A DNA stretch of 64,000 bases, taken from positions 37,633-101,632 of the forward strand of contig CAMCYR010000002.1 in the NCBI GenBank assembly GCA_945885475.1. The letters are read 5' to 3'. Origin of the DNA: Chitinophaga pinensis. GTDB lineage: Bacteria; Bacteroidota; Bacteroidia; 2-12-FULL-35-15. The notes under the pieces were generated by a model. That model had not been told where the DNA came from and searched no databases. It was given only the letters and a program-made list of their open reading frames with translations. Both the position numbers and the translations under genes were made by a program. Every line of letters begins with the position of its first letter. Position 1 is the first letter of the stretch. Below, one piece after another: positions 1 to 64,000 of the stretch.

Positions 1-1287
1 ACGTACACTGTGGTTGGGACAGATATAAATGGATGTAGCTCCACTAATACCGTCACAGTAACGGTGAATCCATTACCTGTTGCAACAGCTACATCTTCTG
101 CGTCAAGCGTTTGTGTTGGCACCCCTGTTACTCTTGCAGCTTCAGGTGGCGGAACTTACTCTTGGTCGCCTTCGTCTTCGCTAAGCAGCTCAACGGTATC
201 AAATCCAACGGCAACGCCATCATCAACAACAACGTATACGGTTACTGTAACCAGTGCTGCGGGTTGTACTGCAACATCAAGTGTCACACTAACAATTAAT
301 CCGATACCATCAGCGACAACAAGTGCAGATGTTGTAATTTGTGGCGGTGGATCTACAGTAATAACAGCTACTGGCGGTGGAACTTATTTCTGGAGTCCGA
401 GTGCGGGATTAAGTAGCACTGTATCTGCAACTCCTTCTGCAGCGCCAATTTCTACAACAACCTATACCGTAGTTGTATCAAATGGATCTTGTAATAACAC
501 GGCAACTGTAACGGTTACTGTGAATTCAACCTTGTCGATGACAAGTCCATCATCAACAAATTCAACCTGTGGAAATGCAGATGGAACAATCATGGCTGGA
601 GCGGTTACTGGTGGTGGAGCCCCTTTTACATATTCTTTGAACGGTGGCATTTCTCAATCCTCAGCAACATTTACAGGGTTGAGTTCAGGAACGTACACTT
701 TAACTGTAACAGACAATGCTGGCTGCACATTCAATCAAACGGTTGTTGTAAATTCGGTGTTGGGTGTGGTTGCGTCATTCACTGCAAGCCCCTCTTCAGG
801 CACCAGCCCACTTACTGTAACCCTTTCAAATTCATCCAATGGGGCAAGTGATTATTTGTGGGATTTTGGAAATGGAACGTCTTCAATTTTAACTAATCCT
901 TCTGTTGTTTATACTGCAAACGGAACCTATACCATTTTATTAATTGCATACAATGGCTCATTCGCTTGTTCTGATACCACAACGGTTACGATAAATGTAT
1001 TTGATGAAGCTTTCATGGTTGTACCAAATGTATTTACTCCCAATGGTGATTTAACAAACGACCTATTTGTAGTTCGTTCACAAGGAATTAAAGAATTAAC
1101 GGGTACAATTTTTAATCGTTGGGGGAATAAAATTTACGAGTGGAACGGTTCTCCAACAGCAGGTTGGGACGGTAAACATAGCGGGCAAGAGGCCGAGGAC
1201 GGAGTATATTTCTATGTGATCAAAGGGTTTGGTTTTGATAGAAAAGAATACGATGCATCCGGCTTTGTTCAATTATTAAGCAAATAA
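1..1287 (+). CDS. Secreted adhesin-like protein, 5'-truncated by the window edge. It has Ig-like tandem repeats, a PKD domain, and a gliding-motility/T9SS type-B C-terminal sorting domain.
   Basis: The ORF is open back to nt 1. Repeated ~80-aa units carry T(V)TVNPLP...C..G.SV.L. A PKD-like segment reads ...SPLTVTLSNSS...WDFGNGTSS. The C-terminus (VPNVFTPNGDLTNDLFVV...GVYFYVIKG...) matches the CHU_C / gliding-motility C-terminal domain. Confidence 0.8.
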   Translation, partial: TYTVVGTDINGCSSTNTVTVTVNPLPVATATSSASSVCVGTPVTLAASGGGTYSWSPSSSLSSSTVSNPTATPSSTTTYTVTVTSAAGCTATSSVTLTINPIPSATTSADVVICGGGSTVITATGGGTYFWSPSAGLSSTVSATPSAAPISTTTYTVVVSNGSCNNTATVTVTVNSTLSMTSPSSTNSTCGNADGTIMAGAVTGGGAPFTYSLNGGISQSSATFTGLSSGTYTLTVTDNAGCTFNQTVVVNSVLGVVASFTASPSSGTSPLTVTLSNSSNGASDYLWDFGNGTSSILTNPSVVYTANGTYTILLIAYNGSFACSDTTTVTINVFDEAFMVVPNVFTPNGDLTNDLFVVRSQGIKELTGTIFNRWGNKIYEWNGSPTAGWDGKHSGQEAEDGVYFYVIKGFGFDRKEYDASGFVQLLSK

Positions 1288-1360
1288 ATAATAGGAGCCT
1301 CGAGCGAGTTACTTTGTGGTTTTGTTAACAAGCTGCGGAAAAATTAGTTGAAAAGGAATA

Positions 1361-2257
1361 TTAAACTTTTTCTCTCTTTTTTTCTTTATGCTTTTCGTAT
1401 AACTGATGAACAATACCATCAGCAAGTCCGATTTGGGGAACAATAATTTTTTCTATCTCTGCTTTTTTGAGAACAGTAAGTAAAATTTTTGACGCGGGAA
1501 TAATTACATCAGCTCGATCCGGATTTAATCCAAACACTTGCATGCGCTCATCATATGAATGCGATTCGAGTAATTCGTAAAGGGTTTTTATTTTTAAAGT
1601 TGAAATAGACTTGTTGGGCTTTCTTCCAATCATTTTATACATTTTATTGATGTTTCCTCCGGAACCGATCGCGATTAAAGGTTTATATCCGGATGTTATT
1701 TCCTTGATCCAGTTTTTAAAATAGTTCCAGTATTCCTTTTCTATCTGCTCGTGCAGCATCCGGATGGTTCCTATGTTGAACGACTGAGAAACAACAACTT
1801 TGTTTTGTGAGAACAAAGTAATTTCAGTGCTTCCTCCTCCGATATCAATGTATAAATAGTTGTTTGCTTTATCTAAATGTTCCTCTATGTGATTTGAATA
1901 AATAATGTCAGCCTCTGTTTTACCATCAATGATCTCTATTTTTATTCCTGCTTCTTTTCTAACACGTGCAACGATGTCGTATCCATTTTCAGCATCTCGC
2001 ATAGCCGATGTTGCACAAGCCCGGTAATCTATGGCATCGTATACATCAATAAGATTCTTGAAGGCTTTCATTGCTGTTACCAACTTGTCTGCTTTTTTTA
2101 CGGATATTCTTTTGTTTAAAAAGGAATCTTCCCCCAAACGGATAGGCACACGAATTAATTCCGCTTTCTTAAAAAAGGTTTTACCCTTATCTTCATAAAC
2201 ATTACAAAATAATAATCTAACGGCATTGGAACCAATGTCAATTGCAGCAAATTTCAA
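1361..2257 (-). CDS. ppx: Ppx/GppA family exopolyphosphatase
   Basis: The N-terminus AAIDIGSNAVRLL is the Ppx/GppA actin-like ATPase fold. The gene lies directly downstream of ppk on the same strand, the classic ppk-ppx operon. Confidence 0.85.
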   Translation of the reverse strand: MKFAAIDIGSNAVRLLFCNVYEDKGKTFFKKAELIRVPIRLGEDSFLNKRISVKKADKLVTAMKAFKNLIDVYDAIDYRACATSAMRDAENGYDIVARVRKEAGIKIEIIDGKTEADIIYSNHIEEHLDKANNYLYIDIGGGSTEITLFSQNKVVVSQSFNIGTIRMLHEQIEKEYWNYFKNWIKEITSGYKPLIAIGSGGNINKMYKMIGRKPNKSISTLKIKTLYELLESHSYDERMQVFGLNPDRADVIIPASKILLTVLKKAEIEKIIVPQIGLADGIVHQLYEKHKEKKREKV

Positions 2258-2261
2258 TGTG

Positions 2262-4322
2262 TTACGATTTTTTTGGTTTTAATAATGTATATATTTCTTC
2301 CTGAGCGCGTATTTTAACTTTGCTGTTTGATTTACGATACGAATTGTTTTGAGTACTTCCCAATATTCTTACCTTAGTATTATCAGACCAAAGAATATTA
2401 ATTATTTTTTTTAATTGTTGCTGTATCTCTTTGTCATAAATTGGTACTGCAACTTCAGAGCGATGATCAAGATTTCTTGTCATCCAGTCGGCCGAAGATA
2501 TGAAGTATTTTTCATCACCGTTGTTGTGAAATATGAACACTCTGCTGTGTTCCAAATATTTATCTACAATACTGATTGCTTCGATGTTTTCGCTCAACCC
2601 ACTCACTCCAGCCACCAGTGAACAGATTCCGCGGACAATCAATTTAATTTTAACGCCTTCCGCACTTGCCTCATAAAGTTTTCGAATCATTTCGTCATCT
2701 ACCAAATTGTTTAATTTCAAGATGATAGAAGCCGGTTTGTTCGCTTTAGCATTCTGTATTTCTTTGTTGATAAGTTGCACCAATCGTTTACGCATGAAAA
2801 AGGGAGAAACCAACAAATGTTTATAAATCCCCCCTTTGAAATTGTCTAAATAAAAGTCAAACACTTTTTCTATTTCTTCGGTTATTATTTTATTTGACGT
2901 AAGTAATGTTTGGTCTGTATACACTTTAGATGTATCACCATTAAAATTTCCGGTTCCGATATGCGCATAGTGATTTATTTTTCCAGATTCTTTTCGCGTG
3001 ATCAGAAAAAGTTTCGAATGTACTTTTAGACCTGGAACGCCATATATTACTTTTGCGCCTTCTTCTTGCAACTTTCCCGACCAGTATATGTTTGCTTCTT
3101 CATCAAATCGCGCCTGCAACTCAATTACAGCGGTGACTTGCTTCCCGTTTTTTAGCGCATTGATCAAGGCCTTAACTATATTTGAGTTTTTGGCAACGCG
3201 ATAAAGCGTTATTCGAATGCTCTGAACTTTAGGATCAATAGATGCTTCTCTCAGAAGATCGATGATATGATCAAATGATTGATAAGGATAAGTTAATAAA
3301 ACATCTTTCTTTTTTATCACCTTAATAATAGATGATTGATCTTTTAGATCCGGATGTTTTAATGGAATATTTTTTTTATAACTAAGGTCGGGATGCCCGA
3401 TATTCGGAAAGGAAATAAAATCTTTAAAATTATGATAGCGTCCCCCGGGGATCGGATTGTCGTCTTTTCCCAGCTTAATTTTTTTCATTATAAAATCAAG
3501 CATATCCGGAGCAATCTCACTATCATATACAAGTCGTACCGGTTGTCCGGTTTTCCGCGCCTTTAATCCTTTTGATATTTTTTCAACAAAACTTTTTGAA
3601 AGGTCGGTATCAATATCTATTTCAGCATCTCTCGTTAGTTTGATGTTATAAGATTCGATATAGTCGTGGTCAAAATTCTGAAAAATATCATCCAAACAAT
3701 AACGGATAACATCGTCTAAAAGAAGAATATAATTTTTATCTTTTTCTTTTGGCAACACAACAAACCTGGAAATTGTATCTGTTGGAACTTCAATAATAGC
3801 GTATTTGTTCTTTTTCGATGAATCCTTTCGTCCAAGTTTAATGATCAAATATCCTAACCGGTCTTTCAGGTAGGGAAAGGGTGATGGGCTATCAAGCATT
3901 ATTGGAAACAATGACCCTTTCACCTTTTCTCTGAAATACTCTTTTACAAAGGTTCCCTGTGCAGGCGATAATTGCTTCTCATTGATGATGGAAATATTTT
4001 GTTTATTAAGCTCACGTATAATAACCTGATATATATGTTCAAATTTATCTTGTTGAGCAATTACCGCTTGTTTAATTTTTTCCAACAGCCGAACAGGGTT
4101 TTCCCCCATTAATTCTTCTGCTTTTTTTTGATGCTTTACAACGCGTTTAAGGGTTGCAACTCGAACTCTAAAAAACTCATCCCTGTTATTAGAGTAAATA
4201 CCTAAAAATTTTAAGCGTTCAATCAGGGGTACGGTTTTGTCCTCCGCTTCTTGCAGAACCCTGTCATTAAATGCTAACCAGCTTAATTCACGATTAATTA
4301 AAACAACATTTTTTTTTAGCAT
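2262..4322 (-). CDS. ppk: Polyphosphate kinase 1
   Basis: The protein is 686 aa. The N-terminus INRELSWLAFNDRVLQEA and the overall PPK1 architecture are recognisable, including the conserved PLD-like C-terminal domains. Confidence 0.95.
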   Translation of the reverse strand: MLKKNVVLINRELSWLAFNDRVLQEAEDKTVPLIERLKFLGIYSNNRDEFFRVRVATLKRVVKHQKKAEELMGENPVRLLEKIKQAVIAQQDKFEHIYQVIIRELNKQNISIINEKQLSPAQGTFVKEYFREKVKGSLFPIMLDSPSPFPYLKDRLGYLIIKLGRKDSSKKNKYAIIEVPTDTISRFVVLPKEKDKNYILLLDDVIRYCLDDIFQNFDHDYIESYNIKLTRDAEIDIDTDLSKSFVEKISKGLKARKTGQPVRLVYDSEIAPDMLDFIMKKIKLGKDDNPIPGGRYHNFKDFISFPNIGHPDLSYKKNIPLKHPDLKDQSSIIKVIKKKDVLLTYPYQSFDHIIDLLREASIDPKVQSIRITLYRVAKNSNIVKALINALKNGKQVTAVIELQARFDEEANIYWSGKLQEEGAKVIYGVPGLKVHSKLFLITRKESGKINHYAHIGTGNFNGDTSKVYTDQTLLTSNKIITEEIEKVFDFYLDNFKGGIYKHLLVSPFFMRKRLVQLINKEIQNAKANKPASIILKLNNLVDDEMIRKLYEASAEGVKIKLIVRGICSLVAGVSGLSENIEAISIVDKYLEHSRVFIFHNNGDEKYFISSADWMTRNLDHRSEVAVPIYDKEIQQQLKKIINILWSDNTKVRILGSTQNNSYRKSNSKVKIRAQEEIYTLLKPKKS

Positions 4323-4359
4323 ACCTCACAAAAAATATCAACACTAAAATTACGAAATA

Positions 4360-4632
4360 TTATTTTTTGCTTTTAACCTTTTTTACGGTTTTCAACTTCT
4401 TTACAGCCGTTTTAGCATTAGCCTTCTTTTTTACGGTTTTTACTGGCTTAGTCTTAATCGCTACTTCGGTTTTTTGTTTCAGTGTTTTTGAAAACTTTTT
4501 TGCAATCAATTTACACACTTCGACTGTAGTTTTTCGAATTTTAGCAGCTGCCTCTGCGTTTTGTTTTGATAGAACTTCTTCAATCGTTTTTACTAATCGG
4601 AGTTCAAGTTCTTTGCGGTGGGTCTTATTCAT
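4360..4632 (-). CDS. Histone H1-like (HC1-like) lysine-rich DNA-binding protein
   Basis: A 90-aa protein that is extremely K/A-rich, with a C-terminal KKxKxVKK repeat tail. Such proteins are typical of Bacteroidota. Confidence 0.65.
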   Translation of the reverse strand: MNKTHRKELELRLVKTIEEVLSKQNAEAAAKIRKTTVEVCKLIAKKFSKTLKQKTEVAIKTKPVKTVKKKANAKTAVKKLKTVKKVKSKK

Positions 4633-4721
4633 TGTTTTTTAGATTTAGAAATTAAAAGTGAGAAAAATAGTGTTCCATATAACCAGCAGTTTAAACCTTA
4701 ACAATTTGTTAACGGATGTAT

Positions 4722-5216
4722 TTAAGCGTGTTTTTTTGGAAAGTCGACATATGTTATGGAATTATTTTTTCTTTCAAAATATTTCCACTCTTTTTCATCT
4801 GATGTTATTCCAACTATTCCGCAAGTGGGAATTTCTTCTGAACATGCGTTCGTAAGTTCATTTGCCATGTTCGTGATTGTCGGGTTGTGGCCAAATAAAA
4901 AGACCGTTTTAAATTTGTTGTCAGTTTGGGTGATGCAGCGGAGATATTCTTTTACGGAAGTATCGTATAACTGTTGATTGATCTCTATTGTTTTTGGGTC
5001 GAGTTTAAGGGTTCTACAAAATATTAAAGCTGTTGAAAGAGCTCTAATGGCAGGACTACTTATAATTATATCTGGGATAATATTTTTGTTTTTAAAGATC
5101 AAGCTCATTTTGTGTGCATCAGCATAACCCCGCTCATTCAAAGGACGATCGATGTCAGAAATTTCAGCGAGCGAGCGATCGGATTTGGCATGACGAATAA
5201 GATAAAGTGTTTTCAT
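4722..5216 (-). CDS. sixA: Histidine phosphatase family protein (SixA-like phosphohistidine phosphatase)
   Basis: The N-terminus LYLIRHAKS carries the RHG catalytic motif. Size is ~160 aa, with a conserved GHNP motif near the C-terminus. Confidence 0.8.
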   Translation of the reverse strand: MKTLYLIRHAKSDRSLAEISDIDRPLNERGYADAHKMSLIFKNKNIIPDIIISSPAIRALSTALIFCRTLKLDPKTIEINQQLYDTSVKEYLRCITQTDNKFKTVFLFGHNPTITNMANELTNACSEEIPTCGIVGITSDEKEWKYFERKNNSITYVDFPKKHA

Positions 5217-5259
5217 TTTTATTTATTTATCTTTAAGCTGAAATTCAGATAGTAAATGT

Positions 5260-6066
5260 ATGTTATTTTTGAGGATAATTTTCCCAGTATTTCTTTTTTC
5301 TTTTTTAGGAATTGTTATTTCTAACAAAACAATAGTTCTTGAAGCGCCCTTCTTAAAAAGATTTTCCGACAGCACAAAAATATTTTCTCAAAAATTTTAT
5401 CCGAAAACAAATAAAAAAGATCAAGTTATTAAACACGTGGCTTATACGCTTTGTTACGATGAAAATTTTGAACAGGCAAAATGGGTTGCATATCTTCTCA
5501 CTTCTAAAATGTGCAGCAATAAAGAGGAGGAGCGAACGGATAACTTCAGAGAAGACCCATCTGTCATGACTGGTTCTGCTGTTCCTAATGACTATAAAAA
5601 ATCAGGTTACGATCGCGGTCATCTCTGTCCTGCAGGTGATATGGGCTGGAGTGAAGCAGCAATGAGCGAGTCTTTTTTTATGAGTAATATGAGTCCTCAG
5701 CAGCCGAAGTTTAATCGTGGTATCTGGAAAACCCTTGAAATGCAGGTGCGTGAATGGGCTAAAAAAGAAGAAGAGCTCTATGTCATAACTGCTGGCGTTT
5801 TAGAGAAAGGTTTACCATCCATCGGAGTAAAAAACAAAGTTGCTGTTCCTAAATATTACTATAAAATTATTTTGGATGTATTTGGTTCCGAAAAAAAAGC
5901 AATCGCATTTGTAATGCCGAATGAAGGAAGTAAAGAATCTATTTTCTTTTACGCTGTTTCGGTAGATTCTGTTGAACGCTTAACACAAATTAACTTTTTC
6001 CCTGCCTTGCCGGATACCCTCGAAAACAAATTAGAATCGCATTTGAACGTTGATCTCTGGAAATAG
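5260..6066 (+). CDS. Secreted DNA/RNA non-specific endonuclease (Serratia NucA-like, Endonuclease_NS)
   Basis: There is an N-terminal hydrophobic signal and the DRGHLCPAGD active-site motif with its conserved downstream N (…SNMSPQ…). Confidence 0.85.
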   Translation: MLFLRIIFPVFLFSFLGIVISNKTIVLEAPFLKRFSDSTKIFSQKFYPKTNKKDQVIKHVAYTLCYDENFEQAKWVAYLLTSKMCSNKEEERTDNFREDPSVMTGSAVPNDYKKSGYDRGHLCPAGDMGWSEAAMSESFFMSNMSPQQPKFNRGIWKTLEMQVREWAKKEEELYVITAGVLEKGLPSIGVKNKVAVPKYYYKIILDVFGSEKKAIAFVMPNEGSKESIFFYAVSVDSVERLTQINFFPALPDTLENKLESHLNVDLWK

Positions 6067-6309
6067 AAATTGGTGCTTTAAAATAAATTTTTTAAATAGA
6101 AAATCTATCTAACAAAACAGACTCTTTTTAGTGGTAATCTTTGCATTTTCTTTCATATTAAAAGCGCAGGATAATAAAGTTGAATAGACCATTAAACTAA
6201 TTGGAGTAGCTGAAATGCAAATGGTTTTTGTTTATAAGTCCTTCACAATTGAGCTATTGCTCAACGAACATAATTGTTCTAGGAAGTTAGCTGTAGTCCG
6301 ATAAAATAC

Positions 6310-6336
6310 CCCCCTCACACGATTGAGGTTTTTTTA
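6310..6336 (+). terminator. Weak hairpin plus T-run, a possible terminator
   Basis: CCTCA-cacgat-TGAGG followed by TTTTTTT. The stem is only 5 bp and the site is about 250 nt from the nearest stop codon. Confidence 0.3.
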
Positions 6337-6343
6337 CTAGAGC

Positions 6344-6613
6344 TTATTTATTTCTTCTTCTTTTTCCTTTTCCAGGAGAGTTACTAAAACCATCTCCATC
6401 AACCTTATACTCTTTCTTTTTTCTTCTATTGTATGCTGTTCCGTTGTGTTTCATTTTCGGATCTCTTTTTTGTCTGTCGAAGTGTCGCATTTGACCGCGG
6501 GGTTTTACATTCGATCCGGAGCCCTTTTCTGCACTACCTTTTCCAGCGGCCTGAGAATATCCAGCACTTGTTAATCCGAAAACAAGTAAAAACAGAAATA
6601 ATATTTTTTTCAT
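6344..6613 (-). CDS. Small secreted, highly basic hypothetical protein
   Basis: The signal peptide is MKKILFLFLLVFGLTSAGYSQA and the mature part is K/R/G-rich. The longer ORF that starts at 6667 is less likely. Confidence 0.5.
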   Translation of the reverse strand: MKKILFLFLLVFGLTSAGYSQAAGKGSAEKGSGSNVKPRGQMRHFDRQKRDPKMKHNGTAYNRRKKKEYKVDGDGFSNSPGKGKRRRNK

Positions 6614-6734
6614 TAGTGAGAGAGGTATGGGATATATGTTAGCAGCAAATATAATTATTAGTTTCAATTTATTTTCATTCGCTCGTAAAATTATGTAATT
6701 TAGTGACTAATTAACTATTTAATGTGATAATCGA

Positions 6735-6947
6735 ATGAAAAAATATACCAAAGTATTCCTTGTTTTAGGAGGCTTATGTTTGTTTTCACTACTTGCTTGC
6801 GGAGGTGCTGAAAAAAAGACTGAAGCGCCTGCTGATATTGCAAATGAAAAATATCAATGTCCGATGAAATGTACCGAAGAAATACTTGATAAAGCGGGCA
6901 ATTGTTCTCTTTGTGGAATGGAATTAGAAAAAATAACTAAAAGCTAA
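6735..6947 (+). CDS. Stand-alone lipoprotein with a heavy-metal-binding domain (HMBD; CPM...C..CGM..L motif)
   Basis: The lipobox is LLACG. The motif YQCPMKCTEEILDKAGNCSLCGMEL resembles the HMBD found at the N-termini of CusB and CopA-type proteins. Confidence 0.55.
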   Translation: MKKYTKVFLVLGGLCLFSLLACGGAEKKTEAPADIANEKYQCPMKCTEEILDKAGNCSLCGMELEKITKS

Positions 6948-6959
6948 CTAAAAGCTAAA

Positions 6960-8039
6960 ATGAAAAAAAGTCTTACAATCGTACTCGCTTTGTTTACATC
7001 AACAACAGCATTTTCTCAAGCTTACAACAGTCCAGAAAGCATCGAATTTGATTATGCGAATAACCGTTGGTTAATTTCCAACAATGGAAGTGGACAGGTT
7101 TTGACACGAAGCAGTGTAACTGGTGCTCGTGCAGTTTTTGCTTCTGGAATAACAAGCGGTCCCCATGGATTAGAGATAGTTAATGACACCTTGTATGTAT
7201 GCGATGGTGGAAATATAAAAATGTATAATATTAATACTGCGGCTTCATTAGGAACAATTGCTATGGGTGCTACATTTTTAAATGGAATCACACACGATAA
7301 TACTTATTTATATGCAACAGATTTTTCTGCAAAAAAGATCTACCGCATAAATATCGCAACCCGTGCATTCAGCATTTATGTGACCGGTTTGGCAAAAAGT
7401 CCCAATGGAATTATTTATGACGCTCCGAATAATCGTTGTGTTTTTGTGAATTGGGGAACTTCTGCTCCGATCATGGCATTGGATGTGACCACTGCTGCTA
7501 CTTCTGTAATTACTGCTACAACACTTAGTAATTGTGATGGAATCGCAAAAGACGGTACTGGAAATTATTATGTATCTTCTTGGGGTCTTAATGGAATCAG
7601 TAGGTTTAACAATACGTTCACCGGCGGCCCAACAACTGTAGTTACAGGATTAAGCAGTCCGGCAGATATTTGTTACAATATTCTTACAGATACTTTAGGT
7701 AACCCGAATTCCGGAACTTTAAACAACACAACGTATCATTATTTCGGAAGCGCGACAGCTATTGACGAATCAGAAAAATCTAAATTCAAATTTTTAGTTA
7801 ATCCCAATCCTATTGCTAAAACAGCTGAAATAAAATTTGAACTAAAGTCGGAAGGAAATGTAAAAATTGAATTATACGATGTAAAAGGACAATTGGTAAA
7901 GACAATTGTGAATCAAACTCAATCAATAGGGATGCATTCTATAAACTTTGATCGATCAAGTCTTTCTGCAGGAAACTATTTTTTCACAATTTCAACTTCA
8001 GTTGGAACTGAAACTAAAAAGGTTGTGATTGTGGAGTAA
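6960..8039 (+). CDS. Secreted beta-propeller protein (SMP-30/NHL-like) with a T9SS (Por) type-A C-terminal sorting domain
   Basis: It has a signal peptide, repeated beta-propeller blades, and the C-terminus ...KIELYDVKGQLVKTIVNQ...AGNYFFTIS...KVVIVE, which is typical of the T9SS CTD. Confidence 0.8.
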   Translation: MKKSLTIVLALFTSTTAFSQAYNSPESIEFDYANNRWLISNNGSGQVLTRSSVTGARAVFASGITSGPHGLEIVNDTLYVCDGGNIKMYNINTAASLGTIAMGATFLNGITHDNTYLYATDFSAKKIYRINIATRAFSIYVTGLAKSPNGIIYDAPNNRCVFVNWGTSAPIMALDVTTAATSVITATTLSNCDGIAKDGTGNYYVSSWGLNGISRFNNTFTGGPTTVVTGLSSPADICYNILTDTLGNPNSGTLNNTTYHYFGSATAIDESEKSKFKFLVNPNPIAKTAEIKFELKSEGNVKIELYDVKGQLVKTIVNQTQSIGMHSINFDRSSLSAGNYFFTISTSVGTETKKVVIVE

Positions 8040-8057
8040 AAATCAATTGCAATAAAT

Positions 8058-8093
8058 AAAAAAACGTCTCGCAATATTGCGAGACGTTTTTGT
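8058..8093. terminator. Bidirectional rho-independent terminator between convergent genes
   Basis: The stem ACGTCTCGCAA/TTGCGAGACGT is 11 bp and perfect, with an A-run before it and a T-run after it. Confidence 0.75.
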
Positions 8094-8102
8094 TTGAAAT
8101 GT

Positions 8103-8132
8103 TATCTGTGAAAATCTGAGTAATCTGTGGTG
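8103..8132. repeat. Triple ATCTGTG motif. A second copy is at 29289-29319.
   Basis: tATCTGTGaaAATCTGaGtAATCTGTGGTG here, compared with ttATCTGTGtaAATCTGTGaAATCTGTGGTG in the nuoM-nuoN gap. Confidence 0.4.
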
Positions 8133-8137
8133 CCTCT

Positions 8138-9469
8138 CTACAAAAACTCATTCGCTAAATTTGCTAACTCAGAACGCTCTCCTTTTTCCAATGTAATGTG
8201 CGCATATAAATTTTGGTTCTTTAATTTATCGATCAGGTAAGACAAGCCATTACTTTGTGTATCCAGATAAGGTGTGTCGATTTGATGAATATCACCCGTA
8301 AAGATCATTTTAGTGTTTTCACCTGCACGTGAAATAATTGTCTTTACTTCATGTGGCGTTAAGTTTTGTGCTTCATCCACAATAAAGAAAACATCAGACA
8401 AGCTTCTGCCGCGGATATATGCAAGCGGACAAACAACTAACTTTTCATTCTCTACCATCTCGGTTATTTGTTTGTATTCTTTATCTTTTTCAGTAAACTG
8501 ATTTTTGATAAATTTTAAATTATCCCACAACGGTTCCATATATGGATTCAACTTCGATTTGATATCTCCCGGTAAATAACCAATGTCTTTGTTGCTCAAG
8601 GGCACGATAGGCCGTGCTAAATAGATCTGATGAAATGTTCTGCGCTGTTCCAATGCTCCAGCCAACGATAACAATGTTTTTCCTGTACCTGCAACACCTT
8701 GAATCGATACTAATTTAATATCCGGATTCATGATAGCATCCAATGCAAACGCTTGTTCGGCATTGCGCGGGTTCACACCAAAAGCGGTAACCTTTTTAAC
8801 GCGCTCTAACAAATCTTTCCCCGGACTGTATGAAGCGAGTACAGATTTTGTACCGTTCTTTAAAACATAAAAATGATTAGATGTAGGCTTTTGTTTTTTT
8901 AATAATGCAGAGGGATCACAAAATCCCTTTTCATAAATTTCATTGATTACTTCCGTAGAAACTTTTTGAATTTCACTGCGTCCGGTATAAAGTTGTTCGT
9001 TTACATCTTTGATTTTTCCGGTCTCGTAATCTTCGGCATTCAAGCCCAACGATTTTGCTTTAATGCGAAGATTGATGTCTTTGGTGACCATCACTACTTT
9101 TATTTTTGGATGCTTTTCCGCAACATAAAGAGCAGTATTTAAAATTCGGTGATCTGCTTTCCGTTCACCAAATACTTTTTCTGCATCAATTTTAGAATTC
9201 TGATGCATTTCAATCTTAATCATGCCATGACCTTTGCCATTGATGTTTATCCAATCCTGAAGTATATTGCCGTTGGATATTTTGTCGATGTATCGGGTGA
9301 ACTCACGTGCAGCATAATTTTTTGTGTCGTTTCCCTTTTTGAAATTATCCAACTCCTCTAAAACCGTTATCGGAATTACTACATCATGTTCCTTGAAACT
9401 TTTGGCCGCCATGTGATCATAAATAATTACAGACGTATCAAGAACAAAAATTTTTTTTTCTTTCACCAT
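8138..9469 (-). CDS. phoH: PhoH-like ATPase with an N-terminal PIN domain (YlaK-type)
   Basis: The N-terminus IFVLDTSVIIYD indicates a PIN domain. The C-terminal half has the Walker A motif GVAGTGKT and the PhoH signature. Confidence 0.9.
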   Translation of the reverse strand: MVKEKKIFVLDTSVIIYDHMAAKSFKEHDVVIPITVLEELDNFKKGNDTKNYAAREFTRYIDKISNGNILQDWININGKGHGMIKIEMHQNSKIDAEKVFGERKADHRILNTALYVAEKHPKIKVVMVTKDINLRIKAKSLGLNAEDYETGKIKDVNEQLYTGRSEIQKVSTEVINEIYEKGFCDPSALLKKQKPTSNHFYVLKNGTKSVLASYSPGKDLLERVKKVTAFGVNPRNAEQAFALDAIMNPDIKLVSIQGVAGTGKTLLSLAGALEQRRTFHQIYLARPIVPLSNKDIGYLPGDIKSKLNPYMEPLWDNLKFIKNQFTEKDKEYKQITEMVENEKLVVCPLAYIRGRSLSDVFFIVDEAQNLTPHEVKTIISRAGENTKMIFTGDIHQIDTPYLDTQSNGLSYLIDKLKNQNLYAHITLEKGERSELANLANEFL

Positions 9470-9809
9470 AAACAGAACGCTTAAATAAGGTTGATATTCA
9501 ACTAAACATTTTCAACAGTAATCTGGAGGTTATGCAGATAGAACAGCGGTTTAGTTTCGGGATAAAGCTATAAAAACAAAAACGCCCTTTGCAGATGGAT
9601 ATTATAAAGTAATGAACAATTTGTTGTTAGCGTTGTTAAATTTACTTAAAGATTATATAAAAATAAGTTTCAATTAAGTCTGAAATTAGTTTATGAAAAA
9701 GTATTCAGCTATCAAAAAGAAGTATTCATCTAAAAGAAATCGAAAGACTTGTTTCGTTGAAAATTATAAACGAAATTCGTTTCATAAATCTCTCAAAACT
9801 ATATTTTAA

Positions 9810-12800
9810 ATGAAAAAAACAGTTCTTTTTTCTTTATGCGTTGTGTTTACATTTTTCGTAAATAAAACATCTTCACAAACATGGGTAGAGCAAATGCAAG
9901 ATCCGAATGTCAATTTTTATGATGTGCAGAAAGCATTTAATGATTACTATAAAAACTACGAACCCAAATTTAGAGAAACAGAAAAGCTAAAAAAAGCTTC
10001 TGCAATAGCAACTTCGACTATAACCCCTTTTATCCCGGTAAAAGGTGCAGCTACAACTTCTTCAATAGCCGCTGCTAGCGTTCCAGAAAAAGTAAAAATG
10101 GCTGGTGGCTGGAAGGCTTATAAACGCTGGGAAAATTATATGGAGCAGCGTTTATACCCATCCGGAGATCGTTCTGTTATGGTGAACGCATGGAACGAAT
10201 ATTTAGATAATTTTTATGCTGGTTCCGCTTCGGGAATGAGAGCTTCTGGTCCGGGAGCTCCTGCAACAATGGCCGCTAATTGGTCCCTTGTAGGACCAAC
10301 AACAACTATCCCAACCGGCGGAGGTGGTGCAGGAAGGGTGAATTTTGTGAGATTTGATCCCGCTGCTTCTACAACAATTTATGTTGGTTCTCCTGGTGGC
10401 GGACTTTGGAAAAGCACCAATAGCGGCAGTACCTGGTCTACCGGAACCGACAACTTAGCGGTAATCGGATGTACCGATCTAGCGATTCATCCTACAAATT
10501 CATTAATTCAATATCTTGCAACGGGCGATGGAGAAGCTCAGGATACCTATTCAATCGGTGTATTAAAAACGACAAACGGTGGAACATCGTGGAGCCCCTC
10601 CGGATTAACCTGGTTGGTAACCCAAGGCAGAACAATCAGTCGCTTATTAATTAATCCGCAAAATCCGAATACTCTTTTTGCTGCAACCAGCAATGGTGTT
10701 TATAGAACCCGTAATGCTGGAGCTGCATGGACTCAGATTGCTACTGCGATTGCGAATGTAAAAGATATCGAATTTAAGCCTGGCGATACGACAACCGTAT
10801 ACGCTTGTTCTACAACCTTATTTTATAGATCTACAAATGCAGGAACAACTTTCGCAACAACGTCTACGGGTTTGCCTGCTGCTGCTTCCGTTTCGCGATT
10901 AGCAATTGGTGTTTCGGCTGCAAACGCTACTTATGTTTATGTGTTAGCTGCTAATGCAGCCTTCGGATATCAAGGAATATACCGCTCTGCGAATAGTGGA
11001 GCAACATTTACAGCGCGGTCTACAAGCCCTAATTTATTGGGTTACAATAGTACCGGTTCCGATGCTGGTGGACAGGGTTGGTACGATCTTTCAATTGCAG
11101 TTTCTCCTTTAAATGCTGAGCAAGTAATTGTTGGTGGTGTTAATATATGGCGATCAATTAATGGCGGAACGAGCTGGACAATCAATGCGCACTGGACAGG
11201 TACTGGAGCGCCATACGTGCATGCAGACATTCACGCCTTAGAATTTTTACCGGGAAGTGGTACGACCTATTTTTCTGGTAATGATGGCGGATTATTCAGA
11301 ACAACAACCAGCGGAACATCTTGGAGCGACCTGAGTAACGGCTTGCAAATTTCTCAGATATACCGAATCGGTCTTTCTACTACGAATCAAAATCTTTTAT
11401 TGTCAGGTTGGCAAGATAACGGAACAAACAGGTGGAGCGGAACAGCAACGTGGAGCCGACCTTTGGGTGGTGACGGAATGGAGTGTATTGTCGATTGGTC
11501 GAATGCAAATGTTCAATACGGAGAACTCTATTATGGTGATATCAACAAGACCACAACCGGTGGAAATTTAACAACGAATATCGTTGCTTCCGGTGGTACA
11601 GGTGTAAATGCAGATGGTGATTGGGTTACTCCTTTCATTGAAGCGCCTAGTAACGCTGCTACATTGTTTGTTGGGAAAGCTCAGGTATATAAAAGTACAA
11701 ACAGTGGGGGAACTTGGGCGCAAGTCGGTACAATTTCAGGGGGTACCGGAAGTGTAATTGCACTGGCAAATGCCGCTTCAAATATTAATTATATCTATGC
11801 TGCTAAAAGAGATAAGTTTTACGCGTGTACAACTGGTGCTGCTTTTACAGATAGAACAGCTGGTTTGCCGACGGCTTCCGCTGCCATCTCCTACATTGCT
11901 GTTGATCCTTTAAATGCAAACAGAGTTTGGGTTACTTTTTCCGGATACTCTGCTGCAAATAAAGTATGGTACTCTGCGAATGCGGGTGTAACCTGGAGCA
12001 ACTATTCAACAGGATTGCCCAACTTACCTGCGAACTGTATCGTTTACCAAGGAAGTTCAACAAATGATCCGCTTTATGTTGGAACAGATGTTGGCGTTTA
12101 TTACCGCGATAATACTGCAGGTTCATGGGTTGCTTATAATACCGGATTGCCAAATGTTTCTGTCCGTGAATTAGAAATTCAATACACTGCTCTTAAATTA
12201 CGAGCAGCAACTTTTGGTCGTGCTGTTTGGCAATCCGATTTAGCATCTCCTGGCACTTCCCCTCCTGTAGCTGATTTTTCAGCAAACAGAACAACTATTT
12301 GTGTTGGTGATTGCATTAACTTTACAGATCTTTCCAGTGGTTCTGCTACTTCCTGGGCTTGGACGTTTACAGGTGCATCTACTACTTCTTCAACCTTACA
12401 AAATCCTACAGGAATTTGTTACAATACCCCCGGTACCTATCAGGTTTCTATGATCGCAACCAATACAAACGGTAACAATACGATGACAAAAACAGCCTAT
12501 ATAACTGTTTCTTCTCCAATTGCTTTGCCTTTGGTTGAAGGGTTTCAAGGTGCAGCATTTGTTCCTTCGGGTTGGTATTTGAGTAACCCGGATTTAGATA
12601 TGACCTGGGCACAATCAACAACGGTTGGTGGTTTCTCAACAAGTACAAATAGTGCTGCAATGGATAACTTAACTCCTGCAACCTCTATTGCAGGTTCTGT
12701 TGACGAGTTGTGGACTCCCAAATATAATTTTACAGGTGTTTCTTCTGCTACCATGACATTCGATGTTGCTTATTGTAGGTACAATGCAACCTACTTCGAT

Positions 12801-15800
12801 TCACTGATTGTTTTTGTTTCTACGAATTGTGGTTCAACGTGGTCGAGGGTTTATTCTAAAGGAGGAACAGGATTAGCGACTGCAGCAGATAATGCAACTA
12901 CCGTTTTTGTTCCTACCGCAGCGCAATGGAGAACAGAAACAGTGAGCATGACTCCTTATGCCGGACAAGCAAATGTGATGGTGAAATTCCAAAATAAATC
13001 TGGATGGGGACAAATTCTTTATTTAGATAATATCAATATCACCGGTATAGGCGCCCCGGTTGCCGGTGTTACAATTGCATCAAATGATGCTGATAATGTG
13101 ATTTGTGCAGGAACATCTGTTACCTTCACGGCAACTCCTACAAACGGAGGAACAACTCCTACGTATCAATGGCAGGTTAATGGTGTGAATGTTGGTGGGG
13201 CAACCGCTTCAACTTTTACGACATCAACTATAACTACAGGTCAAATTGTAACATGTAACATGACTTCAAGTCTGGCGGGTGTTGTGGGAAGTCCGGCTCC
13301 TTCCGGCCCGATAACAATGACTGTTAATCCATTGCCAGCTACCCCAACACCAGGTAGTAATTCCCCGGTTTGTGTTGGTTCAACAATTAATTTAACGTCG
13401 TTTACTGTTGCTGGTGCAACCTACAGCTGGACTGGTCCTGGAGCTTTTTCTTCTTCATTGGAGGATCCAACCCGTCCTGGCGCTTCATTATCAATGGCAG
13501 GAACATACAGTTTAACTGTAACTGTCGGTGGATGTGCCAGCTTGGTGGGAACCACTGTCTTAGTTGTAAACGCATTGCCAACAACACCTACTGCTGGAAG
13601 CAATTCTCCTGTTTGTGTAGGAAGTATAATCAACTTAACCTCAAATACTGTTGCCGGTGCAACCTACAGTTGGATCGGACCAGGTGCATTTTCTTCCGCG
13701 CTAGAAGATCCAAGCCGTCCATCTGCTTCAACAGCAATGGCTGGAACATATAGTTTAACAGTAACCGTTGCTGGCTGTTCAAGTGCTGTTGCAACAACAG
13801 TGGTTGCAGTAAATACAGCACCAGCAACACCAACAGTAGGAAGCAGCACTCCAGATTGTGTTGGACAAACTATGAGTTTAACATCAAATACAATAGCAGG
13901 TGCAACGTATAGTTGGACAGGACCAGCAGCATTTAATTCTGCATTAGAAGATCCAACTCGTCCTTCAGCAACTCTTGCAATGGCAGGAACCTACAGCTTA
14001 ACAGTTACAGTAGCTGGTTGTACAAGTGCTATGGCAACAACAACGGTTGTTGTGAATGCATTGCCAGCAACTCCAGTTCCAAGTATAAACGCAAGTACAA
14101 CTCCTGCTGCAATTTGTGCAGGTGGTACAATTACTTTAACTACTCCTAATTTGGGTGCTGGTTTCACTTATAGCTGGACTGGCCCCAATAGTTATGCTGC
14201 CGCTGTAAGAAATCCTCCAGCTTTAACAAGTGTTACAACAGTAATGGGTGGAACGTATTCATTGACGGTTACCAATGGTGGTTGTTCAAGTTTAGCGGGA
14301 ACGGTTACTATTGTAGTGAATCCGACTCCTGCAGCACCAACTGCCGGAAGTAACTCTCCTGTATGTACAGGCTCTTCAATTTTATTGACTTCAAATACCG
14401 TTGCGGGTGCTACTTACGCTTGGACCGGTCCAAGTACTTTCACCTCAGCATTAGAAGACCCTTCTCGTCCTACTTCAACATTAGCAATGGCTGGAACATA
14501 CAGCGTAACCGTTACTGTGGCAGGATGTACAAGTCCTGCAGGAACAGTAGTTGTTGCAGTTAGTGGTAGTGTTGTTCCTACAAATGCAATTACAGCAAGT
14601 CCAAGTGGTGCTATTTGTGCTGGAACTTCCGTTACGCTCACGGCAAGTGCTGGTGGAGGTGGAACAACTCCAACATATCAATGGCAAGTAAATGGAAGTA
14701 ATGTTGGAACAGGCGGAACAACATACACTTCAAGTGCGTTAACAAGCGGACAAATTGTAACATGTATATTAACGTCAAGCTCTTCTTGTGCTGTTCCAAC
14801 TACAGCAACGTCCAATACAATTACAATGCTTGTAAATCCAGTTGTAGTGCCTTCGGTAAGTGTTGCGGCTAGTCCATCAGGAGCAATTTGTAATGGAACA
14901 TCAGTGGCGTTTACTGCAACCCCAACAAATGGCGGAACAACTCCAACATACCAATGGCAAGTAAATGGAAGCAACGTAGGAACAGGTGGAACAGCATATT
15001 CAAGTTCAGCCCTTGCAAGTGGAGATGTTGTAACTTGTACAATGACATCCAATGCAACATGTCCATCTACAGCTACCGCAACATCAAGCGGAATAACAAT
15101 AACAGTGAATCCAACGATAACTCCAGCGGTAAGTGTTGTTGCAAGTCCTGCTGGTGCAATTTGTTCAGGAACATCTGTATTGTTTACAGCAACCCCAACA
15201 AATGGTGGAACAACTCCAACGTATCAATGGCAATTGAATGGAAGTAACGTAGGAACAGGTGGAACAACGTATACAAGTGCCTCACTTGTAAATGCTGATA
15301 TTGTAACTTGTACTGTCACATCCAATGCAATATGTGCTAGTTCGCTTACAGGAACAAGTACAGGCATTACAATGGTTGTAAATCCAACCCCTGCAACGCC
15401 AACCATTTCTGTGTTAGGATCAATATTAACATCTAGTTCTCCAACAGGAAATCAATGGTATTTAAATGGAATATCTATAGCAGGTGCGACTAACCAAAAC
15501 TATACGTTTACAGCAAATGGAACGTATACCGTTATTGTAACAGTAGTTCCTTGTTCATCGGCCGAATCAGCTCCTGAAGTGATTACTACTACTGGAATAG
15601 AAGATGCAAGCAATCAATATGGATTAAACATTTATCCAAATCCAAACGATGGAAACTTCAACATCTTATTCAATGCAAATGTTGTTGCAGATTACACCAT
15701 TGAATTGACAAATGCTTTAGGTCAATTGATTCACAAAGAAGAGTTGAAAAACTATTCTGGTGCGTATAGAAAACCATTTAGTGTTGTTGATTACGGAAAA

Positions 15801-15866
15801 GGTGTATACACAATTACTTTAACCAACGATAAAAATGAAGTAGTTAAAAAGATTATCGTATACTAG
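9810..15866 (+). CDS. Giant (2018 aa) secreted T9SS cargo or adhesin. The order of parts is BNR/Asp-box (sortilin/Ycf48-like) beta-propeller repeats, then a PKD domain, then tandem Ig-like repeat arrays, then a T9SS type-A CTD.
   Basis: A signal peptide is present. SxDxGxTW-like motifs recur many times in the first ~750 aa. A PKD-like segment lies around aa 810-900. Two families of ~80-85 aa repeats follow. The C-terminus NIYPNPNDGNFNILF...YTITLTND...KIIVY is a Por sorting domain. Confidence 0.9.
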   Translation: MKKTVLFSLCVVFTFFVNKTSSQTWVEQMQDPNVNFYDVQKAFNDYYKNYEPKFRETEKLKKASAIATSTITPFIPVKGAATTSSIAAASVPEKVKMAGGWKAYKRWENYMEQRLYPSGDRSVMVNAWNEYLDNFYAGSASGMRASGPGAPATMAANWSLVGPTTTIPTGGGGAGRVNFVRFDPAASTTIYVGSPGGGLWKSTNSGSTWSTGTDNLAVIGCTDLAIHPTNSLIQYLATGDGEAQDTYSIGVLKTTNGGTSWSPSGLTWLVTQGRTISRLLINPQNPNTLFAATSNGVYRTRNAGAAWTQIATAIANVKDIEFKPGDTTTVYACSTTLFYRSTNAGTTFATTSTGLPAAASVSRLAIGVSAANATYVYVLAANAAFGYQGIYRSANSGATFTARSTSPNLLGYNSTGSDAGGQGWYDLSIAVSPLNAEQVIVGGVNIWRSINGGTSWTINAHWTGTGAPYVHADIHALEFLPGSGTTYFSGNDGGLFRTTTSGTSWSDLSNGLQISQIYRIGLSTTNQNLLLSGWQDNGTNRWSGTATWSRPLGGDGMECIVDWSNANVQYGELYYGDINKTTTGGNLTTNIVASGGTGVNADGDWVTPFIEAPSNAATLFVGKAQVYKSTNSGGTWAQVGTISGGTGSVIALANAASNINYIYAAKRDKFYACTTGAAFTDRTAGLPTASAAISYIAVDPLNANRVWVTFSGYSAANKVWYSANAGVTWSNYSTGLPNLPANCIVYQGSSTNDPLYVGTDVGVYYRDNTAGSWVAYNTGLPNVSVRELEIQYTALKLRAATFGRAVWQSDLASPGTSPPVADFSANRTTICVGDCINFTDLSSGSATSWAWTFTGASTTSSTLQNPTGICYNTPGTYQVSMIATNTNGNNTMTKTAYITVSSPIALPLVEGFQGAAFVPSGWYLSNPDLDMTWAQSTTVGGFSTSTNSAAMDNLTPATSIAGSVDELWTPKYNFTGVSSATMTFDVAYCRYNATYFDSLIVFVSTNCGSTWSRVYSKGGTGLATAADNATTVFVPTAAQWRTETVSMTPYAGQANVMVKFQNKSGWGQILYLDNINITGIGAPVAGVTIASNDADNVICAGTSVTFTATPTNGGTTPTYQWQVNGVNVGGATASTFTTSTITTGQIVTCNMTSSLAGVVGSPAPSGPITMTVNPLPATPTPGSNSPVCVGSTINLTSFTVAGATYSWTGPGAFSSSLEDPTRPGASLSMAGTYSLTVTVGGCASLVGTTVLVVNALPTTPTAGSNSPVCVGSIINLTSNTVAGATYSWIGPGAFSSALEDPSRPSASTAMAGTYSLTVTVAGCSSAVATTVVAVNTAPATPTVGSSTPDCVGQTMSLTSNTIAGATYSWTGPAAFNSALEDPTRPSATLAMAGTYSLTVTVAGCTSAMATTTVVVNALPATPVPSINASTTPAAICAGGTITLTTPNLGAGFTYSWTGPNSYAAAVRNPPALTSVTTVMGGTYSLTVTNGGCSSLAGTVTIVVNPTPAAPTAGSNSPVCTGSSILLTSNTVAGATYAWTGPSTFTSALEDPSRPTSTLAMAGTYSVTVTVAGCTSPAGTVVVAVSGSVVPTNAITASPSGAICAGTSVTLTASAGGGGTTPTYQWQVNGSNVGTGGTTYTSSALTSGQIVTCILTSSSSCAVPTTATSNTITMLVNPVVVPSVSVAASPSGAICNGTSVAFTATPTNGGTTPTYQWQVNGSNVGTGGTAYSSSALASGDVVTCTMTSNATCPSTATATSSGITITVNPTITPAVSVVASPAGAICSGTSVLFTATPTNGGTTPTYQWQLNGSNVGTGGTTYTSASLVNADIVTCTVTSNAICASSLTGTSTGITMVVNPTPATPTISVLGSILTSSSPTGNQWYLNGISIAGATNQNYTFTANGTYTVIVTVVPCSSAESAPEVITTTGIEDASNQYGLNIYPNPNDGNFNILFNANVVADYTIELTNALGQLIHKEELKNYSGAYRKPFSVVDYGKGVYTITLTNDKNEVVKKIIVY
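13050..15400 (+). repeat. In-frame tandem DNA repeats inside the giant CDS. There are two unit families of ~240-250 nt, each present 4-6 times.
   Basis: Family 1 reads P(L/A)P(A/T)TPT.GSNSPVCVGS.INLTS.TVAGATYSW.GPGAFSS.LEDP.RP.A...MAGTYSLTVTV.GC. Family 2 reads ASPSGAIC.GTSV.FTATPTNGGTTPTYQWQVNGSNVGTGGT.Y. Nucleotide identity between units is high enough to create spurious antisense ORFs. Confidence 0.85.
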
Positions 15867-15886
15867 AAATCAAATAGTTTGAAAAT

Positions 15887-15930
15887 AAAAATGTCCTGGT
15901 TCTTCATTGAGTCGGGACATTTTTATTTTT
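15887..15930 (+). terminator. Rho-independent terminator downstream of the giant CDS
   Basis: ATGTCC...GGGACAT hairpin followed by TTTTTATTTTT. Confidence 0.7.
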
Positions 15931-16087
15931 AATTCAATCGGATTCAAAGGGCCTAAAATGGATTTGGTCTAAATAAGTAAATAAGTACATTTCCTTACCT
16001 ATAAAACAGTAAATTTGTCTGCAAAATTTGGGTTATTTCAAAAGAAATACCTAAAATTGAGGTCGAAAAGAAATTAAACTTGTTTAT

Positions 16088-16465
16088 ATGTTATTAGCCG
16101 TTCAAAGCACTCCCCTTGATTTTCTTCCTATCGCCTTGATGTTTGTTGTAGCCCTTGGTTTTGTTGTGATTATGCTCTTTTTAACACATCAACTCGGACC
16201 AAAGAAGAAATCAAAAGTAAAATTGGAAACTTTTGAGTGTGGTATCGAAGTTCAAGGAAACGCTCGTTTGCCTTTTTCAATTAAGTACTTTCTTGTCGCA
16301 ATTTTATTTGTTTTGTTTGATGTTGAGGTGATTTTCATGTATCCATGGGCAGTAAATTTTAAACAATTAGGATTAATCGGATTTGTTGAAATGCTCACAT
16401 TTGTTGGCTTTTTATTGGTAGGCTTTTATTATATCCTTAAAAAAGGCGCATTGAAGTGGGAATAG
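16088..16465 (+). CDS. nuoA: NADH-quinone oxidoreductase subunit A
   Basis: A small protein with three transmembrane segments, carrying the conserved ...FECG...FLVAILFVLFDVEV.FMYPWAV motif. Confidence 0.95.
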   Translation: MLLAVQSTPLDFLPIALMFVVALGFVVIMLFLTHQLGPKKKSKVKLETFECGIEVQGNARLPFSIKYFLVAILFVLFDVEVIFMYPWAVNFKQLGLIGFVEMLTFVGFLLVGFYYILKKGALKWE

Positions 16466-16477
16466 ATTACAGATAAA

Positions 16478-16528
16478 GCACTTCGACTTTAGTTTATGGT
16501 GAGCGGAGTCGGATCCACTCCGTGTGAC
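16478..16528. repeat. Degenerate copy of the CGAGCGGAGTCGAG (REP-like) family
   Basis: cacttcgac...GAGCGGAGTCGgatcCACTCCGtgtgac, an internal palindrome in the nuoA-nuoB gap. Confidence 0.45.
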
Positions 16529-16578
16529 AAAGAGAGTAGAGAGTTCGTGTATTAATAAAATTATTGTTAGAACAAATT

Positions 16579-16608
16579 CCCCCTTTGAAAAAGGGGGTTA
16601 GGGGGATT
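16579..16608 (+). repeat. GGGG-hairpin intergenic repeat (nuoA-nuoB gap)
   Basis: CCCCCTTTgaaAAAGGGGG tta GGGGGATT. Confidence 0.5.
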
Positions 16609-16638
16609 AAAAACAATGCCCATTTAAAAAAGAAATAA

Positions 16639-17199
16639 ATGAGTACAATAGAAAAATCAAAAGTAGATCTGAAAGCAGATGCTCCTCCGGGAATTGAAGG
16701 ACCTGGATTTTTTGCAACTCGTATTGATAAAGTTGTCGGAATGGCGCGTGCTAATTCTCTGTGGCCACTGCCTTTCGCTACCTCTTGTTGTGGAATCGAA
16801 TTTATGGCAACCATGGCTTCTACCTACGACTTGGGTCGTTTTGGCTCGGAGCGTTTAAGTTTCTCGCCCCGTCAGGCAGATTTACTGATGGTGATGGGTA
16901 CCATCTCCAAAAAAATGGCTCCTGTTTTACGTCAGGTTTACGAACAAATGGCCGAACCTAAATGGGTTTTGTCAATGGGCGCTTGTGCTTCCAGCGGTGG
17001 AATTTTTGATACATACAGTGTTTTGCAAGGAATCGACAGAATTATTCCTGTTGATGTATATATTCCCGGTTGTCCTCCCCGTCCCGAACAAGTTTTGGAC
17101 GGCATCCTTCAGATTCAGAAACTCGTGGAATCAGAATCAACTAGACGTAGAGATAGTCCTGAATACAAAGCGTTGTTGAATAAATATGGAATTGAGTAG
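16639..17199 (+). CDS. nuoB: NADH-quinone oxidoreductase subunit B
   Basis: [18 protein letters not shown]...GCPPRPE (the N2 cluster ligands). Confidence 0.95.
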
Positions 17200-17283
17200 A
17201 AAATTCAAAAGAAAAAAGAGAAAAAATTCAAAAGCAGAAATTGAGATCAGAAAAGGAATCATATAATTAAAACAAAATCTTCC

Positions 17284-17322
17284 GCCCTCACCTTGAACAA
17301 GGAGAGGGGCCAGGGGTGAGGT
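17284..17322 (+). repeat. GGGG-hairpin intergenic repeat (nuoB-nuoC gap)
   Basis: CCCTCACCttgaacaaGGAGAGGGG cca GGGGTGAGG. It is related to the copy at 20231. Confidence 0.5.
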
Positions 17323-17834
17323 CTATGGAAAAAGAAGCATTATTAATAGCAGTTGAAAGTAAACTGAAGGCTCAATTCGGAGAGGGTTTCATCTCTTCGA
17401 AATTGAATGTTGACTTTCCTGAATTTACTGTAAAAAGAGATCTTATCTGTGAGGTTGTAAAGTTTCTTTACGACGATGAAGAGCTGGCTTTTCAGTACTT
17501 AACAACTATGGCAGCCATTCATTATCCCGAAAATCAGGGTCACGAGTTTGCTGTAATGTACCAATTACACAACCTTCCAAAGAACTTCCGCATCCGCTTG
17601 AAAATTGAGTTCAGCAACAGCGATGTGAATGTTCCTTCTATAACTTCTGTGTTTTCCGCTGCAAATTGGATGGAACGTCAGGAGTTCGATTTCTTTGGAA
17701 TCATCTTCAGAGGACATCCGAATTTAAAACGTATTTTAAATATGGATGAGATGAACTATCACCCGATGAGAAAAGAATATGCTCTCGAAGACGGTACACG
17801 TGAAGATAAAGATGATAAAATGTTCGGACGATAA
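17316..17834 (+). CDS. nuoC: NADH-quinone oxidoreductase subunit C (the 30-kDa subunit, separate from NuoD)
   Basis: The Complex1_30kDa motifs are present (…WMERQEFDFFGI…). The position within the operon also fits. Confidence 0.9.
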   Translation: MRSMEKEALLIAVESKLKAQFGEGFISSKLNVDFPEFTVKRDLICEVVKFLYDDEELAFQYLTTMAAIHYPENQGHEFAVMYQLHNLPKNFRIRLKIEFSNSDVNVPSITSVFSAANWMERQEFDFFGIIFRGHPNLKRILNMDEMNYHPMRKEYALEDGTREDKDDKMFGR

Positions 17835-17856
17835 AAGAAGAAAGTTAAATGAGAAG

Positions 17857-18290
17857 AAAGTCAAAAGTCAAAAGAGCTTTTGATGGCTGAAGGGATTTAT
17901 GGAATACGAAAAGGATATTCGGGTTAGGACAAAGAAGTTTGCGGTTAGAATAATTAAGTTAGTACTTGAATTAAAAGTTCAGGGCGTTGAATATTCGTTA
18001 AGAGATCAAATATTGCGTAGCGGCACATCTGTGGGAGCAAATGTTAGAGAAGGGAAAGCGAGTAGTTCAAAAAAGGAGTTGATAAGGTATTATGAAATTG
18101 CTTTACGTTCAGCAAATGAAACAGATTTTTGGATGGAAACAATAGAAGAGGGATATGATTTAGATAGTAGTTTAATGAAAAACGATAAAAGTGAATTATT
18201 AGAAATTTCAAAAGTACTTGGAACAATAATTATTAACTTGAAGAAATAAGGTAAAGCCTTTTTGACTTTTGACTTAAAAATTTTTGACTT
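17857..18290. mobile_element. ~430-bp cassette bounded by 17-18 bp terminal inverted repeats, carrying a four-helix-bundle gene and inserted between nuoC and nuoD
   Basis: The left arm AAGTCAAAAGTCAAAAG (17859-17875) is the reverse complement of the right arm CTTTTTGACTTTTGACTT (18258-18275). An extra TTTTTGACTT lies at 18281-18290. Confidence 0.5.
17899..18249 (+). CDS. Four-helix-bundle protein of the 23S rRNA intervening-sequence (IVS) family, TIGR02436-like
   Basis: The protein is 116 aa. ...[21 protein letters not shown]...[28 protein letters not shown] matches the family pattern. Confidence 0.75.
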
Positions 18291-18300
18291 ACAGAAGCTA

Positions 18301-19518
18301 ATGAGTAAAGAAAAAAATATAAACACAAATAAAGAGGTTGTCGAGAAAGAATATTCTACGCTGAACCTTGGTCCTACACATCCCGCAACACACGGTATTT
18401 TCCAGAATGTGTTGAAGATGGATGGTGAAATAATAATGGATTCAGAGTCTACGGTTGGATACATCCACCGCGCTTTTGAGAAATTAGCAGAAAGAAGACC
18501 GTATTACCAGATCACTCCGATCACCGATCGTTTGAATTATTGCTCTTCACCAATCAATAACATGGGTTGGCATATGACAGTTGAAAAATTGTTGGCAATA
18601 GAAATTCCTAAGCGTGTTCAATACCTTCGGGTAATCATTATGGAGTTGGCGCGTATTTCTGATCACGTTATTTGTAACAGTGTTATTGGAGTGGATACAG
18701 GTGCAATGACTGGTTTTTTGTATATTTTCCAGATGCGTGAGCGCATTTATGATATATATGAAGAATTGTGTGGTGCGCGTTTGACAACTAATATTGGTCG
18801 TATTGGCGGACTTGAAAGAGACTTTTCTCCAAAAGCATGGGACCTGCTGGAGAAATTTTTAATTGACTTTCCACCAGCATTAAAAGAGTTTGAAAGCTTA
18901 TTGATGCGGAATAGAATTTTTATGGATCGCACCATTGCTTGTGGTGGCATCAGTGCCGAAAGAGCATTGAATTATAGTTTCTCAGGACCAAACTTACGTG
19001 CTGCAGGAGTTGATTATGATGTGCGTGTAATGAATCCATATTGCTCTTACGAAGAATTCGAGTTTATTATTCCTGTTGGAACAAATGGTGATACCTATGA
19101 TCGTTTCATGGTGCGCCAGCAAGAAATGTGGGAGAGTGTGAAGATCATTCATCAGGCAATTGCAAAAATTAAGAAAGAACCTGCAGGTATATTCCATGCG
19201 GATGTTCCTGAATTTTACCTTCCTCCGAAAGAAGAAGTTTATAACAACATGGAAGCATTGATCTATCACTTTAAAATTGTGATGGGTGAAACGGAAATTC
19301 CGAAAGGGGAAGTGTATCACGCTGTTGAGGGAGGTAACGGTGAAGTAGGTTATTATCTGATCAGTGATGGAGGAAGAACACCCTACCGTTTGCATATGCG
19401 CAGACCGTGTTTTATTTATTACCAGGCTTACGCGGAAATGATTAGAGGTGGAATGCTATCTGATGCAATTTTAACTATGAGTAGCATGAATGTGATTGCT
19501 GGAGAATTGGACGCATAA
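18301..19518 (+). CDS. nuoD: NADH-quinone oxidoreductase subunit D (the 49-kDa subunit)
   Basis: Carries the conserved NuoD (49-kDa subunit) sequence motifs. The ORF track starts at 18262, but that ATG lies inside the inverted-repeat arm. The more likely start is MSKEK at 18301. Confidence 0.9.
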
Positions 19519-19639
19519 TGAATAAAAATAAATTTATTATTTTATTTGCTAGTGCATCTTGTTTTTCAAAAATAGGAAGCTTCGATTTGCCCAACCTAAA
19601 ATCGATCTCCAGGATTAATTTCTTGAAACAGAATATAAC

Positions 19640-20179
19640 ATGAGTAACGAAATAAAATTTAACGAGGAAACGCTCGCACTGGTCCATAAGATGATCAAGC
19701 GTTATCCGGAAGGAAAACATAAATCGGCTTTACTGCCGATCCTGCACATCGCTCAGGCAGAATTTGGCGGCTGGTTAAGTCCGGAAACGATGGACTACGT
19801 GGCATCCATTTTAAACATCAAACCGATTGAGGTATATGAGGTCGCATCGTTTTATTCGATGTATAACTTAAAGCCTGTTGGAAAATGTTTGCTTGAAGTA
19901 TGCCGTACTTCTTCTTGCTGGACAAGGGGTGCAGAAGATGTTGTAAGGCATTTAGAAAAGAAATTAGGCATCAAAGAAGGTGAAACAACTGCCGATGGAA
20001 TGTTTACTATCAAAACAGTAGAATGTTTGGGTAGCTGCGGAAGCGCTCCAATGCTTCAATGTGGTGCATCTTACCATGAAAATCTTACTATGGAAAAAGT
20101 AGATAACCTTTTGGAAGAATACCGCGCAATAGGAAAACAAAGAAGTTATACGGACATGGACTACAAGAATACGTTGTAG
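19640..20179 (+). CDS. nuoE: NADH-quinone oxidoreductase subunit E (24 kDa, 2Fe-2S)
   Basis: The cysteine motif is C...C....C..C (…CRTSSCWTRG…CLGSCGSAPM…). Confidence 0.95.
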   Translation: MSNEIKFNEETLALVHKMIKRYPEGKHKSALLPILHIAQAEFGGWLSPETMDYVASILNIKPIEVYEVASFYSMYNLKPVGKCLLEVCRTSSCWTRGAEDVVRHLEKKLGIKEGETTADGMFTIKTVECLGSCGSAPMLQCGASYHENLTMEKVDNLLEEYRAIGKQRSYTDMDYKNTL

Positions 20180-20230
20180 TGAAAAAGAATTTGATAATAG
20201 AACTAAAATCATATAACTAAACTAAATCCT

Positions 20231-20267
20231 TCCCCCCTCTCCAGCTGGAGAGGGGTTGGGGGTGAGG
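20231..20267 (+). repeat. GGGG-hairpin intergenic repeat (nuoE-nuoF gap)
   Basis: CCCCTCTCCagctGGAGAGGGG is a perfect palindrome, followed by ttg GGGGTGAGG. Confidence 0.5.
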
Positions 20268-20272
20268 CAATA

Positions 20273-21616
20273 ATGGGCAAAAAACTATTAATTCATAACG
20301 ACAACGTTCCGGGAATCGCTACACTTGAAGTGTATCGCCAGAATGGTGGATATGCTTCTGTTGAGAAGGCATTGAAAACAATGACACCTGCTGATGTAGT
20401 CGAAGAGGTGAAGAAATCAGGACTAAGGGGTCGTGGTGGTGCAGGTTTCCCTACAGGAATGAAATGGAGTTTCCTTGCGAAGCCGGAAGGTGTTGAGCGT
20501 TACCTTGTTTGTAATGCCGATGAATCTGAACCAGGAACATTCAAAGATCGTTACTTGATGGAAAAAATTCCACATGCTTTGATTGAAGGAATGATTACTT
20601 CGTCCTATGCATTAGGTGCAAAAACATCTTACATCTATATCCGTGGTGAATATTTTTACGTGGCTCGCATTGTTGAGAAAGCTATTGATGAAGCATATGC
20701 TGCGGGATTGCTTGGTAAAAATATTTTAGGCACCAACTTCTCTCACGATTGCTATGTGCAAGTGGGTGCTGGTGCATATATCTGCGGTGAAGAAACTGCT
20801 TTGTTAGAATCATTAGAAGGCAAGCGTGGTAATCCCCGTATCAAGCCGCCATTCCCGGCCATCGCTGGTTTGTATGGTTGTCCTACTGTTGTAAACAATG
20901 TTGAAACAATTGCTGCTGTTTGTCCAATCGTGATGATGGGTGGTGATGAATATGCTAAAATTGGTATCGGAAGAAGTACTGGTACTAAATTAATTTCTGC
21001 ATCCGGACATATCAATAAACCGGGTGTTTATGAAATTGAATTGGGATTGCCGGTTGAAGAATTTATATACTCAGAAGAATATTGCGGTGGTATTATCAAT
21101 GGAAGAAAACTAAAAGCGGTTGTTGCCGGTGGATCTTCTGTTCCTATTTTACCTGCTGAATTAATTCTTAAAAACGATAAAGGTGAAGCTCGTCTGATGT
21201 CATACGAGTCATTGAGTGAAGGGGGCTTTGCAACAGGAACAATGCTTGGATCCGGGGGATTCATTGTGTACGATGAAACAACTAGTATCGTAAAAAATCT
21301 CTATACGTTTGCCCGTTTCTATCATCACGAAAGTTGTGGACAATGTTCTCCTTGCCGTGAAGGGACAGGTTGGATGGAAAAAATTCTTCACCGTATCGTT
21401 GAAGGTCAAGGGAAACCAAGTGATGTTGATCTACTTTGGGATATTCAAAGAAAAATTGAAGGAAATACAATTTGTCCTTTAGGCGATGCTGCTGCATGGC
21501 CCGTAGCAAGTGCGATCCGTCACTTCCGTCACGAGTTTGAAGAATATATCAATCACCCGGAAAGAATTAAAGATGTTAAACATTATTACAGTGTGCATCA
21601 GTTGGCTGGAGCATAA
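20273..21616 (+). CDS. nuoF: NADH-quinone oxidoreductase subunit F (51 kDa; FMN, NADH and 4Fe-4S binding)
   Basis: GRGGAGFPTG is the FMN-binding motif. ESCGQCSPCREG is the N3 cluster. Confidence 0.95.
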   Translation: MGKKLLIHNDNVPGIATLEVYRQNGGYASVEKALKTMTPADVVEEVKKSGLRGRGGAGFPTGMKWSFLAKPEGVERYLVCNADESEPGTFKDRYLMEKIPHALIEGMITSSYALGAKTSYIYIRGEYFYVARIVEKAIDEAYAAGLLGKNILGTNFSHDCYVQVGAGAYICGEETALLESLEGKRGNPRIKPPFPAIAGLYGCPTVVNNVETIAAVCPIVMMGGDEYAKIGIGRSTGTKLISASGHINKPGVYEIELGLPVEEFIYSEEYCGGIINGRKLKAVVAGGSSVPILPAELILKNDKGEARLMSYESLSEGGFATGTMLGSGGFIVYDETTSIVKNLYTFARFYHHESCGQCSPCREGTGWMEKILHRIVEGQGKPSDVDLLWDIQRKIEGNTICPLGDAAAWPVASAIRHFRHEFEEYINHPERIKDVKHYYSVHQLAGA

Positions 21617-21640
21617 TTGTAAATTGTAAAAGATAAAAAG

Positions 21641-22633
21641 ATGGCAAAAGTAACGATAGACGGACATAGCATAGAAGTACCCGATGGAACAACGATCCTT
21701 CAGGCTGCGCGGATGCTTGTAGATAATAATCCGGAGGTGGATGCAAAAGTTGCCCCTCCGACAATGTGCTATTATTCAAAATTAAAAACCAGCGGTGGAT
21801 ATTGCCGTACTTGTGTTGTAAAGGTAACCAAGGGTTCTGAAAAAGATCCGCGTCCAATGCCAAAGCCTGTTGCCTCTTGCAGAACAACAGTAATGGATGG
21901 AATGGAAGTGGTTAACATCACCTCTCCCGAAGTTTTGGAGGCACGAAAAGGTGTTGTTGAATTTTTATTGATCAATCACCCTTTGGATTGCCCGATCTGT
22001 GATCAGGCGGGCGAATGCCATTTGCAGGATCTTGGCTATGAACACGGTTTGGCTAAAACACGCTACGATTTTTCAAGAAGAACATTTAATCAGATCGATA
22101 TCGGTCCGTATATCAAATTACACATGACGCGTTGCATCATGTGCTTCCGTTGTATAAAAGTTGCTGATCAGATCACCAATAATCGTTATCAGGGAATGCT
22201 GTTCCGTGGCGATGCTTCTGAAATCAGTACTTACATCGAGAAAGCAGTTGATAATGATTTTTCAGGAAACGTGATTGATGTTTGTCCGGTAGGTGCTCTA
22301 ACCGATAGAACATTCCGATTTAAAAGTCGTGTTTGGTTTACAAAACCAATGGATGCGCATCGCAACTGTACAAAGTGTTCTGGAAAGGCTGCTGTTTGGC
22401 TGAAAGGAAACGACGTGTTGCGTGTTACAGCCCGCAAAGATCAGTGGGGAGAAGCAATCGACTGGATCTGTAACGAATGTCGTTTCGAGAAAAAAGATGC
22501 GAAAGATTGGGTAATTGAAAAACCAAGCCACATTGATCGTCACTCTGTGATCTCACAAAATCATTATGAGAATTTAGCGCAATTGAAATTAGATATTTCT
22601 AAACAGCAGAAACAAATTGCCGGAAAAAAATAA
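21641..22633 (+). CDS. nuoG: NADH-quinone oxidoreductase subunit G (short form, ~330 aa)
   Basis: An N-terminal 2Fe-2S ferredoxin fold is followed by CxxCxxxC...C motifs. The gene is truncated relative to proteobacterial NuoG, as is typical of Bacteroidota. Confidence 0.9.
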   Translation: MAKVTIDGHSIEVPDGTTILQAARMLVDNNPEVDAKVAPPTMCYYSKLKTSGGYCRTCVVKVTKGSEKDPRPMPKPVASCRTTVMDGMEVVNITSPEVLEARKGVVEFLLINHPLDCPICDQAGECHLQDLGYEHGLAKTRYDFSRRTFNQIDIGPYIKLHMTRCIMCFRCIKVADQITNNRYQGMLFRGDASEISTYIEKAVDNDFSGNVIDVCPVGALTDRTFRFKSRVWFTKPMDAHRNCTKCSGKAAVWLKGNDVLRVTARKDQWGEAIDWICNECRFEKKDAKDWVIEKPSHIDRHSVISQNHYENLAQLKLDISKQQKQIAGKK

Positions 22634-22639
22634 GATACT

Positions 22640-23686
22640 ATGACATTAGATTTTCTGATTTATAAAATTATTTTAGTGTTGATTGTTTTTTCAATCACAT
22701 TATTGGTGGCGACATACAGCACCTATGCCGAAAGAAAAATTGCGGCTTTCCTTCAGGATCGTATCGGTCCGGACAGAGCTGGCCCATTCGGAATTCTTCA
22801 GCCATTAGCCGATGCTGTTAAAATGTTCATGAAGGAAGAAATTATTCCGAACGTTTCTAACAAGGCGCTCTTTGTTTTAGGTCCCGGAATTTGCATGCTT
22901 ACCGCTTGTATGACGGGTGTTATTATTCCATGGGGTAAAACAATTAACATAGGTGGAACCGATTATCCCTTGCAAATTGCAGATGTAAATATCGGGATCC
23001 TCTATTTGTTTGGCGTACTTTCATTAGGGGTCTATGGTATTATGATTGGAGGTTGGGCATCAAATAATAAATACTCATTGCTTGGTGCTATCCGCGCTTC
23101 TTCACAAATGATTAGCTACGAAGTTGCAATGGGAATCTCCATTATTGCTTTGGTAATGACCACGGGAACGTTGAGTACCGCTGAAATTGCAGCTCAACAG
23201 CATGGATGGCACTGGAACGTGTTGATCCAGCCTCTGGGTTGTCTGATCTTTATTATCTGCGCATTTGCTGAAACAAATCGCGCTCCTTTCGATTTACCTG
23301 AGTGTGAAACAGAACTTGTTGGCGGTTACCATACTGAATACAGTTCAATGAAACTTGGTTTGTTCTTGTTCTCTGAATATATCAACATGTTCATTTCCTC
23401 CGCTGTGATTGCTACTTTTTATTTTGGTGGGTACAACATGCCCTTGATCGGACGATGGGTGCATGATCCGAATGCGTTAGCGATTCTTGGAATTGTTTTC
23501 CTATTCATGAAAATTGTCGGATTTATATTTTTCTTCATGTGGGTGCGCTGGACATTACCCCGCTTCCGCTATGATCAACTGATGAATCTGGGATGGAAGA
23601 TTTTAATTCCTTTGTCAATATTGAACCTGGTATTAACAGGCGCATGGATGATGCGTCATGAGATCATGGTTTATTTTGTAAAATAG
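22640..23686 (+). CDS. nuoH: NADH-quinone oxidoreductase subunit H
   Basis: RKIAAFLQDRIGPDRAGPFG...ETNRAPFDLPE.E.ELVGGYH.EYSS. Confidence 0.95.
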   Translation: MTLDFLIYKIILVLIVFSITLLVATYSTYAERKIAAFLQDRIGPDRAGPFGILQPLADAVKMFMKEEIIPNVSNKALFVLGPGICMLTACMTGVIIPWGKTINIGGTDYPLQIADVNIGILYLFGVLSLGVYGIMIGGWASNNKYSLLGAIRASSQMISYEVAMGISIIALVMTTGTLSTAEIAAQQHGWHWNVLIQPLGCLIFIICAFAETNRAPFDLPECETELVGGYHTEYSSMKLGLFLFSEYINMFISSAVIATFYFGGYNMPLIGRWVHDPNALAILGIVFLFMKIVGFIFFFMWVRWTLPRFRYDQLMNLGWKILIPLSILNLVLTGAWMMRHEIMVYFVK

Positions 23687-24267
23687 TTGGCAGTTGGCAA
23701 TTAAAATAGTTGGCAAAGGAGAAGTAATAAAATAATAGTTCTTTTAAATATATGGGAAGTTTCAGAGATTTGAATGTTTACAAAAAAGCATTTGATTTAT
23801 CAATGCTAATTTTTAAAGAATCAAAAAAATTTCCAAATGAAGAGAAATTTGGTCTAACAAGTCAAATTAGAAGATCATCTCGTTCTGTTTGTTCGAATGT
23901 TGGTGAGGGTTATAGAAAAAGACTTTACCCTGCTCATTTTGTAAGCAAATGTTCAGATGCAGACATGGAAAACAGCGAGACTCAAGTATGGTTAGATTTT
24001 GCTTTGGCTTGTGAATATATAGAGAAAGAGCAGTTTGATGAATATTTAAAACGTTCAGAAGAAATAGGTAGGATGATCGGGCACATGATCGAGAATCCAG
24101 AAAAATATAAAGGAAAATAAATGCAGTTGGCAATTAAAAAAGTTGGCAATTCGCAAAAATAAAATTTAAGAAACAGATTAAGTATAAACAGGTTGACATT
24201 AGAAGAGTTTGCTTACAAAATGACTGAAATCATTTTCCAACTTTTTTAATTGCCAACTGCCAACTGA
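23685..24267. mobile_element. ~580-bp cassette carrying a second four-helix-bundle gene. It is flanked by direct repeats and ends in a 144-bp element with 28-bp terminal inverted repeats.
   Basis: The direct repeat is AGTTGGCAGTTGGCAATTAAAAtAGTTGGCAA (23685-23716), matching CAGTTGGCAATTAAAAAAGTTGGCAA (24124-24150). Its reverse complement CCAACTTTTTTAATTGCCAACTGCCAACTG lies at 24238-24267, right against the nuoI start. Confidence 0.5.
23752..24120 (+). CDS. Four-helix-bundle protein of the 23S rRNA IVS family (TIGR02436-like), second copy
   Basis: ...NVYKKAFDLSMLIF...KFPNEEKFGLTSQIRRSSRSVCSNVGEGYRKR...ENSETQVWLDFALACEYI is a canonical pattern. The protein has diverged from the copy at 17899. 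Confidence 0.8.
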   Translation: MGSFRDLNVYKKAFDLSMLIFKESKKFPNEEKFGLTSQIRRSSRSVCSNVGEGYRKRLYPAHFVSKCSDADMENSETQVWLDFALACEYIEKEQFDEYLKRSEEIGRMIGHMIENPEKYKGK

Positions 24268-24271
24268 TAAA

Positions 24272-24883
24272 ATGATGTTAACAAATAGATCGCAAGTTGT
24301 TGTTAAAAAGGAAATGACATTCATTGAACGGATGTATCTGCCGGCTATTTTTAGCGGTATGCTCATTACCTTTAAACACCTTTTCAAAAAATCGGCAACG
24401 ATTAAGTATCCGGAACAAACACGTGAGTTTAGTAAAATTTACCGCGGACAACATGTTTTAAAACGTGATGAAAAAGGTGCCGAACGTTGCACGGCGTGCG
24501 GATTATGCGCTGTTGCCTGTCCAGCAGAAGCTATCACGATGATTGCGGCAGAAAGAAAGCCTGGTGAAGAAGCTTTATACAGAGAAGAAAAATATGCTGC
24601 AACATATGAAATCAATATGCTGCGTTGCATCTTTTGTGGCGACTGTGAAGAAGCTTGTCCGAAAGAAGCGATTTTCTTAACCGATAGAAAAGTAGACAGC
24701 TTCTATACACGTAAAGAATTTATTTATGGAAAAAGTATTTTGGTGGAAGGACTTGAAAGCGACAAGCGTGTTGATGTAAGTGTCCGCGAAACAAAAGCTG
24801 TGGAAGAATTTAAAAAACACAAAGAGTTTGCTCACAACGAAACATACGATAAAAATAAAAAGAAAACAGTTGCTGGACACTAG
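24272..24883 (+). CDS. nuoI: NADH-quinone oxidoreductase subunit I (two 4Fe-4S clusters)
   Basis: CTACGLCAVACP and CIFCGDCEEACP. Confidence 0.95.
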   Translation: MMLTNRSQVVVKKEMTFIERMYLPAIFSGMLITFKHLFKKSATIKYPEQTREFSKIYRGQHVLKRDEKGAERCTACGLCAVACPAEAITMIAAERKPGEEALYREEKYAATYEINMLRCIFCGDCEEACPKEAIFLTDRKVDSFYTRKEFIYGKSILVEGLESDKRVDVSVRETKAVEEFKKHKEFAHNETYDKNKKKTVAGH

Positions 24884-24927
24884 TTCTCAAATAACACCTT
24901 CAACAACCAACAACGAATATTAAAATT

Positions 24928-25428
24928 ATGATTACAACATACTTGTTTTATCTGCTTTCTTTTCTGGCGATCATGTTCGCTTTGATGGTGGTATTCTCCA
25001 AAAACCCAATACACAGTGTGCTGTATCTGGTTCTGGCATTTTTTACAATCGCTGGTCATTATGTATTGCTAAATGCGCAGTTCTTGGCTGCCGTGCACAT
25101 CATCGTTTATGCCGGTGCGATCATGGTTTTATTCCTCTTTGTGATCATGCTTTTAAACCTGAATAAGGAAACAGAGCCTCACAAAAGCGTTTGGTTGAAA
25201 GCCTCTGCTGCTGTTGCATCGGGTTCATTGCTGGTTGTTCTTGTTGGTTCTCTTAAAGGTGCTGCCGGTATCCAGTCTGCAAAAACATTTGACGCAAGTA
25301 TCGGATTGATCGAAAATTTAGGACAAACATTGTTCAACGATTTTTTATTGCCATTTGAAGTATCCTCTATCTTGCTGCTGTCAGCAATGGTTGGTGCAGT
25401 TATGTTGGGTAAGAAAAGTATTAAGTAA
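24928..25428 (+). CDS. nuoJ: NADH-quinone oxidoreductase subunit J
   Basis: A membrane protein of conserved size, in the expected position in the operon. Confidence 0.9.
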   Translation: MITTYLFYLLSFLAIMFALMVVFSKNPIHSVLYLVLAFFTIAGHYVLLNAQFLAAVHIIVYAGAIMVLFLFVIMLLNLNKETEPHKSVWLKASAAVASGSLLVVLVGSLKGAAGIQSAKTFDASIGLIENLGQTLFNDFLLPFEVSSILLLSAMVGAVMLGKKSIK

Positions 25429-25493
25429 TTGAAATATTAAAAATCACAGATCAGAAACGTCACAATTTTTGATCGTCAATTTAAAAATAAAGA

Positions 25494-25811
25494 ATGAGCG
25501 CAATACAAACAATTCCTTTAGAGTGGTACCTCTTACTGAGTACGGTCCTTTTTACCATTGGTGTATTAGGTGTGCTTTTTAGACGAAATGCCATTATCAT
25601 TTTTATGTCAATTGAGTTGATGTTAAATGCTGTTAACCTTTTGCTTGTTGCATTTTCAAGTTATTTGTCTGATAGCAAAGGACAAGTATTTGTGTTTTTT
25701 ATTATGGCTGTAGCGGCCGCGGAAGTAGCTGTTGGACTCGCAATTCTGATGATGGTGTACCGAAATACAAACTCATCGGATATTAATACCTTGAATAAAT
25801 TAAAATGGTAA
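25494..25811 (+). CDS. nuoK: NADH-quinone oxidoreductase subunit K
   Basis: ~100 aa with three transmembrane segments and the ...[14 protein letters not shown]... motif. Confidence 0.95.
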
Positions 25812-25858
25812 TTCACTACTGTCTGTTTAATCAGATAGAGAAAAAATAAAAGAAGAGT

Positions 25859-27757
25859 ATGATAAAATTAGTTTGGTTAGTTCCGCTTCTCCCGCTTATA
25901 GGATTTATAATCATCGGATTATTCGGAAAAAAATTATCGAAGGGAATCGTTGGGATAATTGGCAGCGGTGCTGTATTAGGTGCCTTTGCAATTGCTCTTG
26001 GAATATTTTTTGAATTGAAAGGGAGTGTCCAAAAAGAACACACCATCGATTTGTTCAATTGGATCTCTGCCGGTAAGTTGTCTATTCCATTCTCCTTTCT
26101 GATTGACCCTCTGTCTTCCTTATTCTTATTGATTATCACTGGGATCGGATTTTTGATCCATGTATACTCTACCGGTTATATGAGCCATGACGAAGGCTTT
26201 TTCCGTTTCTTCGCATACTTGAATCTTTTCATCTTCTTCATGTTGTTGTTGGTATTGGGCTCTAATTACCTGATCATGTTTGTTGGTTGGGAAGGCGTTG
26301 GATTGTGCTCTTATCTATTGATTGGCTTCTGGTTTAAAAATACAGCGTATAATAATGCTGCAAAAAAAGCATTCATCATGAACCGTGTAGGTGACTTAGG
26401 TTTCCTGTTAGGAATTATACTGATTTTTGTAACCTTTGGAAGCATTGGATATCACGATGTTTTTGAACAAGCAAAAAACATGGCTTCCGGAAATGCAACC
26501 TTAACAGCTATTGCTTTATTGTTGTTTGTTGGTGCAATGGGAAAAAGTGCCCAGCTTCCTTTATACACGTGGTTGCCCGATGCGATGGCTGGACCAACTC
26601 CTGTATCAGCTTTAATTCACGCTGCTACCATGGTAACAGCCGGTATCTATATGATTGCTCGCTCAAATATTTTATACACACTTTCTCCGGATGCAATGAA
26701 TGTTGTTGCGATCATTGGAGTGTGTACAGCCTTGTTTGCTGCAACAATCGGACTGGCACAAAACGATATTAAAAAAGTATTGGCGTATTCGACCGTTTCA
26801 CAATTAGGATATATGTTCCTTGCTCTTGGTGTTGGTGCTTATACCGGAGCTGTTTTCCATGTGATGACGCACGCGTTCTTCAAAGCATTATTATTCCTTG
26901 GTGCAGGAAGTGTTATCCATGCGATGAGTGGTGAACAGGACATTCGTAAAATGGGAGGATTGAAAAAATACATCTCTACAACACACATTACATTTTTATT
27001 AGGAACACTTGCTATTGCTGGTTGTTTCCCTTTCTCAGGATTCTTTTCCAAAGACGAAATTCTTGCTCATGCATGGGAACATAATAAGCTGCTTTGGTTC
27101 TTGGGAATTTTAGGTGCAGCGATGACGACCTTCTATATGTTCCGTTTATATTTTCTTACTTTCCACGGTAAATTCAGAGGAACGCATGAACAAGAGCACC
27201 ACCTGCACGAGTCGCCAAAGTCAATGACGATTCCCTTGATCGTTTTAGCGATACTTTCAGTCGTAGGTGGTTTGATCGGTATTCCGGAAGCATTGCATGG
27301 CACGCATTATTTAGAGGAATTCTTAAGCCCTGTATTTGAATCTTCTTCTTTCCGTCTGGTTCACCATTTATCGCATGAAACAGAATATTTATTGATGGGT
27401 ATGGCAACATTAGTAATGATTGTTGCGATCTATTTCGCACACTCAATCTATGTTAAGAAAAACACAGTACCTGCTGCAGAAGGTGAAGAATTACAACCAC
27501 TTCATAAATTGGTTTACAATAAGTATTGGATTGATGAATTGTATGAAAGCCTGATTACGAAACCTCTGAATTTAATTTCAGAAGCATTCTACAAGCTGGT
27601 AGATAATCAAATTGTTGATGGAATTGTAAATGGTGTAGGTTCTCTTATAACATGGCTAAGTAGCGTTCTCCGCCTTGCTCAAACAGGTAACATCGGATTT
27701 TATGTGTTTGTAATGGTCATTAGTATTGTTTTGATTTTGTTTACGCAACTGTTTTAG
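25859..27757 (+). CDS. nuoL: NADH-quinone oxidoreductase subunit L
   Basis: A 632-aa antiporter-like subunit carrying the conserved NuoL motif WLPDAMAGPTPVSALIHAATMVTAG. Confidence 0.95.
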   Translation: MIKLVWLVPLLPLIGFIIIGLFGKKLSKGIVGIIGSGAVLGAFAIALGIFFELKGSVQKEHTIDLFNWISAGKLSIPFSFLIDPLSSLFLLIITGIGFLIHVYSTGYMSHDEGFFRFFAYLNLFIFFMLLLVLGSNYLIMFVGWEGVGLCSYLLIGFWFKNTAYNNAAKKAFIMNRVGDLGFLLGIILIFVTFGSIGYHDVFEQAKNMASGNATLTAIALLLFVGAMGKSAQLPLYTWLPDAMAGPTPVSALIHAATMVTAGIYMIARSNILYTLSPDAMNVVAIIGVCTALFAATIGLAQNDIKKVLAYSTVSQLGYMFLALGVGAYTGAVFHVMTHAFFKALLFLGAGSVIHAMSGEQDIRKMGGLKKYISTTHITFLLGTLAIAGCFPFSGFFSKDEILAHAWEHNKLLWFLGILGAAMTTFYMFRLYFLTFHGKFRGTHEQEHHLHESPKSMTIPLIVLAILSVVGGLIGIPEALHGTHYLEEFLSPVFESSSFRLVHHLSHETEYLLMGMATLVMIVAIYFAHSIYVKKNTVPAAEGEELQPLHKLVYNKYWIDELYESLITKPLNLISEAFYKLVDNQIVDGIVNGVGSLITWLSSVLRLAQTGNIGFYVFVMVISIVLILFTQLF

Positions 27758-27781
27758 AATTTAGAATTTATTTATAAAGAT

Positions 27782-29248
27782 ATGATCACATTATTATTAA
27801 TATTTTTTCCATTACTTGCTGGCTTACTTTTATTATTTGTAAAAGGTCCGCAAGTAAAAAACATTGCACTGGGTGCTGCAATACTTGAATTTGTAATTGC
27901 AATTTTTGCACTTTCTCAATTTCATCGCGATGCAACTACGCAGTTTGAGTGGAATTCGGCTTGGATCCAATCCATGGGCATTTCGTTTCATGTTGGAATA
28001 GATGGTATCTCAATGTTGTTGGTTCTTTTAACAACATTTCTTGTTCCTGTTATTATTCTCACTTCGTTTAAAACCGATTACAAAAACCCTTCTGCCTTCT
28101 ATGCATTAATCATGTTTATGCAAATGGCGCTTGTAGGTGTCTTCGTTTCATTAGACGGTTTTTTATTTTACGTGTTCTGGGAATTAGCATTGATCCCGAT
28201 CTACTTTATCTGTTTGTTGTGGGGTGGAGAAGACAGAGCAAGAATTACATTCAAGTTTTTTGTATACACCCTTGCCGGAAGTTTATTCATGTTGGGAGGA
28301 TTAATTTATCTTTACCTGCATACTTCAGGAACCCATAGTTTTAATATCACAGCGCTATATGCAGCCGGACAAAGCCTTGACCTTGTTCATCAGGGATATG
28401 TATTCTGGGCAATGTTCATCGCATTCGCTATTAAAATGCCCGTTTTCCCATTTCATACATGGCAGCCGGATACATATACAACGGCTCCTACACAAGGTAC
28501 CATGCTGCTTTCCGGTATCATGTTAAAGATGGGAACATTTGGTGTGATCCGCTGGTTGTTGCCATTGGCTCCATTAGGTGTTGAACACTACGCAAATGTT
28601 GTGATCGGATTATCCGTATTCGGTATTGTTTACGCATCTTGTATCGCTATCGTACAAAAAGATTTCAAACGATTAATCGCTTATTCATCGATTGCACATG
28701 TTGGCTTGATCGCTGCGGGTATATTATCCATGAACGCTCAAGGTGTTCAGGGTGCAATGATTCAAATGTTAAGTCACGGTGTAAATGTAGTGGGCTTGTT
28801 CTTTATTGTTGACCTGATTCAGAAACGTACAAACACCAGAGAAATTCAATCGCTCGGTGGAATCAGAAATGTGAATCCTCAATTTGCTGTTCTGTTTTTA
28901 ATTGTATTGTTAGGCAGTGTCGCACTTCCATTAACAAACGGATTTATTGGCGAGTTTTTATTGTTGAACGGTTTGTTTCAGCACAATGCTTGGATGGCTG
29001 CCTTTGCAGGTTTGTCGGTAATCTTAGGTGCCGTATATATGCTGCGGAGCTACCAATCAATCATGTTAGGAGAAACAAATGCAGCAACAGCTTCTTTTGC
29101 TCCATTAGAAACAACCGAAAAAGCAGTGCTGATAATTATTTGTTCTGCAATTATTGTTTTTGGAGTGTTTCCAAAACCATTAACGGATATTTGTTCACCT
29201 GCTGTTGATCAGCTAGTAAACAATGTGAAGATGGCATTAGGAAAATAA
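27782..29248 (+). CDS. nuoM: NADH-quinone oxidoreductase subunit M
   Basis: An antiporter-like subunit with ...FHTWQPDTYT... and ...AYSSIAHVG.... Confidence 0.95.
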   Translation: MITLLLIFFPLLAGLLLLFVKGPQVKNIALGAAILEFVIAIFALSQFHRDATTQFEWNSAWIQSMGISFHVGIDGISMLLVLLTTFLVPVIILTSFKTDYKNPSAFYALIMFMQMALVGVFVSLDGFLFYVFWELALIPIYFICLLWGGEDRARITFKFFVYTLAGSLFMLGGLIYLYLHTSGTHSFNITALYAAGQSLDLVHQGYVFWAMFIAFAIKMPVFPFHTWQPDTYTTAPTQGTMLLSGIMLKMGTFGVIRWLLPLAPLGVEHYANVVIGLSVFGIVYASCIAIVQKDFKRLIAYSSIAHVGLIAAGILSMNAQGVQGAMIQMLSHGVNVVGLFFIVDLIQKRTNTREIQSLGGIRNVNPQFAVLFLIVLLGSVALPLTNGFIGEFLLLNGLFQHNAWMAAFAGLSVILGAVYMLRSYQSIMLGETNAATASFAPLETTEKAVLIIICSAIIVFGVFPKPLTDICSPAVDQLVNNVKMALGK

Positions 29249-29288
29249 AAAATAAAATAAAAAAAATTAAATCCAGTTCACAAAAGGT

Positions 29289-29319
29289 TTATCTGTGTAA
29301 ATCTGTGAAATCTGTGGTG
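29289..29319. repeat. Triple ATCTGTG motif, second copy (nuoM-nuoN gap)
   Basis: See 8103-8132. Confidence 0.4.
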
Positions 29320-29333
29320 AAAAATAAAAGTAT

Positions 29334-30701
29334 ATGAAAGCATTAATATTACTTTCTTCATTAGGTGTAATTGCATTATTGGCTGAGATCTTCAGCTTTA
29401 AAAAACTCTTGTATCCTATCGTGTTGCTTGGTTTAATTACCACATTCGTATTAAATATGTTTGATTGGGATACCAACAAGTTGTATTTTAAGATGATGCA
29501 GTTTGATAACTATGCCGTAGCATTTACTGCAGTTATTTTAGTTGTTGCTTTTCTGTGGTTCATAATGGCGGAAGGATTTTTTAAAGAAGAATCCAACTTA
29601 ACCGATCATTTTGCTTTAGTGCTATTTGCATTGGTGGGTGCGGTAATGATGGTTTCCTATACAAATATGGCTATGTTATTTTTGGGAATCGAGATTTTGT
29701 CCATTCCAATGTACATTTTAGCAGGAAGTAATAAAACGGATGTCTCCTCCAACGAAGCGGCATTCAAATATTTAATAATGGGTGCTTTCGCTACCGGTTT
29801 TTTATTGTTTGGTATCGCATTGGTATACGGAGCAACCGGCTCATTTGATCTTTCCGAGATCGCTGCAGCCGTTTCCGGTGGAACTGCTTTATCTTCCATT
29901 TTTTATGTTGGTGTGTTGTTGATGTTAGTCGGAATGGCATTCAAAGTTTCTGCTGCTCCTTTTCACTTTTGGGCTCCGGATGTTTATCAGGGTGCACCAA
30001 CTGTTGTTACTGCATTTATGGCAACCATTGTTAAAACAGCAGCATTCGCAGCATTTTTAAGATTGTTCTCTACTACATTTAGTGGTGTTAGCGAAACGTG
30101 GATGCAAACTGTTTGGGTGATGGCTGCTTTAACATTACTGGTAGGTAATATTACTGCAGTAATGCAAACCAGCACAAAACGAATGTTAGCGTATTCAAGT
30201 GTTGCACATGCAGGTTACATGTTATTGGCCTTATTAGCTGCTAACAATTACTCGAACAGTGCTATTTTGTATTACGCATCAGCGTATTCTATTGGCTCAA
30301 TTGCAACATTTGCAATCGTAAATATTATTTCAGATGCTAAAAATTCGGATGGTGTGGATGCTTTCAACGGTTTGTCAAAAACAAATCCGATGCTTGCAAT
30401 TGTCATGACCATCGCGCTGTTATCATTGGCTGGTATTCCGCCTACAGCTGGTTTTTTCGCTAAGTATTTTATATTTACTTCTGCGTTCATGGCAGGGAAT
30501 ATAGGACTAGTGCTGATCGCGATCATCGCTTCTTTAATCGGAGTTTATTACTATTTCCGCCTGATCATTGCAATGTATTTCAAAGAAAGTGACGGACAAA
30601 CAATTGCTGTTGAATCCAATCACAAAATAGTATTGGTCATTATCGCAATTGCTATCGTTGCTTTAGGTCTCTTTCCGGATTATATTATCGGTTTGTTGTA
30701 A
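29334..30701 (+). CDS. nuoN: NADH-quinone oxidoreductase subunit N
   Basis: An antiporter-like subunit with ...FHFWAPDVYQGAP... and AYSSVAHAGY. Confidence 0.95.
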   Translation: MKALILLSSLGVIALLAEIFSFKKLLYPIVLLGLITTFVLNMFDWDTNKLYFKMMQFDNYAVAFTAVILVVAFLWFIMAEGFFKEESNLTDHFALVLFALVGAVMMVSYTNMAMLFLGIEILSIPMYILAGSNKTDVSSNEAAFKYLIMGAFATGFLLFGIALVYGATGSFDLSEIAAAVSGGTALSSIFYVGVLLMLVGMAFKVSAAPFHFWAPDVYQGAPTVVTAFMATIVKTAAFAAFLRLFSTTFSGVSETWMQTVWVMAALTLLVGNITAVMQTSTKRMLAYSSVAHAGYMLLALLAANNYSNSAILYYASAYSIGSIATFAIVNIISDAKNSDGVDAFNGLSKTNPMLAIVMTIALLSLAGIPPTAGFFAKYFIFTSAFMAGNIGLVLIAIIASLIGVYYYFRLIIAMYFKESDGQTIAVESNHKIVLVIIAIAIVALGLFPDYIIGLL

Positions 30702-30832
30702 AACAAGAAGTGTTTTCGATACGCTCCAATTCTTCCGCTAATTGAACTTACAAATACAAGGGCACTGCGAGTAATTCCGATAAAAGGAGGAGTGTATCGA
30801 GAAGTGCTTGTATCAAGAACCGATTTCAAATG

Positions 30833-30866
30833 AAAGCTTCTCAATCTGAGAAGCTTTTTTTATTTT
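30833..30866 (+). terminator. Rho-independent terminator ending the nuo operon
   Basis: AGCTTCTCA-atc-TGAGAAGCT hairpin followed by TTTTTTTATTTT. Confidence 0.75.
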
Positions 30867-30948
30867 ACAAAGTGTATATTTGTTTTAAATAAATTCCTCA
30901 GCGTCCTCTGCGAAATATCTTTGCGACCTCTGCGGTAAAAAACAAACT

Positions 30949-32196
30949 ATGAAATTTAAAAAACCATCGCTCATTGTTCAGATATTTTCAGGAATGCTCC
31001 TGGGAATCATTGTTGGATATTTCTGGAAAGACTTCGCACCAAGTTTGCACATTCTGAGCGATATTTTTATGCGCTTCATCAAAATGATCATTGCTCCACT
31101 GGTATTCTCCGTATTAGTGGTTGGTGTTGCCAAGGTGGGCGACTTTAAATCTGTAGGACGAATAGGAATAAAGACACTTTTGTATTTTACAACAGCTGCA
31201 ATTATTTCATTATTATTGGGATTAATGCTGGTGAATGTTTTTGCTCCCGGTAAAAAAATGCATCTGGAATTGCCCCCGGTTGATGCTGAAGTAGGTGTTC
31301 AGGTAGCGAAAGAATTTGACACAAAAAATTTTATCAATCACATTATCCCTGAAAGTATTGTGGATGTGATGGCTAAAAACGAAATATTACCCATCGTTAT
31401 TTTTGCTTTGTTTTTTGGTATTGCTGCGGCATCTGTTGGTAGCAAAGGAAAAGTGGTGGTCGATTTTTTCGATTCTATTTCTCACATCATGTTTAAGGTT
31501 ACTAATTATGTAATGTCTTTTGCTCCCTTTGGCGTGTTTGGTGCTTTAGCTGCAGTGGTCGCAAAGCAAGGACTGGGCGTTCTCACGGGTTATCTCTACC
31601 TGATCGGAACATTCTATCTCGGATTATTTTTGTTTGTTTTCGGGGTGTTATTTCTGATTTGTTTTTTCATGAAAATAAATTTTTTCAAACTGCTGAACTA
31701 CATCAAAGAACCAATTTTGCTGGCTTTTAGTACGGCAAGTTCAGAAGCGGCAATGCCAAAAACAATTGAGTCGCTCGAACGATTTGGTTGCGGTAACCGG
31801 ATTGTAAGCTTTGTTTTGCCACTTGGGTATTCTTTTAACCTTGATGGTTCTATGATGTACATGACTTTTGCTACCGTATTTATTGCTCAGGCTTACGGTA
31901 TAGAAATGTCTGTTGGTCAGCAGATCACGATGTTGTTGATTTTGTTAATTACCAGTAAAGGGGTAGCGGGAATACCTCGTGCCTCACTTGTTGTTATTGC
32001 AGGAATGCTTGCTCACTTTAATATTCCTGTTGCAGGATTGCTGTTATTGTTGGGCATCGATCAGATTTTAGATATGGGACGCTCCGCAACCAATGTAGTA
32101 GGGAATGCTGTTGCAACAGTCGTCATCTCCAAATGGGAAGGGGAGCTCCATGAGCATAAGGTCAATCCCGACATTGATAAAGTAAAATTGGATTAA
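30949..32196 (+). CDS. Dicarboxylate/amino acid:cation symporter (DAACS family, GltP/DctA-like)
   Basis: It is 415 aa with multiple transmembrane segments and carries conserved DAACS motifs (…PLGYSFNLDGS…, …IDQILDMGRSATNVVGNAVA…). Confidence 0.85.
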   Translation: MKFKKPSLIVQIFSGMLLGIIVGYFWKDFAPSLHILSDIFMRFIKMIIAPLVFSVLVVGVAKVGDFKSVGRIGIKTLLYFTTAAIISLLLGLMLVNVFAPGKKMHLELPPVDAEVGVQVAKEFDTKNFINHIIPESIVDVMAKNEILPIVIFALFFGIAAASVGSKGKVVVDFFDSISHIMFKVTNYVMSFAPFGVFGALAAVVAKQGLGVLTGYLYLIGTFYLGLFLFVFGVLFLICFFMKINFFKLLNYIKEPILLAFSTASSEAAMPKTIESLERFGCGNRIVSFVLPLGYSFNLDGSMMYMTFATVFIAQAYGIEMSVGQQITMLLILLITSKGVAGIPRASLVVIAGMLAHFNIPVAGLLLLLGIDQILDMGRSATNVVGNAVATVVISKWEGELHEHKVNPDIDKVKLD

Positions 32197-32256
32197 TTTT
32201 AGTAAAATAATTTCATACAAAAGTCGAAACATTAATTTGACGTCACCCTGAGCCCT

Positions 32257-32362
32257 GTCAGTTCGAGCGGAGTCGATTGTCAGTTCGAGCGGAGTCGAGA
32301 ACAAGATTAATAATAGTAAAGAAAAATGCTTGTCGCCAGTCACTTCGAGCGGAGTCGAGAAG
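32257..32362. repeat. Three tandem units of the CGAGCGGAGTCGAG (REP-like) family
   Basis: tGTCAGTTCGAGCGGAGTCGAttg, GTCAGTTCGAGCGGAGTCGAGAAc and GTCACTTCGAGCGGAGTCGAGAAg. Confidence 0.6.
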
Positions 32363-33009
32363 CAAAGGGCTTAATTCATAGCACAGTGATAGAATTCCTA
32401 AAACAACTTACCGATCCCCATTCCATCATACAATTTGGTGGAATCGCCCTTTTGCTTTTTGTGATATTTGCTGAAACGGGTTTGTTGGTCGGTTTTTTCC
32501 TTCCCGGTGATTCACTTGTTTTTATTTCAGGAATGGTCTGTGTTTCAAAGCCGGAGCTTCTTGGAGTAAATCTTCCCGTTTTGATCTTGTCATTGTCGGT
32601 AGCAGCTATCGTTGGAAATGTTGCCGGTTATTGGTTCGGCAAAAAGGTTGGTACTCCCTTGTTTCAACGAACAGATTCTTTTATCTTTAAAAAGCGATAC
32701 TTGGAAGTTACCCGAAGATTTTATGCTAAAAATGGGGGCAAAACACTCATTATTGGGAGGTTTTTGCCCATCATACGCACTTTTGCACCCATTCTTGCCG
32801 GAGTTATCAACGTTGATTTTAAAAAATTTATGGTGTACAATATCATTGGAGCCTTCGCTTGGATCGGCTCCCTGTGTAGCATCGGATATTTCCTTGGAAC
32901 GCATAAATGGGTCCAGGAAAATATTGGCGCCATTGTGATCGGACTAATTATTATCACTGCCATTCCTGTGCTTACCACCTTCCTTCAAGAAAGAAAAAAT
33001 AAACAATGA
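32326..33009 (+). CDS. DedA family (VTT/SNARE-associated domain) membrane protein
   Basis: GFFLPGDSL and ...IGRFLPIIRTFAP... are the motifs. The first 20 codons of the tracked ORF are translated REP repeat sequence. The true start is probably the GTG at 32386, by alignment with the paralog at 33014. Confidence 0.8.
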   Translation: MLVASHFERSREAKGLIHSTVIEFLKQLTDPHSIIQFGGIALLLFVIFAETGLLVGFFLPGDSLVFISGMVCVSKPELLGVNLPVLILSLSVAAIVGNVAGYWFGKKVGTPLFQRTDSFIFKKRYLEVTRRFYAKNGGKTLIIGRFLPIIRTFAPILAGVINVDFKKFMVYNIIGAFAWIGSLCSIGYFLGTHKWVQENIGAIVIGLIIITAIPVLTTFLQERKNKQ

Positions 33010-33013
33010 TTTT

Positions 33014-33688
33014 TTGTCTTGTATTTCATCAGTAGATTATTGTAATTTTGCGGCCCGAATGGAAGTAGTACAATTTATCAGGAATTTTAGTGATGCCCAG
33101 TATATCATTAATTGGGGTAGTCTGGCTTTCTTAGTCTTTATCGTTTTTGCAGAATGTTCTTTTCTTGCAGGGTTTTTCCTGCCGGGAAACTCCCTCCTCT
33201 TTATGGCAGGGATTCTTTGTTATTCCAAGCCCCATATATTGGGAGTCAATCTTCCTATATTGATTGTTTTGCTGTCCATCGCTGCCGTGGTTGGCTATTA
33301 CATAGGTTATTGGTTCGGTTTTAAAACCATGGGTCCACGATGCATGAAACCGGATACGAAGATCTTTATCTTCAAAAAATGGTGGATCGACCGCACGGTC
33401 AATCTCTATGACCAACATGGTGGAAAGATATTAATAGTAGGGCGTTTCTTGCCTTTAATACGCAATTTTGCACCTGTCATTGGAGGCATGATTCAGATGA
33501 ATTATAAAAAATACATGATCTATAATGTTATCGGAGCGGTAATATGGGTAGGATCTTTGGCTGGAATAGGTTACTTTTTGGGCTCCAACGAATGGGTTTT
33601 TAGGAATATCGGGTATATTATTATCTGCTTGATAATCATAACGGTAGCCTTTCTTTTCATAAAAACAAAGGCCGTAGATAAGGGGTAA
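33014..33688 (+). CDS. DedA family membrane protein, tandem paralog
   Basis: GFFLPGNSLLF and ...VGRFLPLIRNFAP... are the motifs. Confidence 0.85.
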   Translation: MSCISSVDYCNFAARMEVVQFIRNFSDAQYIINWGSLAFLVFIVFAECSFLAGFFLPGNSLLFMAGILCYSKPHILGVNLPILIVLLSIAAVVGYYIGYWFGFKTMGPRCMKPDTKIFIFKKWWIDRTVNLYDQHGGKILIVGRFLPLIRNFAPVIGGMIQMNYKKYMIYNVIGAVIWVGSLAGIGYFLGSNEWVFRNIGYIIICLIIITVAFLFIKTKAVDKG

Positions 33689-34040
33689 TTCTGCATTGCC
33701 ATTTAATGCCAGGAACCGCCTGTTATTGCTAAAAACCAACCGCTCAATAAAGTAGAGGCACAGACAACAATTTTTTGTGGTAATTCGTGTTAAAGAAACA
33801 CCTGTTTATCAAAAGTTATGTTTAATCATACAGCCCCAATCCTTTAAATAATAACGAAGATATGGCATATTGCAGCGAGCATAAAAAAAAACAATTACTT
33901 CACATAAAAAATTTTTACTTTCAAAATAGATTTAGTATGTTTGGAGCCTTGTTAAAGAAAATAGTGGGAAAAGCGTTCTGTTTTCAAAAATTTGTATATA
34001 TTAAAAACTAAATAATAAAATAAACCAAAATCAAATCAAT

Positions 34041-34838
34041 ATGAGTAATACAAAATCAACATCAGGCGGGTTTAACTTTATGACCGCACTTTTAGCAATC
34101 GTAGTATGTTTAGTAATCGGGTGGTTAATTTATTCATTTATTCTGGGTGCGCCAGCAAACTTTGATGCTGAAGGTCATCCAAAAGAAGGAAATATGTTAG
34201 GAATGATGTATTCAGGTGGATTCATTGTACCTATCTTAATGGCAATTTTTATGATTATTGTTACTTTTTCTGTTGAGCGTTTATTTACAATTGCAAAAGC
34301 AAAAGGGACTGGTAAAGCAGATGTGTTTTTACGCAACATCAAATCACTTTTGGCAAGCAACCAATTCGAAGATGCAATTGCTGCTTGTGATAAACAACAA
34401 GGCTCTTTAGCAAATGTTGTTCGCTCTGGAATTGAAAAACTTCAAACCGTACAAAACGATTCTTCTATGAACAGCGAAGAGAAAATCGAAGCAGTTCAAA
34501 AAGAATTGGAAGAAGCAACTTCTTTGGAATTACCAATGCTTTCTAAAAACTTATCAATCATCACTACTTGTGCAACCATTGCAACACTTTGGGGTTTGAT
34601 CGGAACCGTTTTGGGTATGATTCGTTCATTTGCTGCGATGTCTGCTGCAGGTTCTCCTGATACAGCTGCCCTTGCAACAGGTATCTCTGAGGCACTTATC
34701 AATACAGCATTAGGGATCAGTGGATCAGTTGTTGGGATTATCATGTACAACTATTTTAGTACTCGTGTTGATACTATCACGCACAGTATGGATGAGGCTG
34801 GTTACAGTTTATTGCACACATTAAAACTTTCTAAATAG
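34041..34838 (+). CDS. exbB: MotA/TolQ/ExbB family proton-channel protein
   Basis: It has three transmembrane segments and the conserved C-terminal ...TGISEALINTALGI... motif. It is the first gene of the exbB-exbD-exbD-tonB cluster. Confidence 0.85.
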   Translation: MSNTKSTSGGFNFMTALLAIVVCLVIGWLIYSFILGAPANFDAEGHPKEGNMLGMMYSGGFIVPILMAIFMIIVTFSVERLFTIAKAKGTGKADVFLRNIKSLLASNQFEDAIAACDKQQGSLANVVRSGIEKLQTVQNDSSMNSEEKIEAVQKELEEATSLELPMLSKNLSIITTCATIATLWGLIGTVLGMIRSFAAMSAAGSPDTAALATGISEALINTALGISGSVVGIIMYNYFSTRVDTITHSMDEAGYSLLHTLKLSK

Positions 34839-34879
34839 TTTTAGGATCTATTACTAATATAAATAATAAATAAACAGAT

Positions 34880-35545
34880 ATGGCTGAAGTACAATCATCT
34901 AAAGGTAGCCCTTCATTGGACATGACTCCAATGGTAGATTTGGCTTTCCTTTTGGTTACCTTCTTTATGCTTACTGCTACTTCAAGAGTGACCGAGCCGG
35001 TTGTGGTTGACACGCCTTCGTCGACGGCAGATAAATTACTTCCTAAAAATGTAATTTTAATCTCTATCGATGATAAAGGAAAACCCTTCTACAACATCAA
35101 CAATTCAGAGGTTCGTAAAAAAACCTTGCAGAAAATGGGTCAACAATACCAGATCACTTTTACTGAAAAAGAATTACAGACGTTTGGTGGAATGACAAGT
35201 ATTGGTGTGCCAATGGCAAAATTGAAGGAGTATATCAATATGGAAGATGCCCAACGCGTGGCTAAACCCTCTCCTGGTATTCCTCACGATTCGCTTCATA
35301 ACGAATTGGGCGATTGGATACAATTCGGTAGAATTGAAGCAGCAAAGCAAGCAAAAACAGAGGAGGAGAGAGCAGAAAAATTAGGGCGTGAATTTAAATA
35401 CGAACCACTTCGTTATGCGATTAAAGCTGATGGACAATCAAATTATATTGCTGTAAAAGAGATCATCAAAGTGTTTACCGATATTGATATTTATCGTTTT
35501 AACTTGATCACAGATCTTGAACAAGGACCTGTTGTAGCAAAATAA
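34880..35545 (+). CDS. exbD: ExbD/TolR family biopolymer transport protein
   Basis: DMTPMVDLAFLLVTFFMLT. Confidence 0.85.
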   Translation: MAEVQSSKGSPSLDMTPMVDLAFLLVTFFMLTATSRVTEPVVVDTPSSTADKLLPKNVILISIDDKGKPFYNINNSEVRKKTLQKMGQQYQITFTEKELQTFGGMTSIGVPMAKLKEYINMEDAQRVAKPSPGIPHDSLHNELGDWIQFGRIEAAKQAKTEEERAEKLGREFKYEPLRYAIKADGQSNYIAVKEIIKVFTDIDIYRFNLITDLEQGPVVAK

Positions 35546-35622
35546 AAAATAATTGTGGAATACGATAAGGTAATGCACCTATAAAGTAATTCCAAGATTA
35601 TAAACATTTAAATAGTATAAAA

Positions 35623-36255
35623 ATGGCAGAAGTAAATACTGATGGTGGCGGCGGTGGAAAGCACGAAAAGAAACGCGCCAAAAAATCATCGACACGAATA
35701 GATATGACGCCAATGGTAGATTTGGCGTTCTTGCTCCTTACGTTTTTCGTATTAACATCTACTTTTGCGAAACCTAAAACAATGGAGATCAATTATCCCG
35801 CAAAACCCGAGGATGATAAAGATCAAATAAAAGTAAACAATGCATTGACCTTTATTCTTTCTAAAGAAAACGCTGTCTTTTATTATTATGGTGAGTTTTA
35901 TCCTGCCGGAAACGAAAAAGGAATGGCTCCGACTACCCTAACAAAAACAGATTTTTCGGATGAAGGTTTGCATAAATTACTTTTAGACAGAAACAAACCT
36001 ACAACAGTTGCTATTGACGCATTGACAGAAAAGTTGAAACGAAAAGAAATTGTTGACACCACCTACAAGCGCTTAGTGAACAGAGAAAAAGGTTCAAAAG
36101 AGGCCTTAACTGTGCTTATTAAAGCAGATGACCAAGCAGTATACAAAAACGTGATTGACGTAATTGACGAACTGAACATTTGCAACATTGGTAAATACGC
36201 GGTTGTGGATATGGGTGCAAAAGAAAACGAATTACTAAAAGCAACGTCTAAATAA
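35623..36255 (+). CDS. exbD: ExbD/TolR family protein, second paralog
   Basis: DMTPMVDLAFLLLTFFVLT. Confidence 0.85.
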   Translation: MAEVNTDGGGGGKHEKKRAKKSSTRIDMTPMVDLAFLLLTFFVLTSTFAKPKTMEINYPAKPEDDKDQIKVNNALTFILSKENAVFYYYGEFYPAGNEKGMAPTTLTKTDFSDEGLHKLLLDRNKPTTVAIDALTEKLKRKEIVDTTYKRLVNREKGSKEALTVLIKADDQAVYKNVIDVIDELNICNIGKYAVVDMGAKENELLKATSK

Positions 36256-36262
36256 TACGAAG

Positions 36263-37078
36263 ATGGCAGAATCATTATTTAATAATTGGAACAGTGTTGT
36301 CTCTCCTGTGCGTAACGATATTGTTTTCGAAGATCGGAATAAGACCTATGGAGCTTATGATCTTCGTAAAAATCACAATCGGAGTGTAACATTTGCATTG
36401 TTGATCACGGGTGCTTCATTTGTGTTCGCTGTCAGCTTACCTGCAATTATCGATTGGATCAAAAATGTAACGGAAGAAGTGGAAGTGCCTGTAGATATTA
36501 CTCCTGTAGATCTTACTGCTCCTCCTCCCTTGGACGAAACAGAACCACCACCGCCACCACCACCACCACCACCGGTAATGGAAACGGTAAAATTTACGCC
36601 TCCTGTAGTTACGGATGAAGAAGTAATTGATGAGCCACCTCCTGTTCAAACAGAGGAAACGCCACAAATTAGTACTGTTACACAAGAAGGTACTGGCGAT
36701 AACGAGATTATTATTCCTGACGAAGGTACAGGTCAGGTTGTTGAAGCAGTTATTGAAGCGCCATTGACAATTGTTGAGCAGATGCCTTCATTCCCGGGTG
36801 GTGAATCTGAAATGATGAAATACATTCAAAAAAATGTATCCTACCCACAAATGGAAAAGGAAGGTCAGATTCAAGGAACGTGCTACGTGACTTTTGTTGT
36901 TGAAAAGGATGGAAGTATCACTGATGTGAAAGTATTAAGAGGTGTATCAGGCGGAAAAGGTTGCGACAAAGAAGCGATGCGCGTTGTAAAATCAATGCCT
37001 AACTGGAAAGCCGGTAAACAAAACGGTCGTGAGGTTCGTGTTCAGTTCAATTTACCGATCAAGTTCACATTGCGATAG
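36263..37078 (+). CDS. tonB: Energy transducer TonB
   Basis: An N-terminal transmembrane segment is followed by a proline-rich spacer, PPPLDETEPPPPPPPPPP. The C-terminal TonB domain reads ...GTCYVTFVVEKDGSITDVKVLRG... Confidence 0.9.
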   Translation: MAESLFNNWNSVVSPVRNDIVFEDRNKTYGAYDLRKNHNRSVTFALLITGASFVFAVSLPAIIDWIKNVTEEVEVPVDITPVDLTAPPPLDETEPPPPPPPPPPVMETVKFTPPVVTDEEVIDEPPPVQTEETPQISTVTQEGTGDNEIIIPDEGTGQVVEAVIEAPLTIVEQMPSFPGGESEMMKYIQKNVSYPQMEKEGQIQGTCYVTFVVEKDGSITDVKVLRGVSGGKGCDKEAMRVVKSMPNWKAGKQNGREVRVQFNLPIKFTLR

Positions 37079-37138
37079 TGCTCACGTTTATAAACGGGTA
37101 TTAACATAAAATATATCTTTAACAGTAATTCTTTTTCC

Positions 37139-37342
37139 GTGGATAAAATACGCTATTATTCAAACTTTTTAATGATAGCGGTTTATCTGGGATTGGGATT
37201 ACTGTTTTTTTTTACTGACATCGCTTCCAATACATTTCCTACTTACAGAAAAGAATTGGGAGTTACAATGTTGGTTTATTCAATCGTCAGATCAGGTTTA
37301 ATGATCAGAAAATACAGAAAAGAGCGGGAAGATGAGCGTTAA
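37139..37342 (+). CDS. Small two-TM membrane protein, hypothetical
   Basis: It is 67 aa and paralogous to the next ORF. The shared motif is L.IA.YL..G.LF.FTD. Confidence 0.45.
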   Translation: MDKIRYYSNFLMIAVYLGLGLLFFFTDIASNTFPTYRKELGVTMLVYSIVRSGLMIRKYRKEREDER

Positions 37343-37601
37343 GATAAAGATCAAACATTCATGGAATAAACTAAGGTTCTACCTTAGTTTTTTGCTTTTG
37401 GCATTTTATCTGACCATTGGTTTTTTGTTTCTGTTTACCGATACCTGGATTGATCTTTTGCCCCAGGGAAGAAGTAGTATCGGAATTGTTTTAATTTTAT
37501 TCGGCACTTTGCGTTTTTACATTGCTTATCGTAGATACATCAATAAGTTATTGCGAATTAAATCGTCTGTTAAAGAAAAAGAAACAGCGCAGGTCGAATA
37601 G
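37332..37601 (+). CDS. Small two-TM membrane protein, hypothetical, paralog of 37139
   Basis: 89 aa with the same fold signature. Its start overlaps the stop of the upstream ORF. Confidence 0.45.
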   Translation: MSVKIKIKHSWNKLRFYLSFLLLAFYLTIGFLFLFTDTWIDLLPQGRSSIGIVLILFGTLRFYIAYRRYINKLLRIKSSVKEKETAQVE

Positions 37602-37617
37602 AAAAATAAAAATACGC

Positions 37618-38553
37618 ATGAAAAAGATAGTTTTTGGAATTGTTGTTCTTGCATCAACCTTGCTAGTTGCTTGTTCTGGAGGATCTGATGCCCCGAAACC
37701 AACAGATACCCCCACTTCTGGTGAGGTCAATATTTCTGTAGATGAATCGTTTCAAAAATTGTTTGACAATCAGATTTATACGTTCGAGGCAATTTACAAA
37801 AATGCAAAAGTGCATGTGAATTACATTCCCGAAAACGAAGCACTTACCAGCCTCATAAACGATTCTTGCAAAGTAGTTGTGATGTGCCGCGACCTTACTG
37901 CAACTGAGCGCAAATCATTTGAAGCTAAAAACATATTCCCGATCTCTACCAAAATTGCTGAGGATGCAATTGTATTGCTTGTTCATCCTGAAAACATGGA
38001 TACCGTATTAACAGTTGAACAAGTGAAAGCGATCTTGCTTGGCAACGATTCACTTTGGAAACAAGTAAACAATAAATCACTATTAGATGGAGTGAATGTC
38101 GTTTTTGATAATGCAGGTTCTGCAAATGCCCGTTACATGAAAGACACGCTTCTTCAGGGGAAGAATTTTGCGACGAATGTGTTTGCTGTTAAATCTAACC
38201 CGGAAGTTATCGAGTATGTTAGCACACATAAAAATGCATTGGGCATTTTAAGTGTTAACTGGATCAGCGATATCGACGACTCTCTTACAACCAATACGCT
38301 TAAAAAAGTGAAGGTTGTGGCTATTGCCAAAGACATCACATCAAAGCCGTTTAAGGCTTATCAGGCGTACATAAAAACCAAAGAATACCCTTTTACAAGA
38401 GATGTGTTTATGATCAACAGACAAACGCGTGCAGGACTTGGTATGGGATTTGTATCCTTTGTGGCTGGAGATAAAGGACAACTCATGATATTAAAAGCAG
38501 GATTGATCCCGGCTATCGCTCCAGTAAGATTGGTACAAGTAAATATTGAATAA
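37618..38553 (+). CDS. PstS-like phosphate-binding lipoprotein (PBP superfamily), as often found downstream of tonB in Bacteroidota
   Basis: The lipobox is MKKIVFGIVVLASTLLVACSG. The fold is a periplasmic binding protein. The longer tracked ORF from 37522 lacks a signal peptide. Confidence 0.75.
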   Translation: MKKIVFGIVVLASTLLVACSGGSDAPKPTDTPTSGEVNISVDESFQKLFDNQIYTFEAIYKNAKVHVNYIPENEALTSLINDSCKVVVMCRDLTATERKSFEAKNIFPISTKIAEDAIVLLVHPENMDTVLTVEQVKAILLGNDSLWKQVNNKSLLDGVNVVFDNAGSANARYMKDTLLQGKNFATNVFAVKSNPEVIEYVSTHKNALGILSVNWISDIDDSLTTNTLKKVKVVAIAKDITSKPFKAYQAYIKTKEYPFTRDVFMINRQTRAGLGMGFVSFVAGDKGQLMILKAGLIPAIAPVRLVQVNIE

Positions 38554-38634
38554 ATTAAATTATGAAACAACCATATCCTCTAATTTTAAAAACAGGATAA
38601 TATTTGGTTGTTCCATCTCACAAAAATAAAGAAT

Positions 38635-40230
38635 ATGAAAAAAGAGATTAAAAAGACGAAATTAATAATTGGATTGTTCCTGATTGCTGGCTCAGCGACA
38701 GTTGCTCAAACACTCAATGACGCAATAAAATTAACTACAAATGAACAGTTTGAATCTGCTGATGCAGCTTTCAAAGTGCTTCTTCAGTCGCAACCCAATA
38801 ATGGCGATTATTGCTTTTATTTTGGAGAGAACTATTTCAAAAATGATAATATAGAAATGGCAAATGCAATGTATCAGAAGGGTGCAGACGCAAATCCAAC
38901 AAATCCTATTTCATATGTAGGTCTTGGAAAAGTGCAGTGGTATAAAGATCAGTCTGCTGATGCGAAAGCAAATTTCTTTAAAGCAACAACACTTGCTGCT
39001 GGAAAAAATGCTACTGTTTTGATGAAAATTGCTGAGGCATATACAAACGCTCCTACAAAAAATCTGACGGATGCTTTTACTTTATTGGCACAAGCGGCAA
39101 AGCTGGAACCTAAAAATCCGGAGGTCTATATTTTGACTGGAGATGCTTTTTTAGAGCAAAATAATGGAACGAAAGCAGTTGAAAATTACGAGAAAGCAGG
39201 AGCACTTGATCCGAAATCTCCAAGAGCATTATTGAAGCAAGGGCAAATTTGGAACCGAGCAAAAAATTATCAATTGGCAATTGACACCTATAAAAAAGCA
39301 AAATTAATTGATTCTACATTCGCTCCTGCTTTCCGTGAAGCTGCAGAAATTTATCACAAGGCAGGTCAAGATAAAATTGCGTATGGTCAAATGAAAAAAT
39401 ACATTCAATTAAATAACGATTGTGGTGCCCGTGCCCGTAGCGCTGGATTCGCATTGGAATCAAAATTTTACAAAGAGTGTATTGTGGATGCTAAAGAAGC
39501 GCAAAAGTGCGACTCTACTAATGTTTTTATACACAGGTATTTAGCGTATGCAAAATATGAAACGGTTGATTATGCTGGTGGATTAGAGAACATCAATTTC
39601 TTTTTTGCAAATGCTCCAGCAGATAAAGTAATTCCTCAGGATTATGAATACCGTGCGAAATTGCTTTCTAAAACAGGAAAAGATTCATTGGCTATTTTAG
39701 ATTTTAAAAAAGCAATGGAGCTGCAGCCGGATAAAGTGGAGTTGAACGGAGATATCGCAAACGCATACGTGCAGATGAAAAAATATCCTGAAGCCATTGC
39801 AGCATATAAAGTTAAAATGGAAAAAGGAAAACCTGGTGTAAATGATTATTACAAATTGGGAATAGCCTATTATAAATCAAAAGATTTTATAAATGCCGAC
39901 TCTTCTTTTGTTCAAGTAATAAAATTACAGCCAGAACTTACACTGGGACATTTATGGAGAGCAAAATCGAATTCGCAATTAGATCCTAAGAATGAGAAGT
40001 GGTTGGCTAAACCATTTTACGAAATATACTTAACGAAAGTGAAGCCAGAAGACACAGAAAAGAGCAAAAGTGATTTGATAGGTGCCAATACATACATGGG
40101 AGTTTACTTTATGAATAACAAAAATGTATGCGAAGCAAAAGCCTATTTCAAAAAGGTTGCTGAGCTAGAACCTGCAAATGCGAATGCAAAGAAATTCTTA
40201 GAAAGTGCTGAAGCAAAAAAATGTCCTTAG
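38635..40230 (+). CDS. Tetratricopeptide-repeat protein with a signal peptide
   Basis: TPR-like A..Y.KAL...P motifs recur many times. It is the terminal gene of the exbBD-tonB cluster. An alternative start is at 38608. Confidence 0.8.
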   Translation: MKKEIKKTKLIIGLFLIAGSATVAQTLNDAIKLTTNEQFESADAAFKVLLQSQPNNGDYCFYFGENYFKNDNIEMANAMYQKGADANPTNPISYVGLGKVQWYKDQSADAKANFFKATTLAAGKNATVLMKIAEAYTNAPTKNLTDAFTLLAQAAKLEPKNPEVYILTGDAFLEQNNGTKAVENYEKAGALDPKSPRALLKQGQIWNRAKNYQLAIDTYKKAKLIDSTFAPAFREAAEIYHKAGQDKIAYGQMKKYIQLNNDCGARARSAGFALESKFYKECIVDAKEAQKCDSTNVFIHRYLAYAKYETVDYAGGLENINFFFANAPADKVIPQDYEYRAKLLSKTGKDSLAILDFKKAMELQPDKVELNGDIANAYVQMKKYPEAIAAYKVKMEKGKPGVNDYYKLGIAYYKSKDFINADSSFVQVIKLQPELTLGHLWRAKSNSQLDPKNEKWLAKPFYEIYLTKVKPEDTEKSKSDLIGANTYMGVYFMNNKNVCEAKAYFKKVAELEPANANAKKFLESAEAKKCP

Positions 40231-40249
40231 TAATAGAGCGAGTATAATA

Positions 40250-40287
40250 AAAAAAGCGTCATGCAATTTGCTTGACGCTTTTTTTAT
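40250..40287. terminator. Bidirectional rho-independent terminator between the TPR gene and kup
   Basis: An A-run, then the AGCGTCA-tgcaatttgct-TGACGCT hairpin, then a T-run. Confidence 0.7.
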
Positions 40288-40296
40288 TGAAACCTA

Positions 40297-42270
40297 TTAT
40301 TTAAAATTAAGAGGCGGTTCGTCTACGATTCGCTTTAGATTCAATGCTTTTGGTGGAGCAATGATAAGCGGAACAGCTTCAACTGTAACGGAGCTTGTGT
40401 CCAATCCGAACGCTTTCTCTTCTGATAAACTGAAGTGTTTAAGGAATCCATAAACGTCCAGAATAAATTTCTCATAGAATGGCAATTCGTTCTCATAGGA
40501 TAAAAATTTCTCGATAACGATGAATCTGAAATCTCCAATAATGTTGTTCTTATTCAATGATTTGTAACGGCTAGTAATATCTACTTCTTTGTTCTTCACC
40601 ATGTCTTCCACCACTTTTCTGAACATGAGATTTACACGCGGAGCCACACGGAATCCTAATTTAAAGTCGATGCGAATAACATCATCGTGAATAAATTCGC
40701 ATACTTTGTATTCCATGCGATACGGTTCATCTACAACATCTACATGTACGAACCAATATATATCAGCACGTTTGGGTTGCTTTTGCATGATCGAATAAAT
40801 AATTTTCGATTCTATTTCTTCTCTGTTGTCTGCACTTGTTAAGTAAACTAAATGCGTTGCATATTTTGGAACACTTAAATCGCGACTCAAATCTTCAAGT
40901 ATTGGCAAGTGATCCGTTAGTTTTACAAACTCCACATATCTGTTTCTGATCTTTCTTGCGTAAAACCAGATCAGCATAATAGAAGCAAGCAGCATCGCGA
41001 TCATTAAACTGATCCAGCCACCCTTTAAAAACTTATCCATTTGAGCAACCAGAAACGAAAGCTCAACAAAAAGGTATACAACAATGAATGCAGAGATAAT
41101 CGGTCGCCAGAAGCGCTTAATACGCATATAGTAAGCAAGTAAACGCGAGGACATTAACATCCCTAAAATAATTGTAAGTCCGTATGCCGCTTCCATTTTT
41201 GTTGACTCTTCAAAGTAAAGAACCACAATGATACATCCAGTGCAGAGCAGCCAGTTTACGGAAGGAATATATAACTGACCTTTCAGGTCACTTGGATATT
41301 TAATTCTTGCTTTAGGCCAAAAATTCAGACGGATCGCCTCATTAATAAGGGTAAAAGAGCCGCTGATCAATGCCTGACTGGCGACAATTGTGGCGATAGT
41401 TGCCAATGCAATTCCAAAAGGAAGGAACCATTCGGGCATGATCGTGTAAAACGGACTTGCACCATTGAGGTGTTCGCCTTGATGCGCAATCAGCCATGCG
41501 CCTTGTCCGAAATAGTTTAAAACAAGTGTTATTTTTACAAAGATCCAACTGATACGAATGTTTTCCTTTCCACAGTGACCGAGGTCGGAGTACAATGCTT
41601 CCGCTCCGGTAGTACACAGGAATACAGCACCCAGCACCCAGAATCCTCCCGGGTGTTTCACCAACAGGTCGTATCCATACATTGGGTTTAATGCATTTAA
41701 TACCGACCAGTTATCAGAAAGCTGAGAAACACCTAGAACTCCCAACATCAAAAACCAAACAAGCATTATTGGCCCAAATAGTTTTCCAATAGACTTTGTT
41801 CCGAATTGTTGAATAGCAAAAAGAAGAATAATAATGACAATAACAATCGGAACGGTGGGAATATGTTTTAGGGAATCAACCATTCGTAATCCTTCAATGG
41901 CAGAGGAAACAGAAATAGGTGGGGTGATGATTCCTTCTGCTAAAATTGCACTGCCTCCAATTACTGCAGGAAACATTAACCATTTTACTTTTGTCTTTTT
42001 TACCAATGTGTAAAGTGAAAATATTCCACCCTCACCTTTATTATCGGCACGAAGTGTTAATACAACATACTTCAAAGTTGTTTGCAGTGTTAGTGTCCAG
42101 AAGATACAGGAAATGCCACCGAGTACAGTGATGCTGTCGATTGGGTGTTCCCCGACAATTGCTTTTAATACATATAAAGGAGAGGTTCCGATGTCTCCAA
42201 AAATGATTCCTAGTGTTACAAGTAAACCCGCTGCTGACAGCTTGTGAACGTGATGATGGTCTTTGCCCAT
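40297..42270 (-). CDS. kup: KUP/HAK/KT family potassium uptake protein
   Basis: The N-terminus ...LGIIFGDIGTSPLYVLKA is the KUP signature. The protein has 12 transmembrane segments and a cytoplasmic C-terminal domain. Confidence 0.95.
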   Translation of the reverse strand: MGKDHHHVHKLSAAGLLVTLGIIFGDIGTSPLYVLKAIVGEHPIDSITVLGGISCIFWTLTLQTTLKYVVLTLRADNKGEGGIFSLYTLVKKTKVKWLMFPAVIGGSAILAEGIITPPISVSSAIEGLRMVDSLKHIPTVPIVIVIIILLFAIQQFGTKSIGKLFGPIMLVWFLMLGVLGVSQLSDNWSVLNALNPMYGYDLLVKHPGGFWVLGAVFLCTTGAEALYSDLGHCGKENIRISWIFVKITLVLNYFGQGAWLIAHQGEHLNGASPFYTIMPEWFLPFGIALATIATIVASQALISGSFTLINEAIRLNFWPKARIKYPSDLKGQLYIPSVNWLLCTGCIIVVLYFEESTKMEAAYGLTIILGMLMSSRLLAYYMRIKRFWRPIISAFIVVYLFVELSFLVAQMDKFLKGGWISLMIAMLLASIMLIWFYARKIRNRYVEFVKLTDHLPILEDLSRDLSVPKYATHLVYLTSADNREEIESKIIYSIMQKQPKRADIYWFVHVDVVDEPYRMEYKVCEFIHDDVIRIDFKLGFRVAPRVNLMFRKVVEDMVKNKEVDITSRYKSLNKNNIIGDFRFIVIEKFLSYENELPFYEKFILDVYGFLKHFSLSEEKAFGLDTSSVTVEAVPLIIAPPKALNLKRIVDEPPLNFK

Positions 42271-42387
42271 ATGGCTGTAGAATTTTTAGCCCACAAAGCT
42301 ACAAAATAATAAAGGAAACAGGAGTTAAAAATGCCACAAATAAAAAGTTGATTGTGAAGGATTTCTTATTTAAGATAGCGCATTGTT

Positions 42388-42666
42388 CTATAACGCCTCC
42401 TGTTTTTTCTTTTTATCAGGAAAATAAGGTTCAGAGATCCCGGGTTGCATCACTCCAAATTCATCACTTACATGCAACCATTTATTTTTTAGTATTGGAG
42501 AAGGTTTTGGTATTTCTGGATGTACTATCTCCTCAATAATAGTTTCTGCTGCTTCTTTGTAAATGATAGGTTTTAATGTTTCTGCTTTTTTTGCATTTAC
42601 TACATACACAAGTAAAATCACAAGGAGTAGTAAAAGTAATAGCAACAACAACAGCAGTAAATACAT
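42388..42666 (-). CDS. Small membrane-anchored hypothetical protein with a poly-Leu transmembrane segment
   Basis: MYLLLLLLLLLLLLLVILLVYVV is encoded by a CAA/CAG/TAG-like simple-sequence tract. It lies immediately upstream of kup. Confidence 0.3.
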   Translation of the reverse strand: MYLLLLLLLLLLLLLVILLVYVVNAKKAETLKPIIYKEAAETIIEEIVHPEIPKPSPILKNKWLHVSDEFGVMQPGISEPYFPDKKKKQEAL

Positions 42667-42924
42667 ATTAATTAAAGAAAAATAGTGTTATTTATGAAAG
42701 GAGAGTATAAAACCTATTCAAAGATAAACTATTTTTTACGAAAGGCTCACTTTCATTAAGCATAGAAATACTAAGCGTTTTAAGGTTTTTGTTCGCTCCC
42801 CTTTTTTCAAAAAAGATACAGCCATGTGGAGTAAATTAATTTTCGAATTATTAAAAAATTTGGTCTTTGAGTTTTGCGAAAAGGGTGCTGTGCTGTTTTA
42901 CGTTAAATTTAATAACTTTGCTTC

Positions 42925-43440
42925 ATGACACGACGCGGCGATTTAAACGATGTTATCCTATTACAGAGCATTGGCAGAAAGACCTTTGACGACGCCTTTG
43001 GCAATACATGCACAAGGGAAGACATGCGTGGCGTTTTAGATGTGTATTTCAATTCAGCTCAGGTTGCGGAAGAGTTACTCGATGCAACCGATAATTTCTT
43101 TTTTTTTGAGGAGGATGGGATTGCGAAAGGGTATATGCGAATCAATGCAAAACATGCTTGTCCCTTGGATTCCTTCCAAGATCGGAAATGTATTGAGTTG
43201 GTTCGGTTGTATGTATTAAACGAATTTCATGGAACGGGTGTTGCCAATGCGCTTATGAATTTTGCTATTGATTTTGCCCGTAAAAACGGCTTTCAATGGA
43301 TGTATTTGTCGGTTTGGGAATACAACTTCCGCGCCCGAGGTTTTTACGAAAAACACGGCTTTTTGAATTCAGGAGTGGAGAATGATTTCCCGCTGGGATC
43401 TACGTCCCAAACAGACTATTGGTTTGTAAAAGAATTGTAA
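42925..43440 (+). CDS. GNAT family N-acetyltransferase
   Basis: It is 171 aa. The acetyl-CoA-binding motif is ...LYVLNEFHGTGVANALMNFAIDFAR... Confidence 0.8.
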   Translation: MTRRGDLNDVILLQSIGRKTFDDAFGNTCTREDMRGVLDVYFNSAQVAEELLDATDNFFFFEEDGIAKGYMRINAKHACPLDSFQDRKCIELVRLYVLNEFHGTGVANALMNFAIDFARKNGFQWMYLSVWEYNFRARGFYEKHGFLNSGVENDFPLGSTSQTDYWFVKEL

Positions 43441-43566
43441 CAAAAAAAGCTGATAGATACCCTTCTTTTACTTAGAATTGTGCGTATTCAATGAAGCAGC
43501 AAGTTTTTTCTAGAAGTATAAAACAACCCTAAAGAGGAAATTTCAACTATAACATACAAAAAACAA

Positions 43567-43652
43567 AAAACCTTACAACATAATAGCTGTAAGGTTTCTT
43601 TTTGCTCCCTCTGCTGGACTTGAACCAGCGACCCTCTGATTAACAGTCAGAT
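43567..43652 (-). repeat. att-like direct repeat, copy 1. It is a 48-nt copy of the 3' half of tRNA-Asn (43605-43652) plus an adjacent terminator hairpin (43571-43595).
   Basis: On the minus strand CTGACTGTTAATCAGAGGGTCGCTGGTTCAAGTCCAGCAGAGGGAGCA is identical to the anticodon-stem-to-3'-end of the intact tRNA at 51319-51392. There is no 5' half, D-arm or acceptor partner. The hairpin is CCTTACA...TGTAAGG. Confidence 0.75.
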
Positions 43653-43768
43653 AACCAAATTGGGTAAACCCAATATTGGTAGGCTCTAACAGGTATAGAG
43701 AAATATTTGTGCACATAATTTGCAAGTTTTAGCCTGATTATTATTTCGTTTACTGCAAATATAATATT

Positions 43769-44209
43769 TTACAGCATGCCTTCATCAGCAAATGAAAAAT
43801 ACCCTTCATCAGTTATAATCAAATGATCTATTAAGACAATATCCATTATTTTACCTGCTTCTTTTAGACTTTTGGTGATTTTCTGGTCTGCTTCACTAGG
43901 CTTTAAATTACCACTTGGATGGTTGTGGCAAAGAATGATTGAACTGGCATTTGATTTTAAAGCTGTCTGAAATACAACTTTAGTATCTACTATTGTTCCT
44001 GATGTCCCTCCAAGTGATATTTTACTATATCCCAACACCCTATTTGCTCGATTTAAGAGCATTAAATACATTTCTTCAATATACTGAAGCCTATCACTCC
44101 AAATTGCTCTAAACTGCGTTTCTGCATCTCTAGAAGTAACAACTTTTGGTAGTTCAGAGAGCTTATTTTTGTACTGATAATTGATTGATATTTCACATAA
44201 TGTTTCCAT
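43769..44209 (-). CDS. RadC-like JAB/MPN domain protein
   Basis: ...IILCHNHPSGNLKPSEADQKITKSLKEAG..MDIVLIDHLII carries the H.H...(S/D) JAMM motif. Confidence 0.8.
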   Translation of the reverse strand: METLCEISINYQYKNKLSELPKVVTSRDAETQFRAIWSDRLQYIEEMYLMLLNRANRVLGYSKISLGGTSGTIVDTKVVFQTALKSNASSIILCHNHPSGNLKPSEADQKITKSLKEAGKIMDIVLIDHLIITDEGYFSFADEGML

Positions 44210-44283
44210 AATAATATTTTAGGTTAGAAAATTAATAGCTATGTATTTATTATAAACTGATTTTTTAATTATTGAAATTTGAC

Positions 44284-44634
44284 CTAATTAAAGGTGGTTT
44301 GAATGCTGGTAGGTTTGGATATGATCATAAAGTAATGATGGTAGAATGCTTTGTTCTGAATAATATAAACAAGCTTGAATTCTGGACTCATTTTTACTGC
44401 AATTACAGTTATTTCTTGACCCACTACATAGCTTTCAATCTCCAAAATACAGGTGGCTTTAAATGGGCAAAAAAGCCTATATATGCCAGCTTTACAAATC
44501 ACTAATATGCTGTTGTTTGAACAGATTTTTGCTAAACTTGTTATGTTGTTTTTATCCATGATTTTTGTTTTAAGTGTTTGAGAATAAAAAAAGGAGTACC
44601 CCAATGGATACCCCCTTATCAACCACACAATCAA
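44284..44634 (-). CDS. Hypothetical small Cys-rich protein. It is low-complexity and AT-rich, so it may not be coding.
   Basis: It lies 4 nt downstream of the preceding ORF. Its composition (I/F/Y/C-rich) is unusual. An alternative start is MDKNN. Confidence 0.3.
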   Translation of the reverse strand: MIVWLIRGYPLGYSFFYSQTLKTKIMDKNNITSLAKICSNNSILVICKAGIYRLFCPFKATCILEIESYVVGQEITVIAVKMSPEFKLVYIIQNKAFYHHYFMIISKPTSIQTTFN

Positions 44635-44640
44635 CAGAAA

Positions 44641-44979
44641 CTAACTAATCGCCCCAGAATAGACAGCTTCTTCCACATTAGTACTTTCACCAATGAATTG
44701 ATAATTGTGGCTTAATGTGATTGTTTCATTTGTTCCTGGTACTTGATATGAATAATCTTCACATTCAATTTTTACTATTTTACCAGGGAACTGTGTGTTG
44801 ATTAAAGCCTTACATGAAGCTTCATTTAAAGTTGTGGTTATTGTTGCCTTGCGGGCATGAGCATAGAATTTTCCGGTATTCACTGCTCTAATTAATTCCA
44901 CATCGCCTTGAAGTTCTAGTACATGAAATACTTCTTCTTTGGCATTTTTTCTTTTACTAAATCCAATTACTGTTACCAT
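44641..44979 (-). CDS. Hypothetical protein (112 aa), the first gene of the RadC-like operon on the island
   Basis: Codon usage is good. No motif was recognised. Confidence 0.5.
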   Translation of the reverse strand: MVTVIGFSKRKNAKEEVFHVLELQGDVELIRAVNTGKFYAHARKATITTTLNEASCKALINTQFPGKIVKIECEDYSYQVPGTNETITLSHNYQFIGESTNVEEAVYSGAIS

Positions 44980-45432
44980 TGTTATAGGGTTTTTATATAA
45001 TATAAATAGGAAAGCGTTTCTTCCCTAATGGTAAGTGGGGGAGGTGTCAGGAGTAAGCTCAGGGGTTAGTATGCAAAAAAAAAAAATTAATAACCCATTG
45101 GCAAAGCCTAAATATAATAGATTAATGAGGGTTAATGAGAGGGTTAAAGGATGTGTTGCTGCAAATTAATGGGAGGGGATTAGTAATCTTGTATAAAAAA
45201 TAGAAATTTTATATCCTCAGTAGATTGGGAACTGCAAACCTACCTTTTAAACGGGAGGATGTTCTTTGAAATCAAAATTTTTAGGCTAGATATCACTATG
45301 TCTGCATTTTAGATTAAATATGCCTAGTGTAGAGAGATTTCAACCTAAATTGGCAATTAAATAAAAAGAGGAAAAACGTAAGTCTTTCCTCTTTTTAAGT
45401 AAAATTGTCTTTTAAAAAAATTTCTGCACTTG

Positions 45433-45909
45433 TTATTTTGCTATAATTATACAGTTTAACATTTCTTTATAATAGCGTATTTGAGGAACTTCACAATCAT
45501 AAATATACAAACGAAAGCTAGCTATTAGGCTTTCTTTTAACATTTTAACATCCTCATTACTTAATACAATCATTGATGAATAATTGAATCCTTGATCTCC
45601 AACACTAACATTTATTTTTGCATCTGGCCTAGAAATTTTTTTCCCATTATTAAGCAATATAATAACTCCTTTTTCAATAGAAATAGTCTCACCTTTCGTT
45701 TCAAGCCTAATCATTATTAACGTATCCTTGCCTAATATTTTTTTATAAAAAACTACCGGATGCTCTTGCAAATTATCTTCAACAAATGAAGGTGACATAA
45801 ATTTTGTTTCTCCTGTAAATTTATCAACCTCTTTGGTTATGTCTGAACATTGTGAAAACAAGTTAGATGTTACCGATAAAATAAAAAATATTGATAATAA
45901 TTTTTTCAT
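45433..45909 (-). CDS. Hypothetical lipoprotein
   Basis: The signal peptide plus lipobox is MKKLLSIFFILSVTSNLFSQC. Confidence 0.55.
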   Translation of the reverse strand: MKKLLSIFFILSVTSNLFSQCSDITKEVDKFTGETKFMSPSFVEDNLQEHPVVFYKKILGKDTLIMIRLETKGETISIEKGVIILLNNGKKISRPDAKINVSVGDQGFNYSSMIVLSNEDVKMLKESLIASFRLYIYDCEVPQIRYYKEMLNCIIIAK

Positions 45910-45981
45910 TTAATATTTATTAGAAATAATAATTATAAGTGCATCACTTTTTTGTATATATTTTTAATTTGAACCTTTATT

Positions 45982-46797
45982 CTAAAATCTTATTCCGACA
46001 TTAATACCGAGTCTAAATAGGAGGTTGTCATAATATGGAAAAAAGTCACTAATACCGATATCTATAGCACAAAAAATGGGTTTAATAGGGTGATAAACTA
46101 ATCCTCCATAAATGACTCCAGTACCCCAAGATGATTTATCAGTATAGGTTTTATTGTAAACTAAATCTTTAAATTCAAATTCAAATGAACCATATTCAAT
46201 TCCAATTGCTCCAAAACCTCTTAATTTACCTTCTCCAGTTGGATAAAATTTTAAATGGGCTCCAACAGCGAATCCTTTTGTTACGGTAGTGACATATCTA
46301 TTATTATAACTAGGAATATAGCAAAAATATTGAAATCTAGTTGCGCTAGATAATAAATTGGAGGAAGAATACCCTAAGTACAAAGGAATCTTGATAGCCA
46401 ATTTTTGCCTTGCAAAAAAACGTTCATAAGAAATATTGAAATCTTTAAAAAGAAAGGGAACGATATTAATAGAAAATATATTTTTCCCATAAACATTTAC
46501 AAATTTAACTTTTTCCTTAATCTGTGGTTCAGAATTAGTTGGAGGTATAATTACATCATTTTTCTTTGCAATTACTTCAGTCTCACCATTTTTATAGATA
46601 ATCATTAAAACATTGCTTTTTGATATTGTATATAAAGGACCTTCAATATTAGAGAATTTTTTATACTTAATTTCTGTAGTGTTTATTTCTATTATTTTAG
46701 TCAAAACTTCAGTACCATCTTTCAAATAAATTTTATCTTGAGAGTAGATTAAAGAAGTTAATAGGAGGGAAGTTATTAATAGGAGTGCTTTTTTCAT
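45982..46797 (-). CDS. Secreted protein with an N-terminal ~70-aa conserved module and a C-terminal putative outer-membrane beta-barrel-like half (paralog A)
   Basis: It has a signal peptide. The N-terminal half is ~95% identical at DNA level to the next gene. The C-terminal half has alternating hydrophobic residues and ends ...GINVGIRF, an aromatic terminus like an OMP beta-signal. Confidence 0.65.
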   Translation of the reverse strand: MKKALLLITSLLLTSLIYSQDKIYLKDGTEVLTKIIEINTTEIKYKKFSNIEGPLYTISKSNVLMIIYKNGETEVIAKKNDVIIPPTNSEPQIKEKVKFVNVYGKNIFSINIVPFLFKDFNISYERFFARQKLAIKIPLYLGYSSSNLLSSATRFQYFCYIPSYNNRYVTTVTKGFAVGAHLKFYPTGEGKLRGFGAIGIEYGSFEFEFKDLVYNKTYTDKSSWGTGVIYGGLVYHPIKPIFCAIDIGISDFFPYYDNLLFRLGINVGIRF

Positions 46798-46827
46798 ATA
46801 TATTAATTATTAAATACAATCTTGATT

Positions 46828-47724
46828 CTAATAACGTACACCTAAACTAATACCAATTCTAGTTAATGTGTTACCAGAATTTTTAAATTTGCCGGGAAAC
46901 GGAGCCGTGGATTTACTAAAACCAATATCAAAAGAGCAAGATAAAAGCTTATTTGGTTGATAGGATAATCCTCCATAGATAATCCCAGAAATAATGGACA
47001 AATATTTATTATAAGAAATATCTGAGAAGTATTGGCAATAATAACCAGTACAGGTTTCATTAATCTGCAATTCTAATTTAGCATATTCAACTCCAATTGC
47101 TCCAAAAGCTCTTAATTTACCTTCACCAGTTGGATAATATTTTAAATGCGCTCCAATTCCCCATCCTTTTATTATTTTCTGAGTTATATATATTCTATTT
47201 TTCATATTATCCGAATAATAATCATCATTGACTGAATAGTATTGAAATCTATTATCGTTAGACAAAAAATTGGGAGAAGAATAATCTAAATAAAAAGGAA
47301 TTTTAATAGCCAATTTTTGCTTTGCAAAAAAACGTTCATAAGAAATATTGAAATCTTTAAAAAGAAAGGGAACGATATTAATAGAAAATATATTTTTCCC
47401 ATAAACATTTACAAATTTAACTTTTTCCTTAATTTGTTTTTCCTCAACTTCTGGTTCAGAATTAGTTGGAGGTATAATTACATCATTTTTCTTTGCAATT
47501 ACTTCAGTGTCACCATTTTTATATATAATCATTAAAACATTGCTTTTTGATATTGTATATAAAGGACCTTCAATATTAGAGAATTTTTTATACTTAATTT
47601 CTGTAGTGTTTATTTCTATTATTTTAGTCAAAACTTCTGTACCATCTTTAAAATAAATTTTATCTTGAGAGTAGATTAAAGAAGTTAACAGGAGGGAAGT
47701 TATTAATAGCAGTATTTTTTTCAT
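46828..47724 (-). CDS. Paralog B of the above. The N-terminal module is the same and the C-terminal half has diverged.
   Basis: N-terminal 120 aa are near-identical to paralog A (DNA 46380-46800 ≈ 47290-47727). The C-terminus ends ...GISLGVRY. Confidence 0.65.
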   Translation of the reverse strand: MKKILLLITSLLLTSLIYSQDKIYFKDGTEVLTKIIEINTTEIKYKKFSNIEGPLYTISKSNVLMIIYKNGDTEVIAKKNDVIIPPTNSEPEVEEKQIKEKVKFVNVYGKNIFSINIVPFLFKDFNISYERFFAKQKLAIKIPFYLDYSSPNFLSNDNRFQYYSVNDDYYSDNMKNRIYITQKIIKGWGIGAHLKYYPTGEGKLRAFGAIGVEYAKLELQINETCTGYYCQYFSDISYNKYLSIISGIIYGGLSYQPNKLLSCSFDIGFSKSTAPFPGKFKNSGNTLTRIGISLGVRY

Positions 47725-47729
47725 ATATA

Positions 47730-48335
47730 TTAATTTCGAACCAATAAATAATAAGTAAAAACATTAACCGCAATACCAATACCAAAACCACCCCAGACGC
47801 GCCCCCATTTCTTTTGCTTCATTTTATGTTTGTATCCACTGAGATAATCTGGATTTTTAATTAAATTTGAATCAGGGTTTGTTTGTTTTATTGCACCAGC
47901 TGTTGGTTTACACAAACCAATTATTAATCCAGTAACAATACCAGCTGGAGAAAATATAATTGTAGGCACAAAAGTGCCCCAAAATGGTTTATAGCTTGTA
48001 TATTTAATTCTAGCATCTTCTTCCCCTAATCTCATCATTTCAGCAGATGACTTTCCAATAGTATTTTCGTTTATACTGTTGTTTTCATTGGCCTTTTTTA
48101 CTTCAGCAAAAACATCTTTATCACCATTTTCATATATAATCATCACTATTTCACTTATAGAAACAACTATTGTAGGGCCATCTTGGTAGTTATATTTTTT
48201 ATATTTAATTTCAGCGGAACCCACTTCTGTTACCTTTGCATCAATATAGTCACCACTATACAAGTATATCTTATCTTGAGAGAATGAATTAAATATTGAT
48301 AGAAAAAAATAGGTGATAAATAATGTTTTTTTCAT
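47730..48335 (-). CDS. Secreted protein with a related N-terminal DKIYL...EIKYKK...IIYENG module (paralog C) and a C-terminal membrane segment
   Basis: Signal peptide MKKTLFITYFFLSIFNSFSQ is followed by the ~70-aa module shared with paralogs A and B. The tracked ORF starts 20 codons earlier, at 48395. Confidence 0.55.
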   Translation of the reverse strand: MKKTLFITYFFLSIFNSFSQDKIYLYSGDYIDAKVTEVGSAEIKYKKYNYQDGPTIVVSISEIVMIIYENGDKDVFAEVKKANENNSINENTIGKSSAEMMRLGEEDARIKYTSYKPFWGTFVPTIIFSPAGIVTGLIIGLCKPTAGAIKQTNPDSNLIKNPDYLSGYKHKMKQKKWGRVWGGFGIGIAVNVFTYYLLVRN

Positions 48336-48498
48336 AGATTGCTTTAGTGTTGAAAAATATTTTATTAATCCAGCAAAATCAGATTTTGTGGCCATGACTG
48401 AGCAGTAGTAAACACGTTAAATAATAAAATTATTAAATGTTTTTTGTTTATCAATAATATTTAATTGTAATCAGTTTTATCTTCAGTTTATGAGTCAA

Positions 48499-50493
48499 TT
48501 ACTCTTTCACAAACTTTTCTTTACCAATTACACTTCCTTTAGTATCTACTAATTGAATAAAATATATTCCACTAGGTAATGAACTTAGATTTAGTAGTGT
48601 TGATTTTTCTTTGGTAAACACAACCTGACCTAACATATTTATAATCTGTATACTGCTATAATTTAAACTAGTATTTATTGTCAGAGTCGAATTTGTTGGG
48701 TTAGGATAAACAGTAAATGATGCAGTATTACTTGCTGCATTTATTCCGGTGCAAAGATTTACAACCATTGTTATTTGAGCAGTATTTGCACACGCATTTA
48801 TATCTGTATACGTATACGTGATAATGTGTGTGCCTGCAGCAGCAATAGAAGGAGAGAAAGTACTACCCACAATACCTGCACCAGTCCATGTTCCTCCTAA
48901 AGGCAATGCTATTAAACTAACCGCAGAAGAAGAAATACATACATTGGTATCTGCAGCTGCTACACTTAATGAAGGCAAGGAGTTAACAGTTAAGTTTGTT
49001 GTTACAGTGCTATCACATCCATTGAACGCTGTGAGAATATCAGTATAAGTACCAAAGGTTGTGTAGGTGCTTGTTCCTACCTGATAATTTTCGCCTACAC
49101 AAATAGATGGAGATTGTATTCCCGTTATTGCAGCAGGTTCTGTTATAGTTCCAGTAGTTGAAGTGCTACAACCGTTAGCATCTGTAACAGGATAAGCATA
49201 CGTTCCTGCACTTGCAGTATATGTTCCTGTTCCAGTATAAGGAGCTGTACCATCCATGGCATTAACCGTTATTGTTGATGAACCACCATTACAAAAGATA
49301 GCTGTTGATGAAGATGTTGCCATTAGAGCATTGGGCTGAGTAATAACAAAACTTTGTTCGGCAGTACAACTATTTGCATCTGTAACAGAACAAGTATAAC
49401 TACCTGCAGAAAGTGCTGATGCAGTAGCGCCTGTTCCTCCACTTGGTGACCATGAATAAGTATAACCCGGTGTTCCACCAGCTGCTGCAATTGTAGCAGA
49501 ACCATTACTTAATCCATTACAACTTACATTGGTTTGTGCGCTTGCAGTTGTAGTAGGAGGAAGAGTTACATTTACTAAAGAAGTAGTAGTAGAAGTACAA
49601 CCTAATCCATCCGTACCTGTAATAGTATATGTAGTTGTAGTGCTCGGTGTTACTACTACAGAATTTCCTGATAAACTACCTGGCATCCATGTGTATGAAG
49701 ATGCACCACTTGCAGTAAGGGTGGTTGGTAAGCCTGAACAAATAGTTGAGGAACTTGCATTCACTGTTATACTAGAAGCTCCTGATTGGTATAGTGCATT
49801 AATTTCACATGGGGTTAAAGCTCTGTTCCAGATGCCAATATCATCTATTGTTCCGTCAACAGTGTTATATGAATTAGATCCATATGTTCCAAATCTTAAA
49901 TTAAAGTTTGATGAAACAAGTTGCGAAGTGGTAGGGAAAGAATTGGTTAAAACTCCATTTAAATAAATTCTGCACATTGACGCAGGGCCTCCATTATAGT
50001 CATAAGTTAAAACTGCATTATTCCATTGATTTAGAGATGTTAATGTATTTGTTTGAAAGGCACTCGTGTTATCATAATAAAAGTATAAACCAGTATTATT
50101 TCCAGCAAATAAAAAATGATTTTGACTTGATTGGTCTGATTTATTAATGAAATGATTATAGCCACAACATGATGACGGATCATTGTAGCTTTGGATATTG
50201 TACCAAATGGATAATGTCAATTCAGTTATACTATCTAATACTGCATTATTCATAATATCAATTGACTGTGCAGCTGAGCGGTTGAATTGGTAAGCAGAAT
50301 TTGGATTACTAAAGCGGTCTGTTGTTAAAATTGGACCATTCACAACCCCATTATTCCCATTACCGCTGCTATCAATAGCATTGCCATTAAACGGCCACCA
50401 ACCAACTAAGCCAGCTGATGGAACATAACTTGGTACTTGTGAAAAAGCATTTATGCTAAATACTAAACTTAAAATTAGTAGTAGTTTTTTCAT
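48499..50493 (-). CDS. T9SS cargo protein. It has an N-terminal concanavalin-A-like (LamG) lectin domain, SprB-type Ig-like repeats, and a Por type-A C-terminal sorting domain.
   Basis: A signal peptide is present. ...LTPCEINALYQSG marks the end of a LamG-like fold. Repeats such as NVSCNGLSNGSATIAAAGGTPGYTYSWSPSG follow. The C-terminus reads FTVYPNPTNSTLTIN...GIYFIQLVDTKG... Confidence 0.8.
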   Translation of the reverse strand: MKKLLLILSLVFSINAFSQVPSYVPSAGLVGWWPFNGNAIDSSGNGNNGVVNGPILTTDRFSNPNSAYQFNRSAAQSIDIMNNAVLDSITELTLSIWYNIQSYNDPSSCCGYNHFINKSDQSSQNHFLFAGNNTGLYFYYDNTSAFQTNTLTSLNQWNNAVLTYDYNGGPASMCRIYLNGVLTNSFPTTSQLVSSNFNLRFGTYGSNSYNTVDGTIDDIGIWNRALTPCEINALYQSGASSITVNASSSTICSGLPTTLTASGASSYTWMPGSLSGNSVVVTPSTTTTYTITGTDGLGCTSTTTSLVNVTLPPTTTASAQTNVSCNGLSNGSATIAAAGGTPGYTYSWSPSGGTGATASALSAGSYTCSVTDANSCTAEQSFVITQPNALMATSSSTAIFCNGGSSTITVNAMDGTAPYTGTGTYTASAGTYAYPVTDANGCSTSTTGTITEPAAITGIQSPSICVGENYQVGTSTYTTFGTYTDILTAFNGCDSTVTTNLTVNSLPSLSVAAADTNVCISSSAVSLIALPLGGTWTGAGIVGSTFSPSIAAAGTHIITYTYTDINACANTAQITMVVNLCTGINAASNTASFTVYPNPTNSTLTINTSLNYSSIQIINMLGQVVFTKEKSTLLNLSSLPSGIYFIQLVDTKGSVIGKEKFVKE

Positions 50494-50900
50494 AGGGTTT
50501 TGGTTTTAAGTAAAATTGTTTTGTTCAGAAGATACAAGTTGCTGCATACCAATAGATATGAAACCTTAATGTTTTTTAATAAAGAAAATATTGTGGATTA
50601 TGATAGGAGAGTATATAATCAATACAAATGTAAACTATTTTGTATAAAGTGCTAATTTTAAATAACCACAGTATCTCTAGGGTTTTTTAGTTGATTGATT
50701 TTAGCTTTAAACCAATTAGCAGAGGCATTTTATTCATTACCTTGAACAAAGCAGTTTTTAAAACAGTTAGGAGAAGCAATAACTAAGCACAGATTAAAAC
50801 TGTAGCTTCTCCTAAATCATTTGCATGTAATTTGCATGTGGAGGGTCATTTTCCTACCTCAAAAGCCATTTCTGACCTTAAGGGTTTAAAAAACAAAAAA

Positions 50901-51013
50901 CCTTACAACTTAATAGCTGTAAGGTTTCTTTTGCTCCCTCTGCTGGACTTGAACCAGCGACCCTCTGATTAATCCCGCACGTGCGGGACTCTAACCAGCT
51001 GAGCTAATTTCCC
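50901..51013 (-). repeat. att-like direct repeat, copy 2. It is a terminator hairpin (50901-50925) plus a tRNA-Asn-derived pseudo-tRNA (50934-51013).
   Basis: The 3' 39 nt (50934-50972) and the D-arm (50990-51008) are identical to tRNA-Asn. The acceptor 5' strand and the anticodon stem are replaced (GGGAAAT... and CCCGCACGTGCGGG), so no cloverleaf can form. Confidence 0.7.
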
Positions 51014-51289
51014 TTCTGGTATAAAGTCTGTATTAATCAACTTTTCGATTAGTTTTTTAGACTTCTGTTTTTTGATAAAACGTTCCAATGTTACTGCCTC
51101 AGATTGTGTTCCTGCTTCAAACACTGCTTTCAATTCCGACGGCTTGTGCTTGGAAGAAAATGTTCCTTCTTCTTTTGTATTATGCTGAATCAATCTCTCT
51201 GCAGGACTTTCACTATACCCGATATATGTAATATCGGATTTCAAACTATGAAGAATGTATATGTAGAACACGGGACTAAGGTAAAACAA
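50969..51289 (-). CDS. Small GIY-YIG domain nuclease-family protein, of the type common next to tRNA genes in Bacteroidota
   Basis: FYIYILHSLKSDITYIGYSESPAERLIQHN is a GIY-YIG motif. The last ~15 codons read through the pseudo-tRNA (…LAQLVRVPHVRD). Confidence 0.65.
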   Translation of the reverse strand: MFYLSPVFYIYILHSLKSDITYIGYSESPAERLIQHNTKEEGTFSSKHKPSELKAVFEAGTQSEAVTLERFIKKQKSKKLIEKLINTDFIPEGKLAQLVRVPHVRD

Positions 51290-51318
51290 AAAAGCCTCAC
51301 ATTTCTGTAAGGCTTTTG

Positions 51319-51392
51319 CTCCCTCTGCTGGACTTGAACCAGCGACCCTCTGATTAACAGTCAGATGCTCTAACCAGCTGAGCTAAGAAGGA
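51319..51392 (-). tRNA. tRNA-Asn (anticodon GTT)
   Basis: On the minus strand the sequence is UCCUUCU-UA-GCUC-AGCUGGUUA-GAGC-A-UCUGA-CUGUUAA-UCAGA-GGGUC-GCUGG-UUCAAGU-CCAGC-AGAGGGA-G. The 7-bp acceptor stem has one G-U pair. The anticodon loop CU-GUU-AA gives GUU. The T-loop is GTTCAAGT. The 5' U is as in E. coli tRNA-Asn. A terminator hairpin lies at 51292-51315. Confidence 0.9.
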
Positions 51393-51500
51393 ATTTAATT
51401 ATGCTCTGGTTAATATCCTTTTGAAAAAGGAGTGCAATATTAGTATGTTCAAAGCAAATATGCAATATATTTGCACGAAATTTTAATAAAAGTCTAAAAT

Positions 51501-52424
51501 ATGAGTTTATTAGTTGTAGGAACAGTTGCTTTTGATGCCATTGAAACCCCTTTCGGGAAAACCGATAAAATTCTTGGTGGTGCTGCCACATATATTTCAT
51601 TAGCAGCATCTTACTTTACAAAAAATATCAATTTGGTATCCGTTGTTGGAGGCGATTTTCCTGCTGAACACATCGAAATGCTTAAAAAGCATCACGTGAA
51701 TACCGACGGTTTACAAATTCTGAAAGATCAAAAAACATTTTTTTGGGCCGGTAAGTATCACAATGATATGAATAGCCGCGATACCATCACCACTGAATTA
51801 AACGTTTTGGAATCGTTTAATCCTGTTGTTCCTGATGCATACCAGGATTGTGAGTTCTTAATGCTGGGGAACCTTGTTCCTAAAGTGCAGCAACAAGTGA
51901 TTTTACAATTAAAAAAACGTCCGAAACTTATTGTATTGGATACCATGAACTTCTGGATGGATATCGCCATGCCTGATCTCTTGGAAAATATTGCCATGGT
52001 AGATGTTCTGACAATCAATGATGGTGAAGCGCGTCAGCTTTCTGGTGAGTACTCCTTGGTAAAGGCAGCTCAAAAAATATTGGCGATGGGACCAAAGTAT
52101 TTGATTATCAAAAAAGGGGAACACGGTGCTTTATTGTTTGATAAAACACAAGTGTTTTTTGCTCCTGCATTGCCTTTAGAAGATGTTTTTGATCCAACAG
52201 GTGCCGGAGATAGTTTTGCCGGTGGATTCATCGGTTATTTGGCCGAAACGAAAGATATTTCTTTTGAGAATATGAAACGTGCAATCATTTTTGGTTCTGC
52301 AACCGCATCTTTCTGCGTTGAAAAATTTGGAACAGAGAATTTGGTTGGTTTAACAGCTGAACAAGTAGATAGTCGTTTTCAGCAGTTTATTGACCTTGTG
52401 CAGTTTGATATTGCATTGGCATAA
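51501..52424 (+). CDS. PfkB-family carbohydrate kinase (ribokinase-like)
   Basis: There is an N-terminal GG dipeptide region. The C-terminus ...DPTGAGDSFAGGFIGYL is the PfkB signature 2. Confidence 0.85.
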   Translation: MSLLVVGTVAFDAIETPFGKTDKILGGAATYISLAASYFTKNINLVSVVGGDFPAEHIEMLKKHHVNTDGLQILKDQKTFFWAGKYHNDMNSRDTITTELNVLESFNPVVPDAYQDCEFLMLGNLVPKVQQQVILQLKKRPKLIVLDTMNFWMDIAMPDLLENIAMVDVLTINDGEARQLSGEYSLVKAAQKILAMGPKYLIIKKGEHGALLFDKTQVFFAPALPLEDVFDPTGAGDSFAGGFIGYLAETKDISFENMKRAIIFGSATASFCVEKFGTENLVGLTAEQVDSRFQQFIDLVQFDIALA

Positions 52425-52459
52425 TTTCTCAACGATACACTACGTTTTTTATAATCAAA

Positions 52460-52493
52460 GAAAAATGCCACGCTAAAAGTGTGGCATTTTTCT
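52460..52493. terminator. Bidirectional rho-independent terminator
   Basis: AAAAATGCCAC-gctaaaagt-GTGGCATTTTT. Confidence 0.7.
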
Positions 52494-52517
52494 TTGATCT
52501 TTAATTTCAATTGTAGG

Positions 52518-53270
52518 CTAGATGGTATAAATGTTCTCGGCAGTCTCCCAATTCACCACATTCCACCACGAAGTAATATAATCAGCGCGTTTGTTTTGGT
52601 TTTTAAGATAATACGCATGTTCCCACACATCCAAAGCCAATACCGGCATTCCTTTTACTTCAACCGATTCTAAATTCATTAATGGGTTATCCTGATTGGC
52701 TGTTGAGCTGATCACCAATTTCCCTTCTTTTGTTTTTACTAACCAGGCCCAACCGGAGCCAAACCGTTTCATGCCGGCATCTGTAAATTGTTTTTTGAAT
52801 TCTTCGAAGGATCCAAATGTTGTTTTGATCGCATCTGCCAGTTTGCCCTTGGGTTCGCCACCGCCATTCGGTTTCATTAAACTCCAAAAAAGAGAATGGT
52901 TGTAATGCCCACCTGCATTGTTACGCAGCGCCATTGGTAATTTCGCAACGTTGTCGAAAATATTCTCAACTGTTTGCGGACTTCCTAAGATCTTTCCATC
53001 AAGGGTTTCCAAGGCTTTGTTCATATTATCAACATAAGCTTTGTGATGTTTGCTGTGGTGGATCTCCATCGTCAATTTATCGATGTGTGGCTCTAAGGCA
53101 TCATAAGCATATGGTAAAGCGGGAAGTATAAATTTTCCTCCATCAGCCAAACCATTTTCTTTTTCAAGAGATTCGTTTGCAGATAATACATTTCCTATAG
53201 ATGAAGAAACAGCGATTGCACCGAATGCGAGTGCTGATTTTTTAATAAAATCTCTTCTTGAATTTTCCAT
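52518..53270 (-). CDS. sod: Fe/Mn superoxide dismutase with an N-terminal twin-arginine (Tat) signal
   Basis: SRRDFIKKSALAFGAIAVSS is a Tat motif. HHSKHH...DVWEHAYYL are the SOD metal ligands. Confidence 0.9.
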   Translation of the reverse strand: MENSRRDFIKKSALAFGAIAVSSSIGNVLSANESLEKENGLADGGKFILPALPYAYDALEPHIDKLTMEIHHSKHHKAYVDNMNKALETLDGKILGSPQTVENIFDNVAKLPMALRNNAGGHYNHSLFWSLMKPNGGGEPKGKLADAIKTTFGSFEEFKKQFTDAGMKRFGSGWAWLVKTKEGKLVISSTANQDNPLMNLESVEVKGMPVLALDVWEHAYYLKNQNKRADYITSWWNVVNWETAENIYTI

Positions 53271-53345
53271 TTCGAATAAAAATTTATGTGTGTCTTTTAA
53301 ATAAAACGATTTGTCCCAATGTTTAATTCCTGAAGAGATCCGGGA

Positions 53346-53849
53346 TTATCCGAAATTGATCAATACCTGGTTTTTTTCAACAGCAAGGCCCTTTTTTACA
53401 TTGATCTTTTTAATCGTTCCATCGCTTGGTGATTTGATAATGTTTTCCATTTTCATAGCTTCCAACACTAAAATAGGATCGCCTTTTTTTACAGTATCTC
53501 CTTCTGAAACACGAATATCTAAAACCAATCCAGGCATAGGCGCTTTTATCTCATTTACCTTTTTTGCGCTTAGATCATCAAAGCCTAAACTCTTCAGCAA
53601 CTCATCAAATTTATCTTTGACATTTAACTGATATTTATTGCCATTTACGCTAACCAAAAAACTCTTTTCTGCTGCATCTGATTTTATCACTTCAACATTG
53701 TAAGAGCGATTGTCTTTGATCACATGAAAACTACCGTCTTTCACCTCGATTACATCCCAGGCAAATGCTTTGCCATCGATCGTTCCGGAGTTTACGTCCG
53801 CAAGCACAATACTGTGCTCTTTCTGATTGTTTACTTTTACTTTTAGCAT
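53346..53849 (-). CDS. Biotin/lipoyl-attachment domain protein (biotin carboxyl-carrier-like) with an unknown N-terminal domain
   Basis: The C-terminus ...GDPILVLEAMKMENIIKSP carries the AMKM biotinylation motif. Confidence 0.8.
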   Translation of the reverse strand: MLKVKVNNQKEHSIVLADVNSGTIDGKAFAWDVIEVKDGSFHVIKDNRSYNVEVIKSDAAEKSFLVSVNGNKYQLNVKDKFDELLKSLGFDDLSAKKVNEIKAPMPGLVLDIRVSEGDTVKKGDPILVLEAMKMENIIKSPSDGTIKKINVKKGLAVEKNQVLINFG

Positions 53850-53889
53850 ATCACAAATATATTGATTTTTACACCGCTTAACAAAATAA

Positions 53890-53987
53890 TGTCACTTCAG
53901 ACAATGTGAGTTTTGTCATTTCTGAGCTCATCCAATTTCTTTATTTCGAGCGGAGTCGCTTGTTATTTCGACAGCAGTCGAGAAATT
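53890..53987. repeat. Degenerate units of the CGAGCGGAGTCGAG (REP-like) family
   Basis: gtcacttcag...TTCGAGCGGAGTCGct...TTCGAcaGcAGTCGAGAAat. Confidence 0.45.
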
Positions 53988-54038
53988 ATTTGAAATCAAC
54001 ATTATTTTCACAACCTTTGAGTTCCTAAAAATCAGCGA

Positions 54039-56720
54039 ATGAGTTCTATTAAACATGTTTTTATCATTGCAACAGCGGTTGTGTTTTCTTCTTGTAATGT
54101 ATTTAAAAAGGCCAGCGAAAAAGACGATGATCTGTTTGTGATGAATCTGGATACCATCCAGGCCTTGTCAACGATTCAGGAACCCGTTCTTTATCGCGCT
54201 TCTGAAACACGCGTCAATGATATCATTCATACAAAATTGGATGTGAGTTTCGATTGGAAAAAACAATACTTGTATGGAAAAGCAACCATTACATTGAAAC
54301 CCTATTTTTATCCGACTTCCTCCCTGCAGCTTGACGCAAGGGGCATGGAACTGAAAGAATTGTCCGTATTAAAAAAAATAGTTCATGAATCCAAGCCTGC
54401 TAAAAAGGGTGTGGCTGCCGAACCGGCTGTTGAAGAGCTCATTAAAACACCTTTGCAGTACAGTTATGAAAACGATGTTATTACCATTCAGTTGGATAAG
54501 GTCTACAAAAATAATGAAGAATATACCGTTTTTATCGAGTATGTTTCTAAGCCCAATGAGTTGAAAAAAGTAGGTGGCAGCGCAGCCATAACCGATGATA
54601 AAGGATTGTATTTTATTAATCCGGAAGGAAAAGAAAAAGACAAGCCGATGGAGATCTGGACGCAAGGAGAAACGCAATCAAGCTCTGTTTGGTTTCCTAC
54701 AATTGATCGCCCGAATGAGCGTATGACCCAAGAGATTTATATGACCGTTGATAAAAAATACGTTACGCTTTCCAATGGGGAATTGGTTTCTTCCTTCGAC
54801 AATGGTGATAGCACACGCACCGATTACTGGAAAATGGATTTACCGCATGCTCCGTATTTAGCAATGATGGCTGTTGGTGATTTTGCTGTTGTGAAGGATA
54901 ACACCTGGAGAGGCAAGGAAGTGAATTATTATGTAGACAAAGCTTTTGAACCCTATGCAAAAGCTATTTTTGGAAACACACCCGAGATGCTCGAGTTTTT
55001 TTCTAACACTTTAGGTGTAGAATATGTATGGAATAAATATTCTCAAATTGTTGCCCGCGATTTTGTTTCGGGTGCCATGGAGAATACCACCGCAACATTA
55101 CACAGTGAATATTTACAGCTTACCGACAGAGAACTGTTAGATAAAGATTATGAGGATTATATTTCTCACGAACTATTTCATCAATGGTTTGGTGATTTGG
55201 TTACCTGTGAATCTTGGAGCAACCTGCCTTTGAATGAATCTTTTGCAACATATGGTGAATATTTATGGGAGGAATATAAATATGGTTTGGATGCAGCTGA
55301 TCAGCACAGTGCCGAATCCCGTGCAGGTTATTTTGCGGAAGCAGATAGAAAACAAGTCAGTCTGATACGTTTTCAATTCGATGACAAAGAGGACATGTTT
55401 GACGGACATAGCTATAATAAAGGCGGACAAGTTCTGCACATGCTTCGTAAATATGTTGGTGACGATGCCTTTTTTGCTTCTTTGAAATTGTATCTCGAAA
55501 CAAATAAATATACTTCTGTTGAGATCCATCAGTTGAGAATGGCATTTGAAAAAGTGTGTGGTGAAGACTTGAATTGGTTTTTCAATCAATGGTTCCTGTC
55601 TCCCGGACACCCCGATCTTATTATCAATACAGAATACGATGCAACAGCTAAAATTCAAAAAGTACAGATAAAACAAGTACAGGATTTTTCAAAAACACCC
55701 TTGTTTAAAATTCCAATGTTCATTGATTTATATGCGAATGGTAAAGTAGATCGCCAAAAAATTACCATTACAAAAGCGGATGAAACATTTGAGTTTGCAG
55801 CCGTTTCAAAGCCAAATCTAGTAAATGTAGATGCACAAAAAATGCTGTTGTGCACAAAGAACGAACAGAAATCGCTTGTGGAATGGGCTTTTCAATACAG
55901 GAATGCCCCTTTATATTTAGATCGATTTGAGGCAATCACCAAATTAACGGAACAGGCGGACGACTCCCTATCAACTGAAATTATACTTTCAGCGCTGAAT
56001 GATAAATTCTGGAGCTTACGTTTAGATGCCATAAATTCATTGACAAACATTCAGCCGGGACACGAGAAAATCATTAAGGATAAATTGGTCTTGCTAGCAC
56101 AAAAAGATCCTAAATCGTTAGTCCGCTCAACGGCAATCGAATATTTGGCTTCACACTATAAAGATGCTGATCTGGAAACGGTTTATAAAAATGGATTAGC
56201 TGACCGGTCTTATTATGTGTTAAGTTCATCACTTTCTGCAATCGGCAGATTAAATCCGAGTGAGGCAATTGTATTGGCAAAACAATATGAGAATGATACC
56301 AATGAGGACGTGTTGTTTGCTGTTGCTGATTTGTATTCTTTAAGTGGATTGGATGAAAACAATGAATTTTTTGTTAAAAATGTTTCAAAATTCAGCGGTT
56401 ATTCCATGATCGGATTTATTTCCCAATATGCGGCTTTTTTGAAAAAAGTAAAAAAGGATGAAACGGTGAACAAAGGTGTTGAGGTGTTAGCAACGATTGC
56501 AAGTGACAAGGATGTAACAAAATGGGTGGCCTATTATGCTAAAAAGTCGATCAAAGAAATTGTAAATATGTATGACGATAGAATAACGGCGAATACAGAA
56601 AAAATTAAAAAACTAAAAGATATAAATCCAAATGCGGAAGTGCGTGAATTAGAAATTCAAATTGAAAGCGCTAAAGCACAAAAGGAAAAAGTTGCGAAGG
56701 TTTTCGATACAGTAAAATAG
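54039..56720 (+). CDS. pepN: M1-family zinc aminopeptidase (aminopeptidase N-like) with C-terminal HEAT/ARM-like repeats
   Basis: GAMEN (VSGAMENTTA) and HELFHQWFGD...ESFATYGE (HEXXH-X18-E) are the motifs. It has an N-terminal signal or lipoprotein peptide. Confidence 0.9.
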   Translation: MSSIKHVFIIATAVVFSSCNVFKKASEKDDDLFVMNLDTIQALSTIQEPVLYRASETRVNDIIHTKLDVSFDWKKQYLYGKATITLKPYFYPTSSLQLDARGMELKELSVLKKIVHESKPAKKGVAAEPAVEELIKTPLQYSYENDVITIQLDKVYKNNEEYTVFIEYVSKPNELKKVGGSAAITDDKGLYFINPEGKEKDKPMEIWTQGETQSSSVWFPTIDRPNERMTQEIYMTVDKKYVTLSNGELVSSFDNGDSTRTDYWKMDLPHAPYLAMMAVGDFAVVKDNTWRGKEVNYYVDKAFEPYAKAIFGNTPEMLEFFSNTLGVEYVWNKYSQIVARDFVSGAMENTTATLHSEYLQLTDRELLDKDYEDYISHELFHQWFGDLVTCESWSNLPLNESFATYGEYLWEEYKYGLDAADQHSAESRAGYFAEADRKQVSLIRFQFDDKEDMFDGHSYNKGGQVLHMLRKYVGDDAFFASLKLYLETNKYTSVEIHQLRMAFEKVCGEDLNWFFNQWFLSPGHPDLIINTEYDATAKIQKVQIKQVQDFSKTPLFKIPMFIDLYANGKVDRQKITITKADETFEFAAVSKPNLVNVDAQKMLLCTKNEQKSLVEWAFQYRNAPLYLDRFEAITKLTEQADDSLSTEIILSALNDKFWSLRLDAINSLTNIQPGHEKIIKDKLVLLAQKDPKSLVRSTAIEYLASHYKDADLETVYKNGLADRSYYVLSSSLSAIGRLNPSEAIVLAKQYENDTNEDVLFAVADLYSLSGLDENNEFFVKNVSKFSGYSMIGFISQYAAFLKKVKKDETVNKGVEVLATIASDKDVTKWVAYYAKKSIKEIVNMYDDRITANTEKIKKLKDINPNAEVRELEIQIESAKAQKEKVAKVFDTVK

Positions 56721-56750
56721 AATGCCTAAAAAGAGGGTGTATGTATTGAA

Positions 56751-56955
56751 CTTGACATGGACATTTAAGTATAGATAGGGACACTTGGCTTCTCGACTCC
56801 GCTCGATTGACTTGGGACAAATACTTTTCTTACTTATATTCATCTCGTTCTCGACTCCGCTCGATTGACAGTATTTAAATGACAGCTCAATTGATATCAG
56901 ATAGTCAGTTCGAGCGGAGTCGAGAACCGTATTGTACTAAATAGCAGATTTAAAT
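56751..56955. repeat. Composite REP/MITE-like element A (205 bp). It is built from three 22-24-nt CGAGCGGAGTCGAG-family units, two forward and one inverted.
   Basis: cttgacatggacatttaagtatag...TTCTCGACTCCGCTCGATTGAC ×2 ... GTCAGTTCGAGCGGAGTCGAGAAC...agatttaaat. It abuts the stop codon of the TPR gene. Confidence 0.65.
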
Positions 56956-56956
56956 C

Positions 56957-57274
56957 CTAGTCTTCCAGCATCCACAGCGCTTCATTTAATTCGCCAAGTG
57001 CTTTGTTGTTTTTAATGCTTTTTGCAATCGCTATTCCTTTTGTGTATGTGTCGATTGCCTTCGGTAAATCCTGAATTTGCTCGTAAAATTTACCCAATTG
57101 ATAATAGGCGCCTAAATAATTCTCCTCTCTTAAAAGAACATTTTCAATCAGTTCTATTGCTTTATGTACATCATTCGCTTTCGCGAACTCCAGTGCCAAT
57201 GCATAATTTAAGAAGGAGTCGTTTGGCTCCGTTTTAAGCATTTCTTCAATTTGGGATAATCTTGACATGGACAT
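56957..57274 (-). CDS. Small tetratricopeptide-repeat protein (105 aa) tightly bracketed by REP/MITE-like elements
   Basis: ...ALALEFAKANDVHKAIELIE...GAYYQLGKFYEQIQDLPKAIDTYTKGIA are TPR helices. The first 4 codons lie inside element B. Confidence 0.55.
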   Translation of the reverse strand: MSMSRLSQIEEMLKTEPNDSFLNYALALEFAKANDVHKAIELIENVLLREENYLGAYYQLGKFYEQIQDLPKAIDTYTKGIAIAKSIKNNKALGELNEALWMLED

Positions 57275-57407
57275 TTGAGTATAGACAGGTACACTTGGCT
57301 TCTCGACTCCGCTCGATTGACTATATTTAAATGTCCGCTCGATTGATATCAGATAGTCAGTTCGAGCGGAGTCGAGAACCGTATTGTACTAAATAACAGA
57401 TTTAAAT
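57261..57407. repeat. Composite REP/MITE-like element B (147 bp). It is the same as A except that one 52-nt unit is missing.
   Basis: It is ~93% identical to element A over the shared parts and has the same end sequences (cttgacatggacattt...cagatttaaat). Confidence 0.65.
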
Positions 57408-58411
57408 TGTTTCAGGAATCGTACATCGTTCTCAAAAAATAACCGGAGATCTTTCACCTGGTATTTCAACATTGCAATACGTTCGATCCCCATTCCAAAT
57501 GCAAAACCGCTGTACTGTGTACTGTCGATCTGACAGTTTTCTAAAACAGCGGGGTCAACCATTCCGCAGCCCAAAATTTCTACCCAACCGGCACCTTTAC
57601 AAATGTTGCAGCCGTCTCCTTTGCAAAAGGGGCAAGAGATATCCATTTCAGCGCTGATCTCTGTAAAGGGAAAGTAAGAGGGGCGAAGACGTATTTTTGT
57701 TTCTTCGCCAAACATTTCTTTTGAGAAATATAAAAGCGTTTGTTTCAGATCAGCAAAGGATACTTTTTTATCGATGTACAGGCCTTCTACTTGATGAAAC
57801 TGACAATGTGCACGTGCGGAAATTGCTTCGTTACGATATACTCTGCCTGGAGAAATTGTGCGGATAGGAGGTGCTGTGCCTTCCATAATATGCACTTGAA
57901 CGGATGATGTTTGCGTGCGCAAAACGGTATCCGGATTTTCAGAAATATAAAAGGTGTCCTGCATATCCCGTGCAGGATGATCTGCTGGCGTATTTAATGC
58001 AGTGAAATTATGCCAGTCATCTTCAATTTCCGGTCCATCAGAAACGGTAAATCCGATGCGCGAAAAAATTTCAACAATCTGGTTGCGCACAAGCGATAAT
58101 GGATGACGAGAACCAACAGCAATATTTTCAGCAGGAAGTGTAAGGTCAATTTTTTTATCCTGTGATGTATCGGCCTGCTCGTACTTATCTTTCAGCTGGT
58201 TGATCTTCTCCTGTGCTTTGTTTTGTAGTTCGTTCAGCTTTATCCCGACTTCTTTTCTTAGTTCAGGAGCAACCGTTTTAAACTCTTCAAAAAGTTCTTT
58301 TACCTTTCCTTTTTTACTTAATAGCTTAATACGAAAATCTTCCACATGCTGCAGATTACTTGCTGTGAATGTTTCAATTTCGTTTAATAATTCTTCAATA
58401 CGATCTCTCAT
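57389..58411 (-). CDS. pheS: Phenylalanine--tRNA ligase alpha subunit
   Basis: ...FTEISAEMDISCPFCKGDGCNICKGAGWVEILGCGMVDP... shows the class II aaRS motifs. Confidence 0.95.
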   Translation of the reverse strand: MRDRIEELLNEIETFTASNLQHVEDFRIKLLSKKGKVKELFEEFKTVAPELRKEVGIKLNELQNKAQEKINQLKDKYEQADTSQDKKIDLTLPAENIAVGSRHPLSLVRNQIVEIFSRIGFTVSDGPEIEDDWHNFTALNTPADHPARDMQDTFYISENPDTVLRTQTSSVQVHIMEGTAPPIRTISPGRVYRNEAISARAHCQFHQVEGLYIDKKVSFADLKQTLLYFSKEMFGEETKIRLRPSYFPFTEISAEMDISCPFCKGDGCNICKGAGWVEILGCGMVDPAVLENCQIDSTQYSGFAFGMGIERIAMLKYQVKDLRLFFENDVRFLKQFKSVI

Positions 58412-58435
58412 CTGTTTTTAAAATAATATACGAAG

Positions 58436-59281
58436 TTAAGGAATAATTGAAACACTGATGATTCGAATATCTTCAATTGGACGTGCATTTTTATCTGTTT
58501 TTTGTGCGGCAATCTTATCCACAATATCTAATCCTTCATATACTTCACCAAAAACTGTGTATGTATTGTCCAGCATTGGCGTTCCTCCAATGCTTGTGTA
58601 TGCTTTTAGTTGTTCTGGAGTGAATTTATACTTCGCAACATTTGGCAATTCTTTTTCTACTTTGGCATCAAAAATATCGTTGATGTATTTCATACTATCT
58701 GCCTTTTCTTCTTTCGAATAGCGTTTATAATCCGCTAGATAATGCTGGTTTTCTGATAGTCCGACAAAGTAGTTGAACAGCGTTCTTTTTGTAATTTTGA
58801 GTGCTTGAATTTGCAGGAGGGAGTCGGTATATGTTTTCCCTTGAACAATATAAAACTGGGATCCGGATGACGCTTTTGTGGGGTTGTCAAGGTCGCTTTC
58901 TCGGGCAGCAGCCAATGCTCCTTTTTTATGAAAAATACCAGGAACTATTTCTGCCGGCACAGTGTAATTCGGGCCACCATCTCCAAGCACTTCTCCGGGT
59001 AGGGCATTTTTTGAATCGGGGTCGCCACCTTGAATCATAAATTTTTGGATCACGCGGTGCAGCAGCAGACTATCAAAATAGTGTGCTTTTATCAATTTCA
59101 CAAAGTTGTCGCGGTGAAGTGGTGTCTCGTTGTATAGTTTTATTTTAATATCCCCGTAATTGGTTTGGATGAGCACGTTGATGTTCTCCGAAACAGTGCT
59201 CTTGTTCGTTTTAAATGATACTACCAGCACAAAAACCGCTAAAATGAATGAAAATCGCAGCAAAAGTTTTTTGTTATTCAT
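58436..59281 (-). CDS. Cyclophilin-type peptidyl-prolyl cis-trans isomerase (secreted)
   Basis: An N-terminal hydrophobic segment is present. ...HRVIQKFMIQGGDP is the cyclophilin motif. Confidence 0.9.
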   Translation of the reverse strand: MNNKKLLLRFSFILAVFVLVVSFKTNKSTVSENINVLIQTNYGDIKIKLYNETPLHRDNFVKLIKAHYFDSLLLHRVIQKFMIQGGDPDSKNALPGEVLGDGGPNYTVPAEIVPGIFHKKGALAAARESDLDNPTKASSGSQFYIVQGKTYTDSLLQIQALKITKRTLFNYFVGLSENQHYLADYKRYSKEEKADSMKYINDIFDAKVEKELPNVAKYKFTPEQLKAYTSIGGTPMLDNTYTVFGEVYEGLDIVDKIAAQKTDKNARPIEDIRIISVSIIP

Positions 59282-59369
59282 TATAATTGTGTTAAATTTG
59301 TTAATCGTAAAGGTAATTAAGTCTTACATTCATCGTACCGAAAACAACGTATTTTAAAAAAATATATCC

Positions 59370-59729
59370 ATGAAATCATTTATTTTTAAAATTTCAGCAA
59401 TAACAGGTGTTTTGATGTTATTTACATTAATGTTTATAGCAGCATCATGTAATAAAGATCAAACGTGCCGTGGAACGGTTACGGTCCTTGATACTGTTGG
59501 TGCAGCGGTTGCAAGTGCAAATGTAAAACTATCCGCTCCTTCGGTTGGCGGAGATGTTGTATATGATGGAACGACAGATGGTTCCGGAACGGTTACTTTT
59601 GATGTTAAATTGCCTGCAATATTTGATGTGTACGCTACCAAAGCTAGTTTCCCGGGTTTAGCCGGTGTTGGAGTTATACGTTTGGATGAACCGGGCAAAG
59701 AGGCTGAAGTGAAAGTGATTATTCAATAA
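59370..59729 (+). CDS. Small lipoprotein with a carboxypeptidase-regulatory-like (Ig-like) domain
   Basis: The lipobox is FIAASC. ...GTVTVLDTVGAAVASANVKLS...DGTTDGSGTVTFD. Confidence 0.55.
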   Translation: MKSFIFKISAITGVLMLFTLMFIAASCNKDQTCRGTVTVLDTVGAAVASANVKLSAPSVGGDVVYDGTTDGSGTVTFDVKLPAIFDVYATKASFPGLAGVGVIRLDEPGKEAEVKVIIQ

Positions 59730-59732
59730 TCA

Positions 59733-60068
59733 TTACTGAATTTCTACCGTTTTAAAATATTCTACAATCGCTTGTTTAATAATTTCTTGTTGCTGTGCCG
59801 GTTTTAATGGTGGCAGTTTTTCCGTTGTTTTCCAGTGCGGCCATCCGTCTTTATCTAATCCCTCAAACTCATAATATCCGTATGGCGAAAGCAGTGTGCA
59901 GATTGCAATGTGCATAACATCCAGCTTTTCATTTTTAGAAAGTTTTACTTTCCCTTTCCCTAGTTCCTGCAGTCCGATTATAAAAAGAAGTCCTTGTATA
60001 TCGATGTCATCACCAAATTGTTTTGATATTTTCTTTAAGGCATTTTGATATTCAAATTCTGTTTCCAT
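59733..60068 (-). CDS. Hypothetical cytoplasmic protein (111 aa)
   Basis: Codon usage is good. No motif was recognised. Confidence 0.5.
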   Translation of the reverse strand: METEFEYQNALKKISKQFGDDIDIQGLLFIIGLQELGKGKVKLSKNEKLDVMHIAICTLLSPYGYYEFEGLDKDGWPHWKTTEKLPPLKPAQQQEIIKQAIVEYFKTVEIQ

Positions 60069-60271
60069 TTTACAAAGGTAATTAATAAGATTCAGTTTAC
60101 TGTAAATTGCAAACGCCTACCTATATTTTAACTAGTAGGCGTTTGTTTGTGTCTTTTGTATCCTGAATATGATGAAATCAAACTTTTGAAAGGCCTGTAT
60201 TGTTGGGGCGATAAGAACACGTTGTATCTTTAGAACATAAATCCGAGCGAATTAAGAAGGAATACTCAGCC

Positions 60272-60469
60272 TTGTTGAAGAAAGAAGAATATAGTCCTCA
60301 GAAGCAAATGGTAACAGCAATTGATAAGATGGTAAAATCGGATGGGATAAAAAAAGACAAGCAACTGTTAAAAGAGCTTAAGATGTTGCTTGAAGGAGAA
60401 TTGTCGAACAGCAGTTCGAATTCAGATATTATAAATTACAGTGATTGGCTGAAATTGAAAATTAATTAG
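60272..60469 (+). CDS. Hypothetical small protein (65 aa)
   Basis: It is a short ORF and its stop overlaps the convergent gene. Support is weak. Confidence 0.3.
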   Translation: MLKKEEYSPQKQMVTAIDKMVKSDGIKKDKQLLKELKMLLEGELSNSSSNSDIINYSDWLKLKIN

Positions 60470-60878
60470 CATTCATTTTAAAGTCGAGTATCACTTTGCT
60501 GCCATTATCTTCAAAAGAAACTTTATCAGCGAGATTGCGCATCAAAAATACACCACGACCGTTTGGGTTCTCTATATTTTCAGGATTTGTAGGATCTGGA
60601 AGTGTCTCATAATTAAATCCGCTTCCTTCATCTTTTACAATAAAAGAAACATGATCAGGGAAAGATTTAAAAAAGATATCGATGTTTTTCGTTGGATTCG
60701 CTTGGTTTCCGTGATAGATGGCATTGGTTACCGCTTCCGTTAATGCGACAAGAATATTACCATAATAGTCCTCACTGATATTAAATAGATCACACACATC
60801 TTCAATCATTCGCTCAACAAGAATAATATTTTCTGCTCTCGAAGTGATCCGTATTTTTTGATTTTCTGCAAGTACCAT
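60462..60878 (-). CDS. Anti-sigma regulatory factor-like Ser/Thr kinase (HATPase_c, RsbW/SpoIIAB-like)
   Basis: ...ALTEAVTNAIYHGN...VKDEGSGFN...NGRGVFLM are the N, G1 and G2 boxes. Confidence 0.8.
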   Translation of the reverse strand: MVLAENQKIRITSRAENIILVERMIEDVCDLFNISEDYYGNILVALTEAVTNAIYHGNQANPTKNIDIFFKSFPDHVSFIVKDEGSGFNYETLPDPTNPENIENPNGRGVFLMRNLADKVSFEDNGSKVILDFKMNAN

Positions 60879-60879
60879 A

Positions 60880-63800
60880 TTAGTTTCCGAAGTTGTTAAA
60901 GTATTGGTTTACTTTTGCTTTAAAGAAGGGCGTTAGTGACGGTGGAACCGTTTTGAGTAATTCCGTTTCTTTTTGTTTCAGCATGTTATACTCTAAAAAT
61001 TCATTAGGGTTACTAAAATTTTCATTTTTCGCTTCATTTGATTGTCTTTTCTCATCCATTTCTCTTTCCTTTTCCGCCTTTTCGCTCTCCAATAGTCGTG
61101 TTAAGATCTCTTCCTGACGCTTGATCGTTTCTTGGCTGATCATCTTATTTACAAGATCGGTCTCCGTTTCTTCCATTTTTTCGGCAATTTTGCTGATGCC
61201 TCCTGCACCCTTTCCATCCTTATTGATCTGATCCGACATCTTTTGTATTTCTTGCCGTAAAGCAGCTTGCTGAGCCGCTAATTTTGCCAATTCCTGACTC
61301 ATTCCTCCGGTTCCCATTCCGGGTTTATTCCCCGGCTTATTGCCACCTTTTTCCATTCCTTCTTTCAGCTTTTTTATTTGCTGATTGATCTGCTCCTGCA
61401 TTTGACGCATGTTTGCCATGGATGGTTTTTGTCCTTTCCCTCCTGGTTTTTTGCAGCTCCCACTTCCTGGTTTTCCTTTTTTAGCCGCATCCTGCATTTG
61501 GCTTAAGGCTTCATTAAGCATCAGCGCCAGATTATTAATGGAGGTCATAGCAAATTGCTGCCGGCTCATTGCTTCCTGTTTGTGGTTTTTTCCATCCACA
61601 GAAGGAGTTTGTGATTCGGTAATTTCTTCCAATGCCTTATCCATATTCATGTTGATAGCGCTGATCTCCTTATTAACGGCAGCAGCAATCTGAGGAACAC
61701 GTTTGCTGAGTGCTAATAAAGTATCTTCGATCATTTTTGAATCATCCTTCAGTTTTTTCTGTTTCTGATTGATTTTTACATACTGAGGATCATTCGGTTT
61801 TGTTTTGGAAAGTTGCCCCATCAAAGCCTCTTGGCCAAATGAAAGCTGGATCAAGTTTTCAAGTAAACCTCTTAGCTTATCTATATCTTCGCCTTCTTGC
61901 TGTTCTTCTTCTTTTTCCTGAGCCTTTTCCATTTGCTGGCTCATCTCTTCTATTTTTTTAGCGGCTTCCTTTTGTGATTTTGCAGCCTCTTTCTTTTTGT
62001 TTTCACTCAGGTTCTCGCTGCTTTTCTGCATTTCTTTTTGAACTTCCTCTTGCTTCTGTTCGCTGTTCTCTAATTTCTTAGGCTCTTCCAGCTCGCTGTT
62101 CTTTTTCTCGAGTTCTTTCAAATCCTTTTTAATATCCTCAAATTTCTTATTCAGCTCATCCTGCTTGATTTTCTGCTCCTTGGCATCCGATTTTTTTTCT
62201 TCCGACTGTTTCGCAAGTTCATCCTGCTTTTTTGCCAGATCATTTAATTTATTGATATTTTCCTGGATTTTTTGTTCAACTTCCAGCTGTTTAAAAATCT
62301 CCAGATTGCGGTCTAATTCTTTCAACAGATCTTTATTATCCAACTTCATTTTCTCTAAGGCTTCTTGTACCTTTTCCTTGTCGAGTTTCTCCAATAGTTT
62401 TTGCATCTCATCGTACTTCTCCTTTAATTCAGGAGTCATCACCTTGTTAAATAGTTCCTCTAGTTGTTTTTGCTTCTCAAGTATTTCCTCGTTTGGTTGT
62501 TTGTATTCATTCTTTTGTTCGTTATTTTGAAGATTTTCGTTTTTTACATTTTCAATCTTTTTTTGAAGTTCTTTTTGTTTTTCGAGCAGTTCCTTCAACT
62601 TCTTTTTCTCTTCCCAGGAAAGATCCTTTTTCTCAGCCACTTTGCGTTGCAAGTCAGCCAATTCTTTTTGAACTTCCTTTGCCTGACGAATACTTTCTTC
62701 CAGATCTTCCTTGATCTTGTTATTGTTCTTATCGGTGTTCTCTTCTAATTCTTTAAGTGTTGCTGCCTTGAAAATCATTTTTTGTGAACGGGAAGATTTG
62801 CTGCCTGTTACACCATCATTGTCCCAAACTTCAAAGTAATATTCAATTTGGTCGCCGGGGGAAACGCCAAGTTCGGTCATATCCCAGTAGTGAAAAAACT
62901 GATCTTGTGTAAGTGAATTGTTAATTGCGACCGGACTGCTATTGGTGGTCATTTTTTTATAACTATCTGTAACAGCAGTATCGTTGTTGCTGATGAAACG
63001 GTAGTTGAAAGAAAGTTTATTGAAGCCATAATCATCTTTTACTTCACCGCGGAAATAAATACGTTTGGTTGAAGTGGAGTCTTTTTTCTCGGCAACAGTT
63101 ATTTGAGGATATGCATCCGGTATAACATTTATAGAATAGGTGACGGAGTCTTTGCTTTTTAAAAATTGATTTGCTGTTGTAATAGAATAGCTTTTGTCGC
63201 GGAAAAGTCGCGTTGAATAACTGAAATTATTTTCGTTCGTGGGAGAAACGGCAAAAGAGGAGTCGTTAAAATTTAGGCGGACTTGTTTCGTATTTTGAGT
63301 ATTAAAATTCCAACTGATTTTTGTTCCGGCCGGAACAACCAGATCTCCTGTATTTTTTAAACGTTCATCTTTTTTGTTGAGGTATTTTGGGAATGAAAGG
63401 GCAATATCAAAATTCAGTAAAACAGGGTTTGGAAGGGCCACCAATTCGTATTCCCTGGATTTAAAGCCATCTGCAGCAAGTTGAAACCGCATGCTTTTTT
63501 GAACATTCTTAAAAACATAATTGAAATTTACGATGCTCTCTTTGTCGAGTTTAAATTCATTTCCGTCAATTTCCAGGTATACATTTTCCGGAACTTCATC
63601 GCCAGTGAGTTGAACCTTCAGTTCGTAATCTTCCTGAGTTACAGTTTTGAGATCCGAATTGGTGATCACAAATTGAAATGGTGCTTCCTTCTCAAAATAT
63701 TCACCGTGTTTTACCAGCCTGTTTGTTCCATCGGTGATGATACTCGGAGCGGCAAACAGGATAACCGTAATGATTAGTATGGGTAAAAGTGCATATTTCA

Positions 63801-63957
63801 GATATTTTCTGTTTTCAGAAAAATCAACAGCAGCGCTAAACGGAATTGGTTTTAGTTCTTTTGTTTTCTGATTGATACTGGCTTCAATTAGTTGATAGTT
63901 GTTAGTCGTTGGTTGTTGGTTTGTGTCCTGTAACGACTGTAATTGTAATACATTCAA
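60880..63957 (-). CDS. Large (1025 aa) single-TM membrane-anchored protein with a long K/E-rich coiled-coil region. It possibly belongs to a Bacteroidota DUF4175-like family.
   Basis: There is a transmembrane segment at aa ~62-84. The N-terminal ~400 aa are beta-rich. About 330 aa follow with a heptad-like E/K/Q/L periodicity. A G/K/P-rich low-complexity tail follows that. Its stop lies 1 nt before the start of the RsbW-like gene. Confidence 0.7.
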   Translation of the reverse strand: MNVLQLQSLQDTNQQPTTNNYQLIEASINQKTKELKPIPFSAAVDFSENRKYLKYALLPILIITVILFAAPSIITDGTNRLVKHGEYFEKEAPFQFVITNSDLKTVTQEDYELKVQLTGDEVPENVYLEIDGNEFKLDKESIVNFNYVFKNVQKSMRFQLAADGFKSREYELVALPNPVLLNFDIALSFPKYLNKKDERLKNTGDLVVPAGTKISWNFNTQNTKQVRLNFNDSSFAVSPTNENNFSYSTRLFRDKSYSITTANQFLKSKDSVTYSINVIPDAYPQITVAEKKDSTSTKRIYFRGEVKDDYGFNKLSFNYRFISNNDTAVTDSYKKMTTNSSPVAINNSLTQDQFFHYWDMTELGVSPGDQIEYYFEVWDNDGVTGSKSSRSQKMIFKAATLKELEENTDKNNNKIKEDLEESIRQAKEVQKELADLQRKVAEKKDLSWEEKKKLKELLEKQKELQKKIENVKNENLQNNEQKNEYKQPNEEILEKQKQLEELFNKVMTPELKEKYDEMQKLLEKLDKEKVQEALEKMKLDNKDLLKELDRNLEIFKQLEVEQKIQENINKLNDLAKKQDELAKQSEEKKSDAKEQKIKQDELNKKFEDIKKDLKELEKKNSELEEPKKLENSEQKQEEVQKEMQKSSENLSENKKKEAAKSQKEAAKKIEEMSQQMEKAQEKEEEQQEGEDIDKLRGLLENLIQLSFGQEALMGQLSKTKPNDPQYVKINQKQKKLKDDSKMIEDTLLALSKRVPQIAAAVNKEISAINMNMDKALEEITESQTPSVDGKNHKQEAMSRQQFAMTSINNLALMLNEALSQMQDAAKKGKPGSGSCKKPGGKGQKPSMANMRQMQEQINQQIKKLKEGMEKGGNKPGNKPGMGTGGMSQELAKLAAQQAALRQEIQKMSDQINKDGKGAGGISKIAEKMEETETDLVNKMISQETIKRQEEILTRLLESEKAEKEREMDEKRQSNEAKNENFSNPNEFLEYNMLKQKETELLKTVPPSLTPFFKAKVNQYFNNFGN

Positions 63958-64000
63958 AAGTTTGTCCTGTACATTTGAGAAGTGTCTTCCGATAATTTCA

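Follow-up and report, generated by a model that had tools for sequence, protein, structure and literature searches.

The locus considered here lies at 43769-44979 of the window, by which we mean the whole stretch of 64,000 nucleotides that was analysed. It consists of three open reading frames, ORF1, ORF2 and a gene for a RadC-like protein, all on the minus strand (Table 1), and we refer to them together as the cassette. The original prediction had described three ORFs in series, reading toward a distal att-like repeat, and both descriptions hold, the repeat containing a 53-nt copy derived from tRNA-Asn. Two of its measurements have to be changed. It gave ORF2 a length of 116 aa, from a TTG start that falls inside a terminator-like hairpin; the homologs all have about 91 aa, and we rejected the longer model in favour of the corresponding ATG at 44559. 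Because ORF2 begins there, the intergenic gaps are 81 nt (ORF1 to ORF2) and 74 nt (ORF2 to RadC), in place of the 4 to 75 nt first announced.

Table 1. Features of the cassette and of the island that contains it, in window coordinates
Feature	Position	Strand	Description
ORF1	44979..44641	minus	112 aa; unannotated family, predicted OB-like fold
ORF2	44559..44284	minus	91 aa, basic (pI 9.0); small, beta-rich, unannotated family
RadC-like JAB/MPN protein	44209..43769	minus	146 aa; short, stand-alone; PF04002
Short GC-rich hairpin, ORF1 leader	45007..45027	minus	about 28 nt upstream of the ATG; preceded by a C-run
Terminator-like hairpin and T-run	44617..44590	minus	12 pairs, GC-rich, directly after the ORF1 stop
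Conserved 33-nt motif AATCAGGCTAAAACTTGCAAATTATGTGCACAA	43707..43739	minus	about 30 nt after the RadC stop
Distal att-like repeat	43558..43652	minus	3' part of tRNA-Asn (43600-43652) and its terminator (43558-43602)
Proximal repeat copy	50888..50981	minus	degenerate tRNA-Asn-like sequence (50929-50981) and the same terminator
Intact tRNA-Asn(GTT)	51318..51392	minus	presumed original integration target

The last gene had been predicted to encode a RadC-like JAB protein, and its product indeed matches PF04002 over residues 39-145, with 135.8 bits for a cut-off of 22.1 (E=9e-40). The metal-binding motif E...HNHPSG..PS..D is intact in 14/14 aligned cassette RadCs, and so are the residues of JAMM type (Glu ... 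His-x-His ... Ser-x-x-Asp), which read IEE ... HNHPSGNLKPSEAD here. The profile of the canonical RadC/YicR equivalog, NF000642, gives 118.8 bits, below its cut-off of 180, in an alignment that covers profile positions 108-211 of 212. Judging by its sequence, the protein is the short form found on mobile elements, which has no N-terminal HhH half.

The two small proteins were said to have no recognisable motifs, a description that stands at the level of sequence. Neither has a match in Pfam, NCBIfam, PHROGs or PADLOC; library scans at E<=1 with all members of the ORF1 and ORF2 alignments gave no recurrent family; profile searches of PDB sequences with either one gave nothing relevant; and the two proteins, compared to each other, are unrelated. 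ORF1, for which a single-sequence search finds 67 clusters of homologs and a profile search 297, was also compared to SSB profiles: a Pfam match is absent, both for the protein itself and for 45 family members, and its hhalign probability against the OB domain of E. coli SSB is 0.3%, as for unrelated proteins. The profile built from all 45 ORF1 sequences is too diverse for search patterns. ORF2 has 46 clusters of homologs, nearly all of 91 aa, and 377 representatives when a profile is used.

Structure prediction, which had been proposed as a check, separates the two proteins. The AF2 model of ORF1 (pLDDT 88.2) has strands at residues 2-11, 17-31, 38-49, 67-79 and 86-96 and a helix at 53-59, in the order b1-b2-b3-helix-b4-b5, so that the topology of an OB fold, a five-stranded barrel, is confidently predicted. 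A disordered, acidic/aromatic C-terminal tail (..VEEAVYSGAIS) follows. The best structural neighbours of the model, all of them weak matches, are ssDNA- and RNA-binding OB proteins of SSB type, the first being PrgE of pCF10. AF2 gives ORF2 a poor model, of pLDDT 59.5, to which no known fold was matched.

It had been foreseen that the small ORFs might have no homologs and poor coding potential. The outcome is the opposite: the homolog clusters exist, dN/dS is at most 0.2 for the cassette genes wherever dS is unsaturated, and all three genes are under purifying selection. The three proteins also co-diverge, with Spearman coefficients of 0.58-0.89 between their pairwise identities.

Calling these genes an operon agrees with their shared strand and with gaps of 81 and 74 nt, but not with the terminator-like hairpin that stands between ORF1 and ORF2. 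This hairpin is also found after ORF1 in other loci of the family (L001, L003, L004, L006, L009/L010 and L013), each time with a different stem sequence. Only about 30 nt separate its T-run from the ATG of ORF2, and in the six three-gene loci that were compared the space before the ORF2 start is insufficient for a promoter of its own; the gap between ORF2 and RadC contains no terminator-like hairpin. With such a conserved element inside it, the cassette is not a plain single operon. Hairpins of other sequences occupy the same relative position as the ORF1-leader hairpin in most homologous loci, and RNAalifold, applied to a MAFFT alignment of the leader, found no consensus structure. The Bacteroidetes-type promoter TAnnTTTG is absent from the 200 nt upstream of each of the three window genes, and a scan for sigma-70-type promoters gave sites no more frequent than in shuffled sequence.

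The surroundings of the cassette bear the marks of an insertion. The segment 43600-43652 of the distal repeat (53 nt) is 100% identical to 51314-51366 in the intact tRNA-Asn, its flank 43558-43602 shares 98% identity with 50888-50932, and Rfam recognises a tRNA at 43605-43664 with 29.9 bits. The proximal copy bounds an island of about 7.3 kb and low GC, 0.27-0.32 between the repeats versus about 0.37: a direct repeat of a tRNA 3' part flanks a compositionally distinct segment, as it does in islands that target tRNA genes. The 33-nt motif occurs once in the window, where 0.01 chance matches are expected, and it follows RadC in L003, L004 and L008-10 despite different adjoining tRNAs; the blastn homology to L004 stops at 43707. 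Homology to related islands at the DNA level ends at this motif, which is a candidate integrase arm-type site. No ORF of the window matches any of three island integrases or the other backbone proteins at E<=0.01. Since only about 1.4 kb of island-family DNA survives (43707-45090), containing the cassette only, beside unrelated genes for secreted proteins, the island of the window is a decayed, non-autonomous relic.

The survey of gene neighbourhoods that had been proposed gives a positive answer for both small ORFs. About 15 independent loci share the collinear order ORF1, ORF2 (where present), RadC: 12 of them have all three genes and 3 have ORF1 and RadC only, in a sample that was anchored on ORF1 and ORF2 and not on RadC. 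Linkage to RadC, with the order kept, is found in all adequately flanked loci except L024 and two loci with ORF2 only. L024, considered as an instance of ORF1 without RadC, was rejected: it is a truncated remnant that abuts genes we take to be GldN/GldM-like. A scan of representative genomes yielded 6 ORF2 loci only, and a scan of metagenomes 7 ORF1 loci only. The idea of a conserved, uncharacterised module at an island edge is borne out.

The carriers are small islands inserted at tRNA or tmRNA genes, with a tyrosine integrase and a variable defence cargo. They occur in Bacteroidota and Balneolales, and cultured carriers include Fodinibius roseus DSM 21986, Winogradskyella helgolandensis, Arenibacter sp. 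ARW7G5Y1 and Flavobacterium sp. MFBS3-15. The integrase, which has an Arm-DNA-bind_5 domain, is present in L001, L004, L012-14, L018 and L023, and adjoins tRNA-Ser or tmRNA in L012 and L014; some islands also encode an HTH_17 Xis, a D5-type primase, AAA_24 and DUF3871. The cassette recurs at the island end opposite the integrase, the RadC end; in Fodinibius a type III RM system follows the cassette, which is therefore not terminal. The cargo includes an AriA/GajA-like ATPase with a trypsin-like protease, HsdM, McrBC, MmeI, GmrSD, Lamassu-type domains, TIR with nSTAND, and type III RM. Recognised defence genes are swapped between islands, and the cassette is the invariant part. In PADLOC-DB, the cargo of L001 matches AriA/GajA and LmuA-type models, while ORF1, ORF2 and RadC are unmatched; backbone proteins of unknown nature (593 and 444 aa, and small ORFs) have no match in NCBIfam or PADLOC. 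No convincing att direct repeats were found in L001, L003, L004, L006, L010 and L013. The tRNA fragments at the RadC end have orientations that are inconsistent between loci.

The expected ICE/CTn backbone did not materialise: relaxase, Tra/T4SS genes, oriT and packaging genes were not seen among the called genes of the 15 loci. With relaxase and Tra genes missing there, and ORF1 and ORF2 absent from PLSDB, the ICE/CTn interpretation was rejected. Neither small protein has a relative among PLSDB plasmids or INPHARED phages, and we therefore dropped a phage or plasmid origin; ORF2 also has no relative among IMG/VR viral contigs. RadCs that are 42-55% identical to that of the cassette do occur on Bacteroidota plasmids, without ORF1 or ORF2, so the linkage to ORF1 and ORF2 is specific to the island-borne RadC subclade. 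The foreseen objection, that RadC homologs would occur without the small ORFs, is thus correct for these plasmids, but the linkage holds within the subclade.

The neighbourhoods of ORF2 relatives extend the network of associations. These relatives adjoin DUF3871 and AAA_24, a Pfam family that includes the Sak4-type annealases. The order is AAA_24-DUF3871-ORF2 in L015, ORF1-DUF3871-ORF2-RadC in Fodinibius and Aliifodinibius, and AAA_24-DUF3871...ORF1-RadC in L018. One relative is fused to AAA_24, with ORF1 preceding the AAA_24::ORF2 fusion on a single contig of 1.7 kb (L026), an arrangement that could be an assembly or deletion artefact. The network of gene neighbourhoods links the cassette to the recombination proteins AAA_24 and DUF3871.

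The cassette is best explained as a conserved accessory part of integrative islands that shuttle defence genes. As to its function, we favour, at a confidence that stops a little short of probable, a module for binding single-stranded DNA and processing nucleic acids that serves the island's own DNA. ORF1 would be an OB-fold, SSB-like protein, overproduced relative to ORF2 and RadC because the terminator that follows its gene is, by the look of its sequence, leaky; it would coat the single-stranded or replicating DNA of the island after excision or transfer. ORF2 and RadC, made at lower levels through read-through, would act on the coated DNA, RadC as a metal-dependent nucleic-acid-processing enzyme and ORF2 as an adaptor, small and basic, like those that partner AAA_24 and DUF3871 elsewhere. 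The three proteins might jointly aid the establishment, recombination or maintenance of the island. We infer this module from collinearity, co-divergence, the OB topology, the intact metal site of RadC and the AAA_24/DUF3871 neighbours. It counts against the module that the loci showed neither a relaxase nor an oriT or packaging gene, so that a single-stranded stage of these islands is hypothetical.

A different role for the same proteins, which we consider doubtful, is anti-defence: an anti-restriction-like module would act early on entry into a host and neutralise its nucleases or other immunity, with RadC as a protease or nuclease directed against defence components and ORF1 as a shield for the DNA. 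The cassette does stand at the end of the element, reading outward, fusions of RadC with ArdC modules are known from other phyla (PMC3239186), and the nearest plasmid RadCs, those at 42-55% identity, have suggestive neighbours, genes for DNA-binding or DNA-protecting partners that come after RadC: ArdA in the series RadC-ArdA-DUF3873 of a CTn-like region of Bacteroides ovatus, and an ArdC-like ssDNA-binding protein, followed by MobC and relaxase, in Pontibacter. However, PLSDB plasmids and INPHARED phages are without ORF1 and ORF2, neither small protein has homology to known anti-defence proteins, these islands have no leading region marked by a relaxase or an oriT, and in its neighbourhood links the cassette goes with AAA_24 and DUF3871 rather than with Ard genes.

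That the cassette is itself cargo, a defence, abortive-infection or toxin-antitoxin-like system in which RadC would be the effector and a sensor or antitoxin would be supplied by the small proteins, is suggested by its constant presence in defence-rich islands and by the many new defence systems that are small cassettes of unknown proteins. We regard it as improbable: the cassette stays the same where known defence genes change from island to island, its proteins diverge together, PADLOC has no model that matches it, ORF1 pairs with RadC also without ORF2, and DNA metabolism agrees better with the predicted OB fold and with the links to AAA_24 and DUF3871. Even less credible is a role of ORF2, ORF1 or both as architectural or directionality factors working with the integrase at an att arm, since the position opposite the integrase, beside a candidate arm site, and the pI of ORF2 (9.0) have to be set against a separate HTH_17 Xis-type protein in cassette islands, the lack of a known role of RadC in site-specific recombination, the non-terminal cassette of Fodinibius, and a window cassette under apparent selection without an integrase.

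Returning to the module for single-stranded DNA, several known systems resemble it in part. On conjugative elements, RadC-type JAB domains occur in fusions with ArdC-N, primases and helicases, and they are predicted to process nucleic acids; no activity, nuclease or peptidase, has ever been demonstrated for the RadC-like JAB family as a whole (Iyer et al. 2011, PMC3239186; 2017, PMC5512222). The cassette protein has the same PF04002 domain as these mobile-element and polyvalent-protein RadCs, its metal motif is intact, the HhH domain is missing, and it likewise travels on a horizontally moving element beside DNA-binding partners; it differs in being a separate gene after two unannotated small proteins, unfused to ArdC-N, primase or helicase, and in residing on a small integrative island instead of a conjugative element. 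The DUF3085-RadC pairs of broad-host-range plasmids (PMC12826799) also place an uncharacterised small protein beside RadC, and a complex has been proposed for them, but partner family (ORF1 and ORF2 have no Pfam match), replicon type and phylum are different.

The tmRNA islands of Pseudomonas (PMC12595487), with recurrent intY, alpA, RadC and YqaJ, defence cargo and transduction by jumbo phages, share with ours the tmRNA or tRNA site, an integrase, an AlpA/HTH_17-type Xis, RadC, recombination proteins and variable cargo. They belong to another phylum, no homology of integrase or core genes has been shown, their size is greater (from under 20 to over 70 kb), and they have YqaJ and Gp2-like proteins where the present islands have the OB protein and ORF2, or AAA_24 and DUF3871. 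For ORF1, the closest systems include PrgE of plasmid pCF10 and further OB-fold proteins of non-canonical type on conjugative elements (PMC11137577, PMC12614216). Phage Sak4 (AAA_24) annealases act with a cognate SSB (PMC5928155), and the islands too have AAA_24 genes, next to ORF1 and ORF2 relatives and paired with an OB/SSB-like protein; the phage module is without RadC, the window is without an AAA_24 gene, and the AAA_24 proteins of the islands are putative annealases.

One may go further and conjecture that ORF1, ORF2 and the short RadC, for which AAA_24 and DUF3871 could be exchanged, belong to an unrecognised machine of several proteins for processing single-stranded DNA, the true conserved core of a new class of defence-shuttling islands of Bacteroidota. 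We think this unlikely as it stands. If true, the islands would depend on the machine when they hitch-hike from cell to cell, perhaps aboard a helper phage or a conjugative element, and partners and a substrate would for the first time be defined for the RadC JAB domain.

Genes for RadC-like JAB proteins rank with the commonest of plasmids, prophages and genomic islands, and we know of no established activity or partner for them. The cassette gives RadC two conserved, co-diverging families of candidate partners, both unannotated in the libraries searched, and its neighbourhood of OB-fold protein, AAA_24 and DUF3871 points to the metabolism of single-stranded DNA. Because recognised defence systems are swapped beside a constant cassette in small Bacteroidota islands, the cassette can also serve as a marker in the search for new defence genes of this phylum.

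The original prediction placed three ORFs in series. All three do lie on the minus strand, with the 112-aa ORF1 and a RadC-like protein at the two ends, but the middle one, ORF2, has 91 amino acids and not 116. The 116-aa reading was rejected: in nearly all of the 46 clusters of ORF2 homologs, the protein is 91 aa long, begins with MDKNN or MNKNN and starts at the ATG, and the stretch added by the TTG start overlaps a GC-rich hairpin of 12 pairs, behind which comes a T-run. Once ORF2 starts at its ATG, the intergenic gaps are 81 nt (ORF1-ORF2) and 74 nt (ORF2-RadC), instead of the predicted 4-75 nt.

Comparison with homologs indicates that ORF1 and ORF2 are both genuine genes. Far from lacking homologs or showing poor coding potential, the outcome that was to count against them, ORF1 has 67 homolog clusters in a single-sequence search (38-98% identity, mostly 112 aa) and 297 in a profile search; for ORF2, besides the 46 clusters, an exhaustive search with a profile gave 377 representatives, and dN/dS is 0.05-0.2 wherever dS is unsaturated. 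At the sequence level, the two proteins were rightly described as without recognisable motifs: neither they nor any member of either alignment has a match in Pfam, NCBIfam, PHROGs or PADLOC, or among PDB sequences. The third ORF encodes a JAB protein of the RadC-like type (PF04002, 135.8 bits, E=9e-40). Its score does not reach the cut-off for the canonical full-length RadC equivalog, and the match covers just the C-terminal half of that model; it is thus the short, stand-alone form that is typical of mobile elements. The window protein and those of 13 related cassettes all have an intact metal motif, E...HNHPSG..PS..D. Homologs of the window RadC occur at E<=1e-10 in 2289 PLSDB plasmid records, 71% of which are predicted conjugative; enterobacterial plasmids dominate.

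Positions of the features in the window and in related loci
Feature	Locus	Position	Strand	Remarks
ORF1-leader hairpin	window	45027..45007	minus	short, GC-rich
ORF1	window	44979..44641	minus	112 aa, ATG start
Hairpin, then T-run	window	44617..44590		after ORF1 stop
ORF2	window	ATG at 44559	minus	91 aa; longest reading from TTG at 44634, 116 aa
RadC-like JAB protein	window	44209..43769	minus	146 aa
33-nt motif	window	43739..43707	minus	AATCAGGCTAAAACTTGCAAAT..TGCACAA; ~30 nt past RadC stop
33-nt motif	L003	9215-9250		
33-nt motif	L004	9245-9280		
33-nt motif	L009	8760-8795		
tRNA-derived sequence	window	43600-43652		3' part, same orientation
tRNA-derived sequence	L004	9308-9382		complete tRNA-Arg
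tRNA-derived sequence	L003	9200-9315		5' part of tRNA-Met CAT, opposite orientation
tRNA-derived sequence	L010	11010-11090		5' part of tRNA-Lys CTT, opposite orientation
115-bp deletion, L002 vs L003	L003	around 9198-9313		
tRNA-Asn-derived repeats	window	43558-43652 and 50888-50981		bound the segment
Intact tRNA-Asn	window	51318-51392		
GIY-YIG ORF	window	51289..50969	minus	106 aa; in 50929-51392 region
Three signal-peptide paralogs	window	45982-48395	minus	271, 298, 221 aa
AAA_24::ORF2 fusion (P0309)	L026	367-1320		1.7-kb contig
Three paralogous ORFs	L015	4040-6643		185, 185, 230 aa

Neighbourhoods were anchored on homologs of ORF1 or ORF2, never on RadC; loci were scored with profiles and duplicates removed. 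The proposed survey bore out the linkage: ORF1, ORF2 and RadC follow one another in the same order in twelve independent loci (the window, L001, L003, L004, L006, L008, L012-14, L020, L021 and L023), among which L012-14, from Fodinibius/Aliifodinibius, have a DUF3871 gene between ORF1 and ORF2. In three Flavobacteriia (Arenibacter L005, Winogradskyella L017, Flavobacterium L018), ORF1 is followed directly by RadC. The exceptions are few. ORF1 lacks RadC only in L024, where it is cut off at residue ~83 against genes that we take to be GldN/GldM-like, and ORF2 occurs without ORF1 or RadC in L015, after AAA_24 and DUF3871, and in L027, between DUF3871 and a tRNA/tmRNA-like end. Pairwise identities of the three proteins correlate across these loci, sampled from ORF1 and ORF2 (Spearman 0.58-0.89), which argues that the genes are inherited as a unit.

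On one single contig, L026, an AAA_24 ATPase is fused to an ORF2 domain directly downstream of an ORF1 homolog; this is either a genuine Rosetta-stone fusion or, just as conceivably, the result of losing the DUF3871 gene by which AAA_24 and ORF2 are separated in L015. Downstream of that trio, L015 carries three paralogous ORFs, separated by two shorter unrelated ones (70 and 122 aa), that by eye resemble TerD-type stress proteins.

The model of ORF1 (pLDDT 88.2, pTM 0.72) has the order strand, strand, strand, helix, strand, strand, a high-confidence prediction of the classic OB order, and among its BFVD matches, all weak, those with a name are nearly always phage SSBs. At the C-terminus, ~10 residues are disordered and contain a conserved acidic-aromatic motif, EEAVF/Y. 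SSBs have partner-binding tips, and the tail recalls these. ORF2 is basic (pI 9.0) and beta-rich; the model obtained for it is of poor quality, and a fold search returned no match. The reading that we tentatively favour is an ssDNA-handling module serving the island itself, in which ORF1 would be the OB-fold binder, RadC a metal-dependent nucleic-acid-processing enzyme, and ORF2, which elsewhere accompanies DUF3871 and AAA_24 (the latter the Pfam family to which Sak4-type annealases belong), a small adaptor. Three observations support it: RadC-type JAB domains are predicted to process nucleic acids, from their fusions to ArdC-N, primases and helicases on conjugative elements (PMC3239186, PMC5512222); Sak4 is reported to depend on a cognate SSB (PMC5928155); and the nearest plasmid RadCs adjoin an ArdC-like ssDNA-binding protein or ArdA. 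That the cassette has instead an anti-defence role seems unlikely.

A GC-rich hairpin and T-run stand right after the ORF1 stop in the window, L001, L003, L004, L006, L009/L010 and L013, with differing stems, and the two-gene versions of Flavobacteriia also have a strong hairpin there. Across the six three-gene loci that were compared, ORF2 starts just some 30 nt after the T-run. With this layout, expression of ORF2 and RadC would most simply depend on read-through, which we infer would make ORF1 abundant and ORF2 and RadC scarce, as one would expect of a coating protein and the catalytic partners that go with it. Another hairpin recurs in most loci, 25-45 nt upstream of the ORF1 start (window, L001, L003, L004, L009, L012-14, L021-23), with a C-run in front and often a GAAA-type loop; its stem sequences differ among loci, and automatic alignment gave no consensus structure.

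The related loci are small integrative islands. Seven (L001, L004, L012-14, L018, L023) encode a tyrosine integrase that combines Arm-DNA-bind_5 and Phage_int_SAM_5 domains; its gene comes immediately downstream of tRNA-Ser in L012, and in L014 it does so with tmRNA. Some add an HTH_17 Xis, a D5/DUF5906 primase, AAA_24 and DUF3871, and a leftward HTH_3 gene and an unannotated 440-600-aa protein are often present. The cargo is highly variable and mostly recognisable anti-phage defence: AriA/GajA-like ATPase with trypsin-like protease, HsdM, McrBC with an MmeI-type enzyme, GmrSD, Lamassu-type domains, TIR with nSTAND, and type III RM. It is quite improbable that the cassette is itself defence or toxin-antitoxin-like cargo. 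Since no relaxase or Tra gene was seen in the cassette-bearing loci, and no relative of ORF1 or ORF2 in PLSDB plasmids, INPHARED phages or IMG/VR, the ICE/CTn framing first proposed is unsupported; defence-carrying integrative islands fits the carriers better.

A 33-nt motif is kept after RadC in islands abutting different tRNAs (Asn, Arg, Met, Lys), better conserved than the surrounding coding DNA; we regard it as a candidate arm-type site for the integrase that would mark where the island ends. An att-site accessory role for the cassette is the least probable of the readings considered. In 4/4 cases, the tRNA-derived sequence by the RadC end starts at the anticodon stem; orientation varies among loci. 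The sole difference between L002 and L003, two assemblies of apparently the same organism, is a 115-bp deletion; lost with it are the stop codon of RadC, the 33-nt motif and half of the anticodon stem in the truncated tRNA.

In the window itself, what is left is a decayed relic. Homology with the other islands at the DNA level is confined to about 43707-45090, and no window ORF resembles their integrase, Xis, primase, AAA_24, DUF3871, HTH_3 or large unknown proteins. Compared with the sequence on either side, the segment is AT-rich. Upstream of the cassette are a 158-aa signal-peptide protein, three signal-peptide paralogs in tandem and a T9SS-sorted Laminin_G/SprB protein. The paralogs' DNA repeats are 83-96% identical; their N-terminus weakly resembles NF047433, and their C-terminal ~160 aa have 34-36% identity to a 417-aa gene just upstream of ORF1 in L001. 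A GIY-YIG ORF fills the space from the intact tRNA-Asn to a degenerate copy that keeps the D-arm and T-arm, with the anticodon arm replaced by a tcccgcacgtgcggga hairpin; the last codons of the ORF run into the tRNA-like sequence, and the whole has the look of a small GIY-YIG element linked to the duplication of a tRNA gene.

Among described systems, the closest are the tmRNA-targeting islands of Pseudomonas, with a recurrent core including integrase, AlpA, RadC and YqaJ and variable defence cargo (PMC12595487), and the DUF3085-RadC pairs of broad-host-range plasmids (PMC12826799). As in both, a mobile element carries RadC together with a partner that is uncharacterised; unlike them, the cassette has two families annotated in no library, and both its phylum and its island family are different. 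The window copy being a decayed remnant, what gives the cassette its value is the pattern across the family and the testable RadC partners that it provides.

Follow-up and report, generated by a model that had tools for sequence, protein, structure and literature searches.

The 64-kb stretch of DNA analyzed here (the window) is part of a metagenomic contig and carries, on the minus strand, genes C, B and A followed by orf158. Gene A (45982–46797, minus strand; 271 residues), an open reading frame confirmed at these coordinates, can be divided into a signal peptide (residues 1–19, predicted cleavage before Q20), an N-terminal module (N-module, residues 20–76), a linker (residues 77–105) and a predicted 8-stranded barrel (residues 106–271) with F as the last residue. 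Gene B (46828–47724, minus strand; 298 residues) has the same layout and is supported as the tandem paralogue of gene A, as an earlier note on this DNA had proposed. It differs from gene A by a 5-residue linker insertion, by longer predicted loops L2, L3 and L4, and by its last residue, Y; the note had read both C-terminal residues correctly.

Gene C (47730–48335, minus strand) encodes 201 residues counted from the ATG at 48335. An alternative upstream ATG at 48395 would give 221 residues; the orthologues of gene C begin at the MKK equivalent to 48335. The N-module is encoded at 46570–46740 in gene A, 47497–47667 in gene B and 48108–48278 in gene C, in each case on the minus strand.

The downstream gene, orf158 (45433–45909, minus strand), has a signal peptide and no family match, and may close the C-B-A transcription unit. 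A hairpin with a T-run lies near it (45362–45397). It is present in locus L018 but not conserved beside orthologous cassettes, being absent in L002, L003 and L008. No tRNA genes were found adjoining these cassettes, and a profile search of all open reading frames of at least 60 residues in the window gave no further barrel copy beyond genes A and B. Judged by the membrane locations that we infer for their products (see below), C, B and A make up a small envelope gene cluster in an uncultivated member of the Bacteroidota.

Predicted barrels and N-module

The C-terminal parts of A and B were modeled with moderate confidence as 8-stranded OmpA/OprF-like barrels (mean pLDDT 66.7), in line with the barrel topology anticipated in the earlier note. 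The two structure models, this one and that of gene C (mean pLDDT 78.7), were built from alignments of only 8 and 6 sequences, and loop L2 has a pLDDT below 50. Because the number of strands is even, both barrel ends would be periplasmic; the N-module of A and B is thus presumably periplasmic and loops L2–L4 probably face outward from what we infer to be outer-membrane barrels. The N-termini of A and B, read from the sequence, show an n-h-c arrangement, MKK-LLLITSLLLTSLIYS and then QD, that agrees with the Q-rule described for signal peptidase I cleavage in Bacteroidetes (PMC5837995).

Gene A ends in LGINVGIRF and gene B in IGISLGVRY, and the ends of their relatives are RF or KF. The eight antiparallel strands (predicted), Sec signal peptide and aromatic C-terminus of the 8-stranded OmpA/OprF/OmpW-like class are all found in A and B, as are, by prediction, the long loops on one side, the short turns on the other and a soluble periplasmic domain on the barrel that are typical of the OmpA/OprF class (PDB 4rlc, 3nb3; NspA, 1p4t; OmpW, 2f1t). 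Unlike that class, A and B match no Pfam barrel or PDB sequence, and identity to the structural hits is 10–13%. Their soluble domain is N-terminal and predicted to be SH3/Sm-like, whereas that of OmpA is the C-terminal OmpA_C peptidoglycan-binding domain.

No Pfam family was found for A or B up to an E-value of 1, both falling below the gathering thresholds of the barrel families (OmpA_membrane, OMP_b-brl, OMP_b-brl_2 and similar), and ten distant relatives gave no barrel family up to 0.1 and two chance-level unrelated matches. PDB and PHROGs sequence searches with A, B and C likewise found no family. The barrel profile matches at least 445 representative clusters (gene B with an E-value of 1.2e-79), and the N-module is present in 113 of the 142 distant relatives listed, which bears out the earlier suggestion that it is a recurrent domain. 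A and B belong to an unnamed Bacteroidota family, predicted from the models to combine an SH3/Sm-like module with an 8-stranded barrel, that has neither a Pfam model nor a solved structure.

The N-module comprises ~57 residues, modeled as a small SH3/Sm-like β-barrel, and is separated from the large barrel by the linker of ~30 residues. The only curated model that recognizes it is NCBIfam NF047433 (Lepto_7_Nterm, the N-terminal domain of LA_0442/LA_0875), a Leptospira family aligned over profile positions 2–62 of 63 with an E-value of 2e-6. Scores of 19–27 bits (A, 27.3; B, 25.6; C, 19.5) do not reach the 43-bit cutoff, and 11 of 34 diverse modules match; the relationship is at best one of remote homology. 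No relevant paper turned up when the literature was searched for the names of the Leptospira domain.

The near-identical 5' tract and its break

Genes A and B are near-identical over a stretch that begins 11 nt before the ATG and ends around codon 135–143, and differ there by 10 substitutions and one 15-nt indel. With the breakpoint placed by maximum chi-square, the homogenized tract spans 46394–46808 in the A copy and 47306–47735 in the B copy (both minus strand; the latter also repeat families D1/D2); the open reading frames and the stretches given in the earlier note (46380–46800 and 47290–47727) were essentially right. The diverged 3' part covers 45985–46393 in A (minus strand; predicted loop L2 through strand 8) and 46831–47305 in B (minus strand). 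The near-identical part had been described as the signal peptide plus the module. It contains both, but it runs on through the linker and as far as the third predicted strand of the barrel.

Identity along the length of the two genes is not uniform and breaks sharply, with differences at 10 of 404 aligned coding bases before the break and at 120 of 397 after it (maximum chi-square 113, reached in 0 of 2000 permutations), so that the strong divergence reported for the 3' halves holds. Third codon positions taken alone give the same picture (7/134 before and 50/133 after; 0/2000 permutations). The 3' halves have diverged by about 30% at the nucleotide level, with indels in or beside predicted loops L2, L3 and L4, and the 3' flanks past the two stop codons can still be aligned, with roughly the same identity as the diverged half. 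Since the break falls between predicted strand 3 and loop L2, inside the predicted barrel, it is not a domain border, and the boundary between conserved and variable parts drawn in the earlier note does not coincide with the border between module and barrel.

Synonymous divergence (dS) between A and B is 0.10 before the break and 0.65 after it, 6.5-fold lower in the 5' tract, while nonsynonymous divergence (dN) is 0.022 and 0.338, a ratio of 15. Nine orthologue comparisons (six of A or B with an orthologue and three between orthologues) show that the N-terminal half is the better conserved one, with a half-to-half dN ratio of 1.8–2.3 in all nine; dS in these comparisons is high in both halves alike, near saturation. 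The signal peptides of A and B are 95% identical and the linkers 100%, whereas in the orthologues signal peptide and linker are only 28–47% identical. The jump in dS at the break and the identity of the least constrained parts together point to homogenizing recombination of the 5' part. Because synonymous divergence jumps there while constraint among orthologues changes only about two-fold, the boundary is best read as a recombination breakpoint and not as a selection boundary.

The two-fold dN ratio among orthologues and the placement of indels in or beside predicted surface loops would also be expected if no recombination had occurred and the boundary arose only because the N-terminal half is under strong purifying selection and the surface-exposed C-terminal half under diversifying selection. 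We regard this as very improbable: third positions break like the rest, the unconstrained signal peptide and linker are shared by A and B, the break lies inside the barrel, and dN/dS in the diverged half stays below 1 both on the predicted outer side (0.58) and in the remainder (0.41). These pairwise values (0.41–0.58) give no support for positive selection, for which they are a weak test. The proposal that the sharp boundary is a sign of diversifying selection is not supported by these values and is contradicted by the 6.5-fold drop in dS.

A second conversion tract was considered at a 93%-identical island (the codons for HLKxYPTGEGKLRxFGAIG) and rejected. The island has 2 synonymous differences against ~3 roughly expected at the rate of the 3' half, encodes a conserved predicted periplasmic turn, and is written in other codons in the orthologues. 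The L012 tandem pair of distant relatives is evenly diverged along its length, and the sharp boundary is not a general trait of the barrel family.

Origin of the tract and strain variation

Gene conversion following an older tandem duplication is the most likely mechanism, and we consider it probable overall that the A-B pair of the C-B-A envelope cluster arose through tandem duplication and then partial gene conversion of the 5' part. The barrel gene would have been duplicated in tandem together with about 30 nt of 3' flank, at an age corresponding to a dS of about 0.65. Interlocus gene conversion, by homologous recombination, would then have overwritten the first 415–430 nt of one copy with those of the other and reset the divergence of the tract to about 2.5%, leaving the end of the converted tract as the sharp boundary. 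Both an abrupt, statistically supported change in identity and a synonymous drop beyond that due to constraint, the marks of interlocus conversion, are seen here. With a tract dS of ~0.1, the conversion would not have been very recent, or there would have been several events.

A second sample (L018), colinear with B(3')-A-orf158, confirms the tandem arrangement of B and A and allows the comparison of alleles across strains that the earlier note had called for. Between the two strains, the 3' half of B has a dS of 0.233 and a dN of 0.087, whereas dS is 0.013 for the 3' half of A and 0.011 for orf158; the variable half of B is thus ~20 times more diverged than its flanks. Replacements in this half are enriched on the predicted extracellular side (20/89 versus 6/63, Fisher p 0.048). 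With a dS of the B 3' half far above the ~1% background and replacements concentrated on the side predicted to face outward, it is plausible that alleles are exchanged at B: the variable half may have been exchanged or kept as old alleles. Such strong divergence between strains suggests that selection has a target at the surface, in the outer half of B. The earlier note had offered cassette exchange or diversifying selection; the first finds some backing in the alleles of B, while a boundary set by selection does not.

The same strain divergence in B (0.233 against 0.013 and 0.011) and the outer-side enrichment of replacements would also fit a recent whole-gene duplication after which one 3' half was replaced by a divergent imported allele, the young part being the original state and the old-looking part foreign. 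Such an origin for the A-B difference is unlikely. The strains differ at B far less than A and B differ from each other (dS 0.65), and the divergence of A and B does not end at the stop codon but continues into the 3' flank, in keeping with the whole unit having been duplicated long ago. In the barrel half, moreover, A and B differ by a dN of 0.34 compared with 0.52–0.69 to the orthologues, which on present sequences, with very thin sampling of relatives, makes them each other's closest relatives.

The source of the contig is metagenomic, and in three other samples contigs stop within the repeated tract or precisely where it ends, as would be seen if two strain variants of one gene had been stitched in tandem or the contig were chimeric. 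We find an assembly artefact of this kind hardly credible. The 3' halves differ by 30% and by several indels, much more than strains would vary; both copies have flanks of their own and an unbroken open reading frame; and L018 spans B(3')-intergenic-A-orf158 in an independent assembly. The two copies should be correctly phased, as the longest exact run they have in common is 113 nt, below the k = 141 that the contig name implies. In L018 the A allele agrees with B at most of the positions that tell the two genes apart, the 15-nt indel among them, and the gene at the B position in L015 mixes A and B states. Either pattern may be polymorphism shared by the paralogues, or may have been produced by short-read assemblers that switched paths or collapsed the repeat. 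JGI metagenome contigs searched with the barrel profile and an exact 32-mer from the tract yielded nothing, and a scan of GTDB genomes gave four distant MAG loci only.

A and B do not look like programmed antigenic-variation cassettes: there are just two barrel copies, both complete open reading frames, and the search of open reading frames of at least 60 residues in the window gave none that could be a silent donor. A diversity-generating retroelement was rejected: none of the genes called within ~10 kb encodes a reverse transcriptase, there is no template-like extra repeat, and the substitutions between alleles involve all bases. Switching by an invertible promoter or shufflon was rejected too, with no suitable inverted repeats and no recombinase seen in the genes called within ~10 kb.

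Paralogous babA, babB and babC of Helicobacter pylori form chimeras by RecA-dependent gene conversion (PMC5483490). They resemble A and B in being paralogous outer-membrane genes with near-identical and divergent stretches and mosaics from intragenomic recombination. The bab genes, however, lie at dispersed loci, vary in the middle while being homologous at the 5' as well as the 3' end, and are linked to phase variation through CT repeats, while A and B are in tandem and homogenized in the 5' part only; no simple-sequence repeat was seen at A and B. In prokaryotes at large, duplicated genes reportedly evolve in concert, gene conversion keeping paralogues more alike than orthologues; A and B differ in that only part of the gene was homogenized and the rest diverged freely. 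The conversion process itself is familiar; the protein family is uncharacterized. On this reading A and B are a clean and well-dated case in which outer-membrane protein genes lying in tandem, here in an uncultivated lineage of Bacteroidota, have undergone partial gene conversion. They also caution that a sharp step from conserved to variable sequence does not have to coincide with the border of a domain or of a function.

Gene C and its pairing with the barrel genes

Gene C encodes a signal peptide, N-module, linker and two long hydrophobic helices with a K/R-rich loop between them. It lacks a barrel and is predicted, with the help of its structure model, to be a helical two-pass protein of the inner membrane with the module in the periplasm, not an outer-membrane protein. 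That it holds a distant copy of the N-module was correctly noted: the modules of A and C are 46% identical, and the module is all that C shares with the barrel genes.

The combination of C and a barrel gene is found at six loci, the one in this window and five others (four of them intact), with C orthologues directly upstream of barrel genes in the metagenomic loci L002, L003, L008/L009 and L020. By gene order and predicted location, this is a rare conserved gene pair that puts the same module on an inner- and an outer-membrane protein. We guess, from fold and gene order alone, that the common module of C and the barrels binds a shared periplasmic partner, either peptidoglycan or the partner's module. 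C and the barrels would then link the two membranes through the module, and A and B would be kept alike by conversion in the half that binds the partner while differing in the surface half. The fuller proposal, that the modules of C (inner) and of A and B (outer) pair or bind a common ligand, with conversion maintained for this and the outer alleles kept under phage or predator pressure, is a long shot. Were the modules of C and the barrels to interact, they would represent a new kind of envelope link.

A and B share a near-identical 5' tract

C (47730-48335), B (46828-47724; 298 aa) and A (45982-46797; 271 aa) are three minus-strand ORFs arranged head-to-tail. An alternative ATG at 48395, upstream of C, would add 20 residues; orthologues of C begin at an MKK matching 48335, not at this ATG. 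A and B terminate in RF and RY, respectively.

The almost identical 5' stretch of A and B reported in the earlier note is present at the coordinates claimed. DNA alignment places it at 46394-46808 (A copy) and 47306-47735 (B copy), both on the minus strand, starting 11 nt 5' of the ATG and ending at approximately codon 135-143, with 10 substitutions and one 15-nt indel. The coding sequences differ at 10/404 aligned sites 5' of the break versus 120/397 sites 3' of it (maximum chi-square 113, equalled in 0 of 2000 permutations) and, at third codon positions only, at 7/134 versus 50/133. Since the longest exact run shared by A and B (113 nt) is shorter than the assembly k of 141 implied by the contig name, the contig can be expected to phase A and B correctly.

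The break is located within the predicted barrel, after strand 3 and before loop L2. The identical part comprises the signal peptide, the N-module (a predicted small SH3/Sm-like β-barrel), the linker and three barrel strands. Approximately 30 nt 3' of both stop codons can still be aligned, with an identity close to that of the diverged half. A downstream island around the YPTGEG motif (93% identical between A and B) corresponds to a conserved predicted periplasmic turn and was rejected as a second tract: two synonymous differences were seen versus roughly three expected from the 3'-half rate.

Origin of the boundary

Nei-Gojobori estimates for A versus B are dS 0.10 and dN 0.022 in the 5' part, and dS 0.65 and dN 0.338 in the 3' part. 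Pairwise dN/dS is 0.58 for the predicted outer side and 0.41 for the rest. Differential selection alone was rejected as the cause of the boundary, as it cannot lower synonymous divergence 6.5-fold. Three orthologues, whose coding DNA came from further metagenomic loci, served for comparison. The dN ratio of the 3' to the 5' part reaches 15 for A/B but only 1.8-2.3 in each of the nine pairs that include an orthologue; in these pairs dS is comparably high in both halves, near saturation. The parts most telling for the history of A and B are those least constrained in orthologues, the signal peptide (95% identical between A and B, 37-47% among orthologues) and the linker (100% versus 28-41%).

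Together with the position of the break inside the barrel and the alignable 3' flanks, these contrasts argue that the entire gene, with a little 3' flank, was duplicated in tandem long ago, and that a later homologous-recombination event homogenised the first 415-430 nt of the copies. The probable cause of the A/B pattern is thus gene conversion following this duplication. We consider the main rival unlikely, namely that the gene was duplicated recently and a foreign 3' half was then imported. The earlier reading of the boundary as cassette exchange or diversifying selection needs correction: with synonymous divergence lowered 6.5-fold in the 5' part, it is better described as a recombination scar.

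Recombination between outer-membrane protein genes also produces chimeras among the Helicobacter bab paralogues (PMC5483490), which A and B resemble in evolutionary behaviour; however, the bab genes occupy dispersed loci and carry phase-variation repeats, and A and B have neither. A profile search of the window ORFs found no silent cassettes, no recombinase or reverse transcriptase was seen among the genes near A, B and C, and no suitable inverted repeats were found.

In sample ERZ28612979, locus L018 is colinear with window positions 47340-44972 (the 3' part of B, the spacer between the two genes, complete A and the downstream gene orf158), which independently confirms the tandem B-A arrangement. 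Between the window and L018, dS and dN are 0.011 and 0.011 for orf158, 0.013 and 0.010 for the A 3' half, 0.131 and 0.012 for the A 5' tract, and 0.233 and 0.087 for the B 3' half. The L018 A 5' tract carries the B-type state at most A/B-distinguishing sites, 15-nt indel included, with repeat collapse or path switching possible; L015 also mixes A and B states, and its contig breaks at the repeated tract. Paralogue-shared polymorphism is a hallmark of ongoing conversion. The mixed states look like such polymorphism, although short-k assembly could also yield them within a repeat, and the start of L018 ~50 nt into the shared tract suggests that it is a short-k assembly. In three other samples (L014, L015 and L019) the contigs carry C and then break off, either within the repeated tract or precisely where it finishes, as expected where assemblers stop at repeats.

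The high divergence of the B 3' half is robust because it lies in unique sequence. Amino-acid replacements in it are enriched on the side predicted to face outward (20/89 versus 6/63; Fisher p 0.048). As dS rises along with dN (ratio 0.37), rapid diversification by point mutation fits this half less well than divergent alleles that were imported or have long persisted.

Predicted folds and envelope topology

The structural part of the earlier note, which proposed outer-membrane barrels, largely stands. The AlphaFold model of A (mean pLDDT 66.7; alignment of 8 sequences) contains a small all-β N-module followed by eight strands. With eight strands both barrel termini are expected to be periplasmic, which would place the module in the periplasm. 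L2, L4 and the tip of the hairpin formed by strands 5 and 6, all long and rich in indels, are probably outward loops; two conserved motifs, YPTGEG and YQPxK, map to predicted periplasmic turns. In the model of C (pLDDT 78.7) the same module leads into an amphipathic helix and then into two hydrophobic helices, the second of them long, with a K/R-rich loop in between; we interpret the helices as an anchor that passes twice through the inner membrane. Q directly follows the predicted signal peptide in every family member, in keeping with the Bacteroidetes Q-rule (PMC5837995).

A and B belong to an uncharacterised family. Pfam searches with A, B and C gave no match, and the sole NCBIfam match, of the N-module to NF047433, was sub-threshold (19-27 bits versus a 43-bit cutoff). 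In the PDB, a designed SH3 protein was the sole match to a profile of 34 modules (E 0.003). A and B are alike in predicted fold to the OmpA/OprF class but fail every sequence-family test for it. Most likely, A/B display a small periplasmic domain from an OmpA-like anchor in the outer membrane, and C displays the same domain from an anchor in the inner membrane. Our working guess, from fold, predicted topology and gene order, is that a common periplasmic ligand or module-module contact links the envelope layers.

Relatives and genomic setting

Close relatives are very rare: word-indexed searches across 5.8 billion proteins recovered approximately eight barrel relatives and six C-type clusters. 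When the barrel profile was run with HMMER against the full set of 1.84 billion representatives, 445 proteins matched at E <= 0.001. Among the matches listed, 113/142 distant relatives also have the N-module, so module plus small barrel appears to be the usual architecture of a broader unnamed family; in some proteins the module precedes unrelated C-terminal parts. The organisms named for relatives are uncultivated Bacteroidota MAGs.

In L002/L011, L003, L008/L009, L020 and the window, the barrel gene is preceded by a C-type gene at a distance of 4-11 nt, which points to a C-barrel pair as the basic unit, with one extra barrel copy in the window. L012 (5707-7217), from a distant Bacteroidota MAG, has two tandem module-barrel genes overlapping by 4 nt and evenly diverged along their length. 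Tandem duplication therefore recurs in the family without homogenisation, and the sharp boundary is particular to the A/B locus. In L020 (717-1463) the C-type gene is followed by a barrel orthologue that a stop interrupts at the loop L2 position, close to the A/B breakpoint; it resumes in a separate downstream ORF, reflecting either a pseudogene or an assembly error. ParE/YoeB-type toxin genes adjoin orthologous cassettes elsewhere, and in L021 a T9SS-tail protein gene is directly upstream of the barrel gene.

An intact tRNA-Asn(GTT) (51319-51392) and two tRNA-Asn-derived copies, at 43558-43652 (region extending to 43664) and 50888-50981, all lie on the minus strand. The two copies are spaced 7330 nt apart and have ~95 nt in common, the tRNA 3' half plus a hairpin/T-run. 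They bracket, at the far end, a gene for a RadC-like JAB domain (43769-44209) and an ORF of 112 aa that matches no family (44641-44979), and further several small ORFs, orf158, A, B, C and a T9SS cargo gene. GC is 27-32% in this segment versus mostly 35-41% around it. The segment resembles an islet that integrated at a tRNA gene, but no integrase was seen. Between the intact tRNA and a tRNA-like copy, in which TCCCGCACGTGCGGGA replaces the anticodon arm, lies a GIY-YIG ORF (50969-51289; whole region 50905-51289). In L019 (1274-1942) the hairpin and then an HTH_3 gene come straight after the tRNA and the GIY-YIG ORF is missing, so the GIY-YIG segment resembles a strain-specific insertion by which the tRNA was duplicated.

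The T9SS cargo gene (48499-50493), upstream of C, encodes Laminin_G_3, SprB repeat and Por_Secre_tail domains. Its product has 664 aa versus 330 aa in L019 (1943-2935), and only the two ends align (83% and 97%). Orf158 (45433-45909, minus; region 45362-45909) has no family match; its signal peptide is followed by Cys (LFSQ-C), and it may be a lipoprotein. It adjoins A in L018, is absent beside orthologous cassettes, and is followed 3' by a strong 16-bp hairpin and T-run. Elsewhere in the window, GC rises to 0.41-0.45 at 10-15 kb (10001-15000) versus 0.31-0.37 on either side, and at 61-63 kb (61001-63000) the AT skew is as strong as -0.40 to -0.42.

Follow-up and report, generated by a model that had tools for sequence, protein, structure and literature searches.

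Clusters of a short REP-like intergenic repeat on both sides of a small TPR gene between pheS and pepN in a Bacteroidota genome

In the window analysed here, by which the whole stretch of 64 kb is meant, a small gene for a TPR protein is located between pheS and a pepN-like gene and is accompanied on both sides by a block of repeated sequence. The genes and the two blocks of this locus are the following:

54039–56720, plus strand: pepN-like M1 aminopeptidase gene, 893 aa (ORF; Pfam Peptidase_M1, 8e-47, and Peptidase_M1_N), convergent with the TPR gene
56751–56955, no strand assigned: block A, 205 nt, a paralogue of the pheS-TPR junction region with three core units
56957–57274, minus strand: small TPR protein gene, 105 aa (ORF, Pfam, homologues, synteny), a resident partner of pheS with vertical inheritance
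57261–57407, no strand assigned: block B, 147 nt, composed of the TPR head (57261–57274), the 114-nt pheS-TPR spacer and the pheS tail (57389–57407)
57389–58411, minus strand: pheS, phenylalanyl-tRNA synthetase alpha subunit, 340 aa (ORF; Pfam tRNA-synt_2d, 2.8e-97)

According to Pfam the product of the TPR ORF is a generic protein with two to three TPR repeats, and the comparison with NCBIfam gave generic TPR similarity only, every score being far under the family cut-offs. Gene callers place the start at the second ATG (57268), resulting in a protein of 103 aa. The database record of the protein corresponds to this 103-aa form, and an exact look-up of the 105-aa form returned no match. For this protein 580 homologues of near-constant length (103–106 aa) were obtained from uncultured Bacteroidota. 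The source contigs and the closest relatives are metagenome assemblies, and some of the relatives are MAGs labelled Bacteroidetes bacterium.

An earlier note on this DNA had described two near-identical blocks bracketing the 105-aa ORF, and these could be confirmed: A and B are direct repeats which match at 139 of 147 positions (94.6%) once the extra unit has been removed from A. In the repeat search the similarity appeared as two segments, 56848–56955 versus 57300–57407 (108 nt, 94%) and 56751–56812 versus 57261–57322 (62 nt, 95%). Several details had to be revised. The internal unit by which the blocks differ comprises 58 nt (205−147) instead of the previously given 52 nt and corresponds to one tandem period, which combines a 23-nt repeat with a 35-nt spacer; in A, the tandem cores begin at 56790 and at 56848. 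As described, B does include the start of the ORF (14 nt), but the TPR stop codon (56957–56959) does not touch block A, which ends at 56955, so that one base is left between them. Nor is the 657-nt block an exact fit for the gap between pepN and pheS: a further 30 nt (56721–56750) lie between the pepN stop codon and A, and B reaches into pheS, whose 3′ end, stop codon included, accounts for the final 19 nt of the block.

Both blocks contain a 17-nt core, TTCTCGACTCCGCTCGA, which is present in A as two direct and one inverted copy and in B as one direct and one inverted copy. In each block the inverted pair of cores forms a perfect stem of 18 bp with a 45-nt loop, and the stem of B is lengthened by GTAC...GTAC, reaching 57289–57389. 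The outer ends of full blocks of this type read CTTGACATGGACAT... and ...CAGATTTAAAT. The individual parts of the blocks were assigned as follows:

56751–56764, minus strand: copy of the TPR head (14 nt), ATGTCCATGTCAAG, 14/14 identical to 57261–57274
56790–56811, plus strand: REP-like unit R1, TTCTCGACTCCGCTCGATTGAC, a core match
56812–56847, no strand assigned: spacer S, assigned from the alignment and separating the direct units R1 and R2, with a related spacer in cluster C (32302–32344) and at locus L027
56848–56926, no strand assigned: REPIN-like inverted doublet of A, consisting of R2 (56848–56864, plus strand), the 45-nt loop and R3 (56910–56926, minus strand), with the 18-bp perfect stem
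56937–56955, minus strand: copy of the pheS tail, i.e. the last 16 coding nt and the stop codon, ATTTAAATCTGCTATTTAG, 18/19 identical to 57389–57407
57300–57378, no strand assigned: REPIN-like inverted doublet of B with cores at 57300–57316 (plus strand) and 57362–57378 (minus strand) and the 45-nt loop

The copy of the TPR head in A opens an ORF of 12 codons heading towards the 3′ end of pepN.

For the comparison with other genomes, relatives were ranked by the nucleotide identity of their pheS to that of the window. The order pheS-TPR-pepN was kept across the lineages examined, with the exception of one relative (L088), in which pheS-TPR was kept and a different gene lies downstream. Blocks A and B with the same flanks were found in the close clade only, at pheS identities of at least 93% (L001–L010, L139 and L143, as well as L138, which covers A only), and they were absent at pheS identities of 81% and below. 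The spacing in the latter relatives was as follows:

L015, pheS identity 81%: pheS-TPR gap 3 nt; TPR-pepN gap 98 nt with one related hairpin
L144, pheS identity 81%: pheS-TPR gap 3 nt; TPR-pepN gap partly covered
L140/L141, pheS identity 78%: pheS-TPR gap 1 nt; TPR-pepN gap 35 nt, no repeat
L088 (Sphingobacteriaceae MAG), pheS identity 73%: pheS-TPR gap 3 nt; a single family unit directly after the TPR stop codon and a different downstream gene

Two further relatives, L014 and L016, resemble L015 in their tight pheS-TPR spacing without A/B. In a sister lineage (L011 and L142, 78% pheS identity) the same junction carries a different inverted-repeat insert of 117–127 nt, which is located right after the pheS stop codon. 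Because the relatives' gaps amount to 1–3 nt without any element, the comparison indicates that the pheS-TPR pair is old and was originally abutting, TPR being the ancestral, fixed downstream partner of pheS.

The presence of TPR at the same site without the elements, at a distance of 1–3 nt from pheS, speaks directly against the proposal of the earlier note that the whole unit is a miniature mobile gene cassette. It is also the very observation that the note itself had put forward as decisive against the idea. In this proposal A and B would be two MITE-like copies which mobilise the TPR minigene in the manner of a miniature composite transposon. In its favour are the 94.6%-identical direct repeats by which the ORF is abutted on both sides and the occurrence of the inverted-repeat core elsewhere; however, TPR lies beside pheS in all relatives, the element-free ones included, and the ends of the repeats are pheS and TPR coding sequence. 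Within about 1 Mb of fetched DNA the outer flanks and the spacer S of A/B were found at the pheS-TPR-pepN locus only, no target-site duplication was visible at A, B or the independent doublet of L137 described below, and neither the window nor the fetched loci yielded a transposase-like HuH/Y1 ORF. Furthermore, the uniform length of the 580 TPR homologues fits vertical descent. Since TPR occupies the same site without the elements, the homology ends are ancestral coding sequence, the flanks are unique and no TPR-less allele was found, we consider the cassette proposal refuted and leave it next to no probability. The designation of the repeats as REP/MITE-like is fair for the core, which is an inverted doublet with an 18-bp stem and belongs to a widespread family. 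The blocks as a whole do not fit the definition of MITEs: like MITEs they are small and non-coding and have inverted terminal repeats, but they show no target-site duplication, full A/B blocks were found at no other locus among those fetched and their termini are host coding sequence.

The nature of these termini is also informative with respect to the origin of block A. The C-terminus of pheS, KQFKSVI*, is encoded by nearly the same DNA in the insert-free relatives L015, L144 and L140 as well as in L011, and the pheS tail ATTTAAATC(C/T)GTTATTTA(G/A) is conserved coding sequence in relatives without A/B repeats. Likewise, L011 and L142 have a homologous TPR N-terminus, MS-x-SRL, whose codons correspond one by one to those of the window. 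Because the pheS tail and the TPR head are both conserved coding sequence in repeat-free relatives, the copies of them in A must derive from the B region. The outer ends of A/B thus being host coding sequence, block A is, as judged from the alignments, a local duplicate of the pheS-TPR junction and does not represent an element that inserted a second time with its own ends.

We propose that the locus arose in three steps. In the lineage of the window a REP-like cluster would first have come between pheS and TPR, formerly 1–3 nt apart. A copy of the junction stretch, comprising the 16 nt ahead of the pheS stop codon, the entire spacer and TPR up to codon 5, would then have been placed close behind the TPR stop codon, giving rise to A. 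As the copied stretch includes the gene ends, such an event explains why the similarity between A and B runs past the repeat core into the gene ends. The copy could have been formed via a tandem duplication of spacer and TPR with a period of 452–510 nt, followed by the loss of the second TPR body, or via a template switch at the hairpins; by inspection, neither a remnant of a second TPR body nor junction microhomology was seen at the locus. In the third step the number of units would have drifted in both blocks, as the 23-nt direct repeats with their 58-nt period recombined or underwent slippage. Taken together, it is in our view likely that a short interspersed intergenic repeat has formed the clusters A and B around a resident TPR gene, that A was copied from the pheS-TPR junction and that TPR is not a cargo. 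What is seen at the locus is ordinary intergenic evolution driven by repeats and not a mobile gene cassette.

Among close strains the composition of the blocks varies. In L139 block B carries a single unit and forms no hairpin and A carries an extra partial unit, the gene order being kept, and in L143 B is present in the long form including the 58-nt unit. The changes in unit number are multiples of the repeat period. The SNP density per 100 nt, determined from ten contigs of the species to which the window belongs, was 4.9 in A and 5.4 in B (7.0 in the intergenic part of B), compared with 3.8–4.4 in pepN and pheS. The value of 0.6 per 100 nt for TPR in the same ten contigs is biased, because the contigs were retrieved by their identical TPR protein; for the same reason the low SNP count is not taken as a sign of purifying selection on TPR. 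One SNP, at 57370, lies in the stem and is uncompensated in one haplotype.

Flanking direct repeats of this kind could also act as a recombination substrate by which TPR is deleted and re-inserted, resulting in an on/off gene content. With a length of 147–205 nt and an identity of about 95% around a gene of 318 nt, they would in principle be adequate for a RecA-dependent loop-out. We nevertheless regard this explanation as very unlikely, since TPR was present in all contigs anchored independently of it: among two pheS-anchored contigs and seven contigs anchored via the PPIase gene that reach past pheS, there was no TPR-less allele and the spacing was unchanged. Moreover, A and B persist together across lineages which are 5–7% apart in pheS, and the mosaic divergence of TPR in L143 neither starts nor stops at the repeats. 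The 5′ half of TPR and the A flank of L143 are 96–97% identical. The idea that a diverged TPR allele had been swapped into L143 as a cassette was rejected, as the diverged segment lies within the gene, in its 3′ half. Two of the contigs anchored via pheS or the PPIase gene stop within A or B, as assemblies typically do when they run into repeats.

The repeat from which the clusters are built has a wider distribution than the blocks themselves. From 140 aligned core matches, among those listed, the basic unit was determined as 24 nt, TTCTCGACTCCGCTCGAANTGACA, i.e. TTCTCGACTCCGCTCGA-A-N-TGACA, with sharp edges, random flanks and the TGACA end in about 80% of these listed matches. In the 64-kb window the 17-nt core gave 9 matches with at most 3 mismatches versus 0.04 expected, the 11-mer CGACTCCGCTC occurred 10 times versus 0.15 expected, and the unit family was present at five intergenic sites; these counts are much higher than chance would give. 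Apart from A and B the following occurrences were recorded:

about 16480–16530, minus strand: one degenerate unit with the core GAGCGGAGTCG, in an intergenic region
32263–32361, minus strand: cluster C, three units (two exact cores and one with 3 mismatches) and an S-like spacer, in another intergenic region
53940–53985, minus strand: two degenerate units upstream of pepN

A reading of the 23-nt repeat and 35-nt spacer as CRISPR-like was ruled out, the supposed spacer being homologous between A, C and L027.

When one genome per species was searched for the 17-nt core, it was found in at least 120 stretches, nearly all of them, among the matches listed, from Bacteroidota of several classes. Among the same listed matches 110 of 140 lay outside long ORFs, and the units occurred mostly as singlets and in some cases as inverted doublets of either geometry. 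The doublets of further genomes are located at L030, L047, L072, L124 and L126. The orientation of the units relative to the neighbouring ORFs was not biased (at gene 3′ ends 25 opposite versus 21 same, among the matches listed). A second scan, in which JGI metagenome contigs were searched with a pattern of loop plus arm, matched three contigs (L137, L138 and L139). While L138 and L139 turned out to be the same pheS-TPR-pepN locus in diverged relatives, L137 carries at 1243–1322 an independent doublet of ~80 nt, which comprises the arms and the loop only and is 94% identical to 56848–56926; its flanks and neighbouring ORFs are unrelated to the locus of the window. Because this is the only part of A/B that is also present at an unrelated locus, the ~80-nt doublet is likely to be a mobile or copyable module in the manner of REPINs, with L137 as the one independent copy.

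With respect to a mobilising protein, a regular expression for RAYT/IS200-type proteins (HuH...Y-x-x-NP) had no match in the six frames of the window and of about 1 Mb of fetched loci. Rfam at the gathering threshold returned two tRNAs only for the whole window and none for A/B, and a permissive search of 56650–57450 gave best E-values of 2.3–2.7 to unrelated miRNA and plastid models. The motif string had no match in a full-text literature search, and it was absent from the accessible text and supplements of PMC6006769 and the accessible supplements of PMC3733652.

The repeats were furthermore compared with the known families of intergenic hairpin repeats. REPINs, which were described in Pseudomonas fluorescens and other Proteobacteria, are REP doublets that form hairpins and are mobilised by RAYT/TnpA-REP (PMC3116915, PMC3337134, PMC3333891). 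In analogy to them the family described here is intergenic, singlets, doublets and clusters coexist, and the whole doublet including the loop recurs at L137. In contrast to REPINs the single 24-nt unit is not palindromic, its predicted fold reaching only −2.5 to −3.8 kcal/mol with 4–5 pairs, so that it is barely self-complementary. The above regular expression also detected no RAYT gene, either in the window or across the fetched loci (about 1 Mb). The hairpin foot also lacks the GTAG/CGTC tags of REP-RAYT systems (tags according to PMC3733652). The stem feet read ...TTGGC|TTCTCG and CGAGAA|CCGTA in A/B and CACAC|TTTCTCG and CGAGAAA|CGCTG in L137, and the conserved tag of the unit, TGACA, is located at the end opposite the stem foot. 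As the single unit is barely self-complementary and carries no GTAG/CGTC tag, it is not a classical REP. Classical REPs are usually species- or genus-specific, whereas the exact 17-nt core found here is common to several classes of Bacteroidota.

The clusters resemble the BIMEs of E. coli (PMC2817692, PMC3333891) in being composites of units with recurring linkers (spacer S in A, C and L027) and in the strain-variable number of units. They differ from BIMEs, in which the orientation alternates regularly, as A is arranged direct-direct-inverted and C consists of three direct units. Within the Bacteroidetes RAYT subclasses 2.4 and 2.6 occur, the latter with "atypical secondary structures", according to the accessible part of PMC6006769. 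Compared by description, the REPs of subclass 2.4 and the structures flanking subclass 2.6 in the accessible part of that work share with the repeats described here the phylum, the intergenic position and a hairpin structure off the canonical GTAG-REP pattern; in contrast to the systems described there, no tnpA-REP gene is linked to A/B. The best reading is that of a REPIN-like doublet and BIME-like clusters, and REP/REPIN/BIME-like is the best label.

For the possible function of the blocks their folding as RNA was considered. Strong hairpins were obtained for the transcript, B being predicted to fold at −48.4 kcal/mol (z = −5.5) and the bare doublet at −41.6 kcal/mol, and the core stem of B begins 9 nt past the pheS stop codon. 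No intrinsic terminator was predicted in 56500–57600, and no T-run follows either hairpin on either strand. A sigma-70 scan of the locus gave weak promoter-like matches only, and a Bacteroidetes-type TAnnTTTG motif was not seen by eye upstream of TPR.

In E. coli, REPs act as partial terminators and as stabilisers of the upstream mRNA in tandem gene pairs and between convergent genes, as stated in the accessible part of bioRxiv 10.64898/2026.03.23.713779. REP325 of the yjdMN operon is described there as a dual terminator and stabiliser, which was measured in a tandem pair and extended by deduction to convergent genes. In addition, E. coli REPs near stop codons are reported to stall ribosomes, in a work cited in the accessible part of PMC12306157. 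The arrangement found here is similar to that of the E. coli REPs in the accessible part of the preprint (bioRxiv 10.64898/2026.03.23.713779), with one cluster between co-directional genes (pheS and TPR) and one between convergent genes (TPR and pepN). In contrast to REP325, whose function was measured as stated there, the comparison is one of analogy and there is no sequence relationship. By this analogy, hairpins that are transcribed would slow 3′ exonucleases and partly attenuate read-through, with B exerting its effect inside the transcript of pheS and TPR, and A in the spacer where TPR and pepN converge.

Going beyond such incidental effects, the hairpins might be selected cis-regulatory RNA, B attenuating TPR or uncoupling it from pheS and guarding the pheS 3′ end, and A serving as a bidirectional terminator or stabiliser for TPR and pepN. 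The loss of the B hairpin in L139 with the gene order intact, the uncompensated stem SNP at 57370 in one haplotype and a SNP density in A/B (4.9–7.0 per 100 nt) which is not below that of the neighbouring genes all argue against this explanation, as do the unbiased orientation of the units relative to the flanking ORFs, the lack of a predicted U-tract terminator and L140, which is without structure in both spacers. We consider it improbable on these grounds, although the folds of the hairpins are very stable (B: −48.4 kcal/mol, z = −5.5), the stem of B at 9 nt past the pheS stop codon falls inside the ribosome-stalling range of E. coli REPs (as cited in the accessible part of PMC12306157), REP325 both terminates and stabilises (accessible part of bioRxiv 10.64898/2026.03.23.713779) and the TPR-pepN spacer of most relatives contains some hairpin-forming repeat, of various families. 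The suggestion of the earlier note that the elements insulate or stabilise the transcript as RNA structures is thus possible by analogy with E. coli REPs, but it is not favoured in view of the loss in L139, the uncompensated SNP and the missing orientation bias. The A/B repeats probably represent neutral or selfish DNA, and their hairpins may influence the mRNA as a by-product.

REP-type repeats are, to our knowledge, little studied in Bacteroidota. The repeat family described here, with its non-palindromic 24-nt unit and a core conserved across the phylum, seems to be new to the literature. More tentatively, TTCTCGACTCCGCTCGAANTGACA may represent an undescribed, non-palindromic REP-like module with a core that is exact across Flavobacteriia, Sphingobacteriia, Chitinophagia and Bacteroidia and that is spread by a phylum-wide conserved enzyme, perhaps a RAYT of the Bacteroidetes subclass 2.6. 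The hairpin doublets of this module may, in addition, drive local template-switch duplications which take gene ends along, as in A. We regard this as a possible but rather doubtful scenario. The wider point of the locus is modest, and a cross-class 24-nt unit without the hallmarks of proteobacterial REPs merits a systematic survey as well as a search for the mobilising protein. In practical terms, a gene bracketed by repeats resembles a cassette, and it is the comparison of synteny which reveals that the gene is resident and that the junction was duplicated. The locus provides a clean natural example of a hairpin-repeat cluster parting the formerly abutting pheS-TPR pair, of a cluster copied along with coding fragments, and of the drift of unit number among close strains.

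The pheS gene and the gene for the ~105-aa TPR protein abut, with a gap of 1–3 nt, in four loci from distant Bacteroidota (L015, L088, L140 and L144), one of them a Sphingobacteriaceae MAG, and pheS-TPR is a conserved gene pair. At exactly the same junction the sister lineage carries an insert different from that of the window, 117–127 nt in length (L011 3503–3629; L142 1384–1500) and bounded by long terminal inverted repeats (GTACGGATAACGAAT...ATTCGTTATCTGTAC). Both the window insert and the sister-lineage insert start directly after the pheS stop codon and terminate with TGTAC, a few nucleotides short of the TPR start. The presence of different inserts with the same boundaries therefore suggests that the pheS-TPR junction is an insertion hotspot or, alternatively, that a nested insertion into an older hairpin has taken place.

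In block B, the repeat at this junction, the loop includes 16 nt (57321–57336) that repeat, in inverted orientation, the segment containing the TPR start codons (57269–57284), matching it at 14 of 16 positions within B and, again inverted, matching the copy in block A (56759–56774), the near-identical repeat on the other side of the TPR gene, at 15 of 16. This inverted copy could pair with the TPR start region in the mRNA and occlude it. It is not conserved, the loop being missing in L139, a locus of the same clade, and different in a second haplotype. The TPR start copied into block A opens a 12-codon ORF (MSMSSSIHTPSF*) on the minus strand (56725–56764), which is directed into the pepN 3' end. 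Any TPR start signals that B may hold would be duplicated in A.

In L143, a relative with 93% pheS identity, the 3' half of the TPR gene (1700–1880, corresponding to about 56981–57180 of the window) is only 71–83% identical to the window and both of its flanks are 96–97% identical. The gene thus contains a confined stretch that is either mosaic or evolving fast.

Further repeats were found elsewhere in the window:

32263–32361, minus strand: third cluster of the REP-like 24-nt-unit family, three direct units, one with 3 mismatches
53940–53985 and 16480–16530: degenerate units of this family in two more intergenic regions (TTATTTCGAGCGGAGTCGC..., TTATTTCGACAGCAGTCGAGAAAT, and GGTGAGCGGAGTCGGATCC)
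16575–16610: palindromic repeat of another type (CCCCCTTTGAAAAAGGGGGTTAGGGGGAT)

With the degenerate units at 53940–53985, both ends of pepN have members of the family. The third cluster is situated between a transporter-like gene (30949–32196) and a 227-aa membrane-protein ORF (32326–33009), and the spacer between its units resembles spacer S of block A (56812–56847) and a site in L027. Since the mechanically called start of the 227-aa ORF falls within the cluster, the true start probably lies farther downstream.

Among the tRNAs of the window, a normal one (51319–51392) was accompanied by a borderline call of 60 nt at 43605–43664, which scores 29.9 bits where the gathering score is 29 and may represent a tRNA that has been truncated or has degenerated.

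A 'ccccttcc...ggagaagg' repeat similar in type to that at 16575–16610 is located 3' of TPR in L144. More than one family of hairpin repeats, apparently several, is present in the window's genome. In another Bacteroidota genome, MAG JAZKDU01, two copies of a short-loop doublet with the same 17-nt core (L030 310–364 and L047 7138–7192) share about 30 nt of common flank on either side. Bigger repeats with the doublet at their centre therefore also multiply in Bacteroidota genomes other than that of the window.
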